This document shows positions 1 through 64,000 of a stretch of DNA of 64,000 nt, piece by piece. Where the stretch lies: sequence record NC_070956.1; one strand, written 5' to 3'. The first letter of the stretch is position 1. Every line of letters starts with the position of its first letter. Under the pieces are notes generated by a model, which was not told the DNA's origin, did not search any database, and saw only the letters and a list, made by a program, of their open reading frames with translations. A program made the position numbers and the translations under genes.

Positions 1-34
1 TAACGAACCAGGTAAGAAAGGAAAACTCTCGACA

Positions 35-553
35 GTGATGCGGTTGTTTAAGAAGTATTCGTCAGAACATGAACTATCGGAAAAGCAGTTTGTCGATTTC
101 ATCGGCGCTACCAGACCAGATAGACGTGAACTGATAAACGACATCATCATGATCGGGCACTCGCTGAGCGATGGTCCTGTTCACCATTCCGGGTTAACGT
201 TTGCGAGTACCGCTGACCACTATCATCTTGCACTGGATAAAGGAGAACACCTCCCTGCATTGATAAACAGTTTCAGCAAAGTAGTCCGGGGTGAAGATGC
301 CGTGGATCACTTCACGGAATACAACGGGGAATATCCCTGGATGTCCCATAGCTTTATGGGTTATTCTGCAAAGAAAGGGATGCCCGCCTGGAGAGACCGA
401 ACTGTCGTTATGGGGTATAACACCTACATGAAGACAGGACGGTTCAGTACTTTGACGAGTGTAGATGTACTTGAGTATATTGTTCAAGTACTTATCGAAA
501 TTGAGGAACGAGTGAAACGACTAGTCGAACTCTATCCTCCTAAGACCAAGTAG
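35..553 (+). CDS. hypothetical protein
   Basis: 172-aa ORF, AAGGA RBS upstream, followed by a terminator hairpin. Confidence 0.75.
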   Translation: MMRLFKKYSSEHELSEKQFVDFIGATRPDRRELINDIIMIGHSLSDGPVHHSGLTFASTADHYHLALDKGEHLPALINSFSKVVRGEDAVDHFTEYNGEYPWMSHSFMGYSAKKGMPAWRDRTVVMGYNTYMKTGRFSTLTSVDVLEYIVQVLIEIEERVKRLVELYPPKTK

Positions 554-559
554 TGTGGC

Positions 560-583
560 AGGGTGGAGACTTCGGTCTCCACC
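560..583 (+). terminator. intrinsic terminator
   Basis: GGGTGGAGAC-TTCG-GTCTCCACCC hairpin followed by a T-rich tract. Confidence 0.8.
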
Positions 584-616
584 CTATAAACCTTTATTAT
601 TTCTTTGCTCTATATC

Positions 617-644
617 TTTTCAAATCGATATTATTAAGGTGTAT
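617..644 (+). promoter_or_regulatory. putative phage early promoter
   Basis: TTTTCAAATCGATATTATTAAGGTGTAT matches the recurring TTTCA..ATATTA-N5-GTG motif; resembles the phiKZ early TATATTAC motif. Confidence 0.6.
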
Positions 645-695
645 GCAAGGCCATATAAATTAACTAATCTTCAACAATGACTAGAGGAAATACCC

Positions 696-1667
696 ATGAA
701 TGATTTCATCGCTGCTCGTTTCGGACATAACGTTTTCATCGGCTTCGATCTGGAGACACCTGATTGCTTGGATGTGATCAGTGCTTCCGGTGAACGCATG
801 GAAGTGCTGGCGATCAGCCATTACCGTCAAGATGCTCGCGGAATGTTCCGTGATCGTCGTTACGCACTGGTCCGTGCTATTGAAGGGATGCTGATCCATC
901 TCTCCGTTCTCCCCAACGAGAAGCACATCAAAGCGTTTGACTTCCTGGAGCTGTCCTACATTCCAGGGGAAGGTTGCATGCTTCGTTACGATCGTCAGCG
1001 TGTATACCTGATGCGTTACCCGCGACACATCAAAGCTCAGGAATTCAATGTCTCTGGCTTGATCGTCGTCCTGACTCGTTTGATGAACTTGATCAAGGCC
1101 AACATCGAGTACTGTGACAATGACCTGAATGAAAAGGAAGCGCGTCTCAAGTACAAAGAGAATGACTACCTGATCAACACCCATCTTTACGAAGTGACCC
1201 GGATGGCAAGTCCTACTGGTAACTTCAATCGCAGTTATCAACGTTACTGGGCTTTGGCAGTTCGGATGTTCCAAGGTACCCAGGGAACTCCTACTGATCC
1301 GGCACAACCGTATGCTTACGCCAAGGTACGGTTCTACAGTCCGCGTGGTTTCATGATCTATCAGACTGGTGCTGGTGTTGGTTGCAAGGAACGAGATGCG
1401 AAACTGTTTGACGCTCTCGATCGTTGCCGCCTGGGCGATCATCTCCAAGTGGTGTACACTACTCAACGTGGTGCGATGACACTTTCAACTACTCCGGATT
1501 GCGAACCGGATGGTTATGGTGAAATCAACATGCACCTGGTCAGTGGTCCTGCCGGTAGTTCGTTAACCATCCCGTATGAAACAGACGCGATCGTGTTCAT
1601 TAAGAACTCCATCGCTGCGGCAAGTCGTGAAGCAACTGAAGCAGTCCGTGCACTGCGTTCGGCATAA
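696..1667 (+). CDS. hypothetical protein (323 aa)
   Basis: long ORF, GAGGA RBS, downstream of the promoter motif. Confidence 0.8.
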   Translation: MNDFIAARFGHNVFIGFDLETPDCLDVISASGERMEVLAISHYRQDARGMFRDRRYALVRAIEGMLIHLSVLPNEKHIKAFDFLELSYIPGEGCMLRYDRQRVYLMRYPRHIKAQEFNVSGLIVVLTRLMNLIKANIEYCDNDLNEKEARLKYKENDYLINTHLYEVTRMASPTGNFNRSYQRYWALAVRMFQGTQGTPTDPAQPYAYAKVRFYSPRGFMIYQTGAGVGCKERDAKLFDALDRCRLGDHLQVVYTTQRGAMTLSTTPDCEPDGYGEINMHLVSGPAGSSLTIPYETDAIVFIKNSIAAASREATEAVRALRSA

Positions 1668-1684
1668 TCTAAGAGGAAGCTAAC

Positions 1685-2023
1685 ATGTCAGTAGAAAGCA
1701 TTAAGGAACGTGTTAAGAATTTCGTTAACATGTCCGGTATCGATGTGAACTTCAATGGTCGCATCATTACACCCAAGGCCAGGTTCCGTAAAGACCGGAT
1801 GAAGTCCACCCAGGAAGCCACTCGTCACTATCGCGAGATCAGGATTTCTGATGACGTACTGGACAACCTCGGAATCGAGAAAACGGATGGCAAGAACATC
1901 CCGACCATCGCCGAGTGTTTTGAAATGCTTCCTCCTCACTTCAAGCGGAAGGACAGCATCGTCAAGTACATGGAATCCCGCCGCACCGAATTTGACAACC
2001 GACTGAAGGAGTTCTTGCAATGA
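1685..2023 (+). CDS. hypothetical protein
   Basis: 112-aa ORF with GAGGA RBS. Confidence 0.75.
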   Translation: MSVESIKERVKNFVNMSGIDVNFNGRIITPKARFRKDRMKSTQEATRHYREIRISDDVLDNLGIEKTDGKNIPTIAECFEMLPPHFKRKDSIVKYMESRRTEFDNRLKEFLQ

Positions 2024-2166
2024 CTGTTGAGAATCTTCCCCGGTATATCCCTTTAGACTATATAGGGAAAATCAGGAGTCGGGTCAGAAAGCACGACGCG
2101 GCAAGGCTCAAAGCGATGTACGAGCGTGCACGTAATGTCGCCAAGAACAACACCCAGTCTAAATGA
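2020..2166 (+). CDS. small basic hypothetical protein (48 aa; not in ORF track)
   Basis: ATGA overlap with the upstream stop, AAGGAG RBS; MTVENLPRYIPLDYIGKIRSRVRKH... Confidence 0.55.
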   Translation: MTVENLPRYIPLDYIGKIRSRVRKHDAARLKAMYERARNVAKNNTQSK

Positions 2167-2261
2167 CTGGGTTATCGAGTTGTGAGTATTCAGGTGGTAT
2201 TATCCTGAGCTCGCAATCATGATGCGCAATTCCGTTCATCATAATCAAAGAGGAAAGTAAG

Positions 2262-3176
2262 ATGTCCTGTAAACTGCTGAGTATCAATGTTCACCCGACC
2301 CTGTCCATGGTTATCACTGAGGACAAAAGTTCTCATTTGCGTTTCCTTGGACACACCAGTGAAAAGATGGCACTGACAACCACACCCATCAAGTTGGCGT
2401 CGGAGTTAATCGAGATCACTGATTTGTGGCGGGTGAGTGAATCAACATCCGGGATCACGACCACCCGCTTTAAGGTGATCAAGTCTTGCCTGGTCTATTA
2501 CCCGTTTGGTGGTAACGCGATAACCCTGATGAAAGCCGAGAACCGTGAACAAGGTATTCGGAAATTGGAGCGACTCATCCAAATATTCAAGCAATTCACC
2601 GACTACATTGCTGACGTTATTGACTTCGAAACAGCAACGAAACGGTTGCGTGAATTAGAAGATAAAACGATGGATGGGTTGGTCTTCATCTACGGCGGTA
2701 AAACGTCGCAAGGTGGTAAACGCTTCTTCGAGAAGACTGAGTTCTTGGTCGGACGGTTGGTTGTAAGAACCACTTCTTTGGTTACTACCGATTTGGGTGA
2801 ACGCAAAGAAGTTCCCGTTGGACTCCAACTGGTTTTCACTGGGACAACAGGTAGTGCTATATTTGCCGTCCTGGACACCCCTATCAACAATGACAAGTAC
2901 GAAGCGATCATGAGAATGACTAAACCTCATCCTGATTGTGTTCCTCGTATTTTTCATACCGCCGGATCCACTGCGCATATGAGCAGTGGTCACGGTCAAG
3001 ATTTACCTGACGGATTCCCCGTCGGGATTACGTTCACCTATGTATCACCGGTGACCGCTAGACAACTCACTCTCTATCGGGATGCCGATGGAATGGTCGA
3101 GTTCTTCGAGAAGACCTATCATGATGCAATGCTTCACGGTCATCTCAACCCTATCAACAACGAAAGTAAGGAGTAA
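2262..3176 (+). CDS. hypothetical protein (304 aa)
   Basis: long ORF, GAGGA RBS. Confidence 0.8.
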   Translation: MSCKLLSINVHPTLSMVITEDKSSHLRFLGHTSEKMALTTTPIKLASELIEITDLWRVSESTSGITTTRFKVIKSCLVYYPFGGNAITLMKAENREQGIRKLERLIQIFKQFTDYIADVIDFETATKRLRELEDKTMDGLVFIYGGKTSQGGKRFFEKTEFLVGRLVVRTTSLVTTDLGERKEVPVGLQLVFTGTTGSAIFAVLDTPINNDKYEAIMRMTKPHPDCVPRIFHTAGSTAHMSSGHGQDLPDGFPVGITFTYVSPVTARQLTLYRDADGMVEFFEKTYHDAMLHGHLNPINNESKE

Positions 3177-3179
3177 ATA

Positions 3180-3545
3180 ATGGGCGGTGTAAACCCTCTG
3201 TTCGCAGCACTGTTGGAACTGATCGGCATCGATGTCTATGATACCGACAACTATCAAATCGGTCGCACCCGTTCCGGTAACTTCACCGACAACGGTAACA
3301 AGATCGAGTACGCAATCCGGACCATCCGTCTGGGTGGGTCACTCTGGGTCACCGGTACCCTGGGTAGCGACGTAGTTGAACTGCGTGTCGTAGAACCTGG
3401 CGTGGCCGCGTTCAGTATTGGTCTTCCCAACAAGAACGATGCCGAGACTACCAGCAAGATCGAGTTCAACATCTCCTTCACCTGCGAAGAAGATCTCCGT
3501 ACTGCCTGGCGTCGTGTTGAAGGTCTCTTCAGTTACGCCGGTTAA
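3180..3545 (+). CDS. hypothetical protein
   Basis: 121-aa ORF, AAGGAG RBS, hairpin at 3551-3575. Confidence 0.75.
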   Translation: MGGVNPLFAALLELIGIDVYDTDNYQIGRTRSGNFTDNGNKIEYAIRTIRLGGSLWVTGTLGSDVVELRVVEPGVAAFSIGLPNKNDAETTSKIEFNISFTCEEDLRTAWRRVEGLFSYAG

Positions 3546-3580
3546 ATCGAAAGGAGGGAAATAATTTCCCTCCTATAATC

Positions 3581-3604
3581 TTTCACACCTATATTACTTA
3601 GGTG
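3581..3604 (+). promoter_or_regulatory. putative phage early promoter
   Basis: TTTCACACCTATATTACTTAGGTG. Confidence 0.6.
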
Positions 3605-3687
3605 CTGGTACGAATAGTAAAGCTTTACTCTTCGTGCTATAACTTGTTAACCAATTGTTTCTTTCCATAACTAAGGGAAATCTGAAA

Positions 3688-4134
3688 ATGTCCAAGAAAA
3701 CTGAACTGACCTTTGCTGAAACCATGTCTGCCGGTAAAGACTCCCTGGTGAAGGGTGCTGACATCCACAACGCGACCCACACCATCAAGTTCAAGGCCGA
3801 AGATCTGACCATGCCCAAGGGTGTGACCGCTGAGTCTCTGGATCTCCACATGAACTTCATCAACCAGTCTTCCGAGCAAGTCAGTGCCGCTGTCATGGAC
3901 ATCGCCCAGGACCGCTACGAAGACACCAAGCACCTGGCTTGGGATGGTGTTCTGGAAGTGACTCCCGGTCTGACCCTGACCGGCTTCGCCAACCTCCGTG
4001 AAGAAGTTGACGGCGAGGCTGTCTTCGGTTCCATGTCCAGCCTGGTCGACTACAACTACGGTACCGAGCTGACCGACTGGATCACCAGCAACCAAGAGCT
4101 GATGGCCGAGAAAGCCAAGAAGCTCTTCGAGTAA
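3688..4134 (+). CDS. hypothetical protein, probably abundant
   Basis: strong C-ending codon bias, own promoter motif, AAGGGA RBS before ATG 3688. Confidence 0.8.
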   Translation: MSKKTELTFAETMSAGKDSLVKGADIHNATHTIKFKAEDLTMPKGVTAESLDLHMNFINQSSEQVSAAVMDIAQDRYEDTKHLAWDGVLEVTPGLTLTGFANLREEVDGEAVFGSMSSLVDYNYGTELTDWITSNQELMAEKAKKLFE

Positions 4135-4203
4135 ATGTTCGATCGCCCGTTCCTGGAAACAGGAACGGGTTACTTCATCTCTTTTTATTTTTTGGGTTTT
4201 TGT

Positions 4204-4785
4204 ATGAACGATCGTCCCAATGCTAAACAAGTTCTTGCGAGGCACACATCTAGAACGTTCCTTTGTGATGGTGATCGTTTAAGTTGTGTGTCCTTTATTC
4301 ATCACGTAACCAAACACGTCTGGATAAAGGGTGGTGATAGTTCGACTTATTTCCATGACGCCACCAACTTGAAACTTTTCCTGGGTGGAAAGATCATCAA
4401 GCTTCATAGCTGTGATCTGGGTAGTGTTCACTACGGCCTGGTTGATTTCGTTCGTAAACTGGACGTGATTATAAAAGCTGTCAGTAACACACTCGACTTC
4501 CTTGGTAAGAATCCCAAATACGGTGACCGTTTCGTAGTGAAGGAGTTCCTTAACCCGGTGGATGGTAACTTGGTGGACATCTATACCAGTTCCATAGCTA
4601 TTACATTTAGCTCCACTCACGGGTTGACGTTTGAACTCGCGTCATGTGACTTTAAGAGCCGTATCACCCTACAACGCAAATCCGGTCCCAAGTTCCTGAG
4701 GAAGTTTCTTGATTTCGTCACCAAATGTCGAAATGAAGTTCAGAGTACTCTGGACAAGCACACTGGTACATTACAGGAGAGTTAA
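4204..4785 (+). CDS. hypothetical protein
   Basis: ORF in an operon-like array; start uncertain (4135 or 4204). Confidence 0.7.
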   Translation: MNDRPNAKQVLARHTSRTFLCDGDRLSCVSFIHHVTKHVWIKGGDSSTYFHDATNLKLFLGGKIIKLHSCDLGSVHYGLVDFVRKLDVIIKAVSNTLDFLGKNPKYGDRFVVKEFLNPVDGNLVDIYTSSIAITFSSTHGLTFELASCDFKSRITLQRKSGPKFLRKFLDFVTKCRNEVQSTLDKHTGTLQES

Positions 4786-4788
4786 AAA

Positions 4789-5325
4789 ATGCATCCTAAT
4801 GCAGAACGTGTCATGAACGGGGTTTTTGATGAAATCATTTTCTATGATAAGATCGAAGGTCCGCGAATTTACATGGATTGGGATTTCGGCCAGAATCCCA
4901 TCGCTGTAGGCGGAAAAGAAAGTGACATGAAGGTCCCTAGGCTTGAGCGGCTGGCAAAGATTCTGGAGTGGGAGGATAAAACCTCTTGGGTCCTGACATT
5001 TACCAATGGTGAATGGCCGAGCTGTTCCATCGAGTCTGTTGACCGTCGTGTCACCAAAGATCCTGACTGGGAGCTTCCCTTTGACACTGTGGAAGAATGT
5101 CTTCTGCACATCCACGATCACATGGGTGAGAAAGGACTGGTCTATCGTTCCAAACAAGAAATGCCGCTCGATTTGACCAGTGTTGTCAAGCCGTGGGATC
5201 TCAGTAAGGAAACCTACACCAACGAGGAAGTTCGCATTCTCATGGAAATGATGAAGGCGGAATTCGTTGAGACAACCAACCAACTTTTCGATCGTATGCT
5301 GGGTCGTCTGGCAATTAAGGAATAA
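4789..5325 (+). CDS. hypothetical protein
   Basis: 178-aa ORF, AGGAG RBS. Confidence 0.75.
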   Translation: MHPNAERVMNGVFDEIIFYDKIEGPRIYMDWDFGQNPIAVGGKESDMKVPRLERLAKILEWEDKTSWVLTFTNGEWPSCSIESVDRRVTKDPDWELPFDTVEECLLHIHDHMGEKGLVYRSKQEMPLDLTSVVKPWDLSKETYTNEEVRILMEMMKAEFVETTNQLFDRMLGRLAIKE

Positions 5326-5336
5326 GGAGTATAAAA

Positions 5337-5885
5337 ATGAAAAGGCTGGGTGTGTTTATTGTACTACTCTTTGCATCGATGTTTGCCATGGCCGGTGGTA
5401 CTACGAAGGCCAATCTGGACCTCGGTAGCATGGGCTGGGTAGTCGACAAACGTACCGAAGACGGCAAAGCGTACATGATCCGTAATAAAGGGAACAACGG
5501 TGGAGTTATCCGACTCGGCTGTAATGTTCCTGGTGGGGATGTTTCTGTCAAGTACATTTATCGGGGACTCAATAAAGACTTCTTCATTATTGAGCTCCTC
5601 ACTGATGCCAGACTGGATTCCTATCCCTATACGGCCATGTATGGAGTTAAGTCATTGAACCAAGCAGCGATGTACAAGCAGTTCGCTATGACCGATGCTG
5701 GTTTCATGATGACTCGTTTTGCCGAAGGTGCGGCTGAGCGATTCTTTAAGAGTCGCAAAGATCGTGAAGTTTACGGACTCCCCCGTCCCATTGGTACGGA
5801 GCTGTTCGTTGGCCACGAGCAGGTAGCTGATTACATCAATGATGTTAAAGCCACTTGCGGTTTCACTGAGGAGCCTCTTCACTGA
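5337..5885 (+). CDS. putative exported protein
   Basis: Sec-type signal peptide MKRLGVFIVLLFASMFAMA; AAGGAG RBS. Confidence 0.75.
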   Translation: MKRLGVFIVLLFASMFAMAGGTTKANLDLGSMGWVVDKRTEDGKAYMIRNKGNNGGVIRLGCNVPGGDVSVKYIYRGLNKDFFIIELLTDARLDSYPYTAMYGVKSLNQAAMYKQFAMTDAGFMMTRFAEGAAERFFKSRKDREVYGLPRPIGTELFVGHEQVADYINDVKATCGFTEEPLH

Positions 5886-5918
5886 GGAACCTTTTCTATT
5901 AACTTAGGAAACCGGTAA

Positions 5919-6413
5919 ATGTCCTGTGTAAATATTGAAAGACTTGAAGAGGTCGGATACGTCATAGAACGTAGGTCGGATAGACTGGACCAATTCATTT
6001 TAAGATCAAGGGAGCCGGGTGATCGCCCTGGGGTATTTGCGAGTGATGGTATCGAAGACAATCCTCGCTGGACTTCTGGTGACCGCATGACATTCACAGT
6101 GGCATGTGACGTCAATGCCAGAAAGTACATCATCTCACTGTTCATATTCGGACGGTCTGATGAACTACCTCCTACGTATTTCCTGTTGGACGTTGAACCC
6201 ACGTCCCTTTGGCTGGCTGTTGAAACAGTCTTAGGGACTCAACCTCTGACTCCGGTTGACGAAATGATTGAAGCTCGAGATGACATCATTTCTGACGGAA
6301 GGGTCTATACGACCGAGCAGGTGGTCACCCTGATAAAGTTAGTCCGCGGAGATCTCAACTCTCCTGAGGGTGATAAGCACATCGCGATGCTGCTCAAGAG
6401 TGTGCAGCCATAA
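5919..6413 (+). CDS. hypothetical protein
   Basis: 164-aa ORF followed by a terminator. Confidence 0.75.
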   Translation: MSCVNIERLEEVGYVIERRSDRLDQFILRSREPGDRPGVFASDGIEDNPRWTSGDRMTFTVACDVNARKYIISLFIFGRSDELPPTYFLLDVEPTSLWLAVETVLGTQPLTPVDEMIEARDDIISDGRVYTTEQVVTLIKLVRGDLNSPEGDKHIAMLLKSVQP

Positions 6414-6421
6414 TAAATAAG

Positions 6422-6453
6422 CTCCTAGGAACGCTTGTGGGCGTTCCTAGGAG
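6422..6453 (+). terminator. hairpin terminator
   Basis: CTCCTAGGAACGC-TTGTGG-GCGTTCCTAGGAG inverted repeat. Confidence 0.75.
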
Positions 6454-6525
6454 TATATGTGTGTCATTTAATACAGAGGTCGTAACTATTCGTTATAGAG
6501 CGTTACAGAGCTCTAGATGCATAAT

Positions 6526-6553
6526 TTTTCAGCTATACATTATTATAGTGTAA
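6526..6553 (+). promoter_or_regulatory. putative phage early promoter
   Basis: TTTTCAGCTATACATTATTATAGTGTAA. Confidence 0.55.
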
Positions 6554-6584
6554 TGACAATCATTATTCTACTAAGGAGCACGAC

Positions 6585-7190
6585 ATGAAAACCATTATTG
6601 CTTTTGTATTGTTTATGTTCGCTGTCGGTGTAGAAGCCGCCAGCTACGATATCAAAGAGGACCCGGTCTTCAATCTGGAAACTGCGGTCAACAATGATGT
6701 CAGTGTTAAAAAGATCTCTGGTAAAACTCACATCAAGATCCAGGGTGTGAGTGCCGAGGGTAAACACAATCAGTGGGAGTTCATCTGCACTCCCTTCAAA
6801 CCTGAACTTGTCATCAAGAACAACTCGGTTAACGAGGATGGTCAGATGACGAAGGAGGGAACTGGTTTCGCCATTCAGTTCTATATGGATGAGGAAGAAG
6901 TGGGACGTCCAATTGGCGAATGGGACAACGCGGACATTTATGTTTGGGATGATGGTCGTCAAGCTCTCGACCTCGCTCTTAACCGTTTACTTCCTATCGG
7001 CCAAGGCTGGATCGTATTTACAGTGTACGACATCGGGATGGGTAATGACAGGATTCCGGTTTCTTACAGTCACAAGTACCCGGTCGGTGTTGCACAAGAC
7101 ATCGTGCGGAAACTGGTTAAAGCGGACGCTCTGGTTGATTGCAACTCTGCATTGATTCAGACTGGCGCTACCATCAAGTTCACTAACTAA
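6585..7190 (+). CDS. putative exported protein
   Basis: signal peptide MKTIIAFVLFMFAVGVEA (A-x-A-like cleavage site); AAGGAG RBS. Confidence 0.78.
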   Translation: MKTIIAFVLFMFAVGVEAASYDIKEDPVFNLETAVNNDVSVKKISGKTHIKIQGVSAEGKHNQWEFICTPFKPELVIKNNSVNEDGQMTKEGTGFAIQFYMDEEEVGRPIGEWDNADIYVWDDGRQALDLALNRLLPIGQGWIVFTVYDIGMGNDRIPVSYSHKYPVGVAQDIVRKLVKADALVDCNSALIQTGATIKFTN

Positions 7191-7200
7191 GGAAAATACC

Positions 7201-7821
7201 ATGCGTTTTATTATTGCTTTTCTTACACTGGTTCTCTCCACTGGCTCCTATGCTTTCAGCTTCGGTAAGAAGGCCGTTCCGGTAGAAGAGAACAGCTTCG
7301 AAACATCTTGGGCTCGTATCCTCACTCTCAAAGATCAAATCTCTATGGGATGGACTGCTCGGGACATGAGTGACCGGGAATTCGGTATTACCATGACGTG
7401 CGACAGTATCCGCTCGACCATCTGGAATTACAAGTTCCCGGGTCAACCTGGTGTGAAGGTAGACGGTCTTGCCATGGTAATGGTTCGTGACGTCGGAAAC
7501 GATTTGTCGAAGATCGACCTGGAGACCGAAAGCCGGAACTACATGGTGATCTTTGATAGTAACTATGCAATCGACGGTTCTGCGAATCTGGAAGTGCTGG
7601 TGAAAGACTCCAAGCGCATCGATGTGATTCCTGAACACATCAAGTTCCTGTGGGTTGGTTATAAAGCTAACCATACTGGTACCTGGATTGTTGCATCTGG
7701 ACCCAAGATGACCGCTGAAGGTATGTTCGGTCGTATGCAGTCTTACGCTGACTTCCCTCGTACCCAATTGGACACTTGCAGTCGTTCCATGGAGGAGCCT
7801 TCTTATAAGGTAGCCAACTAA
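7201..7821 (+). CDS. putative exported protein
   Basis: signal peptide MRFIIAFLTLVLSTGSYA; AAGGA RBS. Confidence 0.78.
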   Translation: MRFIIAFLTLVLSTGSYAFSFGKKAVPVEENSFETSWARILTLKDQISMGWTARDMSDREFGITMTCDSIRSTIWNYKFPGQPGVKVDGLAMVMVRDVGNDLSKIDLETESRNYMVIFDSNYAIDGSANLEVLVKDSKRIDVIPEHIKFLWVGYKANHTGTWIVASGPKMTAEGMFGRMQSYADFPRTQLDTCSRSMEEPSYKVAN

Positions 7822-7866
7822 GAAAAGCCCCGTGTTCACGGACACGGGGTCTTTAAGGAGTTATCC

Positions 7867-8001
7867 ATGAATAACAAAACTGTTGTATTTCTTTTAATAA
7901 TAGGACTGGCCATAATCTGGTTAGGTAGTGAACACGTTGAACTGGAAGAAGCTGTCGATAACCTCACAGAAGTTATCGGTCAGTGTGTCAATCAAGAGTA
8001 A
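7867..8001 (+). CDS. small single-pass membrane protein (44 aa; not in ORF track)
   Basis: AAGGAG RBS; MNNKTVVFLLIIGLAIIWLGSEHVELEE... Confidence 0.6.
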   Translation: MNNKTVVFLLIIGLAIIWLGSEHVELEEAVDNLTEVIGQCVNQE

Positions 8002-8031
8002 TCTCTCGTCTTTCTTAATGGAGTTCTGTAA

Positions 8032-8730
8032 ATGTTTAAGTCACTTGCTCGTCAAACTGCTGTTATCGCTTTATTTGTTGGTGTTCTATTTGGCGGCATT
8101 GGTTACAAGTTAGCCGACTACCGTGCTCACGAAGTTAAGAGTGATGCCATTGTCACTCATGAAGTAATGCCTGAGTGGAAACTTTTACAGCTCCGGGAGA
8201 TTTCTAAAGAAAGCAGGGGCGATGCTATCGCTCCCGTCGACCAGCAAGAACTCATTATGAACTATGCTGAAGTCCAAGACCATGCTGCGTTCTACGAGTT
8301 CATCGCTAAGGGTTCCGATGACCGAGTGGTTCTTTACTGCGACGCTCATACCAACTCTGTCAACATCGGTTACCAGTTTGGTTTGGTAGATGAGGAACTG
8401 TCCGAACGGCTTGATGGATTCTCTATCAAGGTTCTCCGTCCAGGGAGTACTGGTTATTTTATCTTTGATGAAATGCGCCCTGCGCTCTATGACACTCATC
8501 AAGAAAGCACCTATCTCAATGCAGGAATGAAAGCGTTGGCTGATGAAGATCCCGAAGCACTGGTGGTCTTTACTCTTCGTTATAGCGGTACGGAAGAGGA
8601 GTCTCTGGTAGCAGGTGTATCGCCAGCCTTTAAGGTTCGGGATGTACTTGCAGCCTGGAATGCAGTTCCTACATCAGCGTGTGAGTTCGTCAACCTCACT
8701 GATTACCCTTCTTCGTTTGAACAGGAATAA
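8032..8730 (+). CDS. membrane-anchored hypothetical protein
   Basis: N-terminal hydrophobic helix (TAVIALFVGVLFGGIGY); GGAG RBS; terminator at 8739-8760. Confidence 0.75.
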   Translation: MFKSLARQTAVIALFVGVLFGGIGYKLADYRAHEVKSDAIVTHEVMPEWKLLQLREISKESRGDAIAPVDQQELIMNYAEVQDHAAFYEFIAKGSDDRVVLYCDAHTNSVNIGYQFGLVDEELSERLDGFSIKVLRPGSTGYFIFDEMRPALYDTHQESTYLNAGMKALADEDPEALVVFTLRYSGTEEESLVAGVSPAFKVRDVLAAWNAVPTSACEFVNLTDYPSSFEQE

Positions 8731-8797
8731 AAATAACTCTCTAGCCTTAACGGGCTAGAGAGTTCTTCATTCTAATTTGTTTTTGACATACATTCCA

Positions 8798-8824
8798 TCT
8801 CAGATAGATATTACCTAAGTGATA
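8798..8824 (+). promoter_or_regulatory. putative phage early promoter
   Basis: TCTCAGATAGATATTACCTAAGTGATA; ATATTACCTAAGTGATA is shared exactly with 58207-58223. Confidence 0.6.
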
Positions 8825-8857
8825 GATAACCAATATCTTTATTCACACTTAGGAGAG

Positions 8858-9046
8858 ATGACGATGTTCGCTATCAAAAACATTACCGTTCTGTTCACCG
8901 TTGTTATCTCCCTGGTGGGGATTAACCATTTGACAGTTAACAACCACATGAAACTCCATGATGGTGTCCGACCTGTTGTTCAGTACGATCACGCAAATCG
9001 TATACTGGATGTTAGCAATCTTGAAGTAAAACCAAATACCTTTTAA
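8858..9046 (+). CDS. small membrane/exported protein
   Basis: AGGAG RBS, hydrophobic N-terminus. Confidence 0.6.
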   Translation: MTMFAIKNITVLFTVVISLVGINHLTVNNHMKLHDGVRPVVQYDHANRILDVSNLEVKPNTF

Positions 9047-9056
9047 GGAGAAATAA

Positions 9057-9779
9057 ATGAAAAACCAACCTAATGGCGAACTCAGCGTTCAGGTAGATTA
9101 CATCCGTAAATTCATGTTTCTGTTTCAGGAACATGACGTACCCATGAGTTTGATCCGTGCTTGTGTTAAGTCCATTGCACAGAACGATCTGGCTCACAAC
9201 CTTGGACATGTTCATGGTGTTTGTGAACTGGCTAGTCAGATGGCCGAGTGCCGTGTCAATAAGGATGACCAACTGAAGGTTATGCTGGCCGCACTGTTCC
9301 ACGATCTGGGTTGTCGTTATAACCGGGATGATCATCATCTCATCAGTTACGGCCTCACCTATCAGTATCTGGCTGAGTATTGGCCTGAGCGTTTCACTCC
9401 TGATGAAATCAAGGAGATCGCTGTGGCCGTGTTGGAACACCGTAGTTCCAGTAAGGGTAAACCGACCAGTCTGATTTCTGAGATCGTTTCGGTAGCGGAC
9501 AGTGGCAAACCCAACATCGAGATCTATATCAAACGGGCGTTGCAATTCCGCATCTCTCGTGGCGATCTCGAAAACAAGGGTAAGGATGTACTGTTCGATG
9601 AAGTATATCATCACCTCCTGGAGAAGTTCGAGAGCAATACCGGGTACCACTGGAACAGCTATCCTGATATAGGACTCATGCACTTCAAAGAAGAATGGGA
9701 TGAATTCCAGGTTCTTCTTCACCCGACTCTTGTAAGTCACGCTATGAGAACCATAAGCGTGACTTACAACAAACTGTAA
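9057..9779 (+). CDS. HD-domain metal-dependent phosphohydrolase
   Basis: H...HD...H...D pattern: AHNLGHV, AALFHDLG, VLEHRSS, VSVADSG. Confidence 0.85.
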   Translation: MKNQPNGELSVQVDYIRKFMFLFQEHDVPMSLIRACVKSIAQNDLAHNLGHVHGVCELASQMAECRVNKDDQLKVMLAALFHDLGCRYNRDDHHLISYGLTYQYLAEYWPERFTPDEIKEIAVAVLEHRSSSKGKPTSLISEIVSVADSGKPNIEIYIKRALQFRISRGDLENKGKDVLFDEVYHHLLEKFESNTGYHWNSYPDIGLMHFKEEWDEFQVLLHPTLVSHAMRTISVTYNKL

Positions 9780-9827
9780 CAGATGGAGGGAGAATAGACT
9801 CCCTCCCCATTTAAAGGAAACAAGCGA

Positions 9828-10121
9828 ATGAACAACCAACTCAAAAGCACCTGCGTCAATCTGACCAACAACTTCTTCTTCTACAAGAATGAAAACGGCG
9901 TGGTCTATTTTTCCAGTTATCAACTTTCACTGGATGGGTTCCTGGAAATCACCAGTGATGAACTTTATGCGGTCCTCGATGGACTCGATCACTTCTATCT
10001 GAAGGCCGAGATAATCGGTGAAGTAGAAGTGCACGAACTGGTCACCGAGACCACCAAGGTTCACGCCACAATGTCTGGTCACAAACATGTGATCGCCGAT
10101 ACTTTCTACTCCGTCTGGTAA
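9828..10121 (+). CDS. hypothetical protein
   Basis: 97-aa ORF, AAAGGA RBS. Confidence 0.7.
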   Translation: MNNQLKSTCVNLTNNFFFYKNENGVVYFSSYQLSLDGFLEITSDELYAVLDGLDHFYLKAEIIGEVEVHELVTETTKVHATMSGHKHVIADTFYSVW

Positions 10122-10130
10122 GGTTGTGAT

Positions 10131-10445
10131 ATGTCCAATATGCAAGTACAAATCCTTCGTCCCTTTGACATCGTTCGCTGCTGCAAACATGGAGACACGT
10201 CAATCGGGATGGTGACCGAGGTCACTGATGGCAATCGTTGTAGTATCGATTGGTTCGTTAATGACGCCAACATGCCCAATGCTTGGATCAACGCCATGCA
10301 ACTTACCATACTGGGTAACTGTATGAACGCGATCGCAAGAGCAATGGCACATCCCATGGGTTCGGGTGCCAAACACCCTGACGACATGTTCCCAATGACC
10401 GTAGACGGTCAAACCACTCCCTACCGTCACAACTCAGGACGTTAA
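10131..10445 (+). CDS. hypothetical protein
   Basis: 104-aa ORF, tightly packed. Confidence 0.7.
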   Translation: MSNMQVQILRPFDIVRCCKHGDTSIGMVTEVTDGNRCSIDWFVNDANMPNAWINAMQLTILGNCMNAIARAMAHPMGSGAKHPDDMFPMTVDGQTTPYRHNSGR

Positions 10446-10447
10446 CA

Positions 10448-10660
10448 ATGTATCACTTACTCGCGCAACAAAACAACCCGCAACGCCCATTCATCGTAAC
10501 TGCTCTCAATACATCCAGGGAGTTACTGGAGTTTGAAGGACTGTCTTACGACATTGATCATGTGCTCCCCGGGGTTCTTGCACAAATGGATATTAAGGAT
10601 GAAGAACGAAATAAAGCGTTAGAATTTCACCAGCGTATCCGGTTACTCGGTAAAATTTAA
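10448..10660 (+). CDS. hypothetical protein
   Basis: 70-aa ORF, tightly packed, terminator downstream. Confidence 0.65.
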   Translation: MYHLLAQQNNPQRPFIVTALNTSRELLEFEGLSYDIDHVLPGVLAQMDIKDEERNKALEFHQRIRLLGKI

Positions 10661-10673
10661 AAAGACAGCAAAA

Positions 10674-10702
10674 GAGCTAGTCACCCATTGGGTGACTAGC
10701 TC
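10674..10702. terminator. bidirectional terminator between the early array and the tail operon
   Basis: GAGCTAGTCACCC-ATT-GGGTGACTAGCTC perfect inverted repeat between convergent genes. Confidence 0.8.
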
Positions 10703-10727
10703 TAGTTATATTACTGTTTTTTTTTGG

Positions 10728-11630
10728 TTAACCGACGTAGTCAGGACGTACGATGGTGCGCTTCTCAGCGTTCATCATTTCCTGAATACCGTTATCCTTG
10801 AGACCTTGCAGGGTCGCAGTCTGGGTCTTGAAGCCGGCAGGAGCATCACGACCAGCAGGGTTGTAAAGCGGCATACGTTGGAGCATGGCTTTTGCAATCT
10901 GCTTGGCAGCGTAGGTGTCGAATTCGATCAGACCGGTGAACTCGGTGTTAACTTCACGAACACGACCAGCAGTCTGATCGATATCGAAGGACATCTCGAT
11001 GGAAGGGGTTTCCTTCGGCATCTGTGCCAACACCAGGGCGGCGTGACGGATTTCCTTGAAGTTACGGGTCGGTTCGAAGTAGATCGAAGCCATGGAGATT
11101 TCATCCAGCAGCAGATCACCCGGATAGTTAAGAGTGATTGCTTTGGGGTGCAGGATGGTCGGATCCATGATCAGGTATTCGGACCAAACTTGCATCAGCT
11201 TGGAGAAGGACTCGCCTTCCGGATCCAGGGCGTTGTGACTGATCGCACCGAACTGGCGTTGTGCACCGGTCGGGAAGGACAGCTGGGCGCCACCGGCCCA
11301 AGTGATGTCGTGGTAGTCGAGGGAAGTACGAGCGGTCAGACCGCTCCAGTTACGACTACGGGTTTCCATGTATGCGCGCAGCAGACCGTGGAACTGACGA
11401 CCGCCAGGGATGTGGTCGAAACCAGCCGGGGTTGACAGTACAACACAGTACGGACGCTGGGACACATACGGTTGCTCTTCGACATAGCGGTAGTTGTTCG
11501 GCGCGTAGCCGTACTGACCACCATGTGCGGCGTTGATCACGGGAGCGTTGCCTACGTTAAAGGCGCGATGGAATTCGCTGTTCCCGGGAAGCAAGGTCTT
11601 ATTATCACGGTGCGGATAATTAGTTGCCAT
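10728..11630 (-). CDS. tail tube protein (phiKZ gp30-like)
   Basis: 300 aa directly downstream of the sheath gene; phiKZ-type order terminase-structural-sheath-tube; highly biased codons. Confidence 0.8.
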   Translation of the reverse strand: MATNYPHRDNKTLLPGNSEFHRAFNVGNAPVINAAHGGQYGYAPNNYRYVEEQPYVSQRPYCVVLSTPAGFDHIPGGRQFHGLLRAYMETRSRNWSGLTARTSLDYHDITWAGGAQLSFPTGAQRQFGAISHNALDPEGESFSKLMQVWSEYLIMDPTILHPKAITLNYPGDLLLDEISMASIYFEPTRNFKEIRHAALVLAQMPKETPSIEMSFDIDQTAGRVREVNTEFTGLIEFDTYAAKQIAKAMLQRMPLYNPAGRDAPAGFKTQTATLQGLKDNGIQEMMNAEKRTIVRPDYVG

Positions 11631-11642
11631 TTTCTACATTCC

Positions 11643-13844
11643 TTACTGGGTAGCCAGTGAATCTTCGTTGTACGCTTCCAGTGTGGAGTCCATCATGTAC
11701 ACACCCTTGGAGAACCAGAGGCGGGTAGTGGTGAACATCACAGACTTGGCGTTCGGACTGTCTTCACGGAAAGTCGGGTCAACAGAGTAGTTGACGATGA
11801 CAGCACCGAGTTGCTCACGGATGCGAGCTTCGGCGGCGTCCTTCAGACGAGCGATGTAACCTTCCCGGCGGAGCTGGGTGTTACCAGAGATCTTGATCCA
11901 TTCGTCTTGGAGGATCTTCTCAACGCAGATACAGGCCCATACGTTGGGGAGGTCTTTCAGAACGGATTCGGTGCTGTTGTACACAGTCGGCAATGCCGGG
12001 CGGCAGAACTGAGAGGTGTTCAACGGAGTGACCGTGATGGAACCCTGGATCAGGTTGTTCGCTGCGGGATCGTCATCTTCGAACTGTACCAGCGGATCGT
12101 GCATTACACGGAGAGTACGGTTACCCTCGTTATCCGGCATCAGGTTCGCGTAAACCTTACCATCTTCACCACCGCCCGCGATAGCGAATGCGTACATGGT
12201 TTCGATGTTCAGGGAGAACTGACTGAAGGTCGGTTCGTCGATAACACGACCGGTCCACAGGTTGATGGCCGAACGGCAAGCATGAGACTGGAAGGTCTCG
12301 CTTTCCGGGATCATGGCGATCTTGGTGTGGAGTGCTTCACGAGTGGAGTACAATTGCTCTTGGCTCTTGTTCACCAGGTACTCGGTAGCACACGGTACGA
12401 CGATGATGTCTTTACGCTTGCCCAGGAAACTGATCATCAGATCTTTGATCACGTCGTTGTAACCGAGGTCCCACATAAAGGAGGTACGGTTACGGATCAC
12501 GTCTTTGACATCCAGGGAACCACGGTAACTGGTCAGGTAGCCTTCGATCAGGATCTGGTTCATAGCCCAGAACTGTTTGTGGCTTACCAGCTCGTCGGTA
12601 CCGGATTTGGTAACCCAGGGACCATCGACTGCTTCGATCCAGCTATCCGGAGCGGCAGGGTAGTCACCATTAGCGAGAGCGTACGGGTCAACACCACCAG
12701 AAGCCTGGAAGTAGTGGTTCATGCTCACACGAGAAACGTCCAGCTTATCGCCAGGGAATTTCGTGTTCCCGCCGAACACAACGTGATGATACGGATTACC
12801 GTTATGATCGACGAAGGAGAACGGGTTCATGATTGCACGAACCGGGAGCTTGTTGCTCAGGACTTCAGGGGCGACGCCCACACCATCAACATACTCGGCT
12901 TTGTACAGGGCTGCACAAACGGTATCGATGTTGGTGTTGTAAACAAATGCGTCGGTAAACGGAGCAGGGCGCTCTTGTACCGGACGGTTTACATCACGAC
13001 CGGTGAAACGGTCCAGGGCCACTTGGACGCCATAGCGGACATTGTTGTTGTCGGCCATGTTGTACAGAGTGAACTGTGCATCCGGGGTACCGGAAACAGT
13101 AGTAGCCGGAATACGCATCCCGTTATCCAGACGCTCACCGATGTTCATGACAAACGGGAAAGCACCGTAGGTGATAACGAAGCGTGCCACTTCGGTCCAG
13201 TCAGTAAAGCTGGGGTTACCGAACGCAGCATACATTGCGTTATAGGCATCGCCCACACCACCTACCAGTTCGAACAGAGGGTAGAACTTACCCTTGGCGT
13301 CATCGGGGAGGGTCCCGCCGGTAACTGCGTTCACTTCGAAACTGTTGGCTTTGCCGACAGGGGTGTCGGGACTGGCTTTCAGGATCGCGGGGAAACCAAC
13401 CACACCTTTTACGGTAGGGGTCGTTTTGTCGACAAGCGGCTTACCGGCATCGTCGAACTCGTAACCGCCAGCGGCGTTACGTACGTAGTTAGGTACATCC
13501 TGTCCTTCGAACAGAATAACACCCATGATCACCCGAGCGTGCTCTTCGTTAGCCGTCAGACGACGGAAGCTGAAGGATGCTTGACCGGCTTTACCCAGGA
13601 CACCGATGGCTACTGCAACAGGGTTGTAGTAGGGACCGTTCGGGTCTTGGATATCACCGAACTTCTCGGAGAAACCGGACATAGCAACAGTTGCACGACC
13701 GATGGGACCACGAGGAGTTACGCAGGCGAAGTCAGGGAAGTGAGCGGGAGAAGAGATGATCGGATTGGTCGGCGTCAGGTTTTCACGACTGACGATACCG
13801 TTCTGATGGACCTTCCCCGGTACCAATTTGGTAGTAGTACTCAT
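11643..13844 (-). CDS. contractile tail sheath protein (phiKZ gp29-like)
   Basis: 733 aa; N-terminal FACVTPRGP and sheath-like C-terminus (IRNRTSFMWDLGY, FSKGVYMM); synteny. Confidence 0.88.
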   Translation of the reverse strand: MSTTTKLVPGKVHQNGIVSRENLTPTNPIISSPAHFPDFACVTPRGPIGRATVAMSGFSEKFGDIQDPNGPYYNPVAVAIGVLGKAGQASFSFRRLTANEEHARVIMGVILFEGQDVPNYVRNAAGGYEFDDAGKPLVDKTTPTVKGVVGFPAILKASPDTPVGKANSFEVNAVTGGTLPDDAKGKFYPLFELVGGVGDAYNAMYAAFGNPSFTDWTEVARFVITYGAFPFVMNIGERLDNGMRIPATTVSGTPDAQFTLYNMADNNNVRYGVQVALDRFTGRDVNRPVQERPAPFTDAFVYNTNIDTVCAALYKAEYVDGVGVAPEVLSNKLPVRAIMNPFSFVDHNGNPYHHVVFGGNTKFPGDKLDVSRVSMNHYFQASGGVDPYALANGDYPAAPDSWIEAVDGPWVTKSGTDELVSHKQFWAMNQILIEGYLTSYRGSLDVKDVIRNRTSFMWDLGYNDVIKDLMISFLGKRKDIIVVPCATEYLVNKSQEQLYSTREALHTKIAMIPESETFQSHACRSAINLWTGRVIDEPTFSQFSLNIETMYAFAIAGGGEDGKVYANLMPDNEGNRTLRVMHDPLVQFEDDDPAANNLIQGSITVTPLNTSQFCRPALPTVYNSTESVLKDLPNVWACICVEKILQDEWIKISGNTQLRREGYIARLKDAAEARIREQLGAVIVNYSVDPTFREDSPNAKSVMFTTTRLWFSKGVYMMDSTLEAYNEDSLATQ

Positions 13845-13960
13845 AAGGAATTGACTCCGGAAATATTGGAAGTTTTTTGATCAAAAAACTCAATCGTATG
13901 ACCTTACGGCCACTTGATTACTGACGTTAACACGCATAACATTAATTTGGAACTGAAACT

Positions 13961-14836
13961 ATGATCTTAAATGGTTACGATACCACTGTTGGTACTCGTT
14001 TTAAAGTAAAAGATAAGGTTACGGAAACACTCCGTGCCTTGCAAAGTTCCGACCGACTCGAACTTGTTGAGAACCGTGGTGTGTACGCCATTACTCACAA
14101 GAACGACTTCGGTCTTCCTCCTTTTATTTTCCCGATGTCTATCCAGAACTACATGCGCAAGCCTGTAACCGTATTTGATCAACGGGGGTACATCAACCGC
14201 GAAGGACGCAATATCAACATCCCGGAGTATAACGTAATGCTCCTGGCTGCGTGTTTACAGCAAGACCTTCAACTGGGTAACAAAACACTTATTAAGAGTG
14301 TGCGTCCCTTCACTGTCAAAGCATTCGCCAATGCCATGGGTCGGAAGCTGGAACGGACCGTTGCAATGGACATGACCCAGAAGCGGATCCTCCGGACCAT
14401 CCTGGCTTACTACTACGTTTGTCTGATGGAAGATCCCAATGTGGATTACAAGTTCATCGCTCAGAACGTAATAAAGGCAGCGTTGCGTTATGACATCAAT
14501 GATGTTCGTGAAGTGATCGACGAGTTGGGTTACGTGGGGACACTCCCTGACCTGTTGTCCGCCATCGTTAACCATCCTTCCCTGTTCGCTCTGAAGAACC
14601 TGGACATGGCTGGTTTGGTTGGTGTTGCTGGAACGATCTTCTTCAGTACGTCCGGGTTCAAGTTCATCGTCAGCGCCGCTATCGAACTTCCGACCCTGTT
14701 CACTGCAATGTGCTGGGGTGCTGCTAGTCAACGCATTTACCAGAACACTACTCTGGGTGAAGAGCTCAACGTCAAACAAGATAAGAACGTTGAAACCTTC
14801 ATTAAACAAGTAGGTTACTATTTCCAATCGGTATAA
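13961..14836 (+). CDS. virion structural protein (position of phiKZ gp28)
   Basis: 291 aa, divergent from the sheath; synteny. Confidence 0.7.
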   Translation: MILNGYDTTVGTRFKVKDKVTETLRALQSSDRLELVENRGVYAITHKNDFGLPPFIFPMSIQNYMRKPVTVFDQRGYINREGRNINIPEYNVMLLAACLQQDLQLGNKTLIKSVRPFTVKAFANAMGRKLERTVAMDMTQKRILRTILAYYYVCLMEDPNVDYKFIAQNVIKAALRYDINDVREVIDELGYVGTLPDLLSAIVNHPSLFALKNLDMAGLVGVAGTIFFSTSGFKFIVSAAIELPTLFTAMCWGAASQRIYQNTTLGEELNVKQDKNVETFIKQVGYYFQSV

Positions 14837-14852
14837 CTTTTGGAGTTATTAA

Positions 14853-17800
14853 ATGGCTGATCAAACCGCCAAGTTCCAACTGGAACGGGCTCGCTCATTT
14901 GTGAGTGGTTCTGATCTGTCTGTGACCTTCAATATCATCCCAGCAACGCCTGATGAAAAGGCGTTGCTGGCACATGTCGAAGATCTGGACAAGGTTACGA
15001 ACACCGTAGGTTCCACAAGGACACCAACCAGCCAGAAGTTTGACTCTGCTAAACAGACAATCTCTTTTATCATCCCTGTTGTTCGCAGTGATGCCAAGAA
15101 CATGACGTACATCTTTATTGGTGACGTTACTATCGATGGCGTTCGCTATCCTTACAACTACTCATTGACAATTGAACCGGTCGATGTGGAAGTAAACAAA
15201 CTGTTCGATGATGGGATCGACATGGTGTTTGAGTTCGGTTACACCGTGCACAACACTAAGCTCCCAGTCACCATCCCTGGCGTAGTGACTCTCAATGAGG
15301 GTAGCTATGTAAAGGAAGGGGCCGAACTTCGTAAGGTATCCGAGACAACTGCCGCTGGGGTGGCATTGTATCGAGTAGAGATTGAGCTGTTCCAGGTCAA
15401 ACATCCCAGGTTGTTTATCAAGGGCTCTGTTGCCTTTGAATACCCCGAATACACAATCTATGTTCCCTTTGAGAAATGGCAAGATGAAAACATCGCTTGG
15501 GAAAGTTACCCCCGACCGCTTGTTGACTATGCCAAGAAACATATGTGGGGACACCGTGAGCTGGATAACAACTACCAACTTAAGTTGGGACGTGTTTCAC
15601 CAGCCAACGGGTTAATCAATAACTTTTTCTTTGCTGGTAAAACTTTCCTTCTTCCTGGTCCTAGTCACTTCTACCATGTCTTTAGCATGGGTGGGTTTGA
15701 CATCAACTTCTGGAACATGGGGCAAAGGAAATTAGACTGGTGGCCTTTCAACACATGGAAGACACTGTCTGAGATTTCCAACCAGCGTGGTACCAGCCTC
15801 GACGTCTATAATGGCCGTGGTCGGATGTTCCCTCGTGGTGATGTTTGGATGTTGAACACTTATCAGGGTGTGACGTTCATAGCAATGCCGGTGACCCAGA
15901 TGTACCCTATCCCCATGGATAAGAACATGTACATCCGGTGCTACACGTCGGATATTAATACCGCGACCATCTCCGAGGAAGAACAAACCAAATATCGGTT
16001 TGGCTATGCGTTCAGGGAATATTCCGATCCCGCTGATTTTACTTACATCACCGAACAGTACAGCATGTACAACAGTTTCAATACTGGCCGTGTTCAATTC
16101 TTCTTGAACGGGGTGGTGAGTGACATCAGTAAATATGTCAGGGTTAGTGGAGACCTCTTGGAGGTAGCGTACGACCCGACGATTGGTCAGACTCATACGT
16201 ACAAGTTCAAAGACTTGGCCGATTTCTATTCGGTAATGGATGAGAAACGTAAACTGATCATCTTCCCTGGTGATTTGTCAAAACCTCGGTACTACAAGTA
16301 TCATAACGATATCGATGTCTACGTTGTCAACCGTCGTACCAAACAAGCATTGTATTACCATCGTAACAAGGTGGATGCCATTCGTCAGCTTACGCATCAT
16401 GACTTCGCACTGGCCGCTGGCTATGTGGAATTCTTGATCAGTGAACTGATGAACATGGATAGTACAAAGCGTACTACGGTCAATGACATCGACATCCAGA
16501 TCTATCATCGGGAAACCAAGTGGAAGTTCGAATTGGGTCCGACTTCAAGTCGTATCAACGACTTGTATCTCCTGGAGGATCCAGAAAAGATTCTTGGGGC
16601 GATGACTGGTGCACAGAGTACAGTTAAGGAATGGTCTGCTCCGGAGTTGGAAAAGGGTGCGACGAACTTTGTTCTGAATGCCATCCTTCAAGAGCTCTCT
16701 ACAACGACTGTGCGTGAGGGTCTTGGATATAACGGTTGCTCTGTTGCACTGAGCGCATCTCCGTTGTATATGCCGTATATCACTCCGGGTGATCCTGGTT
16801 TTGAAGATGTCTTCCCGACACCTCCTTATGAAACCGGTCTGGGTTATCGTATCCCTGCGAGTTATGTTGAATCATCTACCGCGTACGAGTACGACAAGAA
16901 CGGTCTGTATATTCGTAAGGTAGGGGTGATCAAGTCCGGGTGGTATAAGCCCGGTCCTGACTGTTACTATGTCGAGTTCGTGGTTGGACAAGCCTCCACA
17001 TGGTTGGACTGTGCAATCAGCAGAACAGACGTGAAACTCAGACCTGGGTTTGGGTTCAGAGTCTATACAGCCGGATGGCTGATTGATCCTGACGATCCGG
17101 AAGTGCCCGACAACTCACTCTTCAAGAAAGAGTTTAACATCACTGCTGACGGTAAAGAGATCTATCCTGAACCTTATGAGATCAAAATCTATGGTGATGG
17201 AGAGAATACCGCTCCTGACCTCGAGATCGTCACCAGCGGTGGTCGACCAGATGGTAAGTGGGTGGATGTCACCGGAACTGATGAGTATCGGATAGTGAAT
17301 GGATATATTTCCTGGAACTTCGACACTCGGAACAAAGTGGGTATGGTGATCTTTGACACCGTTCATTTGTTCAATCAGTTTGAACTGTATCACATCGATA
17401 ACAGTATCAGTTTCCAGATCATGCACACCTGGGATATCGGTGGTCTTCCATTACCGATTGAACCCGGTCAGATTGATCTGTGGATCAACGGACATCCTGC
17501 GATTGAAAATGTCGATTACGTACTTGACTTCCCCAACGTTTACGTTATCAGCAAAATGTGGCTGAAGGAGGGCGGGCGTAACACATTCGCTTATCGCGGT
17601 CGTGGTCTTTCTGGTAAAGGACTGATTCCTTCTAGCGAGTTGGGTTTTGTCTACGACGGTGTGTTGGGCATCAATGGTCGGTACAACCTGCGTATCGATC
17701 GTCCTACCAAGACAATCATTAATGGTCGGTTGTATCTTACTGAAGCACTGGACTGGTCCGAGGATATTAACCACGGTCAAAACGTCGGTGCGCTGAACGG

Positions 17801-18302
17801 GATGCCTTATGAGGTCAAGCATATCTACTGCGATAATAAGTATGTAGAACAGTTCGATCTTCATTGGGGCTTTGATGCAGCTCGTGAGCTGGATCAACGG
17901 ATCAGTGATTACCTCACTGTTAACGCCGATTACAAACAGAATCTCCCTGTGGACTATCCCTATCTGGAAGAGGACCGTTATCGGTTATTCAGTCCGTTCA
18001 TGAACCAACTTGCCAACGAAATGCAACTCGGTTTCTTGACAGTTCCCGCTCCTACCGAGACAGAGATTGGTTATAGTGATCAAGCGATCGACGATATCAC
18101 TCGTCCTTATCAATGGTTGCTGAAATACGATCCCTCTCAAATGGATCTGGATCTGAGGTATTTCATGATCCACCCGTACAGTAATCTTCAGCGGATTACA
18201 GTCACTCCCAATCAGTTGACCGTACTCTCCAGGGTCAATGACCTGTATCTTAAAGGGAAACTTCGTATTGAAGGCTTCTTCGAGGTAAAACACGATGTTT
18301 AG
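14853..18302 (+). CDS. large virion structural protein (position of phiKZ gp27)
   Basis: 1149 aa; synteny upstream of the terminase; aromatic-rich structural-type sequence. Confidence 0.72.
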   Translation: MADQTAKFQLERARSFVSGSDLSVTFNIIPATPDEKALLAHVEDLDKVTNTVGSTRTPTSQKFDSAKQTISFIIPVVRSDAKNMTYIFIGDVTIDGVRYPYNYSLTIEPVDVEVNKLFDDGIDMVFEFGYTVHNTKLPVTIPGVVTLNEGSYVKEGAELRKVSETTAAGVALYRVEIELFQVKHPRLFIKGSVAFEYPEYTIYVPFEKWQDENIAWESYPRPLVDYAKKHMWGHRELDNNYQLKLGRVSPANGLINNFFFAGKTFLLPGPSHFYHVFSMGGFDINFWNMGQRKLDWWPFNTWKTLSEISNQRGTSLDVYNGRGRMFPRGDVWMLNTYQGVTFIAMPVTQMYPIPMDKNMYIRCYTSDINTATISEEEQTKYRFGYAFREYSDPADFTYITEQYSMYNSFNTGRVQFFLNGVVSDISKYVRVSGDLLEVAYDPTIGQTHTYKFKDLADFYSVMDEKRKLIIFPGDLSKPRYYKYHNDIDVYVVNRRTKQALYYHRNKVDAIRQLTHHDFALAAGYVEFLISELMNMDSTKRTTVNDIDIQIYHRETKWKFELGPTSSRINDLYLLEDPEKILGAMTGAQSTVKEWSAPELEKGATNFVLNAILQELSTTTVREGLGYNGCSVALSASPLYMPYITPGDPGFEDVFPTPPYETGLGYRIPASYVESSTAYEYDKNGLYIRKVGVIKSGWYKPGPDCYYVEFVVGQASTWLDCAISRTDVKLRPGFGFRVYTAGWLIDPDDPEVPDNSLFKKEFNITADGKEIYPEPYEIKIYGDGENTAPDLEIVTSGGRPDGKWVDVTGTDEYRIVNGYISWNFDTRNKVGMVIFDTVHLFNQFELYHIDNSISFQIMHTWDIGGLPLPIEPGQIDLWINGHPAIENVDYVLDFPNVYVISKMWLKEGGRNTFAYRGRGLSGKGLIPSSELGFVYDGVLGINGRYNLRIDRPTKTIINGRLYLTEALDWSEDINHGQNVGALNGMPYEVKHIYCDNKYVEQFDLHWGFDAARELDQRISDYLTVNADYKQNLPVDYPYLEEDRYRLFSPFMNQLANEMQLGFLTVPAPTETEIGYSDQAIDDITRPYQWLLKYDPSQMDLDLRYFMIHPYSNLQRITVTPNQLTVLSRVNDLYLKGKLRIEGFFEVKHDV

Positions 18303-20037
18303 TAACGCACCTAAAGCCACCAGTAATGACGGTGGTGTCGTTCCGGGTAACAAACCCAGCATCGGTAATAATGACGGTCGCAAGGCCGTCCATTATATCG
18401 AGCAAATTTTCGATCCCGATATTCACCCCATCGAGCTGATGTCCAAGTACATCGTTCCTGAAGAGGGTGAACTCGTAGTAGACATGCCGAACCATGTTTT
18501 CTACGAGGTAGAACATGTGGATCGTCACGCCACTTGGAAAACGACCCTTGGTCCTTGGAACCCGATTCCCGAGGCCAGTGGTAATGACTACACCCTGTTC
18601 CCGAAACACGAATACGGTTTCTTGCAGGGTGAAATGGCACTGATGATCGATTACAGTGTCCGTCCTCCTGTGGCTCGGGTCGATGCAAACTGTGTCGCTC
18701 CTAATGCAGCATACGCTCATCTCTATAACGGTGATGTGTTCCAGGATACTGACATTATTTCAGCCACTTATTCTGGTGTTGATTTTATCGACAACAAAAT
18801 CCCGGTATCTCCGGTTGTTCTCGATAACTTCGAAAACCTCACCATCATGGGTGCGAATACGTTCTCTGTCCAACGAAGTGATAAGGAACTCCCTAACGGT
18901 TCACGGTGTAGCCTGATCTTCAAGGATCAAGCGGGTCGACCGATCCCACCCATCTATCCGTTGGCTGTTCAGCACTGCTCTCATCTCCGTGACCATGAGC
19001 TGGGTACCCGCTACGTTAAGAGCATTGAACTCATCTCTCCATGGTTCACCAACACGTCTAATCCGAAGACCCTGTTTATCAGGATCAACGTATTGCTGAA
19101 GACGGTTGAGTTCCGTGCACGAGTTCACTACTCCGATGGTACTTCTTCTGATCCGGTTCCTGTGAATACCTTCAACGGTAATAACGGGTTCAAGCTCTTG
19201 GGTCTGGACCAGTGGAAACCGACCGTACCTGGCCAGTCTTCTGACAGCCTGGTTCTGACGTATGCGTTCGCTGAGCACGAGCAGGCTTACATGGCCCAAC
19301 CTGGTCAGCCTCGTCACATGTCCGAGAAGTACACCATCGTTGCTGTCCCGGGTGAGGGCACGTACACTCCGCGTATCTACTCCTACCCGTATTGGGATAA
19401 CATGAACGGTTGGAAGTTGAAACACTTCCTGACTGACCTGGATCGCAAGTACTGTCGTGACGTCACTGACATTGTCACACTGAACGAATCCAGTCCTGCG
19501 TTTGATGGTCGTAAGTATGGTGAAGAGCAGAACTTGATCTTTAACCTGAACATGCGTGACGTTTCCGCTAGCTATGAACCCTGGTCGTTCATGCAACATA
19601 CCTCTCCAACGTTGTACAACGATGCAACAGCGGAAGGACGTAAGTGGGATGTTCGTCACTCTCGGGGCAAGCCACCGTTCGTGTCGATGACTGTTGAGTA
19701 CATTGCTCAAGCTGGTGGTGGTGTTAAGGCCAAGTTCGCCGGGATTGCCAATGACAAAGAGTTCCTTGATAAAGGTTACTGGGCATTCGATCCTCTTATG
19801 GATCCGCTCACTGAAATCAAGGCTCCGACACCGACCCACTTCGATCTCGTTCGGGTCAATGGTTCTGTTCGGACCGGTATTCCTATTGCTGGCTGGAAAG
19901 AACTTCCCATCGATGCGTTCAGTCTCACTCCGGGTGAAGGTCTCTTCATTCGTTGGGTACGTCGTGAATCCGATGGCAATGAACTCCAACTCGGTGTTTC
20001 TGCTGCTGTCAGTAAGAAAGTCTCTGTGTTCTCATAA
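18295..20037 (+). CDS. virion structural protein (position of phiKZ gp26)
   Basis: 580 aa, overlaps the previous stop; synteny. Confidence 0.72.
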   Translation: MFSNAPKATSNDGGVVPGNKPSIGNNDGRKAVHYIEQIFDPDIHPIELMSKYIVPEEGELVVDMPNHVFYEVEHVDRHATWKTTLGPWNPIPEASGNDYTLFPKHEYGFLQGEMALMIDYSVRPPVARVDANCVAPNAAYAHLYNGDVFQDTDIISATYSGVDFIDNKIPVSPVVLDNFENLTIMGANTFSVQRSDKELPNGSRCSLIFKDQAGRPIPPIYPLAVQHCSHLRDHELGTRYVKSIELISPWFTNTSNPKTLFIRINVLLKTVEFRARVHYSDGTSSDPVPVNTFNGNNGFKLLGLDQWKPTVPGQSSDSLVLTYAFAEHEQAYMAQPGQPRHMSEKYTIVAVPGEGTYTPRIYSYPYWDNMNGWKLKHFLTDLDRKYCRDVTDIVTLNESSPAFDGRKYGEEQNLIFNLNMRDVSASYEPWSFMQHTSPTLYNDATAEGRKWDVRHSRGKPPFVSMTVEYIAQAGGGVKAKFAGIANDKEFLDKGYWAFDPLMDPLTEIKAPTPTHFDLVRVNGSVRTGIPIAGWKELPIDAFSLTPGEGLFIRWVRRESDGNELQLGVSAAVSKKVSVFS

Positions 20038-20043
20038 CAAACT

Positions 20044-20071
20044 AGAGGAAGGACCTTTCGGTCCTTCCTCT
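20044..20071 (+). terminator. intrinsic terminator
   Basis: AGAGGAAGGACC-TTTC-GGTCCTTCCTCT. Confidence 0.8.
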
Positions 20072-20136
20072 ATATTTATGTCCTGTTCTGCCTGACTAGC
20101 TGAATCCTATGTATCCACTATAACAGGTATAACTTT

Positions 20137-23100
20137 ATGTCTGATGAAAAGTTGGGTATCGCTAAACAGGTAATGTCTCATTTGGGAATAGAGCCCGAGC
20201 AACTTCCCGAGTATATGTTCGACGATAAAACCAAGCGAACCCCATTAACTAATTTGGACGAACGTGTTCTGTCTCATTATGACGAAGAGTCACTGTGGAC
20301 AATGAAGACGGTTCGTTTCCTTAAAGACTTCTCTAGGTTTAACGCAGGTGTTCACCTCGAGACCAATAACGCCACGTTCTTGCGTACCGCTGAGCTATTC
20401 AGGAACATGGGTATCAAGAACTATTACTTCCTTCTTCAAATCAACAACCCTTTGTTGAAGGACGTTAACCCGTGGGATCCTGATCTCACAGACGAACAGA
20501 AACTGATGGTTCTTCAAGAAGCCCAGGAGAACGTTTGGTATATCGTTCGTGAGTTGATCAAGATCGACGGTCGTCGTTTCCGTGCTAACCGTGCGGTTAT
20601 CTCATTTATATGGAGCTGCCTCAACCACCTTCCGACACTTATCTTGATGCCTCGTCAGAGTGGTAAGGATCAGGATGGTGAAACGGAAGTTCTCCGTCCA
20701 GATGGTAAATGGACAAAGATCAAAGATCTTAAAGTCGGTGATGAGGTGTTGGCTCGTGACGGGACAATTGCCAACATAACAGGCTTCTACCCCCAGGGTG
20801 AACAAGTCAGTTATGAGATCGAATTCATAGATGGTCGTAAAACAAAAGCTGGCAGTGAACATCTCTGGACGATGTGGGATCCAAAGAAGAAGGGTTGGGT
20901 CGTCAGGGATACCGAGCACATTAAGGAACGTTTGGATAAGAATGAAGAAGGACTTTCCATTCCTCTCCCTCTTGAAGATCGCGTCACCAAGAACAAGGAC
21001 TACGTTCTTCATCCTTATATCCAAGGTGTTTTGTTTACGGCTGGTGATAAGTCTGGGCTAACATTCAAAACTGAAAAGAATGATGTCGTGGCCAGGGTTA
21101 AGAAACTCCTTACTCGTGGTTGGATTGTTACCAGTGATGGTGATCAACACACCATCTCCATGAGGGCTGATTACGACCCTACGGTTCACCGTAATGTCAA
21201 ACAAGCGATGCGTGATTTCGGTATCGCGGATGTTTCCCCTAAAGACAGAGCGGTTCCGAAAGAGATCATGGAAGGTTCCCACCATGATCGCAAAATGTTC
21301 ATTCGTGGCATCATGGATGTTGATGGTCATATCGAGCGTGGCGGTAGTGTCTATTACGCTAGTGCTGGTGAGAAACCATCTGAAACTGTACAACGGTTGT
21401 TCTGGTCTATTGGTGCCATCTGTAAGGTCACCAAACGCGGATACAAGGTTAACGGGGATGAGCCTGGTGAACGTATCACTCGATACTCATATCGTCTCAG
21501 AGTGCGTTACACGGAGCCTGGTGAGTTGTTCCTTGTTGATGACCGGAGTTTGCTTGTATCGACGAGGGCTGTGCAATACAACAGCAAACTTTCCTTTAAA
21601 TCTATCACCAAGGAAAAGAAGCTTAAACAAAGTTATTGTATCGAACTCGACCATCCTGAAAACTTATACATAACCGACAACTGGATTGTGACACACAACA
21701 CAGTTGGGATGCAGGTAATGGCATTCATCATGCAGTACCTCATCGGTCGTGGATTCAAAGCAGGTCTAATCACCCTGGCTGCATCAAACCGTATGCAGTT
21801 TGTTAACGCCATGAAGAAGATCCGTGCTGGTCTTCCTGAGTACTTGGTGAACGTCACCTATAAGGATAATGACGCCGGTAACATTTTGACCTATCAGGCG
21901 TACGGTGCTGAGAATAAGAATACATTCGAAGTCCGTGTACCTTCTGGTGGTGAAGATGGTGCTGAGAACGTGTCTCGTGGTAGTACGTTTGAAATGCTGC
22001 TCTATGACGAGCCGGCGTGGATGAAGTACATCGAAAATATCATGAACGGTGCCGGTCCTTCTACGTTGACCGCTCAAAAGAACGCTAGAGAAAAGGGTAT
22101 CCCTTACTTCACTGCCAAGGCTACAACGCCAAACAGTATCCTGAAGGAAGAAGGGAAGTACATGTATGGTGAAATGAAGAAAGCGACAGAGTGGCGTGAA
22201 AACTTCTTTGACAGCTATTCTGAATCTCACTTGCTGCAACGTGTCACCAAGGCTTCACCCGTCAGTACGACTCAACCACATATCTGTATGCAGTTTAACC
22301 ACCTTCAACTTGGTTTTGGTAAAGACTGGGTTAAGGAGACTATGGATAAGCTTTCGCTTTCCTGGTCTAAGGCAAAGATTGACTTGTTGATGATGTGGAC
22401 CGAGGAAGGGAAGAACAAGGTATTCGATGATAAAGTTCGGGAGCAACTCGCAAACGTTAAACAGGAGCCTCTGTGGAACGAAGAAATTGCCAACACTGGT
22501 CTATTCATAGACTGGTATTACAGCAATGAGCGACTCAATGAATTCTTCACCGATCCTACTGAATTCTTCTTGATGGGGATGGATACGTCCGATGCGGTAG
22601 ACCGAGATGCGTGTACGTTGATTATACGGCGAATGAAGACTGGTGAGAACATTGGGATAGGTCGTTATCCCCGTGCGTTCCTGGACGACGTGACGACGGT
22701 TCTGAGGGAGATGATAGTGCGGATTGAAAACAGTCTGTTGATTATCGAACGTAACCGTGCGGTTGACATGATCGATAAGTTGCTTCTTACTCTTCCAGCT
22801 CTCGACATTGATCCTTTCAAACGTATCTTCAATGATGTCTATCAAGATCCCGTGAAGTTCCGTAACGAATGGAAAGATGTTCAGGAAGTTCATTTCAAGT
22901 ATCGCACTAAAGAGTTCTACCTGAAATACAAAGAACGTTTTGGTTTCAGAACAGGACCCTCAACTCGACGCCAAATGTACGACTTCCTCCACGAAGCGGT
23001 TAACTCAACTGGTGCAGGATTACGTCACCCAATGCTTGCCGATGAACTCATCGGTCTTGAAACAGATAATGATGGTCGTATCGACCATAGTAGGAAAGGT

Positions 23101-23478
23101 AATGATGACTTGGTCATCGCCTGGCTACTGACATTCTGGTTCATTAAGTTGGGGTACAACAAATCTCTTTATGGAATACCTGCTGGTCAAACACTCATAC
23201 AGTTGACGACCTTGGTTAATGATCCTGACAAGGAAGGGTTCACCAAAGATCAACTTGAGTTGTTTATTAGAATCAAGGATCGAATTGAAGAACTCAGTAA
23301 AGAACTTGAGGATACTGATAACGATATCATAGCCAGACGGATAGAACTTGAGATTCGTAAGTTGGGTGAATATATCCCACGAGAACTCAGGAAAACCATC
23401 ACGATTGATGAAATTCTTTCTAACGCTAGTAAAGAACGAAACAAACGTGGTCTGGATAAACGATTCGGACGAGTATAA
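20137..23478 (+). CDS. terL: terminase large subunit, intein-containing
   Basis: Walker A MPRQSGK|T split by an intein; Walker B LLYDE; nuclease motifs GMDTSD and DDLVIAW. Confidence 0.93.
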   Translation: MSDEKLGIAKQVMSHLGIEPEQLPEYMFDDKTKRTPLTNLDERVLSHYDEESLWTMKTVRFLKDFSRFNAGVHLETNNATFLRTAELFRNMGIKNYYFLLQINNPLLKDVNPWDPDLTDEQKLMVLQEAQENVWYIVRELIKIDGRRFRANRAVISFIWSCLNHLPTLILMPRQSGKDQDGETEVLRPDGKWTKIKDLKVGDEVLARDGTIANITGFYPQGEQVSYEIEFIDGRKTKAGSEHLWTMWDPKKKGWVVRDTEHIKERLDKNEEGLSIPLPLEDRVTKNKDYVLHPYIQGVLFTAGDKSGLTFKTEKNDVVARVKKLLTRGWIVTSDGDQHTISMRADYDPTVHRNVKQAMRDFGIADVSPKDRAVPKEIMEGSHHDRKMFIRGIMDVDGHIERGGSVYYASAGEKPSETVQRLFWSIGAICKVTKRGYKVNGDEPGERITRYSYRLRVRYTEPGELFLVDDRSLLVSTRAVQYNSKLSFKSITKEKKLKQSYCIELDHPENLYITDNWIVTHNTVGMQVMAFIMQYLIGRGFKAGLITLAASNRMQFVNAMKKIRAGLPEYLVNVTYKDNDAGNILTYQAYGAENKNTFEVRVPSGGEDGAENVSRGSTFEMLLYDEPAWMKYIENIMNGAGPSTLTAQKNAREKGIPYFTAKATTPNSILKEEGKYMYGEMKKATEWRENFFDSYSESHLLQRVTKASPVSTTQPHICMQFNHLQLGFGKDWVKETMDKLSLSWSKAKIDLLMMWTEEGKNKVFDDKVREQLANVKQEPLWNEEIANTGLFIDWYYSNERLNEFFTDPTEFFLMGMDTSDAVDRDACTLIIRRMKTGENIGIGRYPRAFLDDVTTVLREMIVRIENSLLIIERNRAVDMIDKLLLTLPALDIDPFKRIFNDVYQDPVKFRNEWKDVQEVHFKYRTKEFYLKYKERFGFRTGPSTRRQMYDFLHEAVNSTGAGLRHPMLADELIGLETDNDGRIDHSRKGNDDLVIAWLLTFWFIKLGYNKSLYGIPAGQTLIQLTTLVNDPDKEGFTKDQLELFIRIKDRIEELSKELEDTDNDIIARRIELEIRKLGEYIPRELRKTITIDEILSNASKERNKRGLDKRFGRV
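20668..21699 (+). mobile_element. intein (344 aa) with LAGLIDADG homing-endonuclease domain; class-3-type W/C/T signature
   Basis: inserted after GK of Walker A; block B SEHLW, block E FIRGIMDVDG, block F SYCIEL, C-terminal VTHN followed by Thr+1. Confidence 0.9.
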
Positions 23479-23484
23479 ACATAA

Positions 23485-23518
23485 GACCCCTACCCCATCC
23501 TTTCGGAGGGGTAGGGGT
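23485..23518 (+). terminator. intrinsic terminator after terL
   Basis: ACCCCTACCCC...GGGGTAGGGGT hairpin followed by TTT. Confidence 0.75.
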
Positions 23519-23535
23519 TTATGCACTTCATTTTA

Positions 23536-23562
23536 TTTCAAACCGATATTACTTAGTTGATA
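23536..23562 (+). promoter_or_regulatory. putative phage early promoter
   Basis: TTTCAAACCGATATTACTTAGTTGATA. Confidence 0.55.
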
Positions 23563-23628
23563 AGCCAAGTCGGTTTATCGCCAGTTGTAACAGCAACTGG
23601 CATCACTCTTCAACTTTAGGAGTACTAC

Positions 23629-23772
23629 ATGTACACTACGATCAAACTTAAACCTCAAAACGGCGGCCAGAAATCCGCTGAAGAGAGGCGTAACGAGATG
23701 AGGCAATACGCTCAATCTCAATTTCCAGGAATGGTTGTAACCAAAGCGTACACACCCAGTCCTTCTGCATAA
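23629..23772 (+). CDS. small hypothetical protein (47 aa; not in ORF track)
   Basis: TTAGGAG RBS; MYTTIKLKPQNGGQKSAEERRNEMRQYAQSQFPGMVVTKAYTPSPSA; own promoter and terminator. Confidence 0.65.
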   Translation: MYTTIKLKPQNGGQKSAEERRNEMRQYAQSQFPGMVVTKAYTPSPSA

Positions 23773-23795
23773 TATAACTATTATGCGTAAATAAA

Positions 23796-23822
23796 TACCC
23801 ACCTCCAATGGAGGTGGGTATT
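23796..23822. terminator. bidirectional terminator
   Basis: ATACCCACCTCC-AAT-GGAGGTGGGTAT. Confidence 0.8.
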
Positions 23823-23841
23823 ACAACCAGATCTATTTTTT

Positions 23842-24534
23842 TTATGCAAAATACATTGCGGCTTTTGCTTGTTTCTGCATGTCGGTCATTTTGTTCCGTT
23901 TCTTGGTGATTGCGCATTTGGAACTCTTCTGGAGTTTCAGAATAGTTTCAACGTTGTGCTGATCTTCGGAAAGGATATGGACGACCGTGTCGGATGTTTC
24001 TTCGAGATACTTGAGTGCTTTCTTGTACTTGGTGCGATAGCTCTCGAATACGGCTTTATCCAGGAACATGCGGTCCTTGGCATCAACTGGTCGACCACTG
24101 GCTTCTACATCGTTGAAACGTTTCACGAACGTCTCGTGAGTGATATCAACGAAGAAGATAATGTCGGGGTTGATGTTGTACCCGTAGGTTTGCAGCAGGC
24201 GACGGTTGTATTCCAGTACTTCTACCATGCTCACAACGTCATCGGATTGATACACCATGGAAGACACCACGTTGCGATCAGAGATGACATCACGGCTATG
24301 GGAAAGGTACGGATGGATGACCTGCTTAAAAGCTTCAACACGAGCTACTGCGTAACCCTGGATCTCTTCATCCTTGGTCAGCGTGTTGGATACCAGCTTT
24401 TCTTTCAGTGCTTTGAAGGACGGAGAACCGGTAAAGGGTTCCATCACTTGTTTGGCTTTGGTGTGCTTGGCGTGCGCATTTGCCAGTGTGGATTTACCTG
24501 CGAAATCCAGACCTTCATAGACTATGTAACTCAC
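23842..24534 (-). CDS. tmk: thymidylate (dTMP) kinase
   Basis: P-loop YEGLDFAGKST; ISDRNVVSSMVYQ motif. Confidence 0.9.
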   Translation of the reverse strand: MSYIVYEGLDFAGKSTLANAHAKHTKAKQVMEPFTGSPSFKALKEKLVSNTLTKDEEIQGYAVARVEAFKQVIHPYLSHSRDVISDRNVVSSMVYQSDDVVSMVEVLEYNRRLLQTYGYNINPDIIFFVDITHETFVKRFNDVEASGRPVDAKDRMFLDKAVFESYRTKYKKALKYLEETSDTVVHILSEDQHNVETILKLQKSSKCAITKKRNKMTDMQKQAKAAMYFA

Positions 24535-26027
24535 TTGTAATACTCCAGGGTTAAAGTTCGAATAACGATGTACAGCATCAGTGCTGTGCGGAGACTAGAG
24601 ACTGTGTATTGAGTACGAATACCAGTCATGGCACGGATGATTTCATCACCATTACGGCGAAGTTTGTGTAACAGGGCATTGGAAGACTTGTTGGATGTAT
24701 AAGCACCACGCAGCTTATAAACCACGTTCTTCAAATCGGTGTGACGGATTGAGTTGGAAGAGAGATATTCAAAAAGATGTATGACGCAGTCGTCAACAAA
24801 TTCTCGATAGTCTTCACCCTTCTTGTGATTGTACTGTGCGGGGAAATCACGAATGACCATCGTGAGTTTATCCTCGAACTGGGTACTGGTTCTCGAATCA
24901 TCAACGGCACGCGCCGCGTAACCAACCAGTTCTTGCTTGTAGAAACTGGTTCCGTCGTTAACAACACCATTGATGTAGTTACGATACTTGTTTACGTGCT
25001 TTTGCACATCTTTGATATTGACTTCACCGTCCATCATGGCGAGTCCATTATCAGTCGCTACCAGGTCAACGTTATCTTTGATTTCATAGAGGACTTTGGT
25101 GTAATCGTTGATAACACCTTTGAGCCGTGACTCCATGTCATTCACCATGTAAACAATGCGTTTGTCATCGTTCAACTTAGTGAATGTATCAAAGTGAATA
25201 CCTGTCTTGGGATTGATAACGAATTCCCCACGAGCTTTGAAGAGTTCGTTCCAACTACCGAACCGCTTGATATCAAACTTCATGGAAAGTTTGTTGTATG
25301 CGGTTTGGGCAACACTGGGTTTAACCAGGTAACTGAAGTAGTGGTTCATGATGGAAGTCATGATCCGATAATGGAACAACATAACCAGGTTGATCAGTGC
25401 TTCGTCCTTCATATTCTTGGGAAGGTTAGAAACCCAGACCTTGTGCATCAAGTAAACGATGGAGAGGTTAAAAGCATCGGATGATACTTTAAAGTCTTTG
25501 TTTACCCAGCGAGTCCTGATCAGTTCATCACGAAGTCTGACTTCGTCAACATCAATGATGTCAGAGAAGAAGTTGTTACGATCCGCTGTTTTGAAGACGA
25601 TTCGGTGTGTCCCCAAATAAGGTGTTCCGAAGAACTCGGTGTGATCATTATCTTTGGTGGCGAAACCATAAACAAAGCGACGGAGTTTACTCACCCAACG
25701 CTGATCGATTACCAGATCTTCCACGAGACCGTCAAAGATGTCTTTGACTGCATTATCTCGGTCATAGACAAAGTTAGGCGAAAGCGCTTCGAACCCTGCC
25801 ATGTATTCGATATTGTCGAGGTACGACTCCATACCACCGTACTGGGTGAGTCTGACTTCTGGGCCAAACAAGGTCTCAGGTTCAAACTCTTCCATTCCTG
25901 TCAGGATTTGTTCATCCTGACGCATGGCGCGCATCATCTGTTCGTAGTCACTCAGTTCCGTACCATCGGCATGCTGAGGACCTATCAGACGGAACTTAAC
26001 TGCCCCGCCAGTGATACCATTGTACAT
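24531..26027 (-). CDS. conserved virion (head) protein with probable propeptide
   Basis: 498 aa; acidic N-terminus with G-M-E, G-M-E and G-F-E motifs matching the phiKZ-type S/A/G-X-E head-protease site. Confidence 0.65.
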   Translation of the reverse strand: MYNGITGGAVKFRLIGPQHADGTELSDYEQMMRAMRQDEQILTGMEEFEPETLFGPEVRLTQYGGMESYLDNIEYMAGFEALSPNFVYDRDNAVKDIFDGLVEDLVIDQRWVSKLRRFVYGFATKDNDHTEFFGTPYLGTHRIVFKTADRNNFFSDIIDVDEVRLRDELIRTRWVNKDFKVSSDAFNLSIVYLMHKVWVSNLPKNMKDEALINLVMLFHYRIMTSIMNHYFSYLVKPSVAQTAYNKLSMKFDIKRFGSWNELFKARGEFVINPKTGIHFDTFTKLNDDKRIVYMVNDMESRLKGVINDYTKVLYEIKDNVDLVATDNGLAMMDGEVNIKDVQKHVNKYRNYINGVVNDGTSFYKQELVGYAARAVDDSRTSTQFEDKLTMVIRDFPAQYNHKKGEDYREFVDDCVIHLFEYLSSNSIRHTDLKNVVYKLRGAYTSNKSSNALLHKLRRNGDEIIRAMTGIRTQYTVSSLRTALMLYIVIRTLTLEYYK

Positions 26028-26044
26028 ATTCCTACCTACTTTTA

Positions 26045-26893
26045 TTAGCGCTTACGAGGAACAAGCATACGGATCTGATCAGCCACCCCTTTGGGGTCTG
26101 CATAAGCCAGATACTTCTTGATCTCATCCTCGAAGAACATACGGAATTCATTATGGGCGTCTGCGTAACCCTGGATGTCATCCTGGAGTTCGTTAACGCT
26201 CACACCAAACTTGGCTACAGCCTCTTGCATCCCTCGCCGACAGTTGCGGTAGATGTACGCCTTTGTGGCTAGTACACACAGGTACGCAAACTGATCGTAC
26301 ATTTTTGGTGGGATGATCGAGAAGTGTTCGTCATAGCTAAGAATCACTTTAGCCAGCATGTTGAACAATGCCGAACCCGCGTCACGGATAAGGAACGAGT
26401 TGTTACCCACCATGGTAAATGACGTGAATGTCCGCTGAACGTTGCTATCGTCCAAAGCAGAGATCATACGGTTTACCGCGGAGCCCATTGATCCGCCGCC
26501 ACCACACTGAGGACCTGCAACCAGGTTATAACCGTTGCTTATCATGGAATTCAAATTACCAGGATAAACCTCGATCACTGAGAGGATGCGTCGACCACCA
26601 GTAAGGAAGTCAGGAACGTTGACGTGGACTATACCGCCTTCCAGGTTCTGTACTTGTGCAGAACTCAGATCAATGGTGCTAGTTTCACCACCCGCAACGT
26701 TAAGAAGTGGAGCTACCATTTTCAGTATCACTTTTTCCCGGATACCTTGTTCAATAGAGAACTCGGTGTTGATCGGACCCCAGGAATGTCCGTACCCTTT
26801 ATTAGGGTTGTCAAAGGCGATTTCCAACAAGTAAGGCGAAATGTCGTTAACGCCGTTTACCACGTTGTCGATCGCAAAATCGACCATATTCAT
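26045..26893 (-). CDS. conserved hypothetical/structural protein
   Basis: ORF; likely start MNMVDF after AGAGG RBS; operonic with the previous gene. Confidence 0.7.
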   Translation of the reverse strand: MNMVDFAIDNVVNGVNDISPYLLEIAFDNPNKGYGHSWGPINTEFSIEQGIREKVILKMVAPLLNVAGGETSTIDLSSAQVQNLEGGIVHVNVPDFLTGGRRILSVIEVYPGNLNSMISNGYNLVAGPQCGGGGSMGSAVNRMISALDDSNVQRTFTSFTMVGNNSFLIRDAGSALFNMLAKVILSYDEHFSIIPPKMYDQFAYLCVLATKAYIYRNCRRGMQEAVAKFGVSVNELQDDIQGYADAHNEFRMFFEDEIKKYLAYADPKGVADQIRMLVPRKR

Positions 26894-26996
26894 GTTAAAC
26901 CCTCTTGTCATTAGCTGAATACAAAAGATCGTTAAACGGCATAAACCCACTACCCCAACTAAGGAGGTAGTGAGTTCATAATATTTGACCTTACGA

Positions 26997-27455
26997 TTAC
27001 GAGAAGTCTCGGATTTCTTCCCATGCTTTACCGTACTTATTCAGTACGTAGTTGATGTAGAAAACACCGAAGAGGAAAGTGAGTATGGGGTTCACCTTGA
27101 CCTCGCCTTCGCCACCTGCTTTACCCAGGTTCAGTATAGCCCGGCGGGCACTGAATGCAAAGATAATCATGGCGATGCAGTACATCAGGGATACGACCAT
27201 CCCAAGGACCATCATGATCCTGGAGAACTCATCGGCATCGCCGAGACCGGTCATCCAGGTAGAGATCCCATAGAGCGCTGCTGTGGTGTACAGGAACGCG
27301 CCTGAGAGCACTCGTTCATTACTCTGCTCACTTACGTGAGACTGGAGCTTGTACGCCCACATGAGGTTGTACGCACCCAGGGAGACGACAGAGAGAAAGA
27401 CCATCAACCAGGTGCTGATCTTCATACGGGTTTGGATCATAGAAATCATGAACAT
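26997..27455 (-). CDS. integral membrane protein (DUF4234-like)
   Basis: four hydrophobic helices; YNLMWAYKL and LFGVFYINY motifs. Confidence 0.65.
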   Translation of the reverse strand: MFMISMIQTRMKISTWLMVFLSVVSLGAYNLMWAYKLQSHVSEQSNERVLSGAFLYTTAALYGISTWMTGLGDADEFSRIMMVLGMVVSLMYCIAMIIFAFSARRAILNLGKAGGEGEVKVNPILTFLFGVFYINYVLNKYGKAWEEIRDFS

Positions 27456-27522
27456 TTCATTTCCTTAAAAGTTAGTAAGTTGCAATATATTAACCTTTGG
27501 GTAATTTTTAATAGAACATAAT

Positions 27523-27558
27523 AAAAGCCTCTACTCTCCGGTTAGGGAGAGTAGAGGC
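27523..27558 (-). terminator. intrinsic terminator of the minus-strand RNA locus
   Basis: 13-bp stem GCCTCTACTCTCC/GGAGAGTAGAGGC with a U-tract on the minus strand. Confidence 0.82.
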
Positions 27559-27559
27559 G

Positions 27560-28330
27560 ATTACTGACGTGTACTACCTTCCCATTACTCACTCACTTCC
27601 CGATTATAGATCCGGCCAAAGACCTTATCGGGATCAAGAGAGTAATAGGCTGATAGCAAGTACGTGAGGGGTTCCAAACGGAAACCGTCACTTCTACCAA
27701 CTTCCATGCAGAGCAAGCATGGCGGACCGTTCGACTTCGTTATTAAGGTGCTCTCTGAAGTATAGTTCCCTCAGCTACCCGCCGCGGCCTCAGCCGGGGG
27801 TTTTTGCTAAGGGCATCAGCCTTATATAACGTCGTCACTGTATTGGCACTAACGAATAGAACCATCGGCGCACGGTTAAGGTACCTAAGTGACTCGCGTC
27901 CGTTGGGACGGGAGATATGACTTCCTTATAAAGGAAGAAAGGGTTTTGAACCCAGGATGCCCTGATCCATTGTAATAGACCATCGCTTCACTCCTTTCAT
28001 TAGAACCTTGCATGCCTTTCCGGCCAAAATGGTTCATCAGAGTTACTGTATATGGGAACTGTTCCGTGGGTTCAAAAAGGTATCCCGGACAATGACTAAG
28101 TAACCACACTCCACCCCATCAGCGCAAGCTAATGTAAGGTACGTCATCATCCAGGGAATAGGGCCGAGAACACGCTGTCTTTTAGAAGGATCGCTTTTGA
28201 GTGGTAAGTTCACTCATCTACTGCCAACCGACTTCCCCGTAGGGCTTCGTCTTAACTAACGTGTCTCGGTGATTCGTACTAGTATCTATCTGGTATGTTT
28301 GACACCTTGGGTATCATGGCAAACAGCCTA
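27560..28330 (-). ncRNA. candidate large structured ncRNA (~770-850 nt; possibly GOLLD/ROOL-like or a new class)
   Basis: no credible ORF; dense local and long-range helices; downstream of tRNAs; ends at a terminator; 5' end uncertain. Confidence 0.65.
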
Positions 28331-28424
28331 GGATTAACCTATGTACAAATATAGTTGAGAGTGTAAGTAAGAAACACGGTAACAGGAGGCGGAGAAACCG
28401 TATGAATACACTTACACCCTCAAA

Positions 28425-28503
28425 GGGTGAGAACTCCTGGAATCGAACCAGGGCAATCCCGCGATGGGTTGTGCGGGCGACTTTCCTTTCGTCTTCAGTT
28501 CTC
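28425..28503 (-). ncRNA. tRNA-like element / pseudo-tRNA
   Basis: 7-bp acceptor stem GAGAACT/AGTTCTC, D-loop with GG, T-arm CCTGG-TTCGATT-CCAGG; but 10-nt anticodon loop and ACCC rather than NCCA end. Confidence 0.7.
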
Positions 28504-28505
28504 GT

Positions 28506-28769
28506 TTACAGTTCGATGTCGAAAGACATCACTTCTTGTTCTTCGGTCAACTTGGTGTTAAGATCGTCAAAGCCACCAACGTGTTCATCATCCAGGAAGA
28601 TCTGGGGAACTGTTGTGACTTGTCGACCACACAATTGACTGAGTTGTGTTGTGTCGATTCCGGAAGACTTGATATCGATATATTCGAACGCGATACCTTT
28701 ATCTTCGAGAAGCTCTTTTGCCTTTACACAGTAAGGGCAATTATCCTTTCCATAAACTTTGGCTTTCAT
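28506..28769 (-). CDS. grx: glutaredoxin
   Basis: CPYC active site, TVPQIF and GGFDDL motifs. Confidence 0.93.
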   Translation of the reverse strand: MKAKVYGKDNCPYCVKAKELLEDKGIAFEYIDIKSSGIDTTQLSQLCGRQVTTVPQIFLDDEHVGGFDDLNTKLTEEQEVMSFDIEL

Positions 28770-28792
28770 GGTGTTTCTCTACGGACTTAAAA

Positions 28793-28868
28793 TGGCAGGC
28801 AAGCAAGGATTCGAACCTTGGACATCTGGTTTTGGAGACCAGCGCTCTACCAACTGAGCTACTCACCT
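28793..28868 (-). tRNA. trnW: tRNA-Trp(CCA)
   Basis: 76-nt cloverleaf, anticodon loop CT-CCA-AA, encoded CCA end. Confidence 0.95.
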
Positions 28869-29055
28869 GTAATACGAATTCACATTACTACACACTCGCC
28901 GTTCTTCCTAGTTTCCGTTCCGAACGTTCCACGGTTCACCGTCACCATATACTTTATCCATTCGGACACCATCTGTGGCTATCAAGTACTTAGGTCCATA
29001 TTGGTTATGTCTGTTGACACCCGTGTGTAAACCAGATTAATCTGGGGTGAAAATA

Positions 29056-29132
29056 TGGCAGGGATAACGGGGCTCGAACCCGCGACCTCCGGCGTGACAG
29101 GCCGGCACTCTAACCATCTGAGCTACATCCCT
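29056..29132 (-). tRNA. trnD: tRNA-Asp(GTC)
   Basis: cloverleaf, loop CT-GTC-AC, GCCA end. Confidence 0.95.
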
Positions 29133-29136
29133 AAAT

Positions 29137-29212
29137 TGGCGGTTCCTGCTGGACTTGAACCAGCGACATATGCATTAACAGTGCACCGTTCTACCTACTG
29201 AACTAAGGAACC
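29137..29212 (-). tRNA. trnN: tRNA-Asn(GTT)
   Basis: cloverleaf, loop CT-GTT-AA, GCCA end. Confidence 0.95.
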
Positions 29213-29218
29213 TGAATA

Positions 29219-29294
<76 letters not shown>

Positions 29295-29327
29295 GATGTC
29301 GTACCAAGGGTACGACGTACTGGACTT

Positions 29328-29528
29328 TCAACCAGCATTAAAAGAACCTAAGATCAAACCACGGACATTGCCTATGGTTCGACCAATCAAAGTGACTTCG
29401 ATGCGATCAATGGGCAAATAACCATTCGCCAGATCAATCGCTTCCGATAAGTCGACAGCTGCGATAACCACCGCGTCGTACTCGTCATAGTCCCAATCAT
29501 CGGTTCTTTCAACTTTATAGATGTTCAT
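29328..29528 (-). CDS. small hypothetical protein (66 aa)
   Basis: MNIYKVERTDDWDYDEYDAVVIAA...; GGAG RBS; similar to the product of 54663-54926. Confidence 0.7.
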   Translation of the reverse strand: MNIYKVERTDDWDYDEYDAVVIAAVDLSEAIDLANGYLPIDRIEVTLIGRTIGNVRGLILGSFNAG

Positions 29529-29598
29529 ATCGACAGTCTCCGTTGTTAGCGATTTGGCCTTCCAACGTACTACCAGCAATATCGAACATCTTGCATAA

Positions 29599-29743
29599 CA
29601 ATGAGTTTCCCAGAGTTTGACATTTTCTATCCATCATGGTCCCCGAGACCGGATTTCGGGACGCGCCGATGCTACTTCGATTCTAGACCGAAGTGTAATG
29701 GTGTTTTTTACTATTCGGGGGTTTCTGTCAAACCACTTCATTG
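29599..29743 (-). ncRNA. structured small RNA, unit 1 of a tandem pair
   Basis: CAATGAAGT...CTGGGAAACTCATTG ends; inner stem GTTTGACA/TGTCAAAC; two internal hairpins. Confidence 0.7.
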
Positions 29744-29752
29744 TTTATTTAT

Positions 29753-29891
29753 CAATGAGTTTCCCAGGGTGTAGAGTATTTTATCCGCTGCGGGCAGGCC
29801 AGGTGGGTCTTCGGGGCGCACCCACAGTTGGCTCAAGAGAGCTGCCTTGTGTTTTGGCGACTGGCCTTTATTTCTCTACACTACTTCATTG
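29753..29891 (-). ncRNA. structured small RNA, unit 2 of a tandem pair
   Basis: same conserved ends; inner stem GTGTAGAG/CTCTACAC is compensatory relative to unit 1. Confidence 0.7.
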
Positions 29892-30628
29892 AAAGGTGTT
29901 AGCTGTTTCTCTCTTGGAGCCCAGCATCGTCACCAGGATAAAACCTTTGTGTGACAACACTCAATTAACACCTATATCATTGTGACACCTTCTCGGTGTG
30001 ATACATAGTCGATCACCGCATTGGTTAGATCCCTGATGGACGACTGGACGCTGCGTATAGCAGTGTTTGTCTCCTAGGTGGGTATCGCCAGCACCGTGTC
30101 GGCTATAGGATGTGATCACACGAGGAAACCAGAGGGATGTCCAACCCTTTTCAGTTACATGTGATCACGAAAGCTGTTGTTAACAAAGTATAATAACTTG
30201 TTGTTACTAAATACTTTTCAATTGGCTCTCTTTGAAAGCTAATAGAAAAGAGGTCTTCACAAACCGTATGGAAGACCTTTGAAAAATGTAAAGGATTAAC
30301 AATGAAAAATAAACCAACCATACACGAAAGCCAACACCAATGACCTTCTATATAAACTCTCATTAAAGAGCATATATAGAAAGGGGGTAGGAAGACTACC
30401 CCGCGGGTAAAAGCAATAACCCAAGAACGTGCAGATATTGAAAGCGGGAGCTTTCTTGATAATGACTCTTGGGTGAATCAGTATTAAGAAAGCAAGGGAT
30501 AAAGCTGCGCACAAAATCCCTTTGCTTGTATTACGTAGGAGTTTATTCAATGGCTTCGTTTTGACCACTGTCGCGTTCAGTAATCAAAAGGAAGCATTTT
30601 TGTACATATAATAACAGACACCCATAAC

Positions 30629-30654
30629 TTTTCAGGTAGATATTATCTACATGA
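30629..30654 (+). promoter_or_regulatory. putative early promoter with palindrome
   Basis: TTTTCAGGTAGATATTATCTACATGA; GTAGATA-T-TATCTAC palindrome at the divergence point of the RNA locus and the early array. Confidence 0.55.
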
Positions 30655-30744
30655 GAAACCCGTTGGTATCTTAATTGTATGGTACAACTGTGTGGGATTT
30701 CCTACACTATATGATTACCTCTATCATCATAAGGAAACAGAGTT

Positions 30745-31452
30745 ATGACTTTGGCTCGTGCTTTTATCGAACGTATTATCGTTCAGATCATTCTCGCCTT
30801 CATGGCGGCAAACTGGCGGAAGATGAACGAACACATCGTCATCGCCCGCGCTGCTGGTATCTCCCAAGGGATCAAAACCAAGTACCTGGGCGACTGGGGT
30901 CCGATCAGTGTCTGGCTGTCTCTCGATGGCCGGGCGTGGTCCATTTGCATCGGTACCGCGACCAACTTTATTACTTCCCGACTCACCAACGGTAACTGGG
31001 CGTTCAACCGCTCGGTAGTGGAGAACCTTTACAACCAATTTGAAGAGCGGCGTACCGAACCTCAGTTCGCTGACCTCGATACACTCCGACTCTCTATCGA
31101 TTCGTTGCTTCTGGAACTTCCGATCGTTGCCAAGCTGGGTGATCGTATCATGGGTAATACAGTCCGGGTTCTTCCCCAGCTCAACATGTCTGGCGAGTAC
31201 GCCAGGGAATTGTCGAAGTTGATCACTGTGGTATTCAATGGTAAAGTCGGTCTCCGCGGCAAGCCCTCTGGGACAATGGGCCTGGGTATCAGCCGTCTCG
31301 AACTGGGTGACGGCGTAGTCACCGGCTCAATGGTCCACCACTTCCGTGACTACTCCATGCCCTGGGAAGGGAATGCAGTGAACCGTGCTGAGGCACGTGA
31401 CGCTCTGGTCGAGGCGTTTGTGCACGCTATGACCAAACCTGAACTGAAGTAA
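30745..31452 (+). CDS. hypothetical protein
   Basis: 235 aa, AAGGA RBS, hairpin terminator at 31460-31483. Confidence 0.8.
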   Translation: MTLARAFIERIIVQIILAFMAANWRKMNEHIVIARAAGISQGIKTKYLGDWGPISVWLSLDGRAWSICIGTATNFITSRLTNGNWAFNRSVVENLYNQFEERRTEPQFADLDTLRLSIDSLLLELPIVAKLGDRIMGNTVRVLPQLNMSGEYARELSKLITVVFNGKVGLRGKPSGTMGLGISRLELGDGVVTGSMVHHFRDYSMPWEGNAVNRAEARDALVEAFVHAMTKPELK

Positions 31453-31509
31453 TCGTAACGGGGAGATCCTTCGGGGTCTCTCCGTTTATGTTTGTTAAGG
31501 GGGATATTG

Positions 31510-32220
31510 ATGACTAAAAACTATACTGAAGAACAGAAGCTCAGAACTTTGGAACTCGCCGAATTACTCAATTTTGTCCAGCTTGATAATGGCGAGCTTT
31601 TCAAAGCGATGTTCGATAACATAGTGAATGGAGGGACTAAAGAGTCGCTCATCATTAATGATTTCGTGATCAAGATGACTCGTGATAAAGGGATCTGGTT
31701 CACCTTGATTAATACTGGTGCTCGTCTGGGTGACCGGTGTATTGGTAAAACCGAAACTCTTTTTCATGTGGAGTTCAAGGATGGTAACTTGATTCCTGAT
31801 TATCTCAGACGTGTCAGGAAGATACTCAGGGCGACATATTCCTATGTCTATCGTGAGGCTTACAGCGATGCAATGGAAGAGATTCGGAAAATGAAATCTC
31901 GTCCTACCATCAGTCAACGCTTCAGACTGGCTTGGTTAAAAGCAGCACCTATTGATGTAATCTACGCCAAAGGTTATCTCAAAAAGTTGCTGAAGTTTTA
32001 CGTCTGTTACTCAATGGTCGAAAACATGGGTAAGCGTTCTATCCCCGCGATAACTGTGTCGAAACCACGTCCAGAACACTGGGACGAAAACATTTTCGGT
32101 ATTGCGGGTTTTAATCAACCCGGTAATGTACTGACGGATAAGGGTGATCCTAATAAGGGTACCAAACCGTCACCTTTAACTTTGATGGTGAGGTTGTTCG
32201 ATTCTCACTACGGATTTTAA
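31510..32220 (+). CDS. hypothetical protein
   Basis: ~236-aa ORF, AAGGGG RBS. Confidence 0.75.
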   Translation: MTKNYTEEQKLRTLELAELLNFVQLDNGELFKAMFDNIVNGGTKESLIINDFVIKMTRDKGIWFTLINTGARLGDRCIGKTETLFHVEFKDGNLIPDYLRRVRKILRATYSYVYREAYSDAMEEIRKMKSRPTISQRFRLAWLKAAPIDVIYAKGYLKKLLKFYVCYSMVENMGKRSIPAITVSKPRPEHWDENIFGIAGFNQPGNVLTDKGDPNKGTKPSPLTLMVRLFDSHYGF

Positions 32221-32237
32221 CGCAAGAGGAAATAACA

Positions 32238-33023
32238 ATGGAAACTCTGAACCATAAAGCACTCATTTGGGAACCCAATTTCAATACCTACTGTTTGGGA
32301 AGCGTCGATGTTTCTCATACTTACTACGAAGATGTGCTCATTGCGGCATTTGTTCGTCATGTACGTAAAGACATCCAGGGTTACAACAAACATATCACCG
32401 ATCTTCTCAAGTCGCTCAATCAACCTAAGGGTGGGTTGGGGATCACCATCTTTGGTGACGATCGGAACTATTTCTCGATCCATCGGGATCGGGTTAATCG
32501 TTTCACGCTGGTCTTCAAGGATAGTTACTTCGAGGAAACCTTCTGGAGACTGGGTAGTAAGGCGGAACTCTTTAATGAAGAGATCCTGGACACCATTCTC
32601 GCTGACAGGGAGATCAATCTCTTTGAACTTCTGGCGTCGACTAAGGCGTTGTTGACAGCTCGGAACTTCTCTGAAGGTTTCGATCAACTCAAACGCCCTA
32701 AGTGGTACAAACGTCTCAAAGGTGATGTGATCACTCATGAGCTTGAGGGGGCTTCTTGTGGCGGACTCTTCAAGGTAGTGGTGCGTCAGGTCCATCCACT
32801 GTTGGATGACACCCAGAACGTTATCGAAGTTCACATGAAGCATGACGTCTTCACGGCTTCGACAGATCTCATCAAGGGAGGTAATGCCCGTTACACTTCT
32901 TCTCCTATTCTTGGTGAACTCACTGAAGAGATTCTCAACCAGACCATAGCTAGGATTCAAGCACCGATGTTGGTGGGAACTCCTTTCTTGCCAGGTCTGG
33001 CTGCTGACTTTTATTACGATTAA
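32238..33023 (+). CDS. hypothetical protein
   Basis: 261 aa, GAGGA RBS, GGGGTC-TTCG-GACCCC terminator. Confidence 0.78.
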   Translation: METLNHKALIWEPNFNTYCLGSVDVSHTYYEDVLIAAFVRHVRKDIQGYNKHITDLLKSLNQPKGGLGITIFGDDRNYFSIHRDRVNRFTLVFKDSYFEETFWRLGSKAELFNEEILDTILADREINLFELLASTKALLTARNFSEGFDQLKRPKWYKRLKGDVITHELEGASCGGLFKVVVRQVHPLLDDTQNVIEVHMKHDVFTASTDLIKGGNARYTSSPILGELTEEILNQTIARIQAPMLVGTPFLPGLAADFYYD

Positions 33024-33248
33024 CACAAGGGGTCTTCGGACCCCTAAACTTTTTATTTAACTGGTCATGTTTTTATATGTATAAGAACGAAATTCCATTC
33101 TTAGCAGATCCTTAGGGAATGGGGTAGGGGGCTTTACTCAGTTGACCGGTTAGGTCCAGTTGAAACAATTACTATAAATAGCGTTATGAACGAAGTGAAT
33201 AACAGCTACTAATCTTTAATCAGTAGTCTTTATCTTTAAGGAGGGATT

Positions 33249-33599
33249 ATGAGTGAAAAATATATCACTCCTGAACAATTGAAAATTATTGAGAAATCAA
33301 GTTTTCATAAACTCAATCAAAACGATTTAATCAAGTTAGGTTGTACTTATGAAGGGGAATTAGATTTACGAGACGTTTCAGTAAGAATGATGGAATGGCG
33401 TAAAGAACACAATAATGAAATACCACCCCATCATCTCTGGTTAGTTTTAGAGGCTTCGCAAGAAGCGCATGCACAGATTTATTTTTCATGTGGTGGTATC
33501 GATCCTAGGAAAAAGAAACCAGAAACAACCACTCCATGGGCATTAATCATCATGATGGTACTCTGGTCTATTGGTATGATTATAGGTGGTATGAAATAA
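33249..33599 (+). CDS. hypothetical protein with C-terminal TM helix
   Basis: 116 aa, AT-rich, AGGAGG RBS. Confidence 0.7.
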   Translation: MSEKYITPEQLKIIEKSSFHKLNQNDLIKLGCTYEGELDLRDVSVRMMEWRKEHNNEIPPHHLWLVLEASQEAHAQIYFSCGGIDPRKKKPETTTPWALIIMMVLWSIGMIIGGMK

Positions 33600-33609
33600 G
33601 GAGAAGGGT

Positions 33610-33717
33610 ATGAAACTTGAAGAAACTAAAGCTGAAGAATGTCGTGTGTTATTGTGGGCCGGTATCTTGGGTGTTGTCGGTTGTGCAACCTTTGCCTATT
33701 TCCGTTGGTTCTATTAG
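33610..33717 (+). CDS. small membrane protein (35 aa; not in ORF track)
   Basis: AAGGAG RBS; MKLEETKAEECRVLLWAGILGVVGCATFAYFRWFY. Confidence 0.55.
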   Translation: MKLEETKAEECRVLLWAGILGVVGCATFAYFRWFY

Positions 33718-33725
33718 GAGTCACT

Positions 33726-34220
33726 ATGAAAATTATCGAAACAGCTATTTCCCTCTGCTTATCCGCAAGACAGTTCGCCAATACCAAGGTCTCTGTTGGT
33801 ATGTGTGAAATGGATCTCCGGATGGAATTCCCCGTAAACGTGAACTGTAAGGTCAAGATTCACTTCTTTAAGGGGAGTGTGGAGCGTACTGTTCATGTAG
33901 GGATCTACAACGGAGATGACGTACTGGAAGAAGGTTACAATGAAACAGTAACAATTCTCACTGAACGAGATCTCAAAGCTGTCATAGAAACGGCCATTTG
34001 TTCTTGGATGGTTTACAAACTCGATTGCATGATCGAGAAAGGGATCCTGAAGAAGAACACACTCAAACCGTTTGATATCTGTAAGGATCCGATCTACGAA
34101 ACCATGAAGCGTTGCTATGCAGGTCCTGATGACCTGGAAGACCGGATTAACGAATGGAACAAATTGGGGTTGAACAAAACCCTGATGGAGATTCTGGAAC
34201 TGACACACGACGATGTGTAA
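33726..34220 (+). CDS. hypothetical protein
   Basis: AGGAG RBS before ATG 33726. Confidence 0.72.
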   Translation: MKIIETAISLCLSARQFANTKVSVGMCEMDLRMEFPVNVNCKVKIHFFKGSVERTVHVGIYNGDDVLEEGYNETVTILTERDLKAVIETAICSWMVYKLDCMIEKGILKKNTLKPFDICKDPIYETMKRCYAGPDDLEDRINEWNKLGLNKTLMEILELTHDDV

Positions 34221-34231
34221 GGAGATGTGGT

Positions 34232-34501
34232 TTGCGGACATTAAGAAAAGAAACATCTGATCATATTAAAGCTGGTTTGGATAAGGCCGATCACGGTCAC
34301 GATTATCACTTCCAGATCATGGGGCACCAGTGGCGCTTGAAGAAGTGGTTTGGTGAGATCAGACTTTGTAAAGTAGCAACCAACCCGTCTGGGATGGAGA
34401 TCACTTCATTCGCTTGTTACTCTGGTAAGGGGTACAAGCAGTATCGGGAAAATGTTATTTCCGGTTTCACTAACCATGTAGCACGAATTCAAGGATTCTA
34501 A
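34232..34501 (+). CDS. hypothetical protein (probable TTG start)
   Basis: AAGGAG 7 nt before an in-frame TTG. Confidence 0.55.
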   Translation: MRTLRKETSDHIKAGLDKADHGHDYHFQIMGHQWRLKKWFGEIRLCKVATNPSGMEITSFACYSGKGYKQYRENVISGFTNHVARIQGF

Positions 34502-34502
34502 C

Positions 34503-35042
34503 ATGATGAAAGATATGAACACTGGGTGGGTCCACGGACTCACCGAATTCGCTGATGCGGTTAAACGCATTCACAGTCGCGTCCACTACTATCCGATTCA
34601 GAAGTTTCACGAATGTGTGACTGACTTCGGTAGTAAAGTTGTTTTCGACACCTTGATCGGAATCGATCTGATTTTCAAGTATGCGAATCGGAACGATCAG
34701 TACTACATCGATGTAAGCTATCGTTGTGGTCGATCCAATACCGAGCTCTTCCTCTGCACTGTTCATTGGAAACCAATGTACACCAAGAAGATGATCATGT
34801 CATCCGTAATCAAAGCCATGGCAAAGGTCATGTGGGATCGGATGTATGCCCAGAGAACACTCTCTCTTAAAGAGGGCGCTCTCGACGTCAGGACGTTACT
34901 TGAAACCCCTGATCTGGATAAAGATATCAAACAGGTAGTGATCATTGAATCCCAAAAGAGGTTCACTGATTACTCGATGATGGCGCTTCGCTATCACACC
35001 GACTTCACCCCACTTTCCAGCATACCGGTGTTTATCGGTTAA
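34503..35042 (+). CDS. hypothetical protein
   Basis: 179-aa ORF, tightly packed. Confidence 0.75.
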   Translation: MMKDMNTGWVHGLTEFADAVKRIHSRVHYYPIQKFHECVTDFGSKVVFDTLIGIDLIFKYANRNDQYYIDVSYRCGRSNTELFLCTVHWKPMYTKKMIMSSVIKAMAKVMWDRMYAQRTLSLKEGALDVRTLLETPDLDKDIKQVVIIESQKRFTDYSMMALRYHTDFTPLSSIPVFIG

Positions 35043-35051
35043 GGAGAAATA

Positions 35052-35414
35052 ATGGTTAAACGTTTCTTTCAAGTTATCTTTGGTCTTTGCATCCTTTCCC
35101 TTGGGCTGATGTCAGGTGCTAAGTTGTGGTTCATTTACGAAGATGCGACCGTACCTACCACTTACACCGTTGCCGAGTGTTACTACGATAACGACTATAA
35201 GTGCGACTATCGTAAACCGAATGGCCGGTACATGACTGAGACCTATGGTCGTCAAGTCTGGAAAGATGTCAAAGTACTGGAAGGTAAGCAAGTCAATATG
35301 ACCACTCCGGTTAAAGGTACCGACATTGTCTTGGGAGGAGCTATGGCTATCTTCTTCACGGTGTTAGGTTGCTATTGTATCTATGTTGCTTTCAAGAGAG
35401 AAGGTAAATCTTAA
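35052..35414 (+). CDS. two-TM membrane protein
   Basis: N- and C-terminal hydrophobic helices flanking a Cys-pair domain; AAGGAG RBS. Confidence 0.72.
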   Translation: MVKRFFQVIFGLCILSLGLMSGAKLWFIYEDATVPTTYTVAECYYDNDYKCDYRKPNGRYMTETYGRQVWKDVKVLEGKQVNMTTPVKGTDIVLGGAMAIFFTVLGCYCIYVAFKREGKS

Positions 35415-35519
35415 ACTAGAAATATATATTATGTCTCAAGATTTCATCTTCTCTTCATTTTCTTCTTAATCTCTTATTTACTGAATCATACTTTTGATTT
35501 GGTTTATGGGGGATAAAGG

Positions 35520-35550
35520 GGGCAATGAAGGTCGAAGGGCAATGAAGGTC
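35520..35550 (+). repeat. tandem direct repeat GGGCAATGAAGGTC x2 (17-nt period) in a non-coding island
   Basis: exact 14-nt copies at 35520-35533 and 35537-35550. Confidence 0.85.
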
Positions 35551-35753
35551 AAGGGATCAAAGACCAAAGAAGAAGGCCGGGCGAAGCCCTATTTATCTTA
35601 ATTAATAGTGAAACTAGAAATAGAGATAAAGATAAGGATACTAGAGAGAACTGTTTATAGTGATCGACAGTATGCTTGGAAGGGGGTCCGGGGGAAACCA
35701 ATTTGAAAACTAATTACTAACTCACCTGGGTATATCCTGGGTGGGTTAGGGTT

Positions 35754-36104
35754 ATGTCTGTTGATAAGGAGTATACCATGAGGTATGAAAACTTTAAGGA
35801 AATATTAGAAACGTTTCCTCACTGTTATTACAACAACGATTGTTCGTTGATCATCACGAAGGTTCCGAGAGATATTCCCGGTTACTACAAACTCGATTTG
35901 ACCAACAACCAAGATTTCCGTCACGATATCAGTGGTAGTCACTACATCACTTATTCGTATATCACTGACATGAACGGTGATAAAACCATAGAAGTCTTCT
36001 TTGGCGATAATGCTGACGAAGATGCGTACTTGACCAAGCATAAACATCTGTGCGGTCACCCACAAGAAATCCTGCAATCACTAGAAGAACGGAGAATACC
36101 ATGA
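35754..36104 (+). CDS. hypothetical protein
   Basis: ORF; start 35754 or 35778 (AAGGAG). Confidence 0.7.
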   Translation: MSVDKEYTMRYENFKEILETFPHCYYNNDCSLIITKVPRDIPGYYKLDLTNNQDFRHDISGSHYITYSYITDMNGDKTIEVFFGDNADEDAYLTKHKHLCGHPQEILQSLEERRIP

Positions 36105-36766
36105 ACATTAAAGACGCACTGGTTCAACTGCGTGAGTACACCTATCAGGTCCGTCATGTGAATCGTCAACTCCAAGGGGAAGTTGCTGAGTTCTCTATGG
36201 AAGAACTCCAGCGAGCACTTGACAATGTCAAAGAAGAACGTGAAGACATCCTGTTTGGTGTGGGGTGTGGGAAACGTGTATTCTGGTGGGAAGGGCCAGT
36301 TTATTTACAGTTGGTAGCACTTCGTGCTGCTTGGGATAATAACACTGTTGGAGCGGATGAACTCTTCCAGGGCATTAAGCTGATATCTGAGCATCCTCTT
36401 TTCAAAGAGATGCTGGAACACAGTGTCCCCTTCAACAGCAAGAAGATTTTCAATGCAGCTATGTCACGAGACGAAGCCGCAGAAATCATTCTTCATTTGT
36501 TCAAGAACGGTAATACTAATTCCGAACACCACATTCCGTACTTCGCTGTACTTCAACAGGACATCCCTGATATGTGCAGACGGCTGGGATTGGGTAAGAT
36601 GGATTACGAAGAGTTGTGGTCCGAACTCACTTTCCCCACCAGTATGTGCCGGGGAGATTATTACGTTAACTGTGCACTGCCTGTATTGGAATTCATGAAG
36701 CGTAAACAACTTCGTGAATCCATCGCCGCATCCAAAGATCAAACTTTCACCCAAGAGGAACTGTAA
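36101..36766 (+). CDS. hypothetical protein
   Basis: GGAG RBS before ATG 36101. Confidence 0.75.
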   Translation: MNIKDALVQLREYTYQVRHVNRQLQGEVAEFSMEELQRALDNVKEEREDILFGVGCGKRVFWWEGPVYLQLVALRAAWDNNTVGADELFQGIKLISEHPLFKEMLEHSVPFNSKKIFNAAMSRDEAAEIILHLFKNGNTNSEHHIPYFAVLQQDIPDMCRRLGLGKMDYEELWSELTFPTSMCRGDYYVNCALPVLEFMKRKQLRESIAASKDQTFTQEEL

Positions 36767-37500
36767 TGAACACTATGAAACCTGGCGTATTCACTGCCCA
36801 ACGTGATGACATGATCAACTTCGTTCGCCGTGTACTGTCTGACCTGGGTCGGATGGGTCCTAACGATCGTGTTAGCAAGTACATGCCACTCCCAAACAAC
36901 TTCGTCCTGCGTTGCGTTGTGGAACTGGAAGAAGATACGTCCGGTAACATCTGGTTGGATGCATTCGGTCCGACACAACACGTAGGGATGATAACTCCTG
37001 AAGGTGTTCGTGATATTGGTCTGAATGAGCAGAGTCTCAATGAGTTTGCAGATGCCGCTGTTGATGCGTTCATATGGCAGACCATCAAGGATCTGTTCAA
37101 CGCCAGCCTCAGTCTGGAAACCGATGGTACTGAGCTCGGAAATCTCCAAATGGTTGAAGAAATCAACAGGCTCTATCCAGACCTGGGGATCGAATTTACC
37201 AATAACGGTTACAACTACTATCTCCGTGACACCTTGGGTACTACGATCAAGGCCATCACCAAGATGGACAAAACACCCAAAACCGAAGTGTTGTTTGGGA
37301 TTTACTGCCCAACCGACAATGATGATGCCATCAATACCCTGTCAGGTAACGATGACAACCAACCCAGTGCTCAAAGTGATGAGTACAACTCATGGTCCTT
37401 CGAAGTCCAGAACATGGCCATCGTTGATCTTGCTTGGATCTACATGAAAGGTTGGATGGATATCCCCGACCATATCGTACTGAAAGAAGAGGAAGTGTAA
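36766..37500 (+). CDS. hypothetical protein (paralog of 39298-40011)
   Basis: 244 aa, TAATG coupling; shared A-x-VDA and YP...NG(Y/F)NY motifs. Confidence 0.78.
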   Translation: MNTMKPGVFTAQRDDMINFVRRVLSDLGRMGPNDRVSKYMPLPNNFVLRCVVELEEDTSGNIWLDAFGPTQHVGMITPEGVRDIGLNEQSLNEFADAAVDAFIWQTIKDLFNASLSLETDGTELGNLQMVEEINRLYPDLGIEFTNNGYNYYLRDTLGTTIKAITKMDKTPKTEVLFGIYCPTDNDDAINTLSGNDDNQPSAQSDEYNSWSFEVQNMAIVDLAWIYMKGWMDIPDHIVLKEEEV

Positions 37501-37868
37501 TGCAAAAGAAAACATTTCTCTCTATCATCGGGCTGTTGTTGGTAATCTCCATGTTTTTCACCAACAAGTACGCTGGTGACCAGGAGATCAAAACAACACT
37601 GATAGGGTGTGAACAAACCGAAGACCCGTTGTCCGGTCAACCCGCTAACTTCTGTGAGTGGAAAGGTCACGGCTATTTCAACCGTGCTGAAGTCAGTGAT
37701 ATTGAATACCAGTACAACATCAAGCGTGTCGGTAGTCAAGATGTCGTTGTGATCGAAAACCCGAAAGCCTGGGTGTTCTATATCAACGTCATGATGGTAA
37801 TTGTCATGGGGATCTATCTCATGGGTCGTCAGCAGGAGGAAGAAGATGTATCACATTACCCGGATTGA
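37500..37868 (+). CDS. two-TM membrane protein
   Basis: TAATG coupling; hydrophobic termini and a Cys pair. Confidence 0.72.
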   Translation: MQKKTFLSIIGLLLVISMFFTNKYAGDQEIKTTLIGCEQTEDPLSGQPANFCEWKGHGYFNRAEVSDIEYQYNIKRVGSQDVVVIENPKAWVFYINVMMVIVMGIYLMGRQQEEEDVSHYPD

Positions 37869-38232
37869 TGTTTGTGACCTCACTTACAAACTCATTAAAC
37901 ACCTGGCCTGTGATACATACATCATGGGTGACGGTCTTGTCATTGGTGAACTAACAGGAGTGATTTTGAACCCAGGAGCTGATCTGGGTTTCTATCCTCC
38001 CCAGGGTACCAAGATGGAACTCAAACTGACCGTGAAGGATGACAACCAGGATCCGGAGATCCGGGGATGGTCCGGTTGGTTTGCTTTCCAACGACAAGAC
38101 GCTCCCGATCCTACAGCCCTGGTGGTGATCGCTGGTGTTATCGACAAACAGGATAACGAACTTATCCGAACTGTCCAACAACGTGATGATCACAACCAGT
38201 TCTTCTTTGCTAAGAAAAAGAACTTCCATTAA
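37846..38232 (+). CDS. hypothetical protein
   Basis: AGGAGG RBS before ATG 37846. Confidence 0.7.
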   Translation: MYHITRIDVCDLTYKLIKHLACDTYIMGDGLVIGELTGVILNPGADLGFYPPQGTKMELKLTVKDDNQDPEIRGWSGWFAFQRQDAPDPTALVVIAGVIDKQDNELIRTVQQRDDHNQFFFAKKKNFH

Positions 38233-38242
38233 GGAGAGGTAA

Positions 38243-38596
38243 GTGTCTGTGAGTGTTAACCTCCGATCAGATGCTATTACTCCCAAGTTGGCTAAGGAAA
38301 TGAACGGATCTATCTTTATTCGTTCTAACACGTTCTCTGTCCGGCAACGGGCAGGGAACATTACCCTCGGCCTCCATGGGATAAGTTATCTGAAATTACC
38401 CAAAATGAATACCAACGCCAAGTTCAGTTACCTGGAAGAACCCAGTGATGATGGCGAAGGTGTTTATTGGACTTGTTCCCTGGCGTTCTACGCAAAACCC
38501 TCCCATAAACAACTGACCACCCTGGTCATTAAGACAGGTTTCTATCATGTCGTTAAACGTGACGGTATCGTGGAGCCGGGTGCCGGTTACAGTTAA
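38243..38596 (+). CDS. hypothetical protein
   Basis: AAGGAG RBS, GTG start. Confidence 0.68.
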   Translation: MSVSVNLRSDAITPKLAKEMNGSIFIRSNTFSVRQRAGNITLGLHGISYLKLPKMNTNAKFSYLEEPSDDGEGVYWTCSLAFYAKPSHKQLTTLVIKTGFYHVVKRDGIVEPGAGYS

Positions 38597-38600
38597 ACTG

Positions 38601-38927
38601 ATGCCCAAAGAGTTCGAACCCAAAATGTTTTATCTTCCACATGTTCAAGGGTTAAGAACTCACCACTGGCTATATCCCAACAAACCCAGAGAGTTGCGTT
38701 ATGTTAATCATAAAGGTGATCAGTACATCGGTCGCTTTAACTTCAAGTGGTTCAATGGAGCATTGCGGTTAACACCGGTTAAAGGTGAAACCCCAAAGAT
38801 GATTGAACGTAACCGCCAAACTCCCATGACCTGGAAACCAGTTCAAGATGGCTGGCCTGACTACTATCTGTTCGGACTCGTCATGGTTGAACGGTTCTAT
38901 ATACTCAGGTTCAAAGACACACTTTAG
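38601..38927 (+). CDS. hypothetical protein (paralog of the next gene)
   Basis: IGRFNF...LTPV...NRQTP...YY motif set. Confidence 0.7.
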   Translation: MPKEFEPKMFYLPHVQGLRTHHWLYPNKPRELRYVNHKGDQYIGRFNFKWFNGALRLTPVKGETPKMIERNRQTPMTWKPVQDGWPDYYLFGLVMVERFYILRFKDTL

Positions 38928-38935
38928 GAGGTGTC

Positions 38936-39301
38936 ATGCTCTTTAAGTTACAAAAGAAAGGACTGGAGGTTTACCGATTCGTTCAGCACGACATCGACCT
39001 CGTTGTGAACAAAGGTCCTTTCAAGGGTACCAAGCATGTTATCATGCGATTTGAGAATGAAGCTCGGCAACTCAAGATCGGACACTTCAACGTGATCTAT
39101 GATCGGGAGTTCCTGACCTTTATTCCGGTATGGAACGAACCTGTTCTTGATTACATTCGAAATAAGAAGAAATACCGTCAGAACAACCCACTGAAAATGG
39201 GATTCCCCATTATCCCCAAATACAAGTACTATTTCTGGAAACTCATCAGTTTCGAAGTAGGGTACGTCCATCTCAAAGTCATGTTAAGGAATTCCAAATG
39301 A
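38936..39301 (+). CDS. hypothetical protein (paralog of the previous gene)
   Basis: AGGAGG RBS; IGHFNV...FIPV...RQNNP...YY. Confidence 0.72.
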   Translation: MLFKLQKKGLEVYRFVQHDIDLVVNKGPFKGTKHVIMRFENEARQLKIGHFNVIYDREFLTFIPVWNEPVLDYIRNKKKYRQNNPLKMGFPIIPKYKYYFWKLISFEVGYVHLKVMLRNSK

Positions 39302-40011
39302 AAAAGGTATCTGTACAACAAGTACTTGCAGCACGCGACGAGTTGATCGATTTTGCTTTTCAAGCTATCCTCAATGTTCGGGCTGCTCACCATCATTTCG
39401 AAACTGACCTCAAGGTAAAAGAAATCTATGGCTTTTGGGCTAAACTGCTCATTGCCAAGAAAGATGGTAACTATCGACTGCGTATGCACGCTCTTGGTTA
39501 TTCTATCATCTTCTATGAAATACATGAGAGTGTGCTCGGACTACCGTATACCGCTGAAGGTGTACGAGAAGAGGCAACTGCAACTGTTGATGCTTGGTTG
39601 TCCAAGATTATCTTGGTTTCTCTCCGGAAACAACCTGAACTCCAAGTCGAGAACAGCGAAGAGAGTATCAGGAACGTCGCCGATGTCATCAAAGACATCT
39701 ATCCCCACACACTGATCACGGTCACCCATAACGGGTTTAACTATCACTCCATGACACCCACCGGTGAGTTGTTGAGTTCAGTAGCTCACACTCAAGGTCC
39801 TCAACGTAAAGGTCCAGGTGGGCGATTGGCCGCTGCTCGATTGGAAACTTGTACACTTCATGCGACAGCTGAAATGCATGATGATCCACTGCTCGACAGC
39901 TACTCGGGTATCGGGCGTAATCTGGAAAACCTGATCTGTACCGACCTCACTGATTTGATCATGTTGGGTCATGTCAACTACGATCTTGTCTTCGAATTCG
40001 AAGATCATTAA
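39298..40011 (+). CDS. hypothetical protein (paralog of 36766-37500)
   Basis: 237 aa, ATGA overlap. Confidence 0.78.
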   Translation: MKKVSVQQVLAARDELIDFAFQAILNVRAAHHHFETDLKVKEIYGFWAKLLIAKKDGNYRLRMHALGYSIIFYEIHESVLGLPYTAEGVREEATATVDAWLSKIILVSLRKQPELQVENSEESIRNVADVIKDIYPHTLITVTHNGFNYHSMTPTGELLSSVAHTQGPQRKGPGGRLAAARLETCTLHATAEMHDDPLLDSYSGIGRNLENLICTDLTDLIMLGHVNYDLVFEFEDH

Positions 40012-40070
40012 TCGTAACTACTTTCACTATTAGTTGCAGTAATCCCATTAATCAACATTTAGGTATACCA

Positions 40071-40466
40071 ATGTCCGAACAACTCCCAGCGTCCAAAACC
40101 TACACATTGGAGCAGGTTCAAAAAGTATTGCGGGAAATCGTAGACCAAGTTCGCAAGAACAAGATCGAACGTGTCACCCGTGTCGCTCTGAACTTCCGTG
40201 GTACTTCTCCCGAGGTATCCATCCATGCAGGGTACAAACTCCTGGGTCGTCATCAACCGCATGTTTGGTCCGATCGACCTTACTCCGAAAAGAGTAACAA
40301 GATACTGGCGACTTTCAAACTGCGTGTCAACGGTTGTCCGATTCATCAGTTCAACGTCACCACTGGTGTCATTCTCCCGGAATTCCATGGAGAGGATCAT
40401 CTCAACGAACTGTCGGATCGGCTCCAACAAGTAGTTGGGGAACATTTGTTCTCCAAACGCAACTAA
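40071..40466 (+). CDS. hypothetical protein
   Basis: 131 aa, terminator at 40474-40497. Confidence 0.72.
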   Translation: MSEQLPASKTYTLEQVQKVLREIVDQVRKNKIERVTRVALNFRGTSPEVSIHAGYKLLGRHQPHVWSDRPYSEKSNKILATFKLRVNGCPIHQFNVTTGVILPEFHGEDHLNELSDRLQQVVGEHLFSKRN

Positions 40467-40515
40467 CATAAGTAGGGCTCCTTGCGGGGAGCCCTACTTA
40501 GTGTATGAGGTTTAC

Positions 40516-40983
40516 ATGAGCGATATCCGTTGGTACCAAGAAAATGATCGAATGGTCATTGTTGACAATGAAACCCAAGGAACCCTTCACATTCGTTTCA
40601 ACCCGATGAATCGTAAAACCGGTTCTGATTTGATGTGGGGTCATGTTAATGACATTTCAGCTTCTATAGAGAGTGGTGATCTTCAGTTGAGCCTGAAGGG
40701 ACATTCCATGATCGATGTCAGAAGCGATATTGAACTCAGAGGTAGTGTAACTCTGAAAACAGCTTTCCTCCACGACCCTGTGATTGAAAATAGTCACATT
40801 GATTTCGTTAGTATTACCGCGAAGACAGTTTTCAAAGATGCACATGTCCACGCGGTAGGAATACAGCGGTTCGGGTTGGTGAAGTTCATCAACAGTAAAT
40901 ATGATGGATTTATGAACGGCGCGCTTCCGAAAGCACGGGAGCTCCAAATAGTCGATAACCAAGTCAAGGTGATAGTACAATGA
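40516..40983 (+). CDS. hypothetical protein
   Basis: GAGG RBS before ATG 40516. Confidence 0.7.
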   Translation: MSDIRWYQENDRMVIVDNETQGTLHIRFNPMNRKTGSDLMWGHVNDISASIESGDLQLSLKGHSMIDVRSDIELRGSVTLKTAFLHDPVIENSHIDFVSITAKTVFKDAHVHAVGIQRFGLVKFINSKYDGFMNGALPKARELQIVDNQVKVIVQ

Positions 40984-41363
40984 GTGAAGTTAAGAAAGTT
41001 AAGAAAGCTCACCCCATGGATTCCTTTATCCAGGACATGATCAACTTCATGAATCCTGAAGGTCCCACCAAGGATGGTGATAAACTCTTCCTTAAAACAA
41101 AGGAAGGAACATCTGATCTGACGGAGATCCTCTTGGAACGAAATGATGGTGTCATCACCGGTTATCTCGTCCACGAAGATAAGATCATCAAGATTAACGT
41201 AGGGTTCTCGCAAACCTGGAAACCCACACTGGAAATCCGGTTTGGGGAAATGTTTGTAACGTCCATGGCCGTTGATAACAAGAAAGGCTTGGATATGTAT
41301 CTCAAACGTCTCTATGACAAGAAACCACCAAAGAGCAAGAAGAACGACTGCACTGAAGATTAA
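40980..41363 (+). CDS. hypothetical protein
   Basis: ATGA overlap, 127 aa. Confidence 0.72.
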   Translation: MSEVKKVKKAHPMDSFIQDMINFMNPEGPTKDGDKLFLKTKEGTSDLTEILLERNDGVITGYLVHEDKIIKINVGFSQTWKPTLEIRFGEMFVTSMAVDNKKGLDMYLKRLYDKKPPKSKKNDCTED

Positions 41364-41374
41364 GTCCATAATAA

Positions 41375-41401
41375 CTTGGACATATATAATCATAGTGTAA
41401 T
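41375..41401 (+). promoter_or_regulatory. putative phage early promoter
   Basis: CTTGGACATATATAATCATAGTGTAAT. Confidence 0.5.
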
Positions 41402-41428
41402 CCACCACGATTAATTTAGGAGTTCAAT

Positions 41429-41728
41429 ATGATCATCAAACGTAAACACCTCGGTATGAAACGCAAGTTCAAACTGGTTGGGTTGGATGACACCACTCAA
41501 CGTGGTGATATCTTCTACCGTATCAATGAGATCAATAACACCCACGTCACCAAACTGGACCTCAATGATCTCACCCACGAAGAACATGAACGCCTCATGG
41601 AACTTCGTCAAGAAGCGATTGAACAGATCGCTGAAGGTCCGAACTGGTTCAACGCCTACATGGTAGAACATGGTGGTGATAAAACCAGTGCCAATGTAAA
41701 CCGCGTCTACTTCCGTATCACTTTCTAA
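41429..41728 (+). CDS. hypothetical protein
   Basis: AGGAG RBS, 99 aa. Confidence 0.72.
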   Translation: MIIKRKHLGMKRKFKLVGLDDTTQRGDIFYRINEINNTHVTKLDLNDLTHEEHERLMELRQEAIEQIAEGPNWFNAYMVEHGGDKTSANVNRVYFRITF

Positions 41729-41740
41729 AAGGTAAACAAC

Positions 41741-44143
41741 ATGAACCAACAAGTACGTGACATCCTGATCCAAATGGTAGCCAACAAATATCACGCAACA
41801 ATGAAAGAGTATCGCTTCTTCCAGATGGGCGATATGACCAATACCCTGGCTGCCATGATCGACGGACTCCAGTTCCCTCAGACAGCCTACCTGAAAGAAC
41901 TGAAAGACATTCCTGGTAAGATCAACCGCGAACTGTCCAAGGTCAACGCGGTTCATCCTCAGTACGTTCCTGATTACTCCAGGATCTACGACCTCCTCTG
42001 CGAGCTGGTAAACGCCGAAGACTGGGACGGGGTGGGACGAATCCATCGTGGGTTCGTTGGGCACAAAGACAAGATCACTGTTCTCCACCACATCTACGAG
42101 AACAGCAACATCTATACCGATCCCCAACACTTCGCCCCGATCAACATCTGCGCCTCCTTTAACAAGGGCGAACAGAAAAAGATCCTCATCCAAACCGGCA
42201 TGGACGAAAGTGGTGTTGAATCGGTAGCCACGATGCATCCGACCAGTGCAGCCCGTCTGATCAAAAAGCACTTCGAACTCTGGTGGGTTAACAAAGAGAA
42301 GGCGGCCCAGGAAGCATCCAAAAAGAAGGAAGAAGAAATGCACTATCCGCCATTTGACACCAAAACTGTCGGTGACTACACCATCGCAAATGGTATCGAT
42401 CCGGTGATCACCCAGATGTCCCTCCAGGAACTGGAAACCCATCTGAACAACATCAACGAAGCTGGTTTCACCAGGGCGCAAATCGACACCCTGGTGAAGA
42501 ACATCAACATGCCGATATCCGGTTCCGTAGATGAGCGTTTTGTTGACTGGCTCGATGACGATTACGAAGCGATTCGTTCCATGATCGCTATGTTCGCATG
42601 CAAGAACGTTTGGATAGCTCCGGAGGTAGCCTACGTGAAGTCTGGCGTCCACCGTCAAGCCGCTCGTTCACTCTTCATCGAGAAAGCAATGAACGAACTG
42701 ATCCGTCGTTCGGTAATCACTGGAAGTTCCAGGGATATCACTCTGGATAAACTGGAGTCATTCATCGAAAACCATCCGGTGGAACGCTGCTATGACAACG
42801 CAGTATACCCCACCAAAACCGGTACTGTGACCATCTTCAATGATGCAGGTTGGGACCTCGATACACTTTCCCTGGTGGTTTCCGAGATCAACCTTTCTCC
42901 CGGCATGGATATGAATCCTGCCTTCGGTGAAATGCTGGCCCCCAATAAAGCCGCCATGATCGCTGCGATCAGTTTGTTCGCTGATTTCAAGTATTGGAGT
43001 CACGTGACTACCGACAGTGTGGTCGAAGGTACCGAAGAAATCTATCAGTTCCTCCTCAAGCGCCATTCCGGTGTGACCGAAGAGGAACCCCAACAGAACA
43101 AGGAAGAAACCATGAAACAAACTACATCCATTTCCGAGCTGGTCTCCAAAGTCATCCTGGGATTCACTGATCTCGTGATGATCGCCGATACCGAAAAGGT
43201 GATCGAAGAGATCAATCGTCAAGCGACTCCGACCCTGGCCGGTGTCATGAAGAATATTCTTCAGAGCGTCAAACCGACAACACCCCCGCAACCTCGTGGC
43301 CAAACCGAATCCTTCCAGCACCTGGACTGCCCTGGGTACACTCCTCGTTCCACTATCCGTGGCGAGTATGCCGAGGTGATCAAGTTCATCAACATGGGAG
43401 ACGTTGATTCGGCAGAAACTGCGATCAAGGGCATCGTCAACAAGTACAGTGTGATGGAGCTTCACGGGATGCTGATCGGGAACACACCCCGTTCACTCAA
43501 TCCCAATGAAATGGCCAACGAGATTATCGAAGTGATACGCGCAGCAGCGATGAAACGTAAAGTCGATCTCGCTGAAATCGCGCGTCAGTCACCGGTGACT
43601 CGACTCATCGAGAAAAATCTCTTCGCCAAAGCCGCCCAAAGTTCCCTGGAAGAAACCTACGCAATGCTTGACAGTTATGTCAAACAAGTCAGCATCATCC
43701 AGGTATACGTCGCACTCTTTGGTACTACCAACGTGGCTGGGAAGTCTTTCAGTCAAATGGATGCCGAAATCCGCAATAGCCTGACAACGACCAACGAGTC
43801 CAGTAACGAAACCGGTCTGAGTAACTTCGTTGAAAGAGTCCGTGGTGCAGTTCAGGCCATGGACCTCGATAAAGCAATGAGTTTACTCGATGAAGGGTTC
43901 TCCATGTTTGGTACGGTGTTGGTATCTACAGCACTCCTGGGTGATAAAAGTGCTATCGGTAACCGGACTAGTCGCGAACTGGTCTTCATGTGCCGTGACG
44001 CTATTACCACCTGGATCAACACCAACAAGTCAGTGGCCCGCCACGGTACTTTCTCCAACCCTGAATCTCGGGTATCGGAGGAGGATCAGTGGATCAAAGA
44101 TCTGAGCAAGTTGGGTTTCAAGTGCGTTATCCTTCACAAGTAA
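41741..44143 (+). CDS. large multi-domain hypothetical protein (800 aa)
   Basis: continuous ORF; degenerate helical repeats at the C-terminus; terminator at 44154-44173. Confidence 0.82.
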   Translation: MNQQVRDILIQMVANKYHATMKEYRFFQMGDMTNTLAAMIDGLQFPQTAYLKELKDIPGKINRELSKVNAVHPQYVPDYSRIYDLLCELVNAEDWDGVGRIHRGFVGHKDKITVLHHIYENSNIYTDPQHFAPINICASFNKGEQKKILIQTGMDESGVESVATMHPTSAARLIKKHFELWWVNKEKAAQEASKKKEEEMHYPPFDTKTVGDYTIANGIDPVITQMSLQELETHLNNINEAGFTRAQIDTLVKNINMPISGSVDERFVDWLDDDYEAIRSMIAMFACKNVWIAPEVAYVKSGVHRQAARSLFIEKAMNELIRRSVITGSSRDITLDKLESFIENHPVERCYDNAVYPTKTGTVTIFNDAGWDLDTLSLVVSEINLSPGMDMNPAFGEMLAPNKAAMIAAISLFADFKYWSHVTTDSVVEGTEEIYQFLLKRHSGVTEEEPQQNKEETMKQTTSISELVSKVILGFTDLVMIADTEKVIEEINRQATPTLAGVMKNILQSVKPTTPPQPRGQTESFQHLDCPGYTPRSTIRGEYAEVIKFINMGDVDSAETAIKGIVNKYSVMELHGMLIGNTPRSLNPNEMANEIIEVIRAAAMKRKVDLAEIARQSPVTRLIEKNLFAKAAQSSLEETYAMLDSYVKQVSIIQVYVALFGTTNVAGKSFSQMDAEIRNSLTTTNESSNETGLSNFVERVRGAVQAMDLDKAMSLLDEGFSMFGTVLVSTALLGDKSAIGNRTSRELVFMCRDAITTWINTNKSVARHGTFSNPESRVSEEDQWIKDLSKLGFKCVILHK

Positions 44144-44211
44144 GATGATTGAAAGGGAACCCTTCGGGGTTCCCTCTCTTCTTTATACATTTTATTTTTG
44201 TGTCCTTATAC

Positions 44212-44241
44212 TTTTTGAAACAGATATTATCACTGTGTAAA
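44212..44241 (+). promoter_or_regulatory. putative phage early promoter
   Basis: TTTTTGAAACAGATATTATCACTGTGTAAA. Confidence 0.55.
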
Positions 44242-44258
44242 GAAGGGAGAAAATTCTA

Positions 44259-44711
44259 ATGGCAAACAAAAGCACAGAAAAGATTTATTTCGATTACCTG
44301 AATAAACTCCTCCTGGGCACTCTCGGAGGGTTCATGCACTCGATAGCCGATACCAAGGCGATCCCGCAACCGAATCAATTCGAGGGAAAGAAGAGTGCTG
44401 GTGGTTCAGTTATGGTTGCGTGGATGGACACGATACCTCTGATAGACCACTACTCTAAAATGTTAAACGAGCAAATCTTTGCATCAGCAATGATTGGTTA
44501 TCGAGATAAAGACAATCCCATTATGGTAGATGTGTTCACAGTTTGCATGACCATCGAGAGTATTTATCTTATCGATGGCGATGTGAAATATCTATTGGTA
44601 AAGGACTCTCAATCTGTCATGGATAACAACGAAATCCAAAATGTAATCAAGGATATCGTTGCGAAGAAATACATGGCCGGGTTAATAACAATACCTAGGG
44701 CTAAGTCATGA
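44259..44711 (+). CDS. hypothetical protein
   Basis: 150 aa, GGGAG RBS. Confidence 0.72.
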   Translation: MANKSTEKIYFDYLNKLLLGTLGGFMHSIADTKAIPQPNQFEGKKSAGGSVMVAWMDTIPLIDHYSKMLNEQIFASAMIGYRDKDNPIMVDVFTVCMTIESIYLIDGDVKYLLVKDSQSVMDNNEIQNVIKDIVAKKYMAGLITIPRAKS

Positions 44712-45103
44712 AAACCGAACTGATAAAAGAGATCTTTCTCGATGCGTATCTAGGGAAAGAGAACAAAGAGCGGGATTACAAGTATTGGGTCAAACCACTT
44801 AATCCCGACGATGGTATTAAGTTCTTCTGTGTATTCAGGATCAGACTGAAAGGCAAAGCAGCCATACTGGTGAGAATCCAGGTTGACCTGGAAGCCGAGT
44901 TAGCCAACACAGAAACATCTCTCATCTATATTGATCAGGGATTTAAACCTAACACCAGGTTCCGTACAGATTTCACCAAAACGTTCTATAAGAAACGTGA
45001 ACGACTTACTGGTCTCGGTATTGATGAGATCATTAAACGAGTCGCTCCGGGTCTTGCAGAGAAACTACATAAAGCAGAGGAATTAGCCAATGTCGACCAA
45101 TAA
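44708..45103 (+). CDS. hypothetical protein
   Basis: ATGA overlap, 131 aa. Confidence 0.72.
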   Translation: MKTELIKEIFLDAYLGKENKERDYKYWVKPLNPDDGIKFFCVFRIRLKGKAAILVRIQVDLEAELANTETSLIYIDQGFKPNTRFRTDFTKTFYKKRERLTGLGIDEIIKRVAPGLAEKLHKAEELANVDQ

Positions 45104-45479
45104 CGTAATCGCTACTGATATCTATAACCGGATGGAGACATTCTTCGAACGTCTTGAAGGTAAGGACTTCCCGTCCATCTACCAAGACAGCGACAGCATG
45201 ATGTATTCCTTCCAAGTCGAATCCATGGGTAACTTGTTCCAGACGTCGGTTCAAGCAACCCAGGTAGAAGGTCAGGGTATACTGGTTTCACTCAGTTACT
45301 CTTTCATGGTAGAACCCAAGAAGATAGGGGACATCATCGTAATGGGCGTACCCATCCGCGGTGTGTATACCGTGAACGATGTTATTGCGGAAGTTAAGGA
45401 CGAACAAGACCTGTTCTCCAAAACCTACGTACTGGCATTGGACCATGTTAAAGAGGCGGTCCACACCATCCTCGAATAA
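45090..45479 (+). CDS. hypothetical protein
   Basis: GAGGA RBS, 129 aa. Confidence 0.72.
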   Translation: MSTNNVIATDIYNRMETFFERLEGKDFPSIYQDSDSMMYSFQVESMGNLFQTSVQATQVEGQGILVSLSYSFMVEPKKIGDIIVMGVPIRGVYTVNDVIAEVKDEQDLFSKTYVLALDHVKEAVHTILE

Positions 45480-45592
45480 ACCACCCAGAATCGTTTCTAA
45501 GCGATTTCTTTATTAAAGACGTACAGTTCAATACTTTAGCCTGAAGAAGTCGTTATAGATCGATTCAGGAATTATTAACCAAGGAGAAATCA

Positions 45593-46549
45593 ATGACCAA
45601 CGCTGTTTTCAACATCTACCTGTGTGGTGGTGTCGGTATCAAAGTAGGTAACCTGTTCAGCGCGGTAAGCCGCCAATCCCGCCACGTCGATCAGATCGTT
45701 GCCCTGGATTCGTCCAACGCCAACAAAGCAGTTGATGACTGCTTCCCGATCGAACGTCTGGAAGGTGCCGAAGGTTCTGGCTCCGACAAACGTGCCAACA
45801 TGCACCTGTACAAACCTTTCGTCAAGCAAGTGTTGTCCAAGTACCCGCCCAACAAGTTGAACATCGTCGTGTTCACTGGTTCCGGCGGTACTGGTTCCGG
45901 TATCGGTCCGCACGTCATGCGTGAATTCCTGGAAGCGGGGATTCCGGCGCTGGCAATGGTGATTGGTGATGACAGTTCCATGAAAGAACTGGACAACACT
46001 GTTTCCACTCTGCGTTCCCTGGCGGCGCAGACCAAGCTGGGTGTTCCGGTCTGTTTCACCTACCACCTGAACCGCCCTGAACTCACCCACTCCGCCGTGA
46101 ACCATCAAGTGGTCCAGAGCATCGACTCTGCCCTGCTGGCACTGAACCTGGATAACGTCAGTATCGACTACGCTGACATCTCCAACCTGTTCTTCTTCAG
46201 CCGGGTGGTCAATGCAGATCCCATCCTGACCCAGATGACCTTCCTGACGGATACCGACCTGGACAAGTACGATCGGCAACCGATCGCTGCTATTTCTGTC
46301 TTCGCCAAAGAAGACGACATGCGTGCCCCGTTCCCTGGTCTGATGTATCGTAAAGCAGGTACCTTCAGCGAAGCCAATTCCGGTTTCGAGGAATCCTGTC
46401 ACGTGGTGCTGGATCACGGTAGCACTCTGGCCGAGCTGGAAACCATGATGGAATCCCACAAGAAACGCACCGATGGTATCGGCTCTCGTTTCAAAGTTCA
46501 GAAGTCCGCCATTATGGACGGTGCTGACGACGACGGGATGTTCTGTTAA
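45593..46549 (+). CDS. phuZ: PhuZ tubulin-like spindle protein
   Basis: tubulin signature GSGGTGSG, N-terminal LCGGVG, acidic C-terminal tail; AAGGAG RBS. Confidence 0.93.
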   Translation: MTNAVFNIYLCGGVGIKVGNLFSAVSRQSRHVDQIVALDSSNANKAVDDCFPIERLEGAEGSGSDKRANMHLYKPFVKQVLSKYPPNKLNIVVFTGSGGTGSGIGPHVMREFLEAGIPALAMVIGDDSSMKELDNTVSTLRSLAAQTKLGVPVCFTYHLNRPELTHSAVNHQVVQSIDSALLALNLDNVSIDYADISNLFFFSRVVNADPILTQMTFLTDTDLDKYDRQPIAAISVFAKEDDMRAPFPGLMYRKAGTFSEANSGFEESCHVVLDHGSTLAELETMMESHKKRTDGIGSRFKVQKSAIMDGADDDGMFC

Positions 46550-46585
46550 TAGGAGAGGGGAGAAGAAATTCTCCCCTTCTTTTAT

Positions 46586-46861
46586 ATGAGAATAATTTTT
46601 AATCTTTCCAGGTATACCGAAGAACTACGGACCACAAACCGTTCACCTGAAGGGTTTGCATTTGGAGCTTTACAACAAGCTATACGTGATATGGGGATAC
46701 CTCTTCCACCAGCTTCGTTTGTCATCGCTTCCGATGATCAGTATCTCTTTTATAACGAGATTTGTGGTATTGTTGAACGTGAACTAATTAGTCTGCCGAC
46801 ACCACGACACGCTAATCTGGTCATGATCTCTCCAATGTTCTTTCAACTGGAATTACTATAA
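46586..46861 (+). CDS. hypothetical protein
   Basis: 91-aa ORF in the conserved post-PhuZ cluster. Confidence 0.6.
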   Translation: MRIIFNLSRYTEELRTTNRSPEGFAFGALQQAIRDMGIPLPPASFVIASDDQYLFYNEICGIVERELISLPTPRHANLVMISPMFFQLELL

Positions 46862-46871
46862 AGGAAACGCA

Positions 46872-47360
46872 ATGTACGTCGTCAACTTGCTTGATCTGAA
46901 ACAACGGATCAACTTCACCCTCATGTACTGTCTCCACGACATGACAAGAGAAGATGAAGAAGAGCTGATGGTTAGTCTGACCGAGGTAGCACTCGACCTG
47001 ACACTCAGCATGGTAAACGACAAAACCGGCGAACACCCTGACGATATGTTTGATCGTTACATCAAGATGAAATATCCTGATGTCCAACATGTATTCGGGA
47101 TCGGTGAAATAGTGACCAGTCTGGTCATTGAGATTCGGAAACGTTTCTTTACCGAGTTCGGACACGATAAGCGACTCATGTACAAACTGGTGCGTACCAA
47201 ACGCGGTCGTACCCCGATCTACTACTTCGCAATGGACCTGGAATTCACCTTCGAATGTGGTGGGTTCTTCCAGCCATCTCAAGAAGACCTCACCCAAGAG
47301 GTCGACGACAACCCGAGTCTGGAGACCATGAATGAGTTGTTCACCCGCGCCCATTATTGA
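46872..47360 (+). CDS. hypothetical protein
   Basis: 162 aa, AAGGA RBS. Confidence 0.72.
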   Translation: MYVVNLLDLKQRINFTLMYCLHDMTREDEEELMVSLTEVALDLTLSMVNDKTGEHPDDMFDRYIKMKYPDVQHVFGIGEIVTSLVIEIRKRFFTEFGHDKRLMYKLVRTKRGRTPIYYFAMDLEFTFECGGFFQPSQEDLTQEVDDNPSLETMNELFTRAHY

Positions 47361-47790
47361 TTTCACTGCCTTCTATCCTGAGATAGAGAAAGCGATCGAT
47401 AAGAACAGTGTGTACGCTAAGGGGTTGGTAAAGGAAGAGCATAAACTGTTCCTTGTCCCTGAGCTTGTCACCTGGCTGCTCGGAAGAACTTCCAGTTTCA
47501 TCGTCAAGGGATATTTTCCCGACCCTCGGCTCAGAAACTTCTTCGACTATGATGTACTGATCGAAGAGTTCGACGATCTATTTCTAGAATTTAGGGACTA
47601 CCTCAGACTGACCTATGGTTTGGTAGAAGGAACGCCCATCACTTTCTTGAGATACGATAACGTTCACACATTTATACCGTTGAAGGGTGTCAAAGATGAT
47701 GCGCTTAATTACGACCAATGTAACTCATTTGGTCAAAGCAGTTTCTCAATGGTACCTCAATACGGAAACGTACAACCCCCTAGCTATTAA
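47332..47790 (+). CDS. hypothetical protein
   Basis: 152 aa; start uncertain. Confidence 0.6.
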   Translation: MSCSPAPIIDFTAFYPEIEKAIDKNSVYAKGLVKEEHKLFLVPELVTWLLGRTSSFIVKGYFPDPRLRNFFDYDVLIEEFDDLFLEFRDYLRLTYGLVEGTPITFLRYDNVHTFIPLKGVKDDALNYDQCNSFGQSSFSMVPQYGNVQPPSY

Positions 47791-47992
47791 GTATATTCGT
47801 GACAGGGATGTCAAAGCGTATAGCGAAGGGTTGTACGAGTTGTGTGGTAGCGATACCCCATTCGTGCTTCAGGATACCATTGTTCACTTAGACCTCTTGA
47901 TAGATGAAGTTGACAGATCCAAAGACCTGGCCAATTTCTACTTCGAGGGGAACATCTTCATTATTGTGGAGGATCCGTATGGAACAGTTTAG
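47696..47992 (+). CDS. hypothetical protein
   Basis: ORF; start uncertain. Confidence 0.55.
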   Translation: MMRLITTNVTHLVKAVSQWYLNTETYNPLAIKYIRDRDVKAYSEGLYELCGSDTPFVLQDTIVHLDLLIDEVDRSKDLANFYFEGNIFIIVEDPYGTV

Positions 47993-48296
47993 GGGGTTAC
48001 AACCCCAAGGGATATTCTCCCATAACTGTGCGTTCCCGGGTGTCCCGACCGAGGTGGCTGCAAACCTCATTGGGATGTCTTTCAATATCTACGGGGTTAA
48101 CCACCAAATCCCGTTCAACCCTAACTTGGGTAACGAAGGTCTGGAGAGCGAAGACAAGAACATTGAAACTCGCAACCTGGACACGTATTACCAGTTGAAG
48201 AGTCTTCTGGGTAACTTCTCCAGGGAGTACACCAAAGTCGATGCCGAAGTTCGGTGTAGCAATGGTCTGTTCATGATTACCTTTAAATGCTGGTAA
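47979..48296 (+). CDS. hypothetical protein
   Basis: GGAGG RBS before ATG 47979. Confidence 0.65.
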   Translation: MEQFRGLQPQGIFSHNCAFPGVPTEVAANLIGMSFNIYGVNHQIPFNPNLGNEGLESEDKNIETRNLDTYYQLKSLLGNFSREYTKVDAEVRCSNGLFMITFKCW

Positions 48297-48305
48297 GGAA
48301 ATCAA

Positions 48306-48656
48306 ATGCAGATCATGTTGAACCACTTCGACTATGACACTCTGATCCCAGTGATACAAAGTGTTGCAGGAGATGACGTCCCGTTAACCTTGGAAACGAT
48401 CACTCAAGTTTTGGTGCAGATGTCTGAAAGAGTCTGTGATGCAACCTTAACGAGATGTGATTTGACAGAGGCTGAATTGGAATTTACTGACGCAATGTGT
48501 CTTCCATTAGTGAAGAATGAAATGTTGACTGCTGTCAGGATATTCCCTGAGCGTCATCAAGTGGTAAGATATGGTAATAATTTGATTACCTTCCCCACCA
48601 TCATTGCTGAGGTTTATAATGACACTCGACCAGATCTCCGATGGGGATATTGTTAA
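48306..48656 (+). CDS. hypothetical protein
   Basis: AAGGA RBS, 116 aa. Confidence 0.65.
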   Translation: MQIMLNHFDYDTLIPVIQSVAGDDVPLTLETITQVLVQMSERVCDATLTRCDLTEAELEFTDAMCLPLVKNEMLTAVRIFPERHQVVRYGNNLITFPTIIAEVYNDTRPDLRWGYC

Positions 48657-49041
48657 CTTCGATATGGTCTTTCCTGGGATTCTTCAATCCCAGTATAAAG
48701 GCGTGGTAGTAACAGGAGTTTTCGATTACATCGTTGCTCGTGCTCTCGATCCGGAACTCCAGGTCAAGCATGATGCACTCTATCCTTACTTCAAGGATAG
48801 CGTCAACGATGTGAACGATCCCAGTGTCTACCGTTATTTCGGTATTCGTCCTGATCCGACGAGCTCTGAAATTGTTGTTATCGGTTATCCCTGGATTCGA
48901 CCGGACAGTCTCCAAGTCACACAAGGGCGCGAAGCAGTTCTGATCATCTCTCCATGGCAGCAAAGTTATGAAGCTCCTCTCAAGGACTTCCTTCGTAACC
49001 TGAACGCCGGGTTTGTTATTCGAATCGACGATAAGAAATAA
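48619..49041 (+). CDS. conserved hypothetical protein
   Basis: GAGG RBS before MTLDQ; directly upstream of the DNA polymerase. Confidence 0.7.
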   Translation: MTLDQISDGDIVNFDMVFPGILQSQYKGVVVTGVFDYIVARALDPELQVKHDALYPYFKDSVNDVNDPSVYRYFGIRPDPTSSEIVVIGYPWIRPDSLQVTQGREAVLIISPWQQSYEAPLKDFLRNLNAGFVIRIDDKK

Positions 49042-49116
49042 GTTAAAGGTTACTGTCGCTACCATCTGGTAGCGACAGTAACTATTCTTTGTTTATTTTT
49101 CTTATCTGGAGAGATC

Positions 49117-51180
49117 ATGTCCAACGATAATCCATTTCTCTCTGAGAAATACAGTTCCGATAGGAACATCATTAAACACAACCTCGATCAGCAGGCGTTG
49201 GTTATTTCGAGGATGCGAAACGAACCTTATCAAGAGGTCCGTAACAATTTAGTCAAGTTCTATAAAGCGCACAAAGATGAATTCAAGTCCAAGAAAGCCA
49301 AGGTCTTGGTAAAGAACAAGCATGGTGACCGAGAGCTCCAGATACGTTCCATCTTCAGTGTGTTTAAAGAAGTACAAGCGAACAACTATCACTTTAGTCC
49401 GTCAATGATTGGTTATACAAACTCTGATGAAGAAGAGTGTGTTAACTCAATCGGTACTCGTCAGTTCATTGACAACCGTAAGTTCTATAAGGACAAACGG
49501 CAAGAGGTACCCAAGGGTGGTGATATGTGGACGAAGTACAACGAACTTCAGAACGCATTCAAAATCTTTAACAACGCCCAATCAGGTGCAATGTCCTCCG
49601 AAGGTACCCCGATCAACAATAAGACCGGCCACACTTCATTGACGTCAAGCACTCGTTGTTTAACGTCGACAGCAAACCTGATTAATGAACAGTTCATAGC
49701 TGGTAACCGTTTCTATAACACTCCAGAAAACACAATGCAGGCGATCATTGCTCGTCTGACAGTGAGTAATCTGAATGATATCGAAATGGTAATCAACAAG
49801 TTTGGGTTGAAAATACCAACTGTTGAAGATGTGATGAAAATCGTGGAACGATGCTCTAGACGATACTGGTCGTCAGCACTCGTTATGCGGTACATCAAGG
49901 TATTCCTGGACACACTAAGTGGCCTTGAGCTAGCCGCTATAGCGTACACACTTGACTTGGTAACACTGTACGAGTTGAACGTTCCGGTTATTACGAAACT
50001 GTTTGACGACTACGTGCACATCCCTGATTACGTTGAAGGAAAAGAGGGGATTAAACCGAACACTGGTGACCGTTATGTGTTGTGTATTTCCAAGCTTCCT
50101 CCTAAATCAGAGAAAGCCTGGGTTCCGCAACTCAACGAATACCACATGTCAGTTGAACAGAAGTATGCCGATCTGTTCCGTGTGTTCTTCAAATCCAAAA
50201 TACCACCATCTGGTCTGTTCGATGTAACCAGCGCTATCCGTGACGTGGTACTCACTTCCGATACTGACTCTTCCATCTATACAGTGGACGATATGATCGC
50301 GAACTACACCACTGAGCATGAAACCGTGGTACGACTGAATGGCGTGCTCACGTACTTCATTCGGATGATCTCTGTGGATCAACACGCTCAGCTTTCAGCC
50401 AACATGAACGTTTCACAGAAGAACATCAATCTGCTCACCATGAAGAACGAATACTTCTTCGGCGCTTATGTCACCACATCCATGTCCAAACACTATTACG
50501 CGACTCAGCGTATGGTTGAAGGTGTGACTAACCCTGAACCCGATATCGAGATCAAGGGTGTTCACCTGAAGTCTTCTAAGATCTCTCCGAAGATTAAAGA
50601 AGTAGCTGTGAAGATGATGGAAGAAGCTTTGTTCGCTTTGGAAGAATCCAGAACACTTGACGCCGCCCAGACATTGGCAGATATCGCCAACCTGGAGCGT
50701 GAAGTTATTGGTGAACTCCAGAAGGGTGAGTATAGTTGGTTGTCAAAAGAAACCATCAAAGTTAAGGCAGTGTACGGTAACCCTGATAGCCAGATCTATC
50801 TTTACCACGATATGTGGGAATCGGTGTTCTCCGATAAGTATGGTCCTGCTCCAGAACTTCCATATACTGTTGTTAAAATGTCTGTAGATCTTGGAAACAA
50901 AACCAAGCTCGAAAGCTACCTTAACAGCATCAAAGATTCCGAAATCCGTGAGCGTCTCAGATCTTTCCTTGAGAGTAAAGGGAAGAAAGACATGTCCAAC
51001 ATGTACGCTCCACTAGAGCGTCTTCAGAACCTCCAGGACATTCCTGAGGAGATGAAACAGGCGATGGATATGCGAACCGTGATAAAGCAAAACTTCAAAT
51101 GTATTTACGAGGTATTGCACTCCACCGGGATCTATGTGATGAACGATAGTATCTCTCGGCTCATCTCAGATGAACATTAA
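49117..51180 (+). CDS. family-B DNA polymerase, polymerase-domain subunit (phiKZ gp50-like)
   Basis: motif C SDTDSSI, KIFNNAQSG (motif B-like), IKGVHLKSS; no exonuclease motifs, consistent with the split polymerase of phiKZ-like phages. Confidence 0.88.
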   Translation: MSNDNPFLSEKYSSDRNIIKHNLDQQALVISRMRNEPYQEVRNNLVKFYKAHKDEFKSKKAKVLVKNKHGDRELQIRSIFSVFKEVQANNYHFSPSMIGYTNSDEEECVNSIGTRQFIDNRKFYKDKRQEVPKGGDMWTKYNELQNAFKIFNNAQSGAMSSEGTPINNKTGHTSLTSSTRCLTSTANLINEQFIAGNRFYNTPENTMQAIIARLTVSNLNDIEMVINKFGLKIPTVEDVMKIVERCSRRYWSSALVMRYIKVFLDTLSGLELAAIAYTLDLVTLYELNVPVITKLFDDYVHIPDYVEGKEGIKPNTGDRYVLCISKLPPKSEKAWVPQLNEYHMSVEQKYADLFRVFFKSKIPPSGLFDVTSAIRDVVLTSDTDSSIYTVDDMIANYTTEHETVVRLNGVLTYFIRMISVDQHAQLSANMNVSQKNINLLTMKNEYFFGAYVTTSMSKHYYATQRMVEGVTNPEPDIEIKGVHLKSSKISPKIKEVAVKMMEEALFALEESRTLDAAQTLADIANLEREVIGELQKGEYSWLSKETIKVKAVYGNPDSQIYLYHDMWESVFSDKYGPAPELPYTVVKMSVDLGNKTKLESYLNSIKDSEIRERLRSFLESKGKKDMSNMYAPLERLQNLQDIPEEMKQAMDMRTVIKQNFKCIYEVLHSTGIYVMNDSISRLISDEH

Positions 51181-51234
51181 TATTATGTAGAAAACCAACC
51201 CTCTCCCGCATCGCCGGGAGAGGGTTAATCTATG

Positions 51235-52335
51235 TTACATTTTTTCTTTCACATCTTTGTAAGTGTCAATGAAGAACTTCTTCCACTTGGGGTCTTTGAC
51301 GTTCTCAAAGAGGAATCCAGGAGGAGTCTTAAAGAAAGTCTTGAGGTCAGAAGAGACCTTAGGATCTTCAAACCCTACGAACTCACCCAGATCCAGAAAC
51401 CCTTGAACGTTATAAAGGTTAGCAAGTGTCCAGACCCAACTCAACTGTATATAGTAGAGTGACTTACCGGGGTTAGTGAAAACGTATGGTTTCAACGTCC
51501 CCCTGTCAAACAAAGAGACTTGGTATCCCATGTACTGACTGAATGACTTCATTGGCGTCGCCATCATTATACGACGTTTCCAGGCGTTCAATTCACCAAC
51601 CGCTGGAATGTAGTTTTCCATTGCAAAGGGTGATTTATCAGCGTCCGGAACTTGACCATGTTCCCACATATCGAGGACAACCAAATCGTTGTAATCCATC
51701 CACATGTCCATGATGACTTGGAAGACATAGTGGTGTGGAGAAAGGCCAAGTGAAACATTACGAGCAATACGATCCTTCAGATACCAGTAGTATCCTGCGA
51801 CAAATGCCGGGAGATCCAACTCGAGTATTGTGAAGACATCGCTACTGTGATTCTTCTTATTCGTGTCTATCAACTTCTGACAATCCCAATAGTGCTTACC
51901 ACCGTTGGTCATTATCGGAAAGAGTGATTTGATGCGATTTGAATTTTCACTGGCGATATTTATATTGTGTAACGAACTGGACGCATAGTCCATAGAAGTT
52001 ACTACAAGTGTGTTGTGATTCATTTCCGGAAAGAACTTTCCAGGGAAGTTGATCCCATCACGATAGAGAGTGACAAGGTTAACATCGTTGGCTGCACGTT
52101 TTGCTTTTCCGTTGATAACAGAGAGCAATGTACTTGGAGACCATGACGGGTCAACCGACACTTCTAGCAATAAGGTTACTAACGGATGATCGTTTTCAAC
52201 CACCCTGTTCCCAGCTAAACTGAACTCAAAGAACCTTGAACGATTTCTCGCCATGATCCTGTTCAGGTTATCTCGAGGTCCGTAGTTAGGAATCGGATAG
52301 TTGATTCCATTATCACGGAGAATGAAAGTTGACAT
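51235..52335 (-). CDS. conserved hypothetical protein
   Basis: 366 aa, GAGG RBS, divergent from chimallin as in phiKZ-like gene order. Confidence 0.75.
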   Translation of the reverse strand: MSTFILRDNGINYPIPNYGPRDNLNRIMARNRSRFFEFSLAGNRVVENDHPLVTLLLEVSVDPSWSPSTLLSVINGKAKRAANDVNLVTLYRDGINFPGKFFPEMNHNTLVVTSMDYASSSLHNINIASENSNRIKSLFPIMTNGGKHYWDCQKLIDTNKKNHSSDVFTILELDLPAFVAGYYWYLKDRIARNVSLGLSPHHYVFQVIMDMWMDYNDLVVLDMWEHGQVPDADKSPFAMENYIPAVGELNAWKRRIMMATPMKSFSQYMGYQVSLFDRGTLKPYVFTNPGKSLYYIQLSWVWTLANLYNVQGFLDLGEFVGFEDPKVSSDLKTFFKTPPGFLFENVKDPKWKKFFIDTYKDVKEKM

Positions 52336-52480
52336 GTAAACCTCGTTGATTTAATTCTTCAAAATAGTTTCCTATTATATGTAAACAAATGTCAAGGAGT
52401 AATCCTTGGCTTTGCGCGGGAGACGTCCGTCTTGTAATAAATCTGGTACAAAAGATCGTTAAAAATTGACGTTCTATAAA

Positions 52481-52509
52481 TTTTCAGATATATATTATTA
52501 GAGTGTAAT
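52481..52509 (+). promoter_or_regulatory. putative early promoter of chimallin
   Basis: TTTTCAGATATATATTATTAGAGTGTAAT. Confidence 0.65.
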
Positions 52510-52573
52510 AGTAGAACAGATTGTTCGAAATTCAAGACGTCCTGAGTTTTAAAGCAATAAAGGATAACATGTA

Positions 52574-54562
52574 ATGTCCGATAAACCTTCCAACAAAGGT
52601 TTCAGTCTCCCTGGACAAGACAGTCCTAGTGAAACTGGTGCCCAACACCAACCTGCCGTATCTGAAGTTCAAACCAAACCCGTAACCACCCTCAAAGAAG
52701 GAAAAGTGAATATGTCTATCAACTCCCTGGCCTCCCTGATCGGTATGTCCTCCCTGGTTTCCCAAGCTGGCACCATCCCGGAAGTGAAAGCAATCGCCAA
52801 AGGTATCGACGACGCCGTGGCTGATCTGAAGCGTCAGATCGCTACCCCTGAGCAAATGGCAACCCTGCCGGCCGACGTGACCCACCTGACCTCCGACATC
52901 ACCCAGCACCTGCCGGGTATCGTACTGCCGCTGCGCCTGGGCCAGACCGTGTACGTGATGCCGATCCTGTTCTGGAAAGCCGGTGTGACCGACGCTACCG
53001 ACACCATCATGGTGAACCAAGGTGAAGCACCGCGTGGTTTCGCCAAGACCGCGTCCAGCTTCATGCACATCGACATGATCAACAAGATCCGCGACAGCTT
53101 CGCCTTCTACGGCGAGAAGAAAGCTGACGAAGTCATGGCCACCAGCCCCTGCGTGATCAACCTGGAGCACTGGATCAAGGAAGGCAAGAACACCGAAGAA
53201 ATGGTGCGCGAAGTCGTCAACGTGATCCTGACCGAATGGCACGCTGGTCTGATGACCCTGGGCGTGATGCTGACCACCAAGGCCGGCGGTGCAATCCCCA
53301 GCCCGTTCAAGAACAGCAAGCTGTTCGGTGATCAGGACACTGCCATCGCTCGTGTAGAAGCTGCCTACAACCCGGTCATCCGTGGTGTCACCACCGGTTA
53401 CAACCTGGCTGTCAACATCTCTACCGCGCCGAAGAACGCTCACATGGTCCACACCAACAACATGAACGCCAAGTCGGTCTGCAAGACCTTCCTGAACGTC
53501 CAGTTGGACACCATGCAACCGCAGCAGTACGGTCATCTCCGTCAGCGTGCCGGTATGGGTCAGAACGTTGGTCCGATCGTTCCGGTCATCTCCATCGGTC
53601 AGACCATCCCGGGTGAAACCCTGAACCACAACCAGTCCATCCTGTCGGCCGCCCTGGGTCTGTTCGCAGCCCTGACCGCCAACAACCTGCGTTTCTACTC
53701 CGAAGCAATCCGTGCCAAGGAAGTGGGTCACCGCGGTAACCTGGCTGTGTTCAACAACTACCTGTCCGCCATCACCCAGGGCCAGTACACCTCCGATCAG
53801 CTGCTGTCCGCCAAGAACATCAGCAACGTCGCCGTGGTGAACGACTGGATCCAACGCTTCGTGAACAGCCGCGCTGTCTACGTAGTCGACGTACCGACCT
53901 TCGGTCCGGATTCCAGCATCTCTGACTTCTGGATGGGCATGGCCAAGTTCGGTCCGGGTTCCCTGTACCAGAACACTCTGATCGCCATCTTCGATGCACT
54001 GACCAACAAGAAGTTCAGCGAGAAGGCAGAAGAGAACGCCAAGATGGCTCAGCGTGATCCGTCCAAGCACTGGACCAAGGCCGACAAGGTTCTGTCCCTG
54101 ACCCAGATGATCGTCCCGCGCGGCCGTGCTCAGGGCAAGGATGGCAAGTGGTTCTGCCTGAGCGAAATCGATGGCATGTTCCTGCGTCAGACCGAGTACC
54201 TGGGTACCAACGAAGTCGAGATCGCCGAGTACCAAGCTCTGGTACAAGGTTCCGTTCCGGGCGTTGATCGTCGCACCCGCGAGTTCAACCTGATCAACAA
54301 GCTCCAGCACATGTTCCAGGGCAACGTGATCATCGATGGTTTCGATGCTCGCCTGATCTGGTCCTCTGCGCTGTTCAACACCCTGGCCGAAGCAATGGTT
54401 TCCACCGGTACTCTGACCGTGAACTCCAGCGCTCACCAGTCCAACTGGACCATGGAATACTCCAACGAGCTGTTCGACCACTTCATGACTGCCGGTATCG
54501 TTCCGCAAGTCGGTGGTGGCGCGAGCGCTGCTCAGTTCGGCATGTACTCCAACCTGGTCTAA
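52574..54562 (+). CDS. chmA: chimallin (phage nuclear shell protein)
   Basis: 662 aa between the DNA polymerase cluster and nvRNAP beta'; disordered N-terminus, strong codon bias, chimallin-like C-terminus; phiKZ gp54 position. Confidence 0.85.
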   Translation: MSDKPSNKGFSLPGQDSPSETGAQHQPAVSEVQTKPVTTLKEGKVNMSINSLASLIGMSSLVSQAGTIPEVKAIAKGIDDAVADLKRQIATPEQMATLPADVTHLTSDITQHLPGIVLPLRLGQTVYVMPILFWKAGVTDATDTIMVNQGEAPRGFAKTASSFMHIDMINKIRDSFAFYGEKKADEVMATSPCVINLEHWIKEGKNTEEMVREVVNVILTEWHAGLMTLGVMLTTKAGGAIPSPFKNSKLFGDQDTAIARVEAAYNPVIRGVTTGYNLAVNISTAPKNAHMVHTNNMNAKSVCKTFLNVQLDTMQPQQYGHLRQRAGMGQNVGPIVPVISIGQTIPGETLNHNQSILSAALGLFAALTANNLRFYSEAIRAKEVGHRGNLAVFNNYLSAITQGQYTSDQLLSAKNISNVAVVNDWIQRFVNSRAVYVVDVPTFGPDSSISDFWMGMAKFGPGSLYQNTLIAIFDALTNKKFSEKAEENAKMAQRDPSKHWTKADKVLSLTQMIVPRGRAQGKDGKWFCLSEIDGMFLRQTEYLGTNEVEIAEYQALVQGSVPGVDRRTREFNLINKLQHMFQGNVIIDGFDARLIWSSALFNTLAEAMVSTGTLTVNSSAHQSNWTMEYSNELFDHFMTAGIVPQVGGGASAAQFGMYSNLV

Positions 54563-54589
54563 GTAGACCTGAAGTAACTTAGTGCCAAT

Positions 54590-54619
54590 TCACAGGAGGG
54601 GGAGAAATCCTCCTCCTGT
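54590..54619 (+). terminator. intrinsic terminator
   Basis: CACAGGAGG...CCTCCTGTG hairpin followed by TTTTT. Confidence 0.8.
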
Positions 54620-54662
54620 GTTTTTCTTTTGTTCTTTTATTTTTGTCTCTAAGGAGTTAGAA

Positions 54663-54926
54663 ATGTTTCTCTTCTTGGTAAGTCGTGAAGACCACGTTCA
54701 TTACGAGGAGTACTTCTCTTTTGTCTGTGCCGCTGAAACTCAGGCAGATGCTATTGCGATGCATCCCGAACAGGACTCTCCCGACAATCCAGATGGACAC
54801 GGTAAAGAGCCCCACGAGTTCTCTGGCTGGACCAAAGACAAAAGCGCCATCAACGTCATGATTCTCGGTGAAGCTGCTCCGAATATCAGAGCCGGGGTAT
54901 TGCATAGCAGTAATAAAGGCAGTTGA
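54663..54926 (+). CDS. small hypothetical protein
   Basis: AAGGAG RBS; MFLFLVSREDHVHYEEYFSFVCAAE similar to 29328-29528. Confidence 0.72.
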   Translation: MFLFLVSREDHVHYEEYFSFVCAAETQADAIAMHPEQDSPDNPDGHGKEPHEFSGWTKDKSAINVMILGEAAPNIRAGVLHSSNKGS

Positions 54927-55024
54927 TTTCCAACGGCTATAAATAAAGAAATAGATATCATTGAAATGATACACCAGAGACAGTTCTTTGAGAACGGTCA
55001 ATAATAAATGTAAAGGAGAAGTGC

Positions 55025-56626
55025 GTGAGTACCATTATCCGAGTTCTTAAGGATTACTCCGAAGAACAATTACTTCCTCAAAATCTCTTCAACCAGATTC
55101 TCGAGGGTACGGGGTATATTCCGGAAATGGATGATGAGCGGTTCTATACTGCAATCTATCCCCATTTCGAAAACTACGACCAACGACACGACAACTGCAC
55201 AACACTCCCGATCTACCTGAATGACCACGACTTCCGAATCGAAGAAGATCGTGAACGTATCGTGCAAGCCCTTCGTACCGAGTATGAAGGTAACACATTC
55301 GATACGGTTGCAGTTTGTTCACCCAGCTGCGGTAAGTATCGCGGTAACATGTATCTCAACTCTGGGATTGTCTGTGACGTTTGTGGCGAGACACCAAGTC
55401 GTCCACTGAGCGAACAGATCGAGACCAAGGTTTGGTTGAGAACTCCACCCAGGGTTTCTGGTTTCCTGTCACCGGCTATATATGAGGTATTCCTCAGTAA
55501 GCTCAAAACCAAAACACCGAAAATCAATTTCGTTCAGTATTGGATGGATGAAGGTTATCGGAGAGACAAACGGTTCCGTGATCCAGTAGGTGAAACACCG
55601 GCGTACAAAATGGCTCAGAAGCTCAATGCTTTCAGTAGTGCCATTGGTATCGACTTCGGGTACAATAATTTTATCGATAACATCGATACGATTATCAATG
55701 CAGCAGTCACCCAAGACTTCATGGGGATCCTCGATCTCAACGAAGTACAACGTGATCACTGCACCCGGTTCTGGGCCAAGTATAAGGGGTTTGCAGTTAG
55801 TAACTTCCTTCCGCTTCCGAACAAGATTGCCACGGTAATCGAATCGGATCAACGTGACCGTTATGTCAACAAGGAAAAGACTGATCTGGAAAAGATCTTC
55901 TTTACCATAGCAGATATGTATCACGAAATGGATCATCGTTCAGTTCAGAACGAAGTTCTGTTCGGTAAGAACTATTTCGAGATGCAGGCGGTGATGCTCA
56001 AAGTGATGAAAGAAATTCTCTTTAAGAAGAAGGGGATGTTCCGATATCACGCAGGGGCTGGTAAGCTGCCATTTACTGGGCGTTCCATCATTACCGGTGA
56101 ATCAGGCGTCTGTCGTTCTGATACCGTGGTGGTTCCCTGGCTCTATGGCATCACCTGTTTGAACCATCATCTGACCAACTGGTTGTACCGTCGCGGCTAT
56201 ACACCCAAAGCGGTTAAACGGATCATCCGTGAATCTGCCAACTTCCGTCACCCAGTGATAGAAGAGTTCTTTGACTGGGTAGAGAACAACCGTTATGCTG
56301 TGGCGACAGTAGGTCGTAACCCGTCGATTCAGTTCTTGTCGTCAAGGACTTTCTTCATCAAGTTCAACCGGGATATTGAGGATAAGTCTATTCGTATCCC
56401 AATCACCTGCGTGAAAGAATTTGGTGCTGACTTCGATGGGGACCAGATGTACGTATGGTTCATTCCTGACCTGTTCGGTAAAGTTGCTGGTTACGCCAAC
56501 TTCGGCCATCAGCAAATGCTCGACCCAAACAAACCGTTCCGTACCAGTCGGTTCGCAACTCGCGCCAAGAACGTTCTTCTCAACCTCAACTCGCAATTAT
56601 TGGACGAGCCAATAGCGGAGGATTAA
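55025..56626 (+). CDS. non-virion RNA polymerase beta'-like N-terminal subunit (phiKZ gp55-like)
   Basis: Zn-binding CSPSC...CDVC; GRSII; RNPSI; catalytic ADFDGD. Confidence 0.92.
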   Translation: MSTIIRVLKDYSEEQLLPQNLFNQILEGTGYIPEMDDERFYTAIYPHFENYDQRHDNCTTLPIYLNDHDFRIEEDRERIVQALRTEYEGNTFDTVAVCSPSCGKYRGNMYLNSGIVCDVCGETPSRPLSEQIETKVWLRTPPRVSGFLSPAIYEVFLSKLKTKTPKINFVQYWMDEGYRRDKRFRDPVGETPAYKMAQKLNAFSSAIGIDFGYNNFIDNIDTIINAAVTQDFMGILDLNEVQRDHCTRFWAKYKGFAVSNFLPLPNKIATVIESDQRDRYVNKEKTDLEKIFFTIADMYHEMDHRSVQNEVLFGKNYFEMQAVMLKVMKEILFKKKGMFRYHAGAGKLPFTGRSIITGESGVCRSDTVVVPWLYGITCLNHHLTNWLYRRGYTPKAVKRIIRESANFRHPVIEEFFDWVENNRYAVATVGRNPSIQFLSSRTFFIKFNRDIEDKSIRIPITCVKEFGADFDGDQMYVWFIPDLFGKVAGYANFGHQQMLDPNKPFRTSRFATRAKNVLLNLNSQLLDEPIAED

Positions 56627-56631
56627 TAATA

Positions 56632-57297
56632 GTGATCAATGTAACAAGCGCGTTCTCAATGGGTATCGGTGGTAGCATGTCGAAAGCCGCTGCCGATGTT
56701 TATAACCAAACTCTGACTTCGATATATGACGGGATGTCGAGTCTGGGTGGTTGGTTGGGTGGCGCTGTCCAATCGGTTGTCCAAAGCCATGAAAACTTCA
56801 TGAACTCTAACATGTGGGAGTTCAGTAAGCGGATTGGTAAAGACGGTCACTATGTTGGACGCTTCGATGTAGGTTACCTGTCGGAAGTGGGTTATCAACA
56901 ACAAGCTGTCGGGTTGATGCGGAATTACATCATGGCTAACCCCAAGATGATGGAACTGTATGAAGCCGATCGCATATCCGGTTATGATGGTGAAATCTCT
57001 GATCTCTGTAGCGGGATTGGTCGTGATAACTACTTCTATAACCGTGCTGTTGATGGTCTGATGCGTATCGAAGATGATGAAGCGGTGCGTACTCACTACG
57101 CCACATCTCTCGACAAGTATACCCACTTGTCAGCGATGGAACGTGTGGACATCAAACGTACCTGGGCGGCTAGCAATATTCATATTGCTAAGAACCTCTT
57201 TGACCCAAGTAGTATTTCTGGCGGGAAGATTCTTTCTGTAGAGGAAGTTGAAGCTATCCAGAAACAAATGGAAGAAGAAGCGGGTGACGCCCAGTAA
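56632..57297 (+). CDS. conserved hypothetical protein
   Basis: 221 aa, GGAGG RBS, terminator at 57303-57331. Confidence 0.75.
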   Translation: MINVTSAFSMGIGGSMSKAAADVYNQTLTSIYDGMSSLGGWLGGAVQSVVQSHENFMNSNMWEFSKRIGKDGHYVGRFDVGYLSEVGYQQQAVGLMRNYIMANPKMMELYEADRISGYDGEISDLCSGIGRDNYFYNRAVDGLMRIEDDEAVRTHYATSLDKYTHLSAMERVDIKRTWAASNIHIAKNLFDPSSISGGKILSVEEVEAIQKQMEEEAGDAQ

Positions 57298-57366
57298 TAG
57301 GTGGGAGCTAACCGGGAAACCGGTTAGCTCTTCCTTTATATAGTTATTTTTTTTTAGGAGTGTTAT

Positions 57367-57699
57367 ATGACCCCCGAAATTATCCATGAAGACAGTGTTG
57401 TTACCGCATTCAAAGTGAATGACCATCTCTACGGCGTGCACCCCAAGAACCTTGAAGTGGGGACTTATCAAGGTGTGGTCAAGTTCCAAAAAGGAGATCC
57501 GGCGATAGAAGAGAATGGTTTGACCTTGGAAGCACTACTCGCGATCTGTATCAGTCGGCTGGATAGTTGCAATCAAGGTAACTTCAAATGTCTCCATAAC
57601 GATCTCGCAATCGAACATATGAAAGCTGCCAAGGTAGCTCTCGAAGAAAGACAGTCCGATCGCAAGAACCGTTTTGTACTTGCTACCGATAAGGTGTGA
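57367..57699 (+). CDS. tad1: Tad1-like anti-defence sponge protein
   Basis: KFQKG...NGL..EALLAIC..RL...N.GNF...HN..A..H...A...LEER...R..R.V..T closely follows the Tad1 family pattern. Confidence 0.78.
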   Translation: MTPEIIHEDSVVTAFKVNDHLYGVHPKNLEVGTYQGVVKFQKGDPAIEENGLTLEALLAICISRLDSCNQGNFKCLHNDLAIEHMKAAKVALEERQSDRKNRFVLATDKV

Positions 57700-57700
57700 T

Positions 57701-58186
57701 ATGAAATTTGGTTATTCAAAGTTAATGTTGGATCTTGGATCAGCGTCCAGAATCCGCAAAGCGGCCATGAAGGTCATCGAAGGAACCGAGAAAGAAAAGG
57801 ACCAAGCAGTCCTCGACGTAATCAACATCCCTGCAACTGAACTCCACGCTACACTGATGTATGACAAACGTAATCCGGACATCATTCCGGATACCAACCG
57901 TGCATCATATAAGGCAAAGGTAACCGGTGTTGAACGTCTGGGTACGCCAGGTGGTAACTACTACGCTCTGGTACTGCTTTGCGAGTCAGAAGGGATTACA
58001 AAACGGCACGAAGAACTTCTCGAGCAAGGTTTCAAGCATAGCTGGCCCGACCTGAAGATTCACGTTTCACTCAACTATGGTGACCAGGTTACCGTTGCGT
58101 ACCCCATTATCAAGGAAGCCTTCGAGAAGGGTTATCTCCCTACCGAAGTGACCTTGGGTGCCGAGTGCTGGAACGAGTGTCGTTAA
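57701..58186 (+). CDS. acb1: Acb1-like 2H phosphoesterase (T4 gp57B-like anti-CBASS nuclease)
   Basis: two HxT/S motifs (LHATLMY, IHVSLNY); LVLLCESEGITKRHEELLEQGFKHSWPDLKIH resembles the T4 57B/Acb1 core. Confidence 0.82.
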   Translation: MKFGYSKLMLDLGSASRIRKAAMKVIEGTEKEKDQAVLDVINIPATELHATLMYDKRNPDIIPDTNRASYKAKVTGVERLGTPGGNYYALVLLCESEGITKRHEELLEQGFKHSWPDLKIHVSLNYGDQVTVAYPIIKEAFEKGYLPTEVTLGAECWNECR

Positions 58187-58197
58187 GATGGATAAAG

Positions 58198-58224
58198 TTT
58201 CAGGCATATATTACCTAAGTGATA
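58198..58224 (+). promoter_or_regulatory. putative phage early promoter
   Basis: TTTCAGGCATATATTACCTAAGTGATA (contains TATATTAC). Confidence 0.65.
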
Positions 58225-58258
58225 ACATAACCATGTTTAACAATTCGAGGTAACTACC

Positions 58259-58408
58259 ATGTTTGAAGCAATGTCCAACTCCCAAGCTTTCGGTTTCGCT
58301 TTCTTCGGTGCTATCGGCGTAATCGCTGTTATCGCCATCGGTACCAATGAATACTTCAAAGCCAAGAAAGCTCTGAAGCGTCCAATGGCTACTCGTAACA
58401 AGCGTTGA
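58259..58408 (+). CDS. small single-pass membrane protein (49 aa; not in ORF track)
   Basis: GAGG RBS; hydrophobic AFGFAFFGAIGVIAVIAIG then a basic tail; own promoter and terminator (58414-58436). Confidence 0.65.
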   Translation: MFEAMSNSQAFGFAFFGAIGVIAVIAIGTNEYFKAKKALKRPMATRNKR

Positions 58409-58475
58409 TATCAACCCTCTCCCATTGGGAGAGGGTAGTTTCAATTACATTTATTTTTTTTTTGTCGAGGTTCAT

Positions 58476-58889
58476 ATGGCAAATGGTTGCTGTGCAACAA
58501 TGTCCACTGTGGGTTATCTCTACGAACCGTTGGCTCAAATCGACAGGTTAATCGCTTGGTGGTTTGCTAATCGGATCGATCAGTCAGTGATACTCACTGA
58601 TATTCAATCTTACCAATACGTTGTTGCAAGCCATCAGAACGATTTCCGTATTGATGAGTTCCTGCAAGATGTTCAACGTAATCTTCAATCCTACCTCATG
58701 GAATGCTTCGAGGGTGCTGAAGTTAAAGCAACCGCACCTAATTATGAGGAAGGTGGAAAGATGTTCCATCTCCACATCAGTGGGGTAGTAGAACGTAACG
58801 GAGTTCGCTATGATGTAGCAAGTGCAGTTGCACTTAGCGGTAAAACCTTCGAACTTGTTGAAAACGGGAGAAAGAGAATTGCAAGATAA
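58476..58889 (+). CDS. conserved hypothetical protein
   Basis: GAGG RBS before ATG 58476. Confidence 0.72.
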   Translation: MANGCCATMSTVGYLYEPLAQIDRLIAWWFANRIDQSVILTDIQSYQYVVASHQNDFRIDEFLQDVQRNLQSYLMECFEGAEVKATAPNYEEGGKMFHLHISGVVERNGVRYDVASAVALSGKTFELVENGRKRIAR

Positions 58890-59679
58890 ATACGACGTAA
58901 AGGGAGAACTGGAAGGTATCCAGGATAAACTCTCCCATGGTAAACTGCTCGACATTGGTGAAGGGTCGTTTAAGATCGCTGAAATCAATGGTCGTGATTT
59001 CATTCAAACTCCGGATGGCGAGTTCCTGGAACACGTTGTGATGGAAGAGAAGTATTTCGTTGAAAACTGGCTGGCTCAGTTTGCTCTGGGTTGGGTTGGT
59101 GACAAGTGCTACTTCGATTTCAATGCCTGGGGAAAGATGACTATCGGGCATACTCGCGGTGTCATCATCGTTGACGAGGATGGTCAATACGTTCTCGACA
59201 TCCCCAAGTTCTCCCAAGCGATGCTTCCCGCTGAAGCTAAAGCTGTTCTGGATCAGTGCGCTACCAACGCCGGGGTGGCGAACCTCATTCCCGACGAATC
59301 CGAAAAGACTCGTTTGATCAACACGTTGGCTGAACAAGCCAAGATGATCTCCGAGATCGCTGAAGGTCAGGACCCTCTGGACATCACCAAGATCATTCCT
59401 ACCGAGTACTTTGCTCGTCATGGCCTGAACAACCTGGTGATGTACGACACCATCCTGATTCGTGATCGCTACGGCGTGAAGAACGATGACGACGTGGCGC
59501 GGATCGAAAAGATCTTGACTCAATGGACCACTGAGCGTAAAGCCAGTAAAGAAGATAAAGCGTTCATCGTCGAGATCACCAAGGGTGATTTTATTTTCGA
59601 CACCGAGGAGGATATGGTAGAACAAGTATCTTCCAATATTGTTGAAGATGACACCGATTTCGATCCACTCGCAAGTTAA
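58879..59679 (+). CDS. conserved hypothetical protein
   Basis: long ORF, probable TTG start after GGGAG; acidic C-terminus. Confidence 0.75.
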   Translation: MQDKYDVKGELEGIQDKLSHGKLLDIGEGSFKIAEINGRDFIQTPDGEFLEHVVMEEKYFVENWLAQFALGWVGDKCYFDFNAWGKMTIGHTRGVIIVDEDGQYVLDIPKFSQAMLPAEAKAVLDQCATNAGVANLIPDESEKTRLINTLAEQAKMISEIAEGQDPLDITKIIPTEYFARHGLNNLVMYDTILIRDRYGVKNDDDVARIEKILTQWTTERKASKEDKAFIVEITKGDFIFDTEEDMVEQVSSNIVEDDTDFDPLAS

Positions 59680-59691
59680 CAATAATAGCGG

Positions 59692-60855
59692 GTGATCTCT
59701 AGGAGATTAATAGTGAATCCGTCACCAATTTATAAGGCGCTGTGGTGTTCAGACCAACACACCTTACACCCGCACACCCACACCAGACATATCTTAGATA
59801 ACTTGAGTGTCTTTTATTATAAAGACAGCAACTTAGATGAGATATCTCACATCGTCTGGGGTGGGGACTTCTTCCATGACCTGTGCGAGTCCAACGATCC
59901 CAACATGATCCTGGTCCAGCGATGGGTCAAAAACTTTTTGGCAATCTGTCATGAGAAACGTATTCATGTCCGTATTCTGGAGGGGACCTCTTCTCACGAC
60001 TGGGGAATGCCGGAAACCCTAGACATATTGAAACCGAAAGACTCCCCGTATATAAAGTACGTCAAGGAGCTTTCCATCGAGTTCATTCCCGAACTTGGTA
60101 TCAACGTTCTTTATGTCCCGGATAACTTCGGGAAGATAGCATCTGAGACTATCTACGACAGAACAATCGAGCTGATGGCTAACAAGGGTTTAACCCAAGT
60201 TGACTTTATCTACCTCCACGGTGGTTTCAAGTTCCAACTTCCGCCTATCGCCGATAAACACGGAACATTGTACGATGAGGACAAATGGAGTAAGTTGGCT
60301 AGTAAAGCAATCTTCTCCGGCCACATCCACAAACCAGGTAGAAAACACAACATCTACTGTTCCGGTTCTTTCGATCGTATCGCATTTGGTGAAATGCACC
60401 CGAAAGGTGCGTACCGTTTCGAGTTCGGTAAAGATCACTTCAAAGCCGAGTTCTATGAAAACACCAGGGCTCAGATCTATGACAAAATCATGATCACTCC
60501 GGAGATGGAATCACTCGAGCTTTCCATGAAACTCGAGAAATACATTGACGAAAATAATCCGCCAGCCAGGACTCATATCCGAGTGTGTGGTGGTGATTCC
60601 AGTGTAGTGATTCCAGTGGTAGCCAGTTTCAGGGAAAAGTTTCCAAAGTACATTTTCGATTACGAGAATGCTAAGGAAGATAATGTCGAGATCGATGACA
60701 CTCTGTACACTCCCGAAGCGTATAAGGCTATCACCTTAACAGCAGACAACCTGGAAGATAACCTTCTTAACTTCATGGCACCAACACTCCATGAGAATGA
60801 TTGGGTTGACCAGGAACTGTTGAAAGAACTTCTACGAGAGGTGATCAATGAATAA
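59692..60855 (+). CDS. SbcD/Mre11-like metallophosphoesterase nuclease
   Basis: CSDQH, GGDFFHD, EGTSSHD, LHG, SGHIH, GS motifs. Confidence 0.88.
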   Translation: MISRRLIVNPSPIYKALWCSDQHTLHPHTHTRHILDNLSVFYYKDSNLDEISHIVWGGDFFHDLCESNDPNMILVQRWVKNFLAICHEKRIHVRILEGTSSHDWGMPETLDILKPKDSPYIKYVKELSIEFIPELGINVLYVPDNFGKIASETIYDRTIELMANKGLTQVDFIYLHGGFKFQLPPIADKHGTLYDEDKWSKLASKAIFSGHIHKPGRKHNIYCSGSFDRIAFGEMHPKGAYRFEFGKDHFKAEFYENTRAQIYDKIMITPEMESLELSMKLEKYIDENNPPARTHIRVCGGDSSVVIPVVASFREKFPKYIFDYENAKEDNVEIDDTLYTPEAYKAITLTADNLEDNLLNFMAPTLHENDWVDQELLKELLREVINE

Positions 60856-61654
60856 CAGAACGTTGGGAACACTTCCGATAAGTGTCGGAACTTCCATTGC
60901 AATAGAGGGGCTTGCAAACGCCCCTATGCATCGTTACCAGTCTTTCCTGATCAACATACGGACTATTGTTCGGAACGCTCGTGAAGCGTTTGATGAGCTA
61001 CCTAACGAAGATGATCTCTTCGAGGCGGCAAAGGAAGACATGATCCAAATAGCGACAGCTATAGCTGGGATGAAACTGAAAACCATTTTGGATATGAAGT
61101 TCTACTACCCGACCTATAATTCGTTACCACGACTTTTCCCAATGGCAAAACTCAAACCAACTGATCCTAGCAAGATGCTGCTCCCTCGTGAACAGAACTT
61201 GAAGATCAGGACGATCCTGGACAATAAGGTATATCGTAAACTTCTCAGTGAGTTTAACAAGCTTATTGTACAGATAGATTCGTATCTCCCACAATTTGGT
61301 GGGGATGGTTTGATCATCACTCATCACCCTGTTGATCTGGTATTGACAGAAAGTTACCATCGTCTCCATCTGTTAGAAAGTCACACTGGTACCATCAAGA
61401 ACTACACGATGTTGACCACCAAGCTGACTGGCGGTGACACCATGCCTAACATGCCGTTGAACAAACTGACCATTCAGATCTTCGGCGATAAAGCAGTCAA
61501 TTTTCTGTCACAGAACCAAGGTGTTAAGAAAGAGATCAAGGAATTAGCCAACAGCGTTCCCTGGAGTTCTGCCTCAACCCATAGTTTCGTTGCAATGTCT
61601 ATTCGGAAGTTGAAAGCCTCCCCCGAAAAAGACATCCTCATCAAAATGATTTAA
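60848..61654 (+). CDS. conserved hypothetical protein (possibly nuclease-related)
   Basis: 268 aa in the conserved cluster between sbcD and the SSB-like gene; SVGTSIAIE N-terminus. Confidence 0.65.
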   Translation: MNNRTLGTLPISVGTSIAIEGLANAPMHRYQSFLINIRTIVRNAREAFDELPNEDDLFEAAKEDMIQIATAIAGMKLKTILDMKFYYPTYNSLPRLFPMAKLKPTDPSKMLLPREQNLKIRTILDNKVYRKLLSEFNKLIVQIDSYLPQFGGDGLIITHHPVDLVLTESYHRLHLLESHTGTIKNYTMLTTKLTGGDTMPNMPLNKLTIQIFGDKAVNFLSQNQGVKKEIKELANSVPWSSASTHSFVAMSIRKLKASPEKDILIKMI

Positions 61655-61668
61655 TTAGGAGAAATAAC

Positions 61669-62427
61669 ATGTCCCAACAACAAGGTCAATTCCAGCGTCG
61701 TCCCGACACCATGTTCAACGACTTCCGCTACCCGATGCCTCAGACCCGTGAGCCGGTAGACGGTGCCAAGTTCCCTGCCCGTTGGGTTTGGGATTTCGGT
61801 CTGGACGGCAAGGTCAAGTTCAAGGTCAACGACGGTATCTTCGGTCAACAGGACAAGAACAGCAAACTCAAAGAAGTTGAGCTGGGTGCGATGGACCGGA
61901 ACTCCATCCTCAACCTGATCATGAACGCCATCGAAGACCCCAACTTCACCAAGGCTCAGTACCATGTGAAGAAGAAGGTATTCGGTCAAGGCGGTCGTAT
62001 GAACGATCAACCGTCTACCCTGGGTACTTTCACCATCATCCGTACCAGCGAAGGCAAGATCGCCGTTGGTTATACCAAGGGTACCTACAAGGTCATGTTC
62101 GAGTTCAACGGTCCCAACGACTCCATCGTTGTGTTGAGCAAAGACGGTCAAAGCTACGAAGACCACGGTCTGATGTCTCGCGTTTACGCCAAGGCGTTTG
62201 TCGAGTTCAGTCGCAAGTTCCTGGACCAGTTCGAGTGGGACAACTTCAAGCCCCGTGAGCGCAAAGAGAACAATGGCGGTGGTAACCGCGGTGGTGGCAA
62301 CAACAACTGGGGCAACCGTAACGGTGGCAACGGTGGTGGCGGTAATAACAACTACAACGGTGGTGGTAACGGTGGTGGTGGCAACCGTCAAGCACCTGCC
62401 GACTTCGATGATGACATCGACTTCTAA
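61669..62427 (+). CDS. putative single-stranded DNA-binding protein
   Basis: Gly/Asn-rich low-complexity linker and acidic aromatic-ended tail DFDDDIDF; biased codons. Confidence 0.68.
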   Translation: MSQQQGQFQRRPDTMFNDFRYPMPQTREPVDGAKFPARWVWDFGLDGKVKFKVNDGIFGQQDKNSKLKEVELGAMDRNSILNLIMNAIEDPNFTKAQYHVKKKVFGQGGRMNDQPSTLGTFTIIRTSEGKIAVGYTKGTYKVMFEFNGPNDSIVVLSKDGQSYEDHGLMSRVYAKAFVEFSRKFLDQFEWDNFKPRERKENNGGGNRGGGNNNWGNRNGGNGGGGNNNYNGGGNGGGGNRQAPADFDDDIDF

Positions 62428-62440
62428 CACGTTTAATAAA

Positions 62441-62464
62441 GAGCGAGAACTTCGGTTCTCGCTC
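62441..62464 (+). terminator. intrinsic terminator
   Basis: GAGCGAGAAC-TTCG-GTTCTCGCTC. Confidence 0.8.
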
Positions 62465-62495
62465 TAAACTTTTTGCTGCTCTATAAATTAATAGA

Positions 62496-62515
62496 CAGAT
62501 ATTATTAGCGTGTAA
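62496..62515 (+). promoter_or_regulatory. putative phage early promoter
   Basis: CAGATATTATTAGCGTGTAA. Confidence 0.6.
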
Positions 62516-62530
62516 TCCGTAGGAGGTATT

Positions 62531-64000
62531 ATGCTTTACTCAATCAAGATGAGTGGTAAAAGGAAGATAGAAGGAATCGTTGTTAGTCATAATGGCGAAG
62601 AAATCGAATTCCGTGGCACACAGAACGTTAACGGTGGTGACGCGAACCAGCCGTTATATGAATTCCTTAATGGCTTCTTCGAGAGTGTTCAGAACTACAA
62701 ACTGGACCAACTCTGGGGTTGCCTGAAAGCTGCAAAACGTATCCTGGAACCAGGGTATTTCGAAGGGGAAGAAGAAACTCGTGAACTCGAAGAGTTGCGA
62801 GCGAACACAGACAACTACGAATTCCTGGTATCCAAGTTGTCCGGGATCTTCAAACAGATCTACTCCATCATTCCACCAGGTGATATCGCCTACGCCGCAA
62901 GTGTAGAGAAACGCGATGAACCGCCACGCGACCTGATGCAGGTTGCTTCGACCGGACGGTATCCCGAAGAGACCACTATCACTCCCGACAAATATCGTGA
63001 GCTGGTACGACTCTCCTTTGCCATCCAACTCAGCTTCCCGATCATGAACCAGTTCCTGGACAACATCGTGAAGAAGACTGGTAAGGAATATCAGTACGCA
63101 CCAGCCGGCGACATCATCACCAGTTTCCCAGCTGTGATCGATATGCCCGGTTGGCGAGTTCTGGAAACCTATATCAGGGCATCCTGTCAACGTCAAGAAA
63201 GCAAACGTAACTCAATGGAAGTAGTTTCCAATGATCGTTATGTTACCAACATCATTTTCCGCGGTGTCTTTGGTAAGCTGGCGTTGTCTTTCATCCCGAG
63301 TCTGGACAGGGATAAGAACCTGTCTAAGCAACTCAACAGTCTGGTAGAAGGCGAAGTGCGCAAAGAACAATCCACGCGCTTCACTAGCTATACCGACAAC
63401 AAACCTGGTTCCGATGATCAGTCCATCCCGGAAAGTTATCGGATTTGCCAGAACGTTAACGGAACCGAGGAGTTGGCCCAGGCCGAGTTCTTCAGTTTCG
63501 GGATGTTTGATGAAGAGGAGAATCCGCGGTACACCAACTTCTTCTACTATCAGTGCCAGGCTCTGGGGATCAAGAACCAGGAACTCGCTGAACGGGTATT
63601 CAACTGTATCCCGACAGTGACCAATCTCCATCTGACCAAGATTCAGTTGAGATTGTTGCAACTGGTATATAAAGAAGACATCGGAATGTATCTGGTTCCG
63701 GCGTTGGATTATCGCCAGTACACTGCGGCAATTGCCCTGGCGCAAGTTCGTTTGTACGAAATGGGTTATGAGTATCTTGCACAACTGTGCGGGATCATGC
63801 GTAATCCAGAACTGCCGATCACCTACATGAACGACGAATTCAAGCTCAACACCAAGGAGCGAGATCAGTTGGTAGCGTTGTGTGATCTTTACGACGGTCA
63901 ATCAGATGCGTCCACTGATAACCTCATGGTTATCGCTACCCAGGAAATGCTGGATGAACTGGGTAATTCTGGTTGGGAAAGTAACATCGAACCCGGGTTG
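62531..64000 (+). CDS. non-virion RNA polymerase specificity subunit (phiKZ gp68-like), 3'-truncated by the window end
   Basis: AGGAGG RBS, ATG 62531, frame appears open to the window end; position after sbcD/SSB matches phiKZ-like synteny. Confidence 0.7.
   Translation, partial: MLYSIKMSGKRKIEGIVVSHNGEEIEFRGTQNVNGGDANQPLYEFLNGFFESVQNYKLDQLWGCLKAAKRILEPGYFEGEEETRELEELRANTDNYEFLVSKLSGIFKQIYSIIPPGDIAYAASVEKRDEPPRDLMQVASTGRYPEETTITPDKYRELVRLSFAIQLSFPIMNQFLDNIVKKTGKEYQYAPAGDIITSFPAVIDMPGWRVLETYIRASCQRQESKRNSMEVVSNDRYVTNIIFRGVFGKLALSFIPSLDRDKNLSKQLNSLVEGEVRKEQSTRFTSYTDNKPGSDDQSIPESYRICQNVNGTEELAQAEFFSFGMFDEEENPRYTNFFYYQCQALGIKNQELAERVFNCIPTVTNLHLTKIQLRLLQLVYKEDIGMYLVPALDYRQYTAAIALAQVRLYEMGYEYLAQLCGIMRNPELPITYMNDEFKLNTKERDQLVALCDLYDGQSDASTDNLMVIATQEMLDELGNSGWESNIEPGL

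Follow-up and report, generated by a model that had tools for sequence, protein, structure and literature searches.

What occupies the ORF-poor gap that follows the tRNA cluster of Aeromonas phage LAh10 (Ludhianavirus, Chimalliviridae)? The window analysed here, a stretch of 64,000 nucleotides from sequence record NC_070956.1, belongs to this phage, whose gene order is that of phages D3, D6 and D9. From the sequence alone, an earlier note had proposed that the minus strand downstream of the tRNAs encodes an ornate non-coding RNA of large size and elaborate structure, in a nucleus-forming phage. NCBI taxonomy does place LAh10 in the nucleus-forming family Chimalliviridae, and the analysis below supports the RNA; its locus holds, although the proposed span (27560-28330) needs slight widening, the conserved RNA of ~830 nt running from ~28345 to 27520 on the minus strand. 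Directly upstream are four tRNAs and a tRNA-like element, and tRNAs adjoin the RNA in relatives too. The phage neighbourhood includes virion and terminase genes, the gene downstream of the terminator being DUF4234 in LAh10 as opposed to the virion structural operon in relatives.

Coding potential and fold strength

As first read, the gap holds no credible ORF, and we find none with support on the minus strand of window 27520-28345. The longest ORFs in 27456-28505 encode 74 aa (GTG start) and 56 aa, neither with Pfam or PHROG support (best E=0.018 and 0.054, far below cut-offs), and the GenBank record of LAh10 annotates no CDS from 213455 to 217510 (window 27455-31510). Translated similarity between homologous elements is confined to short pieces, spread over all six frames and both strands, as expected of DNA similarity and not of a conserved ORF. 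A small protein, such as the 40-aa D3_0006 or the 56-aa ORF at 28046-28213, is therefore a very improbable product of the region: the records of D3, D6 and D9 do list a hypothetical protein of 40 aa at window 27585-27707, and the 56-aa ORF has a marginal PHROG match (E=0.018) and resembles a frame in the homologue L052 (46% identical over 41 aa), but the small ORFs are not kept across lineages and the annotated 40-aa ORF runs across helices that covary in the 3' module described below.

Folded as 881 nt, the minus strand is more stable relative to shuffled sequences than the plus strand (z=-5.4 vs z=-2.5, 20 shuffles each), and in 240-nt windows the mean z is -3.2 for the minus and -0.8 for the plus strand, against a window background of -1.4 +/- 1.6. 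This asymmetry favours the minus strand, which invariant and switching G-U pairs leave as the only fit; judged against the background, thermodynamics alone is moderate evidence, and the decisive evidence is covariation in homologues. An inverted-repeat scan recovered the previously listed TCCCGAT/ATCGGGA and CTTCCTT/AAGGAAG and the arm ATTACTC/GAGTAAT, together with TTTTGAACCCA/TGGGTTCAAAA at 27944-27954 and 28067-28077, an 11-nt repeat that is 100% complementary with 112 nt between its arms, while CCGAGACAC (28269-28261) and GTGTTCTCGG (28173-28164), likewise listed before, can be read directly from the sequence. Two 8-bp pairings from the same scan, AGGCUGAU/AUCAGCCU and AGGGCAUC/GAUGCCCU, are not kept in homologues and are taken to be due to chance or lineage-specific.

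Homologues and covariation

Searching 50,697 phage records by blastn at a distant setting with the LAh10 element matched only Ludhianavirus, at 99-100% identity, and the candidate RNA has just 11 differing positions among four Ludhianavirus genomes, too few for covariation. Several other probes failed to reach diverged copies. The DUF4234 protein found relatives nowhere, the glutaredoxin picked up unrelated phages, a single virion protein found nothing in IMG/VR, and protein-alignment scans returned OBP-like and distant loci with the LAh10-type element absent. A permissive DNA pattern with two gaps, run against IMG/VR, gave 120 loci, 119 of them chance matches. LAh10-type elements were reached via virion-protein homologues (72-85% identity) in Logan and ENA assemblies, which yielded six diverged homologues on metagenome contigs (L050, L051, L052, L053/54, L056/57 and L058), 60-82% identical; the LAh10-type family comprises 7 lineages only. 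In every relative examined the order is tRNAs, glutaredoxin, an ORF-poor gap of 0.77-1.35 kb and then the DUF7484 virion gene.

Whole-3'-domain MAFFT alignments misaligned the variable inserts and were replaced by concatenated mini-constructs of the conserved segments with N spacers; since alignments of the variable inserts are unreliable, structure was tested for perhaps only half of the 830 nt. The comparison that the earlier note had called for bears out five of its helices through compensatory changes in homologues, namely the 16-bp CCGAGAC/GUUCUCGG helix, the long-range helix of 11 bp, the closing helix formed by AUUACUC and GAGUAAU, and the hairpins with AACUUAC and CCAUGC. In each test, 92-97% of cells are paired, and 0/500 shuffles attain the observed values.

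The 5' side of the RNA

Immediately upstream of the RNA, at 28503-28426 on the minus strand, stands a tRNA-like element with a 7-bp acceptor stem, a T arm (CCUGG-UUCGAUU-CCAGG) and an anticodon-like stem, CCCGC/GCGGG, which closes a 10-nt loop, as against the 7-nt loop of a tRNA. ARAGORN does not call it and Rfam tRNA (RF00005) does not match it at E<=10. It aligns with an ARAGORN-called tRNA-Ile(GAU) at 3970-4046 of L053, itself, at 23.6 bits, below the Rfam tRNA cut-off of 29 bits. Acceptor stem, T arm and anticodon stem are all present and covary (CCCGC/GCGGG, CCAGC/GCUGG, CCCAC/GUGGG and CCCGA/UCGGG in the homologue alignment). Since L050 has lost the element, maturation cannot strictly require it.

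The start of the conserved RNA is marked by a TTTGTAC motif, UAUAUUUGUACAUAGG (28353-28338, minus strand), kept as TTTGTAC or TTGTGC at this position in the aligned homologues. The motif resembles GATCTTTTGTA, an 11-mer that precedes the virion gene in all relatives and has exact copies at window 26930-26920(-) and 52457-52447(-), and by this resemblance it may be an internal promoter.

The 5' module opens with stem P1 (28269-28164, minus strand), in which CCGAGACACGUUAGUU (28269-28254) pairs with AGACAGCGUGUUCUCGG (28180-28164) around variable hairpins and the hairpin GAGUG-AACUUAC-CACUC (28215-28199). By RNAalifold and pair counts over the 7 lineages, P1 has 16 pairs, 8 of them compensatory and 96% paired, and 5/6 pairs of the enclosed hairpin are compensatory; overall, the 5' stem and hairpin have 94.7% of cells paired and 14/30 pairs compensatory, with 0/500 shuffles reaching this and 36-50% pairing in slid controls. 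A long-range helix, P-L (28077-27944, minus strand), follows, formed by UUUUGAACCCA (28077-28067) and UGGGUUCAAAA (27954-27944) around a lineage-variable insert of about 110 nt. Eight of its 10 pairs are compensatory, with 92.9% paired across the 7 lineages, and the structure tested with P-L included is 92% paired (0/500 shuffles).

A pseudoknot crossing P-L probably exists. The crossing suggested originally, CAUUGU/ACAAUG, is absent from L052, but the idea of a crossing survives in a neighbouring candidate found by eye (27959-28125, minus strand), in which CUGAU (28121-28117), just 5' of GGGGUGGAGUGUGG, would pair with AUCAG (27966-27962) inside P-L. Read by eye, the counterparts are CCAGU/GCUGG in L050, CUUGAU/GUCAAG in L052 and GCGAUAU/AUAACGC in L053, against CUGAU/AUCAG in LAh10; because the register shifts between lineages, this pairing is tentative. 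The junction between the modules is formed by the hairpin CUCCCGUCC-CAA-CGGACGCGAG (27914-27893, minus strand), which takes a like form in homologues (CUCCCUC..GAGCGAG in L052, CUCCC..GGGAG in L053).

The 3' module and its conserved core

The 3' module, ~320 nt from ~27886 to 27571 on the minus strand, has a pseudoknotted core that is common to the syntenic RNAs of OBP-like and PS1-like jumbo phages. Nhmmer and blastn of the LAh10 element against OBP-type elements detected no similarity beyond the terminators, and the shared core was recognised only from motifs and tested afterwards. It begins with hairpin S1 (27886-27866), whose 13-nt loop ACCUUAACCGUGC (27882-27870) is nearly invariant across 15 lineages while 5/5 of its stem pairs are compensatory. 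The second part of the core (27731-27697, minus strand) consists of AACGGUCCGC (27731-27722), hairpin P-b (27722-27704; CCAUGC-UUGCUCU-GCAUGG, 5/6 pairs compensatory) and GAAGUUGG (27704-27697). The two parts are joined by a predicted pseudoknot in which ACGGU of the core pairs with ACCGU of the S1 loop; all five pairs are formed in 100% of cells, and the one variable pair is C-G in 9, U-A in 5 and A-U in 1 of the 15 lineages, never broken. Helix P-c (27700-27648, minus strand) pairs UUGGU (27700-27696) with AUCAG (27654-27650) around an irregular hairpin insert and is followed by an invariant CAGCC; 98.7% of its cells are paired, and its fourth pair changes from G-U in the LAh10 type to U-A in the OBP type. 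Taken over 15 lineages, the shared 3' core is 96.7% paired with 13/21 pairs compensatory, against 29-47% in slid controls.

Downstream, a closing helix (27649-27581, minus strand) of CCUAUUACUC (27649-27640) with GAGUAAUGGG (27590-27581) surrounds UCCCGAU/AUCGGGA together with a hairpin whose loop, UUUGGCCG (27624-27609), is conserved. Six of its 10 pairs are compensatory and 95.7% are paired (0/500 shuffles), and by eye the stem of the enclosed loop covaries as well (GGUC/GAUC, GUC/GAC, UCCC/GGGA, CGUC/GGCG). The locus ends in an intrinsic terminator (27558-27520, minus strand), GCCUCUACUCUCC-CUAACC-GGAGAGUAGAGGC followed by UUUUAUU, which had been noticed at the outset as a 13-bp minus-strand terminator and is confirmed by a terminator scan at 27558..27527(-), with 13 pairs (8 G-C), a 6-nt loop and a T run. 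The stem is kept in homologues with compensatory changes, and this predicted terminator would form the 3' end of the LAh10 RNA.

The extent of these changes also bears on whether the region might be DNA in decay, either a pseudogene or what is left of a mobile element (intron or homing-endonuclease cassette) in a tRNA-cluster hot spot, with helices arising by chance. The setting would suit such a history, as HNH endonuclease genes lie in or next to the gap in some relatives (pAEv1810, L052, L056) and the tRNA cluster beside the RNA is an indel hot spot among LAh10, D3, D6 and D9. Extensive compensatory substitutions in many helices and a pseudoknot nevertheless argue against decay, as do unpaired loops strongly conserved across genera; group I and group II intron models (RF00028 and RF00029) have no match in LAh10 at E<=10, and six-frame pieces of the LAh10 element compared with the relatives' loci showed no similarity that would point to a protein remnant. 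Decay is disfavoured already, and we give it hardly any weight.

Replacement of the 5' module and a hammerhead ribozyme in relatives

The 5' module of OBP-like phages is unrelated in sequence to that of LAh10, nhmmer detecting no similarity between the LAh10-type and OBP-type 5' modules, and it carries a type I hammerhead ribozyme with a predicted cut 7-10 nt before the 3' module. The hammerhead takes the position of the junction hairpin of LAh10. Like type I hammerheads (RF00163), these relatives have CUGANGAG, stem II, CGAAAC, stem III, CCGUC and an open stem I; in 13 OBP-type lineages the core is invariant, 4/4 stem I pairs are compensatory and the loop II pseudoknot covaries. Rfam Hammerhead_1 gives a sub-threshold match at the same place in OBP (16.6 bits vs the cut-off of 34), because stems II and III of the relatives bear 20-40 nt loops. 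LAh10 itself lacks the core: window 27400-31600 contains only two CUGANGA..GAAA strings, neither with the required stems.

Comparison of the sequences shows a predicted RNA of two modules, with long-range helices and at least one pseudoknot kept by compensatory substitutions, and it shows the 3' module to be a conserved core common to the clade and the 5' module to be replaceable. Short OBP-type RNAs (SXP01, Survivor, pEt-SU) have no 3' module, which is thus dispensable in some phages.

The position of the 3' module raises the question of whether it acts in cis, as a leader or attenuator that senses something and governs the terminator at 27558-27527 and read-through into the genes downstream. 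In every lineage the module runs directly into a strong terminator, with the virion gene or DUF4234 just beyond, and a conserved purine tail, GGGAAG..AGUG, follows the closing helix, resembles the terminator 3' arm and could act as an anti-terminator by pairing with the 5' arm (by eye, GAGAGUG/CACUCUC in L053). This pairing is weak in LAh10 and L052, however, and the promoter-like GATCTTTTGTA lies between terminator and virion gene in all lineages. Moreover, the downstream gene differs in LAh10, the short OBP-type RNAs lack the 3' module yet keep the terminator, 800 nt far exceeds known leaders, and the relatives' hammerhead suggests a released RNA and not a leader. We consider cis regulation of this kind unlikely.

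Proposed nature of the RNA

That the LAh10 RNA is a functional structured non-coding RNA at all we regard as very likely. Its more specific interpretation, which we hold to be probable with some reserve, is that ~28345-27520(-) encodes a large structured RNA of ~830 nt that is stable, acts in trans and belongs to a previously undescribed, clade-confined family, the range known so far being one clade of nucleus-forming jumbo phages (Ludhianavirus, OBP/Petsuvirus-like and PS1/Ferozepurvirus-like). The RNA would be transcribed as the tail of a unit comprising the tRNA cluster, the glutaredoxin and the tRNA-like element, or would start at the TTTGTAC motif (28353-28338); its 5' end could be freed via tRNA-type processing at the tRNA-like element (28503-28426), and its 3' end would be set by the terminator (27558-27527). 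In LAh10, which has no ribozyme, the modules might stay joined or be separated by a host RNase.

As to function, our guess is drawn by analogy of size, context and layout. GOLLD assembles into a 14-mer RNA-only nanocage, and a role like that supposed for GOLLD and ROOL, as a self-contained and possibly multimeric particle that binds or encloses a translation or tRNA component, is the leading candidate, though a tentative one; such a particle would be made alongside the phage tRNAs and act during infection. More doubtful, by the same analogy, is that the LAh10 RNA is the founding member of a GOLLD-like class of giant RNAs specific to nucleus-forming jumbo phages, functioning as an RNA-only multimer or an RNP. 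Such a class would have an exchangeable 5' module and a conserved 3' module with a pseudoknot, released in some lineages by the built-in hammerhead, and its targets would be tRNAs, ribosomes or RNA traffic between phage nucleus and cytoplasm.

It is rare for a large structured RNA to have tertiary pairings backed by covariation. The well-known bacterial and phage examples are GOLLD, ROOL, OLE and raiA, and to our knowledge none of the four has an established function. The LAh10 RNA adds a class within the Chimalliviridae, a well-studied and experimentally tractable family. The combination of a conserved 3' core, swapped 5' parts and, in relatives, a hammerhead at the junction makes function testable, and the position of the hammerhead, exactly at the module junction, defines a natural processed product. 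This makes it possible to ask whether activity resides in the 3' module once released, whether this forms a GOLLD/ROOL-like multimer, and whether its place is the phage nucleus or, after export alongside the tRNAs, the cytoplasm. At least a dozen GenBank phages also have about 1 kb of their genomes wrongly left unannotated or filled with spurious small ORFs. A 2025 review of Chimalliviridae biology does not mention non-coding RNA (PMC12908238).

Comparison with known RNA families

The earlier note left the choice between a relative of GOLLD or ROOL and a new class. Rfam 15 at gathering threshold found nothing but tRNAs in 8 loci and the window, and at E<=10, with permissive filters, in 1.0-1.5 kb stretches of three diverged members (LAh10 27300-28800, phage OBP and L053), the suggested cmsearch gave no match to GOLLD, ROOL or OLE. 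We therefore favour the second alternative, a new class of large phage non-coding RNA that, as judged by these models, matches no described family.

OLE (RF01071) occurs in extremophilic or anaerobic Firmicutes and has Oap partner proteins, whereas the LAh10 RNA, which has no match to its model, is found in a lytic jumbo phage of Aeromonas. The pRNA of phi29 is a phage-encoded structured RNA of about 174 nt that acts in trans as a multimer via loop-loop pairing. The LAh10 RNA resembles it in having virion and terminase genes nearby and a conserved hairpin loop with a palindromic GGCC (27619-27616), but the two are unrelated in sequence, and adjacency is the only link, nothing tying the LAh10 RNA to packaging. 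Closer in setting are the stable RNAs of the T4 tRNA cluster, species 1 and 2 (RNA C and D), which are co-transcribed and matured with the tRNAs and for which we know of no established function. These, too, are non-tRNA RNAs whose genes lie inside a phage tRNA cluster or close it off, but they measure about 120-140 nt, compared with about 830 nt and a pseudoknotted core in LAh10.

ROOL (RF03087), also large and phage-associated, occurs near tRNA islands; it has several pseudoknots and is not known to have a protein partner (PMC12286853). The LAh10 RNA shares its size class, setting and pseudoknots, but does not match its model, and ROOL lacks the split into a conserved 3' and a variable 5' part. 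That split is found in GOLLD (RF01998), which has about 800 nt or more, many helices and pseudoknots and an unknown function, and lies beside tRNA islands of phages and prophages, sometimes directly after a tRNA, as in env-38, which directly follows tRNA-Met (PMC12286853). In LAh10 and its relatives the RNA likewise adjoins tRNAs, and an RNA of ~830 nt combines a 3' core found in 15 lineages of three groups with dissimilar 5' modules.

These likenesses might indicate that the RNA belongs to GOLLD (or ROOL) but has diverged so strongly that Rfam models of too narrow a scope miss it: size class, position beside phage tRNA islands and division into conserved 3' and variable 5' parts agree, and in phage N1M2 the RNA directly follows tRNA-Met as env-38 does. 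The searches at E<=10 in three diverged members and at gathering threshold in 8 loci and the window speak against this, and we judge such kinship improbable. The new class that we favour differs from GOLLD in the missing covariance-model match and in its hosts, Gram-negative jumbo Chimalliviridae. It also differs in architecture, for whereas the 5' part of GOLLD is merely variable, here two unrelated versions replace each other, one of them with a hammerhead.

Genomic setting and coding potential

The window comes from Aeromonas phage LAh10 (MK838116; window coordinate = record coordinate - 186000), a member of the genus Ludhianavirus, which NCBI taxonomy places in the Chimalliviridae, the nucleus-forming jumbo phages. 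On the minus strand, four tRNAs (29294-28793) are followed by a glutaredoxin-like ORF (28769-28506), a tRNA-like element (28503-28426), the candidate RNA region, a terminator (27558-27527), a DUF4234 gene (27455-26997) and the DUF7484 virion structural gene (26950-26045). The LAh10 GenBank record is without any annotation at 27455-31510. The four tRNAs and the glutaredoxin-like ORF (28506-29294), unannotated there, are annotated in the records of phages D3, D6 and D9, which also place a 40-aa ORF within the candidate region.

An earlier note had described this region as a gene-free stretch ending in a terminator and rich in inverted repeats. The longest ORF is 74 aa, with family support for none, and the terminator and the listed repeats are present, including an exact 11-bp pair 112 nt apart. 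A pseudogene was rejected, as six-frame pieces of the region match nothing at the relatives' loci, and so was a conserved small ORF, translated matches being short and spread over all frames and both strands. The 881-nt fold gives z=-5.4 against shuffled controls on the minus strand and -2.5 on the plus strand, and 240-nt windows average -3.2 and -0.8, respectively (background -1.4 +/- 1.6). Taken alone, this low folding energy is suggestive only, and two other spots in the window surpass the candidate region.

Within the CDS-unannotated ~4 kb of LAh10 (27455-31510), the AT-rich stretch 30080-30800 (GC 0.36-0.40) has folding energies well below those of shuffles on either strand (z as low as -8.5); the sole repeat found there is a 15-nt imperfect inverted repeat (30346-30381), and the stretch may be a divergent promoter, an origin-like region or another RNA. 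The intergenic stretch 23360-23960, between a helicase/terminase-like gene and a dTMP kinase gene, has z values between -5 and -7.6 on either strand; within it lie a 14-nt inverted repeat without mismatches (23794-23822) and, around 23477-23524, terminator-like matches.

Homologues at a conserved position

Among GenBank phages, copies of the element occur in D3, D6 and D9 only (99-100% identical); since the 11 positions that differ within the candidate RNA among the four phages correspond to a rate similar to that of the flanking genes, these copies are uninformative on the RNA. The same comparison reveals indel hot spots at 29000-29500 and 32000-32500, with 416 and 294 differing alignment columns, respectively; elsewhere the count is 0-14 per 250 nt. 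The former lies in the tRNA cluster, whose tRNA content varies between the four phages and in which D9 annotates a 142-nt 'tRNA-OTHER'.

A search for relatives of the DUF4234 gene found none; the DUF7484 virion protein, unlike DUF4234, has relatives, and in every one fetched (OBP, SXP01, Kc263, N1M2, Survivor, AH04 and pEt-SU) an ORF-poor gap of 0.77-1.35 kb separates the tRNA/glutaredoxin block from the virion gene. These OBP-type gaps are mutually homologous (60-76% identity), with no sequence similarity detected to the LAh10 element. Closer relatives, retrieved from Logan and ENA assemblies via virion-protein homologues of 72-85% identity, supplied full-length homologues of the LAh10 element at ~60-82% identity on metagenome contigs (L050, L051, L052, L053/54, L056/57 and L058), bringing the totals to seven LAh10-type and 13 OBP-type lineages.

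Covariation in the LAh10-type RNA

The 5' module was assessed across the seven lineages using RNAalifold with pair counts. Both long pairings proposed from the LAh10 sequence hold: one is P1, a 16-bp stem (CCGAGACAC.../...GUGUUCUCGG) with compensatory changes at 8 of its 16 pairs, and the other a long-range helix, compensatory at 8/10 pairs, formed by UUUUGAACCCA/UGGGUUCAAAA in LAh10, UUGGAUCUC/GAGAUCCGA in L050 and UUGGGUCUUUUC/GAAAAGACCCAA in L053. The proposed TGAGTG/CACTCA repeat forms the hairpin GAGUG-AACUUAC-CACUC (5/6 pairs compensatory, loop invariant), and ATTACTC/GAGTAAT is part of the helix closing the 3' module, CCUAUUACUC/GAGUAAUGGG, which has 6/10 pairs compensatory and 95.7% of cells paired. 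Two further hairpins of the earlier note, CCC-UACG-GGG and CUUCCUU/AAGGAAG, proved to be lineage-specific, unconserved inserts, as is the inside of the long helix, and a crossing pairing in the 5' module, picked out by eye alone, is a tentative candidate. Overall, 94.7% of cells are paired in the 5' module structure (P1 and the GAGUG hairpin); the observed values are reached by 0/500 shuffles, a control that ignores phylogeny, and slid-partner controls, which keep relatedness, are far lower at 36-50%. The terminator stem also covaries. Several pairs either are G-U in all lineages or alternate between G-U and Watson-Crick, a pattern that fits a minus-strand transcript alone. The two-module fold is under selection, and a strong terminator defines its 3' end.

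The LAh10 RNA contains two copies of UUUGGCCGG, at 28015-28031 (-) and 27609-27624 (-). The 3' copy is a conserved hairpin loop whose stem covaries in LAh10, L050, L051 and L052. We speculate that this loop, UUUGGCCG, with its palindromic GGCC and covarying stem, is a contact site between RNA copies; the GGCC of UUUGGCCGG could also serve loop-loop contacts within one RNA.

A 3' core common to the clade

The motifs of the LAh10-type 3' module recur in the same order in the ~300-nt 3' extension of the long OBP-type RNAs (OBP, Kc263, N1M2, AH04, L020, L021, L059, L061 and L135), a common core that profile searches fail to detect. Its first motif is a hairpin whose 13-nt loop reads (A/G)CC(U/C)UAAC(C/U)GUG(A/C); 90-155 nt 3' of it comes AAAC(G/A)GUCCGC, followed in turn by a second hairpin, then the segment GAAGUUG(G/U), then a variable hairpin and (U/A)CAGCC. 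Conserved segments from 15 lineages were concatenated with N spacers and aligned, leaving out variable inserts. The proposed structure, consisting of the hairpin stem, a pseudoknot of loop ACCGU with ACGGU, hairpin P-b and a helix UUGN/NCAG, has 96.7% of cells paired and 13/21 pairs compensatory (shuffles 0/500, slid controls 29-47%). The pseudoknot has a single variable position, at which both sides co-change independently within the LAh10 and OBP types; including a PS1-like (Ferozepurvirus-like) locus, the pair is C-G in 9, U-A in 5 and A-U in 1, and is never broken. This co-variation is the strongest single evidence for a specific tertiary fold, and the family, which spans at least three groups of genera, has the 3' module as its conserved core.

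A third, more diverged 3' module is seen in PS1/pAEv1810-like phages (L013 6575-6760 and L023 1170-1345), with loop GCCCUAACAGUGA, partner AAACUGUAUGC, GAAGUGG replacing GAAGUUG and an A-U pseudoknot pair. The 5' part resembles neither the LAh10 nor the OBP type; in pAEv1810 the 3' module is followed by an HNH endonuclease gene on the opposite strand.

A hammerhead ribozyme in OBP-type RNAs

Within the syntenic non-coding RNA of phage OBP lies a type I hammerhead ribozyme (L011 7595-7672), and its signature, (stem I) CUGA(C/U/A)GAG UC..GA CGAAAC GGG...CCGUC (stem I'), is present in 13/13 OBP-type lineages (L011, L012, L014-L018, L020, L021, L055 and L059-L061). Neither the catalytic core nor stem III varies between lineages. 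In stem I each of the four pairs has compensatory changes (ACAU/AUGU, CUAU/AUAG, CACC/GGUG), and the stem II loop forms a 5-6 bp covarying pseudoknot with sequence 5' of stem I (e.g. CAUCG/CGAUG, CCCG/CGGG, CGUCG/CGACG). Rfam Hammerhead_1 aligns at the same core in OBP with only 16.6 bits (cut-off 34) owing to long loops in stems II and III, and standard annotation therefore missed it. Cleavage is predicted to occur 7-10 nt 5' of the 3' module's first hairpin in long forms, and shortly upstream of the terminator in short forms without this module (SXP01, Survivor and pEt-SU). A search for the hammerhead core in LAh10 found none; a conserved hairpin (27914-27893) occupies its position.

Proposed transcription and processing

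The tRNA-like element (28503-28426, minus strand), called by neither ARAGORN nor Rfam, has intact, covarying acceptor, T and anticodon stems and a 10-nt anticodon-like loop (ACAACCCAUC). ARAGORN calls its L053 homologue tRNA-Ile(GAU); the 10-nt loop is retained in L051 and L052, and the whole element is deleted in L050. It lies directly 5' of the RNA in 6/7 LAh10-type lineages, and in N1M2 a genuine tRNA-Met adjoins the OBP-type RNA, suggesting that tRNA-processing enzymes would free the 5' end. The RNA would be transcribed at the end of the tRNA unit, or may start at the conserved TTTGTAC motif (28353-28338), which is similar to the GATCTTTTGTA motif preceding the virion gene. Exact copies of this 11-mer lie at 26920-26930 (-) and 52447-52457 (-), two in the window against a roughly estimated ~0.03 expected, and every relative retains it between RNA terminator and virion structural gene; the 11-mer probably serves this phage clade as a promoter element. 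Hammerhead cleavage in OBP-like phages would detach the 5' module from the 3' module, an argument that the latter can function as a separate RNA.

The terminator abuts the 3' module, as would suit a cis-acting attenuator of late genes, and an anti-terminator pairing noticed by eye alone is one candidate idea; however, a promoter-like motif lies 3' of the terminator and some relatives dispense with the 3' module, making attenuation improbable.

Comparison with known RNA families

At gathering thresholds, Rfam 15 reports four tRNAs and no other family in the window, and at E<=10 no meaningful match at 27300-28800, whether to GOLLD, ROOL, OLE, introns, ribozymes or riboswitches. An intron was rejected on this basis, and membership of GOLLD, ROOL or OLE is undetectable by Rfam models. 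Such an RNA goes unmentioned in Rfam 15, in a catalogue of structured phage RNAs from 2023 (PMC10690425) and in a 2025 review on nucleus-forming phages (PMC12908238), and the OBP-type RNA is unannotated though present in nine GenBank phages, whose hosts belong to eight genera. The region had been proposed as a GOLLD/ROOL relative or a new class; the covariance model search found no detectable relative, and we therefore rate the LAh10 RNA a new class and not a GOLLD variant, although it may be distantly related to GOLLD. GOLLD and ROOL assemble into cages of RNA alone, with tRNA enclosure or ribosome binding as possible roles (PMC12286853). The predicted LAh10 RNA is like them in layout and context, and by analogy we favour, tentatively, a stable trans-acting RNA particle.

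Follow-up and report, generated by a model that had tools for sequence, protein, structure and literature searches.

The window analyzed here is a stretch of 64,000 nucleotides from sequence record NC_070956.1. Its source is the Aeromonas phage LAh10, a nucleus-forming jumbo phage of 260 kb that belongs to the Chimalliviridae. The locus under study contains two adjacent genes, here called ORF1 and ORF2, and the following features:

55025-56626, nvRNAP beta'-like gene, neighbour of the ORF1/ORF2 pair
57303-57332, plus strand, strong terminator-like hairpin directly past the stop codon of the upstream 221-aa gene; stem of 13 bp with 7 G-C pairs
57356-57360, plus strand, Shine-Dalgarno-like AGGAG, 6 nt 5' of the ORF1 start codon, read from the sequence
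57367-57699, plus strand, ORF1 (LAh10_215), Tad1-family gene, 110 aa; ATG at 57367, TGA at 57697-57699
57701-58186, plus strand, ORF2 (LAh10_216), Acb1-family 2H phosphodiesterase gene, 161 aa; ATG at 57701, stop codon at 58184-58186
58259-58408, plus strand, small hydrophobic ORF of 49 aa downstream of the Acb1 gene, at a conserved position
58414-58436, plus strand, terminator-like hairpin; stem of 10 bp with 7 G-C pairs, loop of 3 nt, followed by a weak T-run
59692-60855, SbcD-like gene, neighbour of the ORF1/ORF2 pair

The two genes are separated by a single base (57700), and the arrangement described by the sequence-only reading, an ORF of 110 aa followed 1 nt past its stop codon by an ORF of 161 aa, is present at the positions it had given. 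The ORF listing also contains an earlier TTG start for ORF2 (57674), and the position of the ATG is the start in eight homologues. In the databases ORF1 is labelled 'hypothetical protein' and ORF2 'putative RNA ligase/cyclic nucleotide phosphodiesterase'. The proposed neighbourhood of nvRNAP and sbcD genes was also recovered, and the chimallin gene lies farther upstream of the nvRNAP beta'-like gene in the LAh10 record.

The upstream hairpin, which had been noticed before, is pronounced. Folding of the region 57296-57366 yielded a minimum free energy of -26.8 kcal/mol (z -4.5), and none of 200 shuffled sequences reached an equal stability. A hairpin is found at the equivalent position in five relatives (L004, L005, L006, L007, L011), with stems of unrelated sequence. 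In LAh10 the hairpin delimits the two-gene unit on its 5' side. The promoter proposed at 58198 found no support, because it matches a sigma-70-like promoter at 9 of 12 positions and a scan of the window returned no more such matches than expected from shuffled sequence. A string of 8 bases at 58207-58214, which we take to be similar to the early-promoter motif of phiKZ, occurs three times in the window versus 1.1 expected, and with 11 of 100 shuffles also reaching three this is not significant. The small ORF possibly closes the ORF1/ORF2 transcript, but its membership in the unit is uncertain. A gene of 44-55 aa occupies its position in most relatives examined; in AerS_266 one additional gene lies between it and the Acb1 gene, and in SXP01 no small ORF is annotated downstream of the Acb1 gene. 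Pfam and PHROG searches with the 49-aa protein gave no match. The transcription unit possibly ends at the hairpin at 58414-58436.

Several lines of evidence support the assignment of ORF1 to the Tad1 family. A word-indexed protein search with ORF1 returned only its own cluster, and an exhaustive HMMER search was needed to recover its relatives, 629 of them at E<=1e-3. ORF1 itself has no Pfam or NCBIfam match; it stays below the threshold of Pfam PF24729, which is reached by 10 of 84 relatives. As a single sequence (phmmer against the PDB) it matched CbTad1, CmTad1 and phiKZ gp184 with E-values of 2.7e-4 to 6e-3, and a profile of the 84 relatives matched the same three proteins at 1.2e-29, 6e-26 and 1.4e-23, respectively. 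A tblastn search matched SBSphiJ7 'Tad1' at E 1e-3. The AF2 model of ORF1 (pLDDT 93.2) contains strands at residues 4-8, 12-18, 21-26 and 36-40 and helices at residues 54-68 and 76-101, and therefore exhibits the Tad1 fold, a four-stranded N-terminal antiparallel sheet followed by two long helices. In a Foldseek comparison with the PDB the top 20 matches (TMq 0.74-0.83) were Tad1 without exception, and the match after them had an E-value of 0.38. With 110 aa the protein is shorter than the family median of 124 aa, and the LAh10 record contains only this one Tad1-like place. The proposal that ORF1 follows the Tad1 pattern is thus borne out by profile and predicted structure.

Alignments of ORF1 generated with HMMER were used to map the gcADPR contacts listed for CbTad1 (10.1101/2022.05.03.490397). 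Seven contacts are retained, i.e., H29 (H20 in ORF1), G55 (G43), R78 (R64), F87 (F73), N92 (N78), R109 (R95) and R113 (R99). Family columns counted for these contacts contain N in 79, R in 81 and R in 74 of 81 sequences. Judged from these alignments, the core of the gcADPR/dinucleotide pocket is retained. Two of the 11 contacts are changed, the adenine-stacking F82, which is C68 in ORF1, and the phosphate contact R57, which is P45; in addition, the lid contacts G120 and N122 are altered to A106 and D108. Both changed positions vary across the family (F 51, L 11 and C 7 of 81 at the position of F82; P 37, V 13 and I 10 of 81 at that of R57) and are therefore not strictly family-defining. The closest chimallivirus relatives of ORF1 have R, V and V in place of F82. 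These changes, together with the altered lid contacts, indicate that the ligand of ORF1 could differ. It had been suggested that Cys and His substitutions in the pocket might shift the specificity. Of these residues only C68 is located at a known ligand contact. C75 and H84 each represent the most frequent residue of the respective family column, and H77 ranks second in its own.

The roles of the residues of the cyclic trinucleotide site and of the hexamer interface have been described previously (10.1101/2023.11.15.567273). Neither is kept in ORF1: R90/T97 of the CbTad1 trinucleotide site are L76/E83, and the interface positions, including that of the Trp, are occupied by K86, A87, V90, A91 and E94. 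The Trp column, represented by A91 in ORF1, contains A in 42 and W in 14 of 81 sequences. Both are features of CbTad1 and CmTad1, and not of the Tad1 family as a whole.

ORF2 matched Pfam PF23474 (Acb1) with 55.3 bits (cut-off 27, E 8.1e-15), and all 31 of its homologues carry this domain. A profile search of the PDB retrieved Acb1 entries only (7t26, 9q2g, 9q2y), and no LigT entry. The AF2 model has a pLDDT of 94.7, and in the Foldseek comparison with the PDB it was closest to the phosphodiesterase of Burkholderia phage BCSR5 (9q2y/9q2g, E 8e-7 to 6e-6, TM 0.71-0.73), followed by FBB1 Acb1 (7t26/7t27, E 2-4e-5), while generic 2H enzymes appeared only at E>=1.2e-3. The top matches in BFVD are named 'Anti-CBASS protein Acb1'. 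The HAT and HVS motifs of the sequence-only reading were confirmed as H49-A-T51 and H121-V-S123. H49, T51 and H121 do not vary among the 31 homologues, and at least 90% of these have S123, which excludes a chance match. As regards the aromatic base-stacking residues, the adenine-reading Glu and the C-terminal lid of Acb1, Y5 is invariant in the same set and E155 is present in at least 90%, and the PDB alignments end before the C-terminus. W157 is invariant in the eight closest homologues; the numbering of the stacking residues in PMC9117128 is not reconcilable with the PDB chain. The match to Pfam 2_5_RNA_ligase2 (PF13563) is below the cut-off of 27 (17.1 bits, E 0.006). Taken together, sequence and model support that ORF2 is an Acb1-family 2H phosphodiesterase rather than a generic 2H or LigT enzyme. 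HMM and structure comparison had been proposed as a check, and on both routes ORF1 led to Tad1 folds and ORF2 to Acb1 folds. The resemblance of ORF2 to Acb1 is thereby substantiated, but for T4 57B in particular the likeness is that of belonging to the same family, and T4 Acb1 was not named among the ORF2 matches listed.

A survey of co-occurrence, also proposed earlier, revealed that the Tad1 and Acb1 genes are adjacent in at least 18 distinct deposited chimallivirus genomes and in three metagenome contigs. The hosts of the phages with deposited genomes belong to five genera, Aeromonas, Pseudomonas, Serratia, Klebsiella, and Shewanella. The conserved block always comprises chimallin, nvRNAP beta', a gene for about 220 aa (PHROG 3254; 221 aa in LAh10), Tad1, Acb1, and an SbcD-like gene. 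In six loci, LAh10 and five relatives, the spacing of the Tad1 and Acb1 genes is a gap of 1-9 nt or an overlap of stop and start codon; their tight coupling is conserved. The identities of the LAh10 proteins to those of 12 relatives are 36-52% for the Tad1-like protein, 40-61% for the Acb1-like protein, and 59-79% for nvRNAP beta'. The identities of the pair track those of the flanking core genes, which fits vertical descent. Probably the pair arose once and has been inherited with the block, and was not assembled repeatedly. The extra genes upstream of Tad1 in relatives encode an HNH endonuclease and a member of a PHROG without assigned function, and are thus not recognisable as additional anti-defence genes. 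Edwardsiella phage pEt-SU has kept the Acb1 gene, and the Tad1 gene is missing from its slot. In Erwinia phage AH04 the Tad1 part has decayed and is fused in frame to Acb1, and one metagenome protein likewise joins a degenerate Tad1-like domain in frame to Acb1. The absence in pEt-SU and the decay in AH04 show that the linkage of the two genes is not obligatory. Tad1 homologues without an adjacent Acb1 match are found in Bacillus, Agrobacterium and other phages, and many Acb1 homologues were found without a Tad1 match.

We consider it probable that ORF1 and ORF2 form a translationally coupled, cytoplasmic counter-defence pair against immunity systems that signal with nucleotide second messengers. 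The predicted activities are derived from homology. ORF1 would be a free-standing sponge of the Tad1 family that sequesters the gcADPR of Thoeris and, possibly, cyclic dinucleotides; it is probably at least an interlocked dimer, with the ligand pocket formed between the protomers. Binding of cyclic trinucleotides is improbable, as the residues of the trinucleotide site and of the hexamer interface are absent. ORF2 would open the 3'-5' bonds of the cyclic di- and trinucleotides of CBASS by metal-independent acid-base catalysis with His and Thr(Ser). Together, the sponge would cover Thoeris and the nuclease CBASS. The earlier idea of a sponge-plus-eraser module is thus retained with respect to both families, but as ORF1 lacks the trinucleotide site, a division of labour is likelier than shared ligands. 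The pair would be aimed at second-messenger immunity, which the phage nucleus is not expected to block. The premise of the sequence-only reading that the nucleus is no shield from such immunity agrees with the literature, and gp184 of phiKZ is a Tad1 protein (PMC13282480, PMC12676376).

Other explanations differ in which part of this proposal they replace. The least probable, which we regard as very unlikely, is that ORF2 is an RNA-end-processing 2H enzyme of the LigT or 2',3'-cyclic phosphodiesterase type with a role in RNA repair or processing, and that the pair is not directed against signalling. The 2H fold is common to both kinds of enzyme, the weak 2_5_RNA_ligase2 match points in this direction, generic 2H enzymes are among the Foldseek matches at E>=1e-3, PHROG 755 is labelled 'RNA ligase', and most GenBank records use the same name. 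However, these labels are older than the Acb1 family, and the RNA ligase match stays below its cut-off, whereas the Acb1 match exceeds its own twofold. The profile search of the PDB returned Acb1 entries exclusively, the top five Foldseek matches in the PDB are of the Acb1 type and two to three orders of magnitude better than LigT and CPDase, and ORF2 is coupled to a Tad1-family gene. A shift in the specificity of ORF1 is unlikely, but deserves more weight. The protein might bind another signal than 3'cADPR or cGAMP, e.g., an ADPR-derived or cyclic nucleotide of an Aeromonas defence system. This would be in line with C68 and P45 at the positions of the stacking Phe and R57, with the missing trinucleotide site and hexamer interface, and with the variability of the F82 column in the family (F, L and C) and in the closest chimallivirus relatives (R and V). 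In addition, a wide diversification of ligands among sponge families has been reported, and 19 of 84 sponge homologues inhibited none of seven systems (10.1101/2025.08.24.671296). Yet F73 and the polar pocket core (H20, R64, N78, R95, and R99) are retained, and Leavitt et al. observed inhibition of Thoeris with all ten diverse Tad1 homologues that they assayed (10.1101/2022.05.03.490397).

It is also possible, although we do not favour it, that each protein has the function of its family and that their adjacency is meaningless. A single insertion into the chimallin/nvRNAP block of an ancestor, followed by vertical inheritance, would then have kept together two genes that act, and may be lost, independently. 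The parallel between the identities of the pair and of the core genes in 12 relatives, the retention of Acb1 without Tad1 in pEt-SU, the decay of the Tad1 part in AH04, and the occurrence of each family without the other would all be compatible with this. On the other hand, the tight coupling of stop and start codons persists at protein identities of 40-60%, an in-frame fusion has been maintained in two diverged sequences, and clustering of anti-defence genes is known (PMC11724313). A quite speculative reading is that the Tad1-like proteins of this clade are no canonical gcADPR/cA3 sponges, but re-tuned, probably dimeric binders of a different host signal, lacking the stacking Phe, the trinucleotide site and the hexamer interface, that work physically or kinetically with Acb1, with the AH04 fusion as a fossil of their interaction. 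Ligand handover or masking would be examples of such a cooperation.

In comparison with known systems, ORF1 resembles CbTad1 and CmTad1 (7UAV/7UAW/8SMD/8KBB-8KBH) in homologous sequence, predicted fold, the H/R/F/N/R/R pocket residues, small size, and phage origin. It is shorter (110 aa, family median 124 aa), has Cys for the stacking Phe and Pro for R57, and lacks their trinucleotide site and hexamer interface. It shares with phiKZ gp184 (8Y6V chain I) the Tad1 domain in a chimallivirus and the same presumed need against signalling immunity that the nucleus leaves open (PMC13282480). [quoted passage not shown] The single sequence of ORF1 aligns only to residues 155-221 of gp184, and the profile to residues 101-227 of 230. 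In contrast to gp184, ORF1 has no N-terminal capsid-anchoring extension, is encoded at another locus and adjoins Acb1. As it represents the Tad1 domain alone, its production must presumably follow infection. AntiDefenseFinder detected only Tad1 in phiKZ (PMC11724313).

Like the solved Acb1 enzymes (FBB1 7T26/7T27 and BCSR5 9Q2G/9Q2Y) and T4 gene 57B, which is included on the basis of the literature, ORF2 has the 2H fold, two H-x-T/S motifs, and a similar size. However, the identity to the solved enzymes is only 19-21%, and the second motif is HxS instead of HxT. LigT and 2'-5' RNA ligase-like 2H enzymes share the superfamily fold and the H-x-T/S chemistry with ORF2, but the Pfam score is below the cut-off, and in Foldseek they trail the Acb1 enzymes by a factor of 100-1000 in E-value. 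A combination of a sponge and a nuclease in one genome is also found in T4, which encodes Acb1 and the sponge Acb2 (Vs.4) (PMC12657218; 10.1101/2025.07.12.664507), and which has anti-defence islands (PMC11724313). The LAh10 sponge differs from T4 Acb2 in that it is a Tad1 protein of unrelated fold, and the first known target of Tad1 is Thoeris. The T4 genes acb1 and acb2 are presumably neighbours as well.

Both gene families were already known, and no new kind of system is revealed; the names Tad1 and Acb1 are already present in UniProt and in the GenBank record of one relative. The conserved Tad1-Acb1 arrangement is nevertheless modestly interesting. According to recent reviews, no anti-defence protein other than the phiKZ Tad1 has been described in jumbo phages (PMC13282480, PMC12676376), whereas a whole clade of nucleus-forming phages carries a predicted operon of Tad1 and Acb1 inside the chimallin/nvRNAP block. 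The annotations 'hypothetical protein', 'ABC transporter ATPase', and 'RNA ligase', which are widespread for these genes, can be corrected. The clade also offers a natural series for the co-evolution of a sponge and a nuclease, since Tad1 is present in some members and missing, decayed, or fused to Acb1 in others. And the predicted operon fits the idea that signalling immunity by Thoeris and CBASS is the main remaining threat once the nucleus shields the phage DNA.

Across 56600-58500, the window shares 100% identity with Aeromonas phage LAh10 (MK838116.1, 260,310 bp, genus Ludhianavirus) and 97.4-97.6% with the phages D3, D6, and D9. Published work assigns LAh10 to the nucleus-forming jumbo phages of the family Chimalliviridae (PMC13678102). 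In the LAh10 record a tubulin-like gene lies about 6 kb upstream of the gene pair studied here, and nearer to the pair is a 662-aa gene, the counterpart of which in relatives is chimallin. A sequence-only reading had proposed a cassette of a Tad1-like sponge and an Acb1-like nuclease, and both open reading frames were found with the positions, lengths, and single spacer base that it had given:

57367-57699, plus strand: ORF1 (LAh10_215), Tad1-like, 110 aa, AGGAG six bases 5' of the ATG
57701-58186, plus strand: ORF2 (LAh10_216), Acb1-like, 161 aa, ATG start

The start of ORF2 is likely the ATG at 57701 and not the earlier TTG at 57674, because eight homologs start at that position. The GenBank labels are "hypothetical protein" (ORF1) and "putative RNA ligase/cyclic nucleotide phosphodiesterase" (ORF2).

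Profile comparisons and a predicted structure place ORF1 in the Tad1 family, and the Tad1 pattern noticed earlier was thereby upheld. A single-sequence search matched the solved CbTad1 and CmTad1 chains at E values of about 3e-4 to 6e-3 and phiKZ gp184 at 6e-3, and an exhaustive HMMER search retrieved 629 relatives at E<=1e-3. A profile built from 84 relatives matched CbTad1 (1.2e-29), CmTad1 (6e-26), and gp184 (1.4e-23) in the PDB. The Pfam model Acb2_Tad1_hairpin was reached by 10 of these 84 relatives, and not by ORF1 itself. The AlphaFold2 model, computed with 81 relatives, is of high confidence (pLDDT 93.2, pTM 0.80); after four strands come two long helices, as in the published Tad1 topology (10.1101/2022.05.03.490397). 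In a Foldseek search of the PDB, Tad1 chains filled the first 20 places (E 1e-6 to 3e-5, TM 0.74-0.83), and the next match had an E value of 0.38.

The CbTad1 contacts known from the literature were transferred to ORF1 through HMMER alignments, with the residue roles at the trinucleotide site and the hexamer interface taken from 10.1101/2023.11.15.567273.

Ligand and interface residues of CbTad1 and their equivalents in ORF1
gcADPR pocket: CbTad1 H29, G55, R78, F87, N92, R109, R113; ORF1 H20, G43, R64, F73, N78, R95, R99; kept (7 of 11)
C-terminal lid contacts: CbTad1 G120, N122; ORF1 A106, D108; conservative changes
Adenine stacking: CbTad1 F82; ORF1 C68; changed
Phosphate contact: CbTad1 R57; ORF1 P45; changed
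Cyclic-trinucleotide site: CbTad1 R90, T97; ORF1 L76, E83; not kept
Hexamer interface: CbTad1 positions including a Trp; ORF1 K86, A87, V90, A91, E94; not kept

This pattern suggests that ORF1 is a dimer-type sponge for gcADPR, perhaps also for dinucleotides, and not a trinucleotide binder. Cys/His substitutions in the pocket had been taken as a hint at a shifted ligand specificity. Of these residues only C68 is at a known contact; C75 and H84 are the commonest residues of their columns, and H77 is the second commonest of its column. A shifted specificity, for which the changes at C68 and P45 might speak, seems unlikely to us. N78, R95, and R99 are near-universal (79, 81, and 74 of 81 family members). 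The column equivalent to F82 has F in 51, L in 11, and C in 7 members.

ORF2 is, as judged from profiles and its predicted fold, an Acb1-family 2H phosphodiesterase, as had been proposed. It scores 55.3 bits with the Pfam model Acb1 (cut-off 27), and a profile of 31 homologs matched only three sequences in the PDB, all Acb1, namely FBB1 7T26 at 1e-9 and 9Q2G/9Q2Y at 3e-9 to 2e-7. The closest folds to the confident model (pLDDT 94.7) are the phosphodiesterase of Burkholderia phage BCSR5 (TM 0.71-0.73) and FBB1 Acb1. A role in RNA-end processing would be in line with the GenBank label, and we regard it as very improbable: the Pfam 2'-5' RNA ligase model remained below threshold (17.1 bits, cut-off 27), and the generic 2H folds, i.e., plant CPDase, Usb1, and LigT-like proteins, matched 100-1000 times worse than Acb1-type folds. 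None of the 31 homologs deviates at H49, T51, or H121, and at least 90% have S123, in agreement with the HxT/HxT catalytic tetrad of Acb1 (PMC9117128). The top named matches in BFVD are "Anti-CBASS protein Acb1", including those of Edwardsiella phage pEt-SU and Yersinia phage fHe-Yen9-04. T4's own protein was not among the named matches, and therefore the likeness to T4 57B that had been noted stands only at the family level.

The terminator-like hairpin reported upstream of the pair was recovered as a 13-bp stem at 57303-57332 (z -4.5), directly 3' of the 221-aa gene. A hairpin is found at the same position, after the ~220-aa gene, in five relatives (L004, L005, L006, L007, and L011); the stem sequences are unrelated, and across all six phages the MFE is -16.5 to -32 kcal/mol (z -3.1 to -6.5). 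Conservation of position without conservation of sequence points to selection on the structure itself, be it a terminator or a processing site. The 221-aa gene (56632-57297, PHROG 3254) has no Pfam match, lies beside nvRNAP beta' in all relatives (52-66% identity), and behaves like a core gene in this block. Downstream of the pair, a 49-aa hydrophobic ORF without a family match (58259-58408) is followed by a terminator-like hairpin (58414-58436) and may be transcribed with the pair as a third gene; a 44-55-aa gene is kept in this position in most relatives examined.

A tblastn survey of 50,697 phage records, a step that the sequence-only reading had recommended, revealed a Tad1-like match directly upstream of an Acb1-like match in 18 distinct genomes, which do not count as 18 independent events: 13 Aeromonas phages, Pseudomonas phage OBP, Serratia phages Yubaba and Sureiya, Klebsiella phage N1M2, and Shewanella phage SXP01. 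Three metagenome contigs have the same arrangement. The order in all loci inspected is chimallin, nvRNAP beta', the ~220-aa gene, Tad1, Acb1, a small hydrophobic ORF, further genes, and the SbcD-like gene last. The pair looks to have been passed down with this block while diverging faster than its neighbors, because the proteins of 12 relatives share 36-52% (Tad1) and 40-61% (Acb1) identity with those of LAh10, compared with 59-79% (nvRNAP beta') and 58-75% (SbcD-like). Adjacency by descent only would agree with this inheritance and is a possible, if rather doubtful, explanation; in six of six loci inspected, the Tad1 stop and the Acb1 start lie 1-9 nt apart or overlap. The anatomy, family membership by sequence and predicted fold, conserved residues, and synteny of the pair are shown by these results.

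The slot also has variants. Edwardsiella phage pEt-SU contains Acb1 and lacks the Tad1 gene, and Aeromonas phage PS1 has an HNH endonuclease gene inserted upstream of Tad1 (L015:3589-4632, PS1_0055). The interval between nvRNAP beta' and Tad1 accepts insertions (L015:3589-4632, L003:4169-4666, L004:2737-3699): PS1 and one metagenome contig have HNH endonuclease genes there, and another contig has a 165-aa gene (PHROG 14325). The Erwinia phage AH04 gene AH04_67 (L008:4725-5450) and the metagenome protein P0169 encode in-frame Tad1-like/Acb1 fusions of 241-245 aa. Their first ~88 residues match the Tad1 family alignment as a degenerate domain (hhalign probability 87%, E 3.7e-6) without the pocket residues. 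Both are natural fusions of a sponge remnant and a nuclease, retained by two diverged sequences. In the non-chimallin jumbo phage fHe-Yen9-03 of Yersinia (L010:1-5900, g100-g109), the Acb1 homolog g106 has NadM/ADP-ribose pyrophosphatase and nicotinamide phosphoribosyltransferase genes on one side and a SIR2-family gene on the other, a neighborhood that looks like an NAD+-reconstitution and anti-defense island.

Several ORF2 orthologs are already named Acb1 in UniProt, and the two orthologs of Aeromonas phage AerS_266 are labeled "Anti-Thoeris, immune evasion protein" and "Anti-CBASS, nuclease" in GenBank, without discussion in the AerS_266 paper. Other records carry "ABC transporter ATPase" for Tad1 homologs and "RNA ligase" or "structural protein" for Acb1 homologs (GenBank N1M2_39, SXP01, OLIVR5; PDB 7UAV), which look like annotation errors spread between records. 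The established Tad1 of phiKZ, gp184, is held in the capsid through an N-terminal extension until the head protease frees it, and it is then injected (PMC12676376, PMC13282480); in contrast, ORF1 lacks such an extension. According to reviews, the phiKZ Tad1 is still the only jumbo-phage anti-defense protein described (PMC13282480, PMC12676376), and the limited literature collection searched contained no description of a conserved Tad1-Acb1 operon in Chimalliviridae. T4 combines Acb1 with the sponge Acb2 (PMC12657218), and therefore the presence of both kinds of protein in a single phage is not new in principle.

ORF1 and ORF2 thus extend two known families, and their conserved arrangement has so far gone undiscussed. 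Homology and predicted structure support the proposed sponge and nuclease functions. For the oligomer, ligands, timing, and effect of the pair we infer a mechanism that we consider probable as a whole. One transcript after infection would yield both proteins; the Tad1-like protein would sequester the gcADPR of Thoeris, and possibly dinucleotides, in its dimer-interface pocket, and the Acb1-like enzyme would linearize adenosine-containing di- and trinucleotides of CBASS by metal-independent catalysis. Jointly, they would counter signaling immunity that is beyond the reach of the DNA-shielding nucleus.
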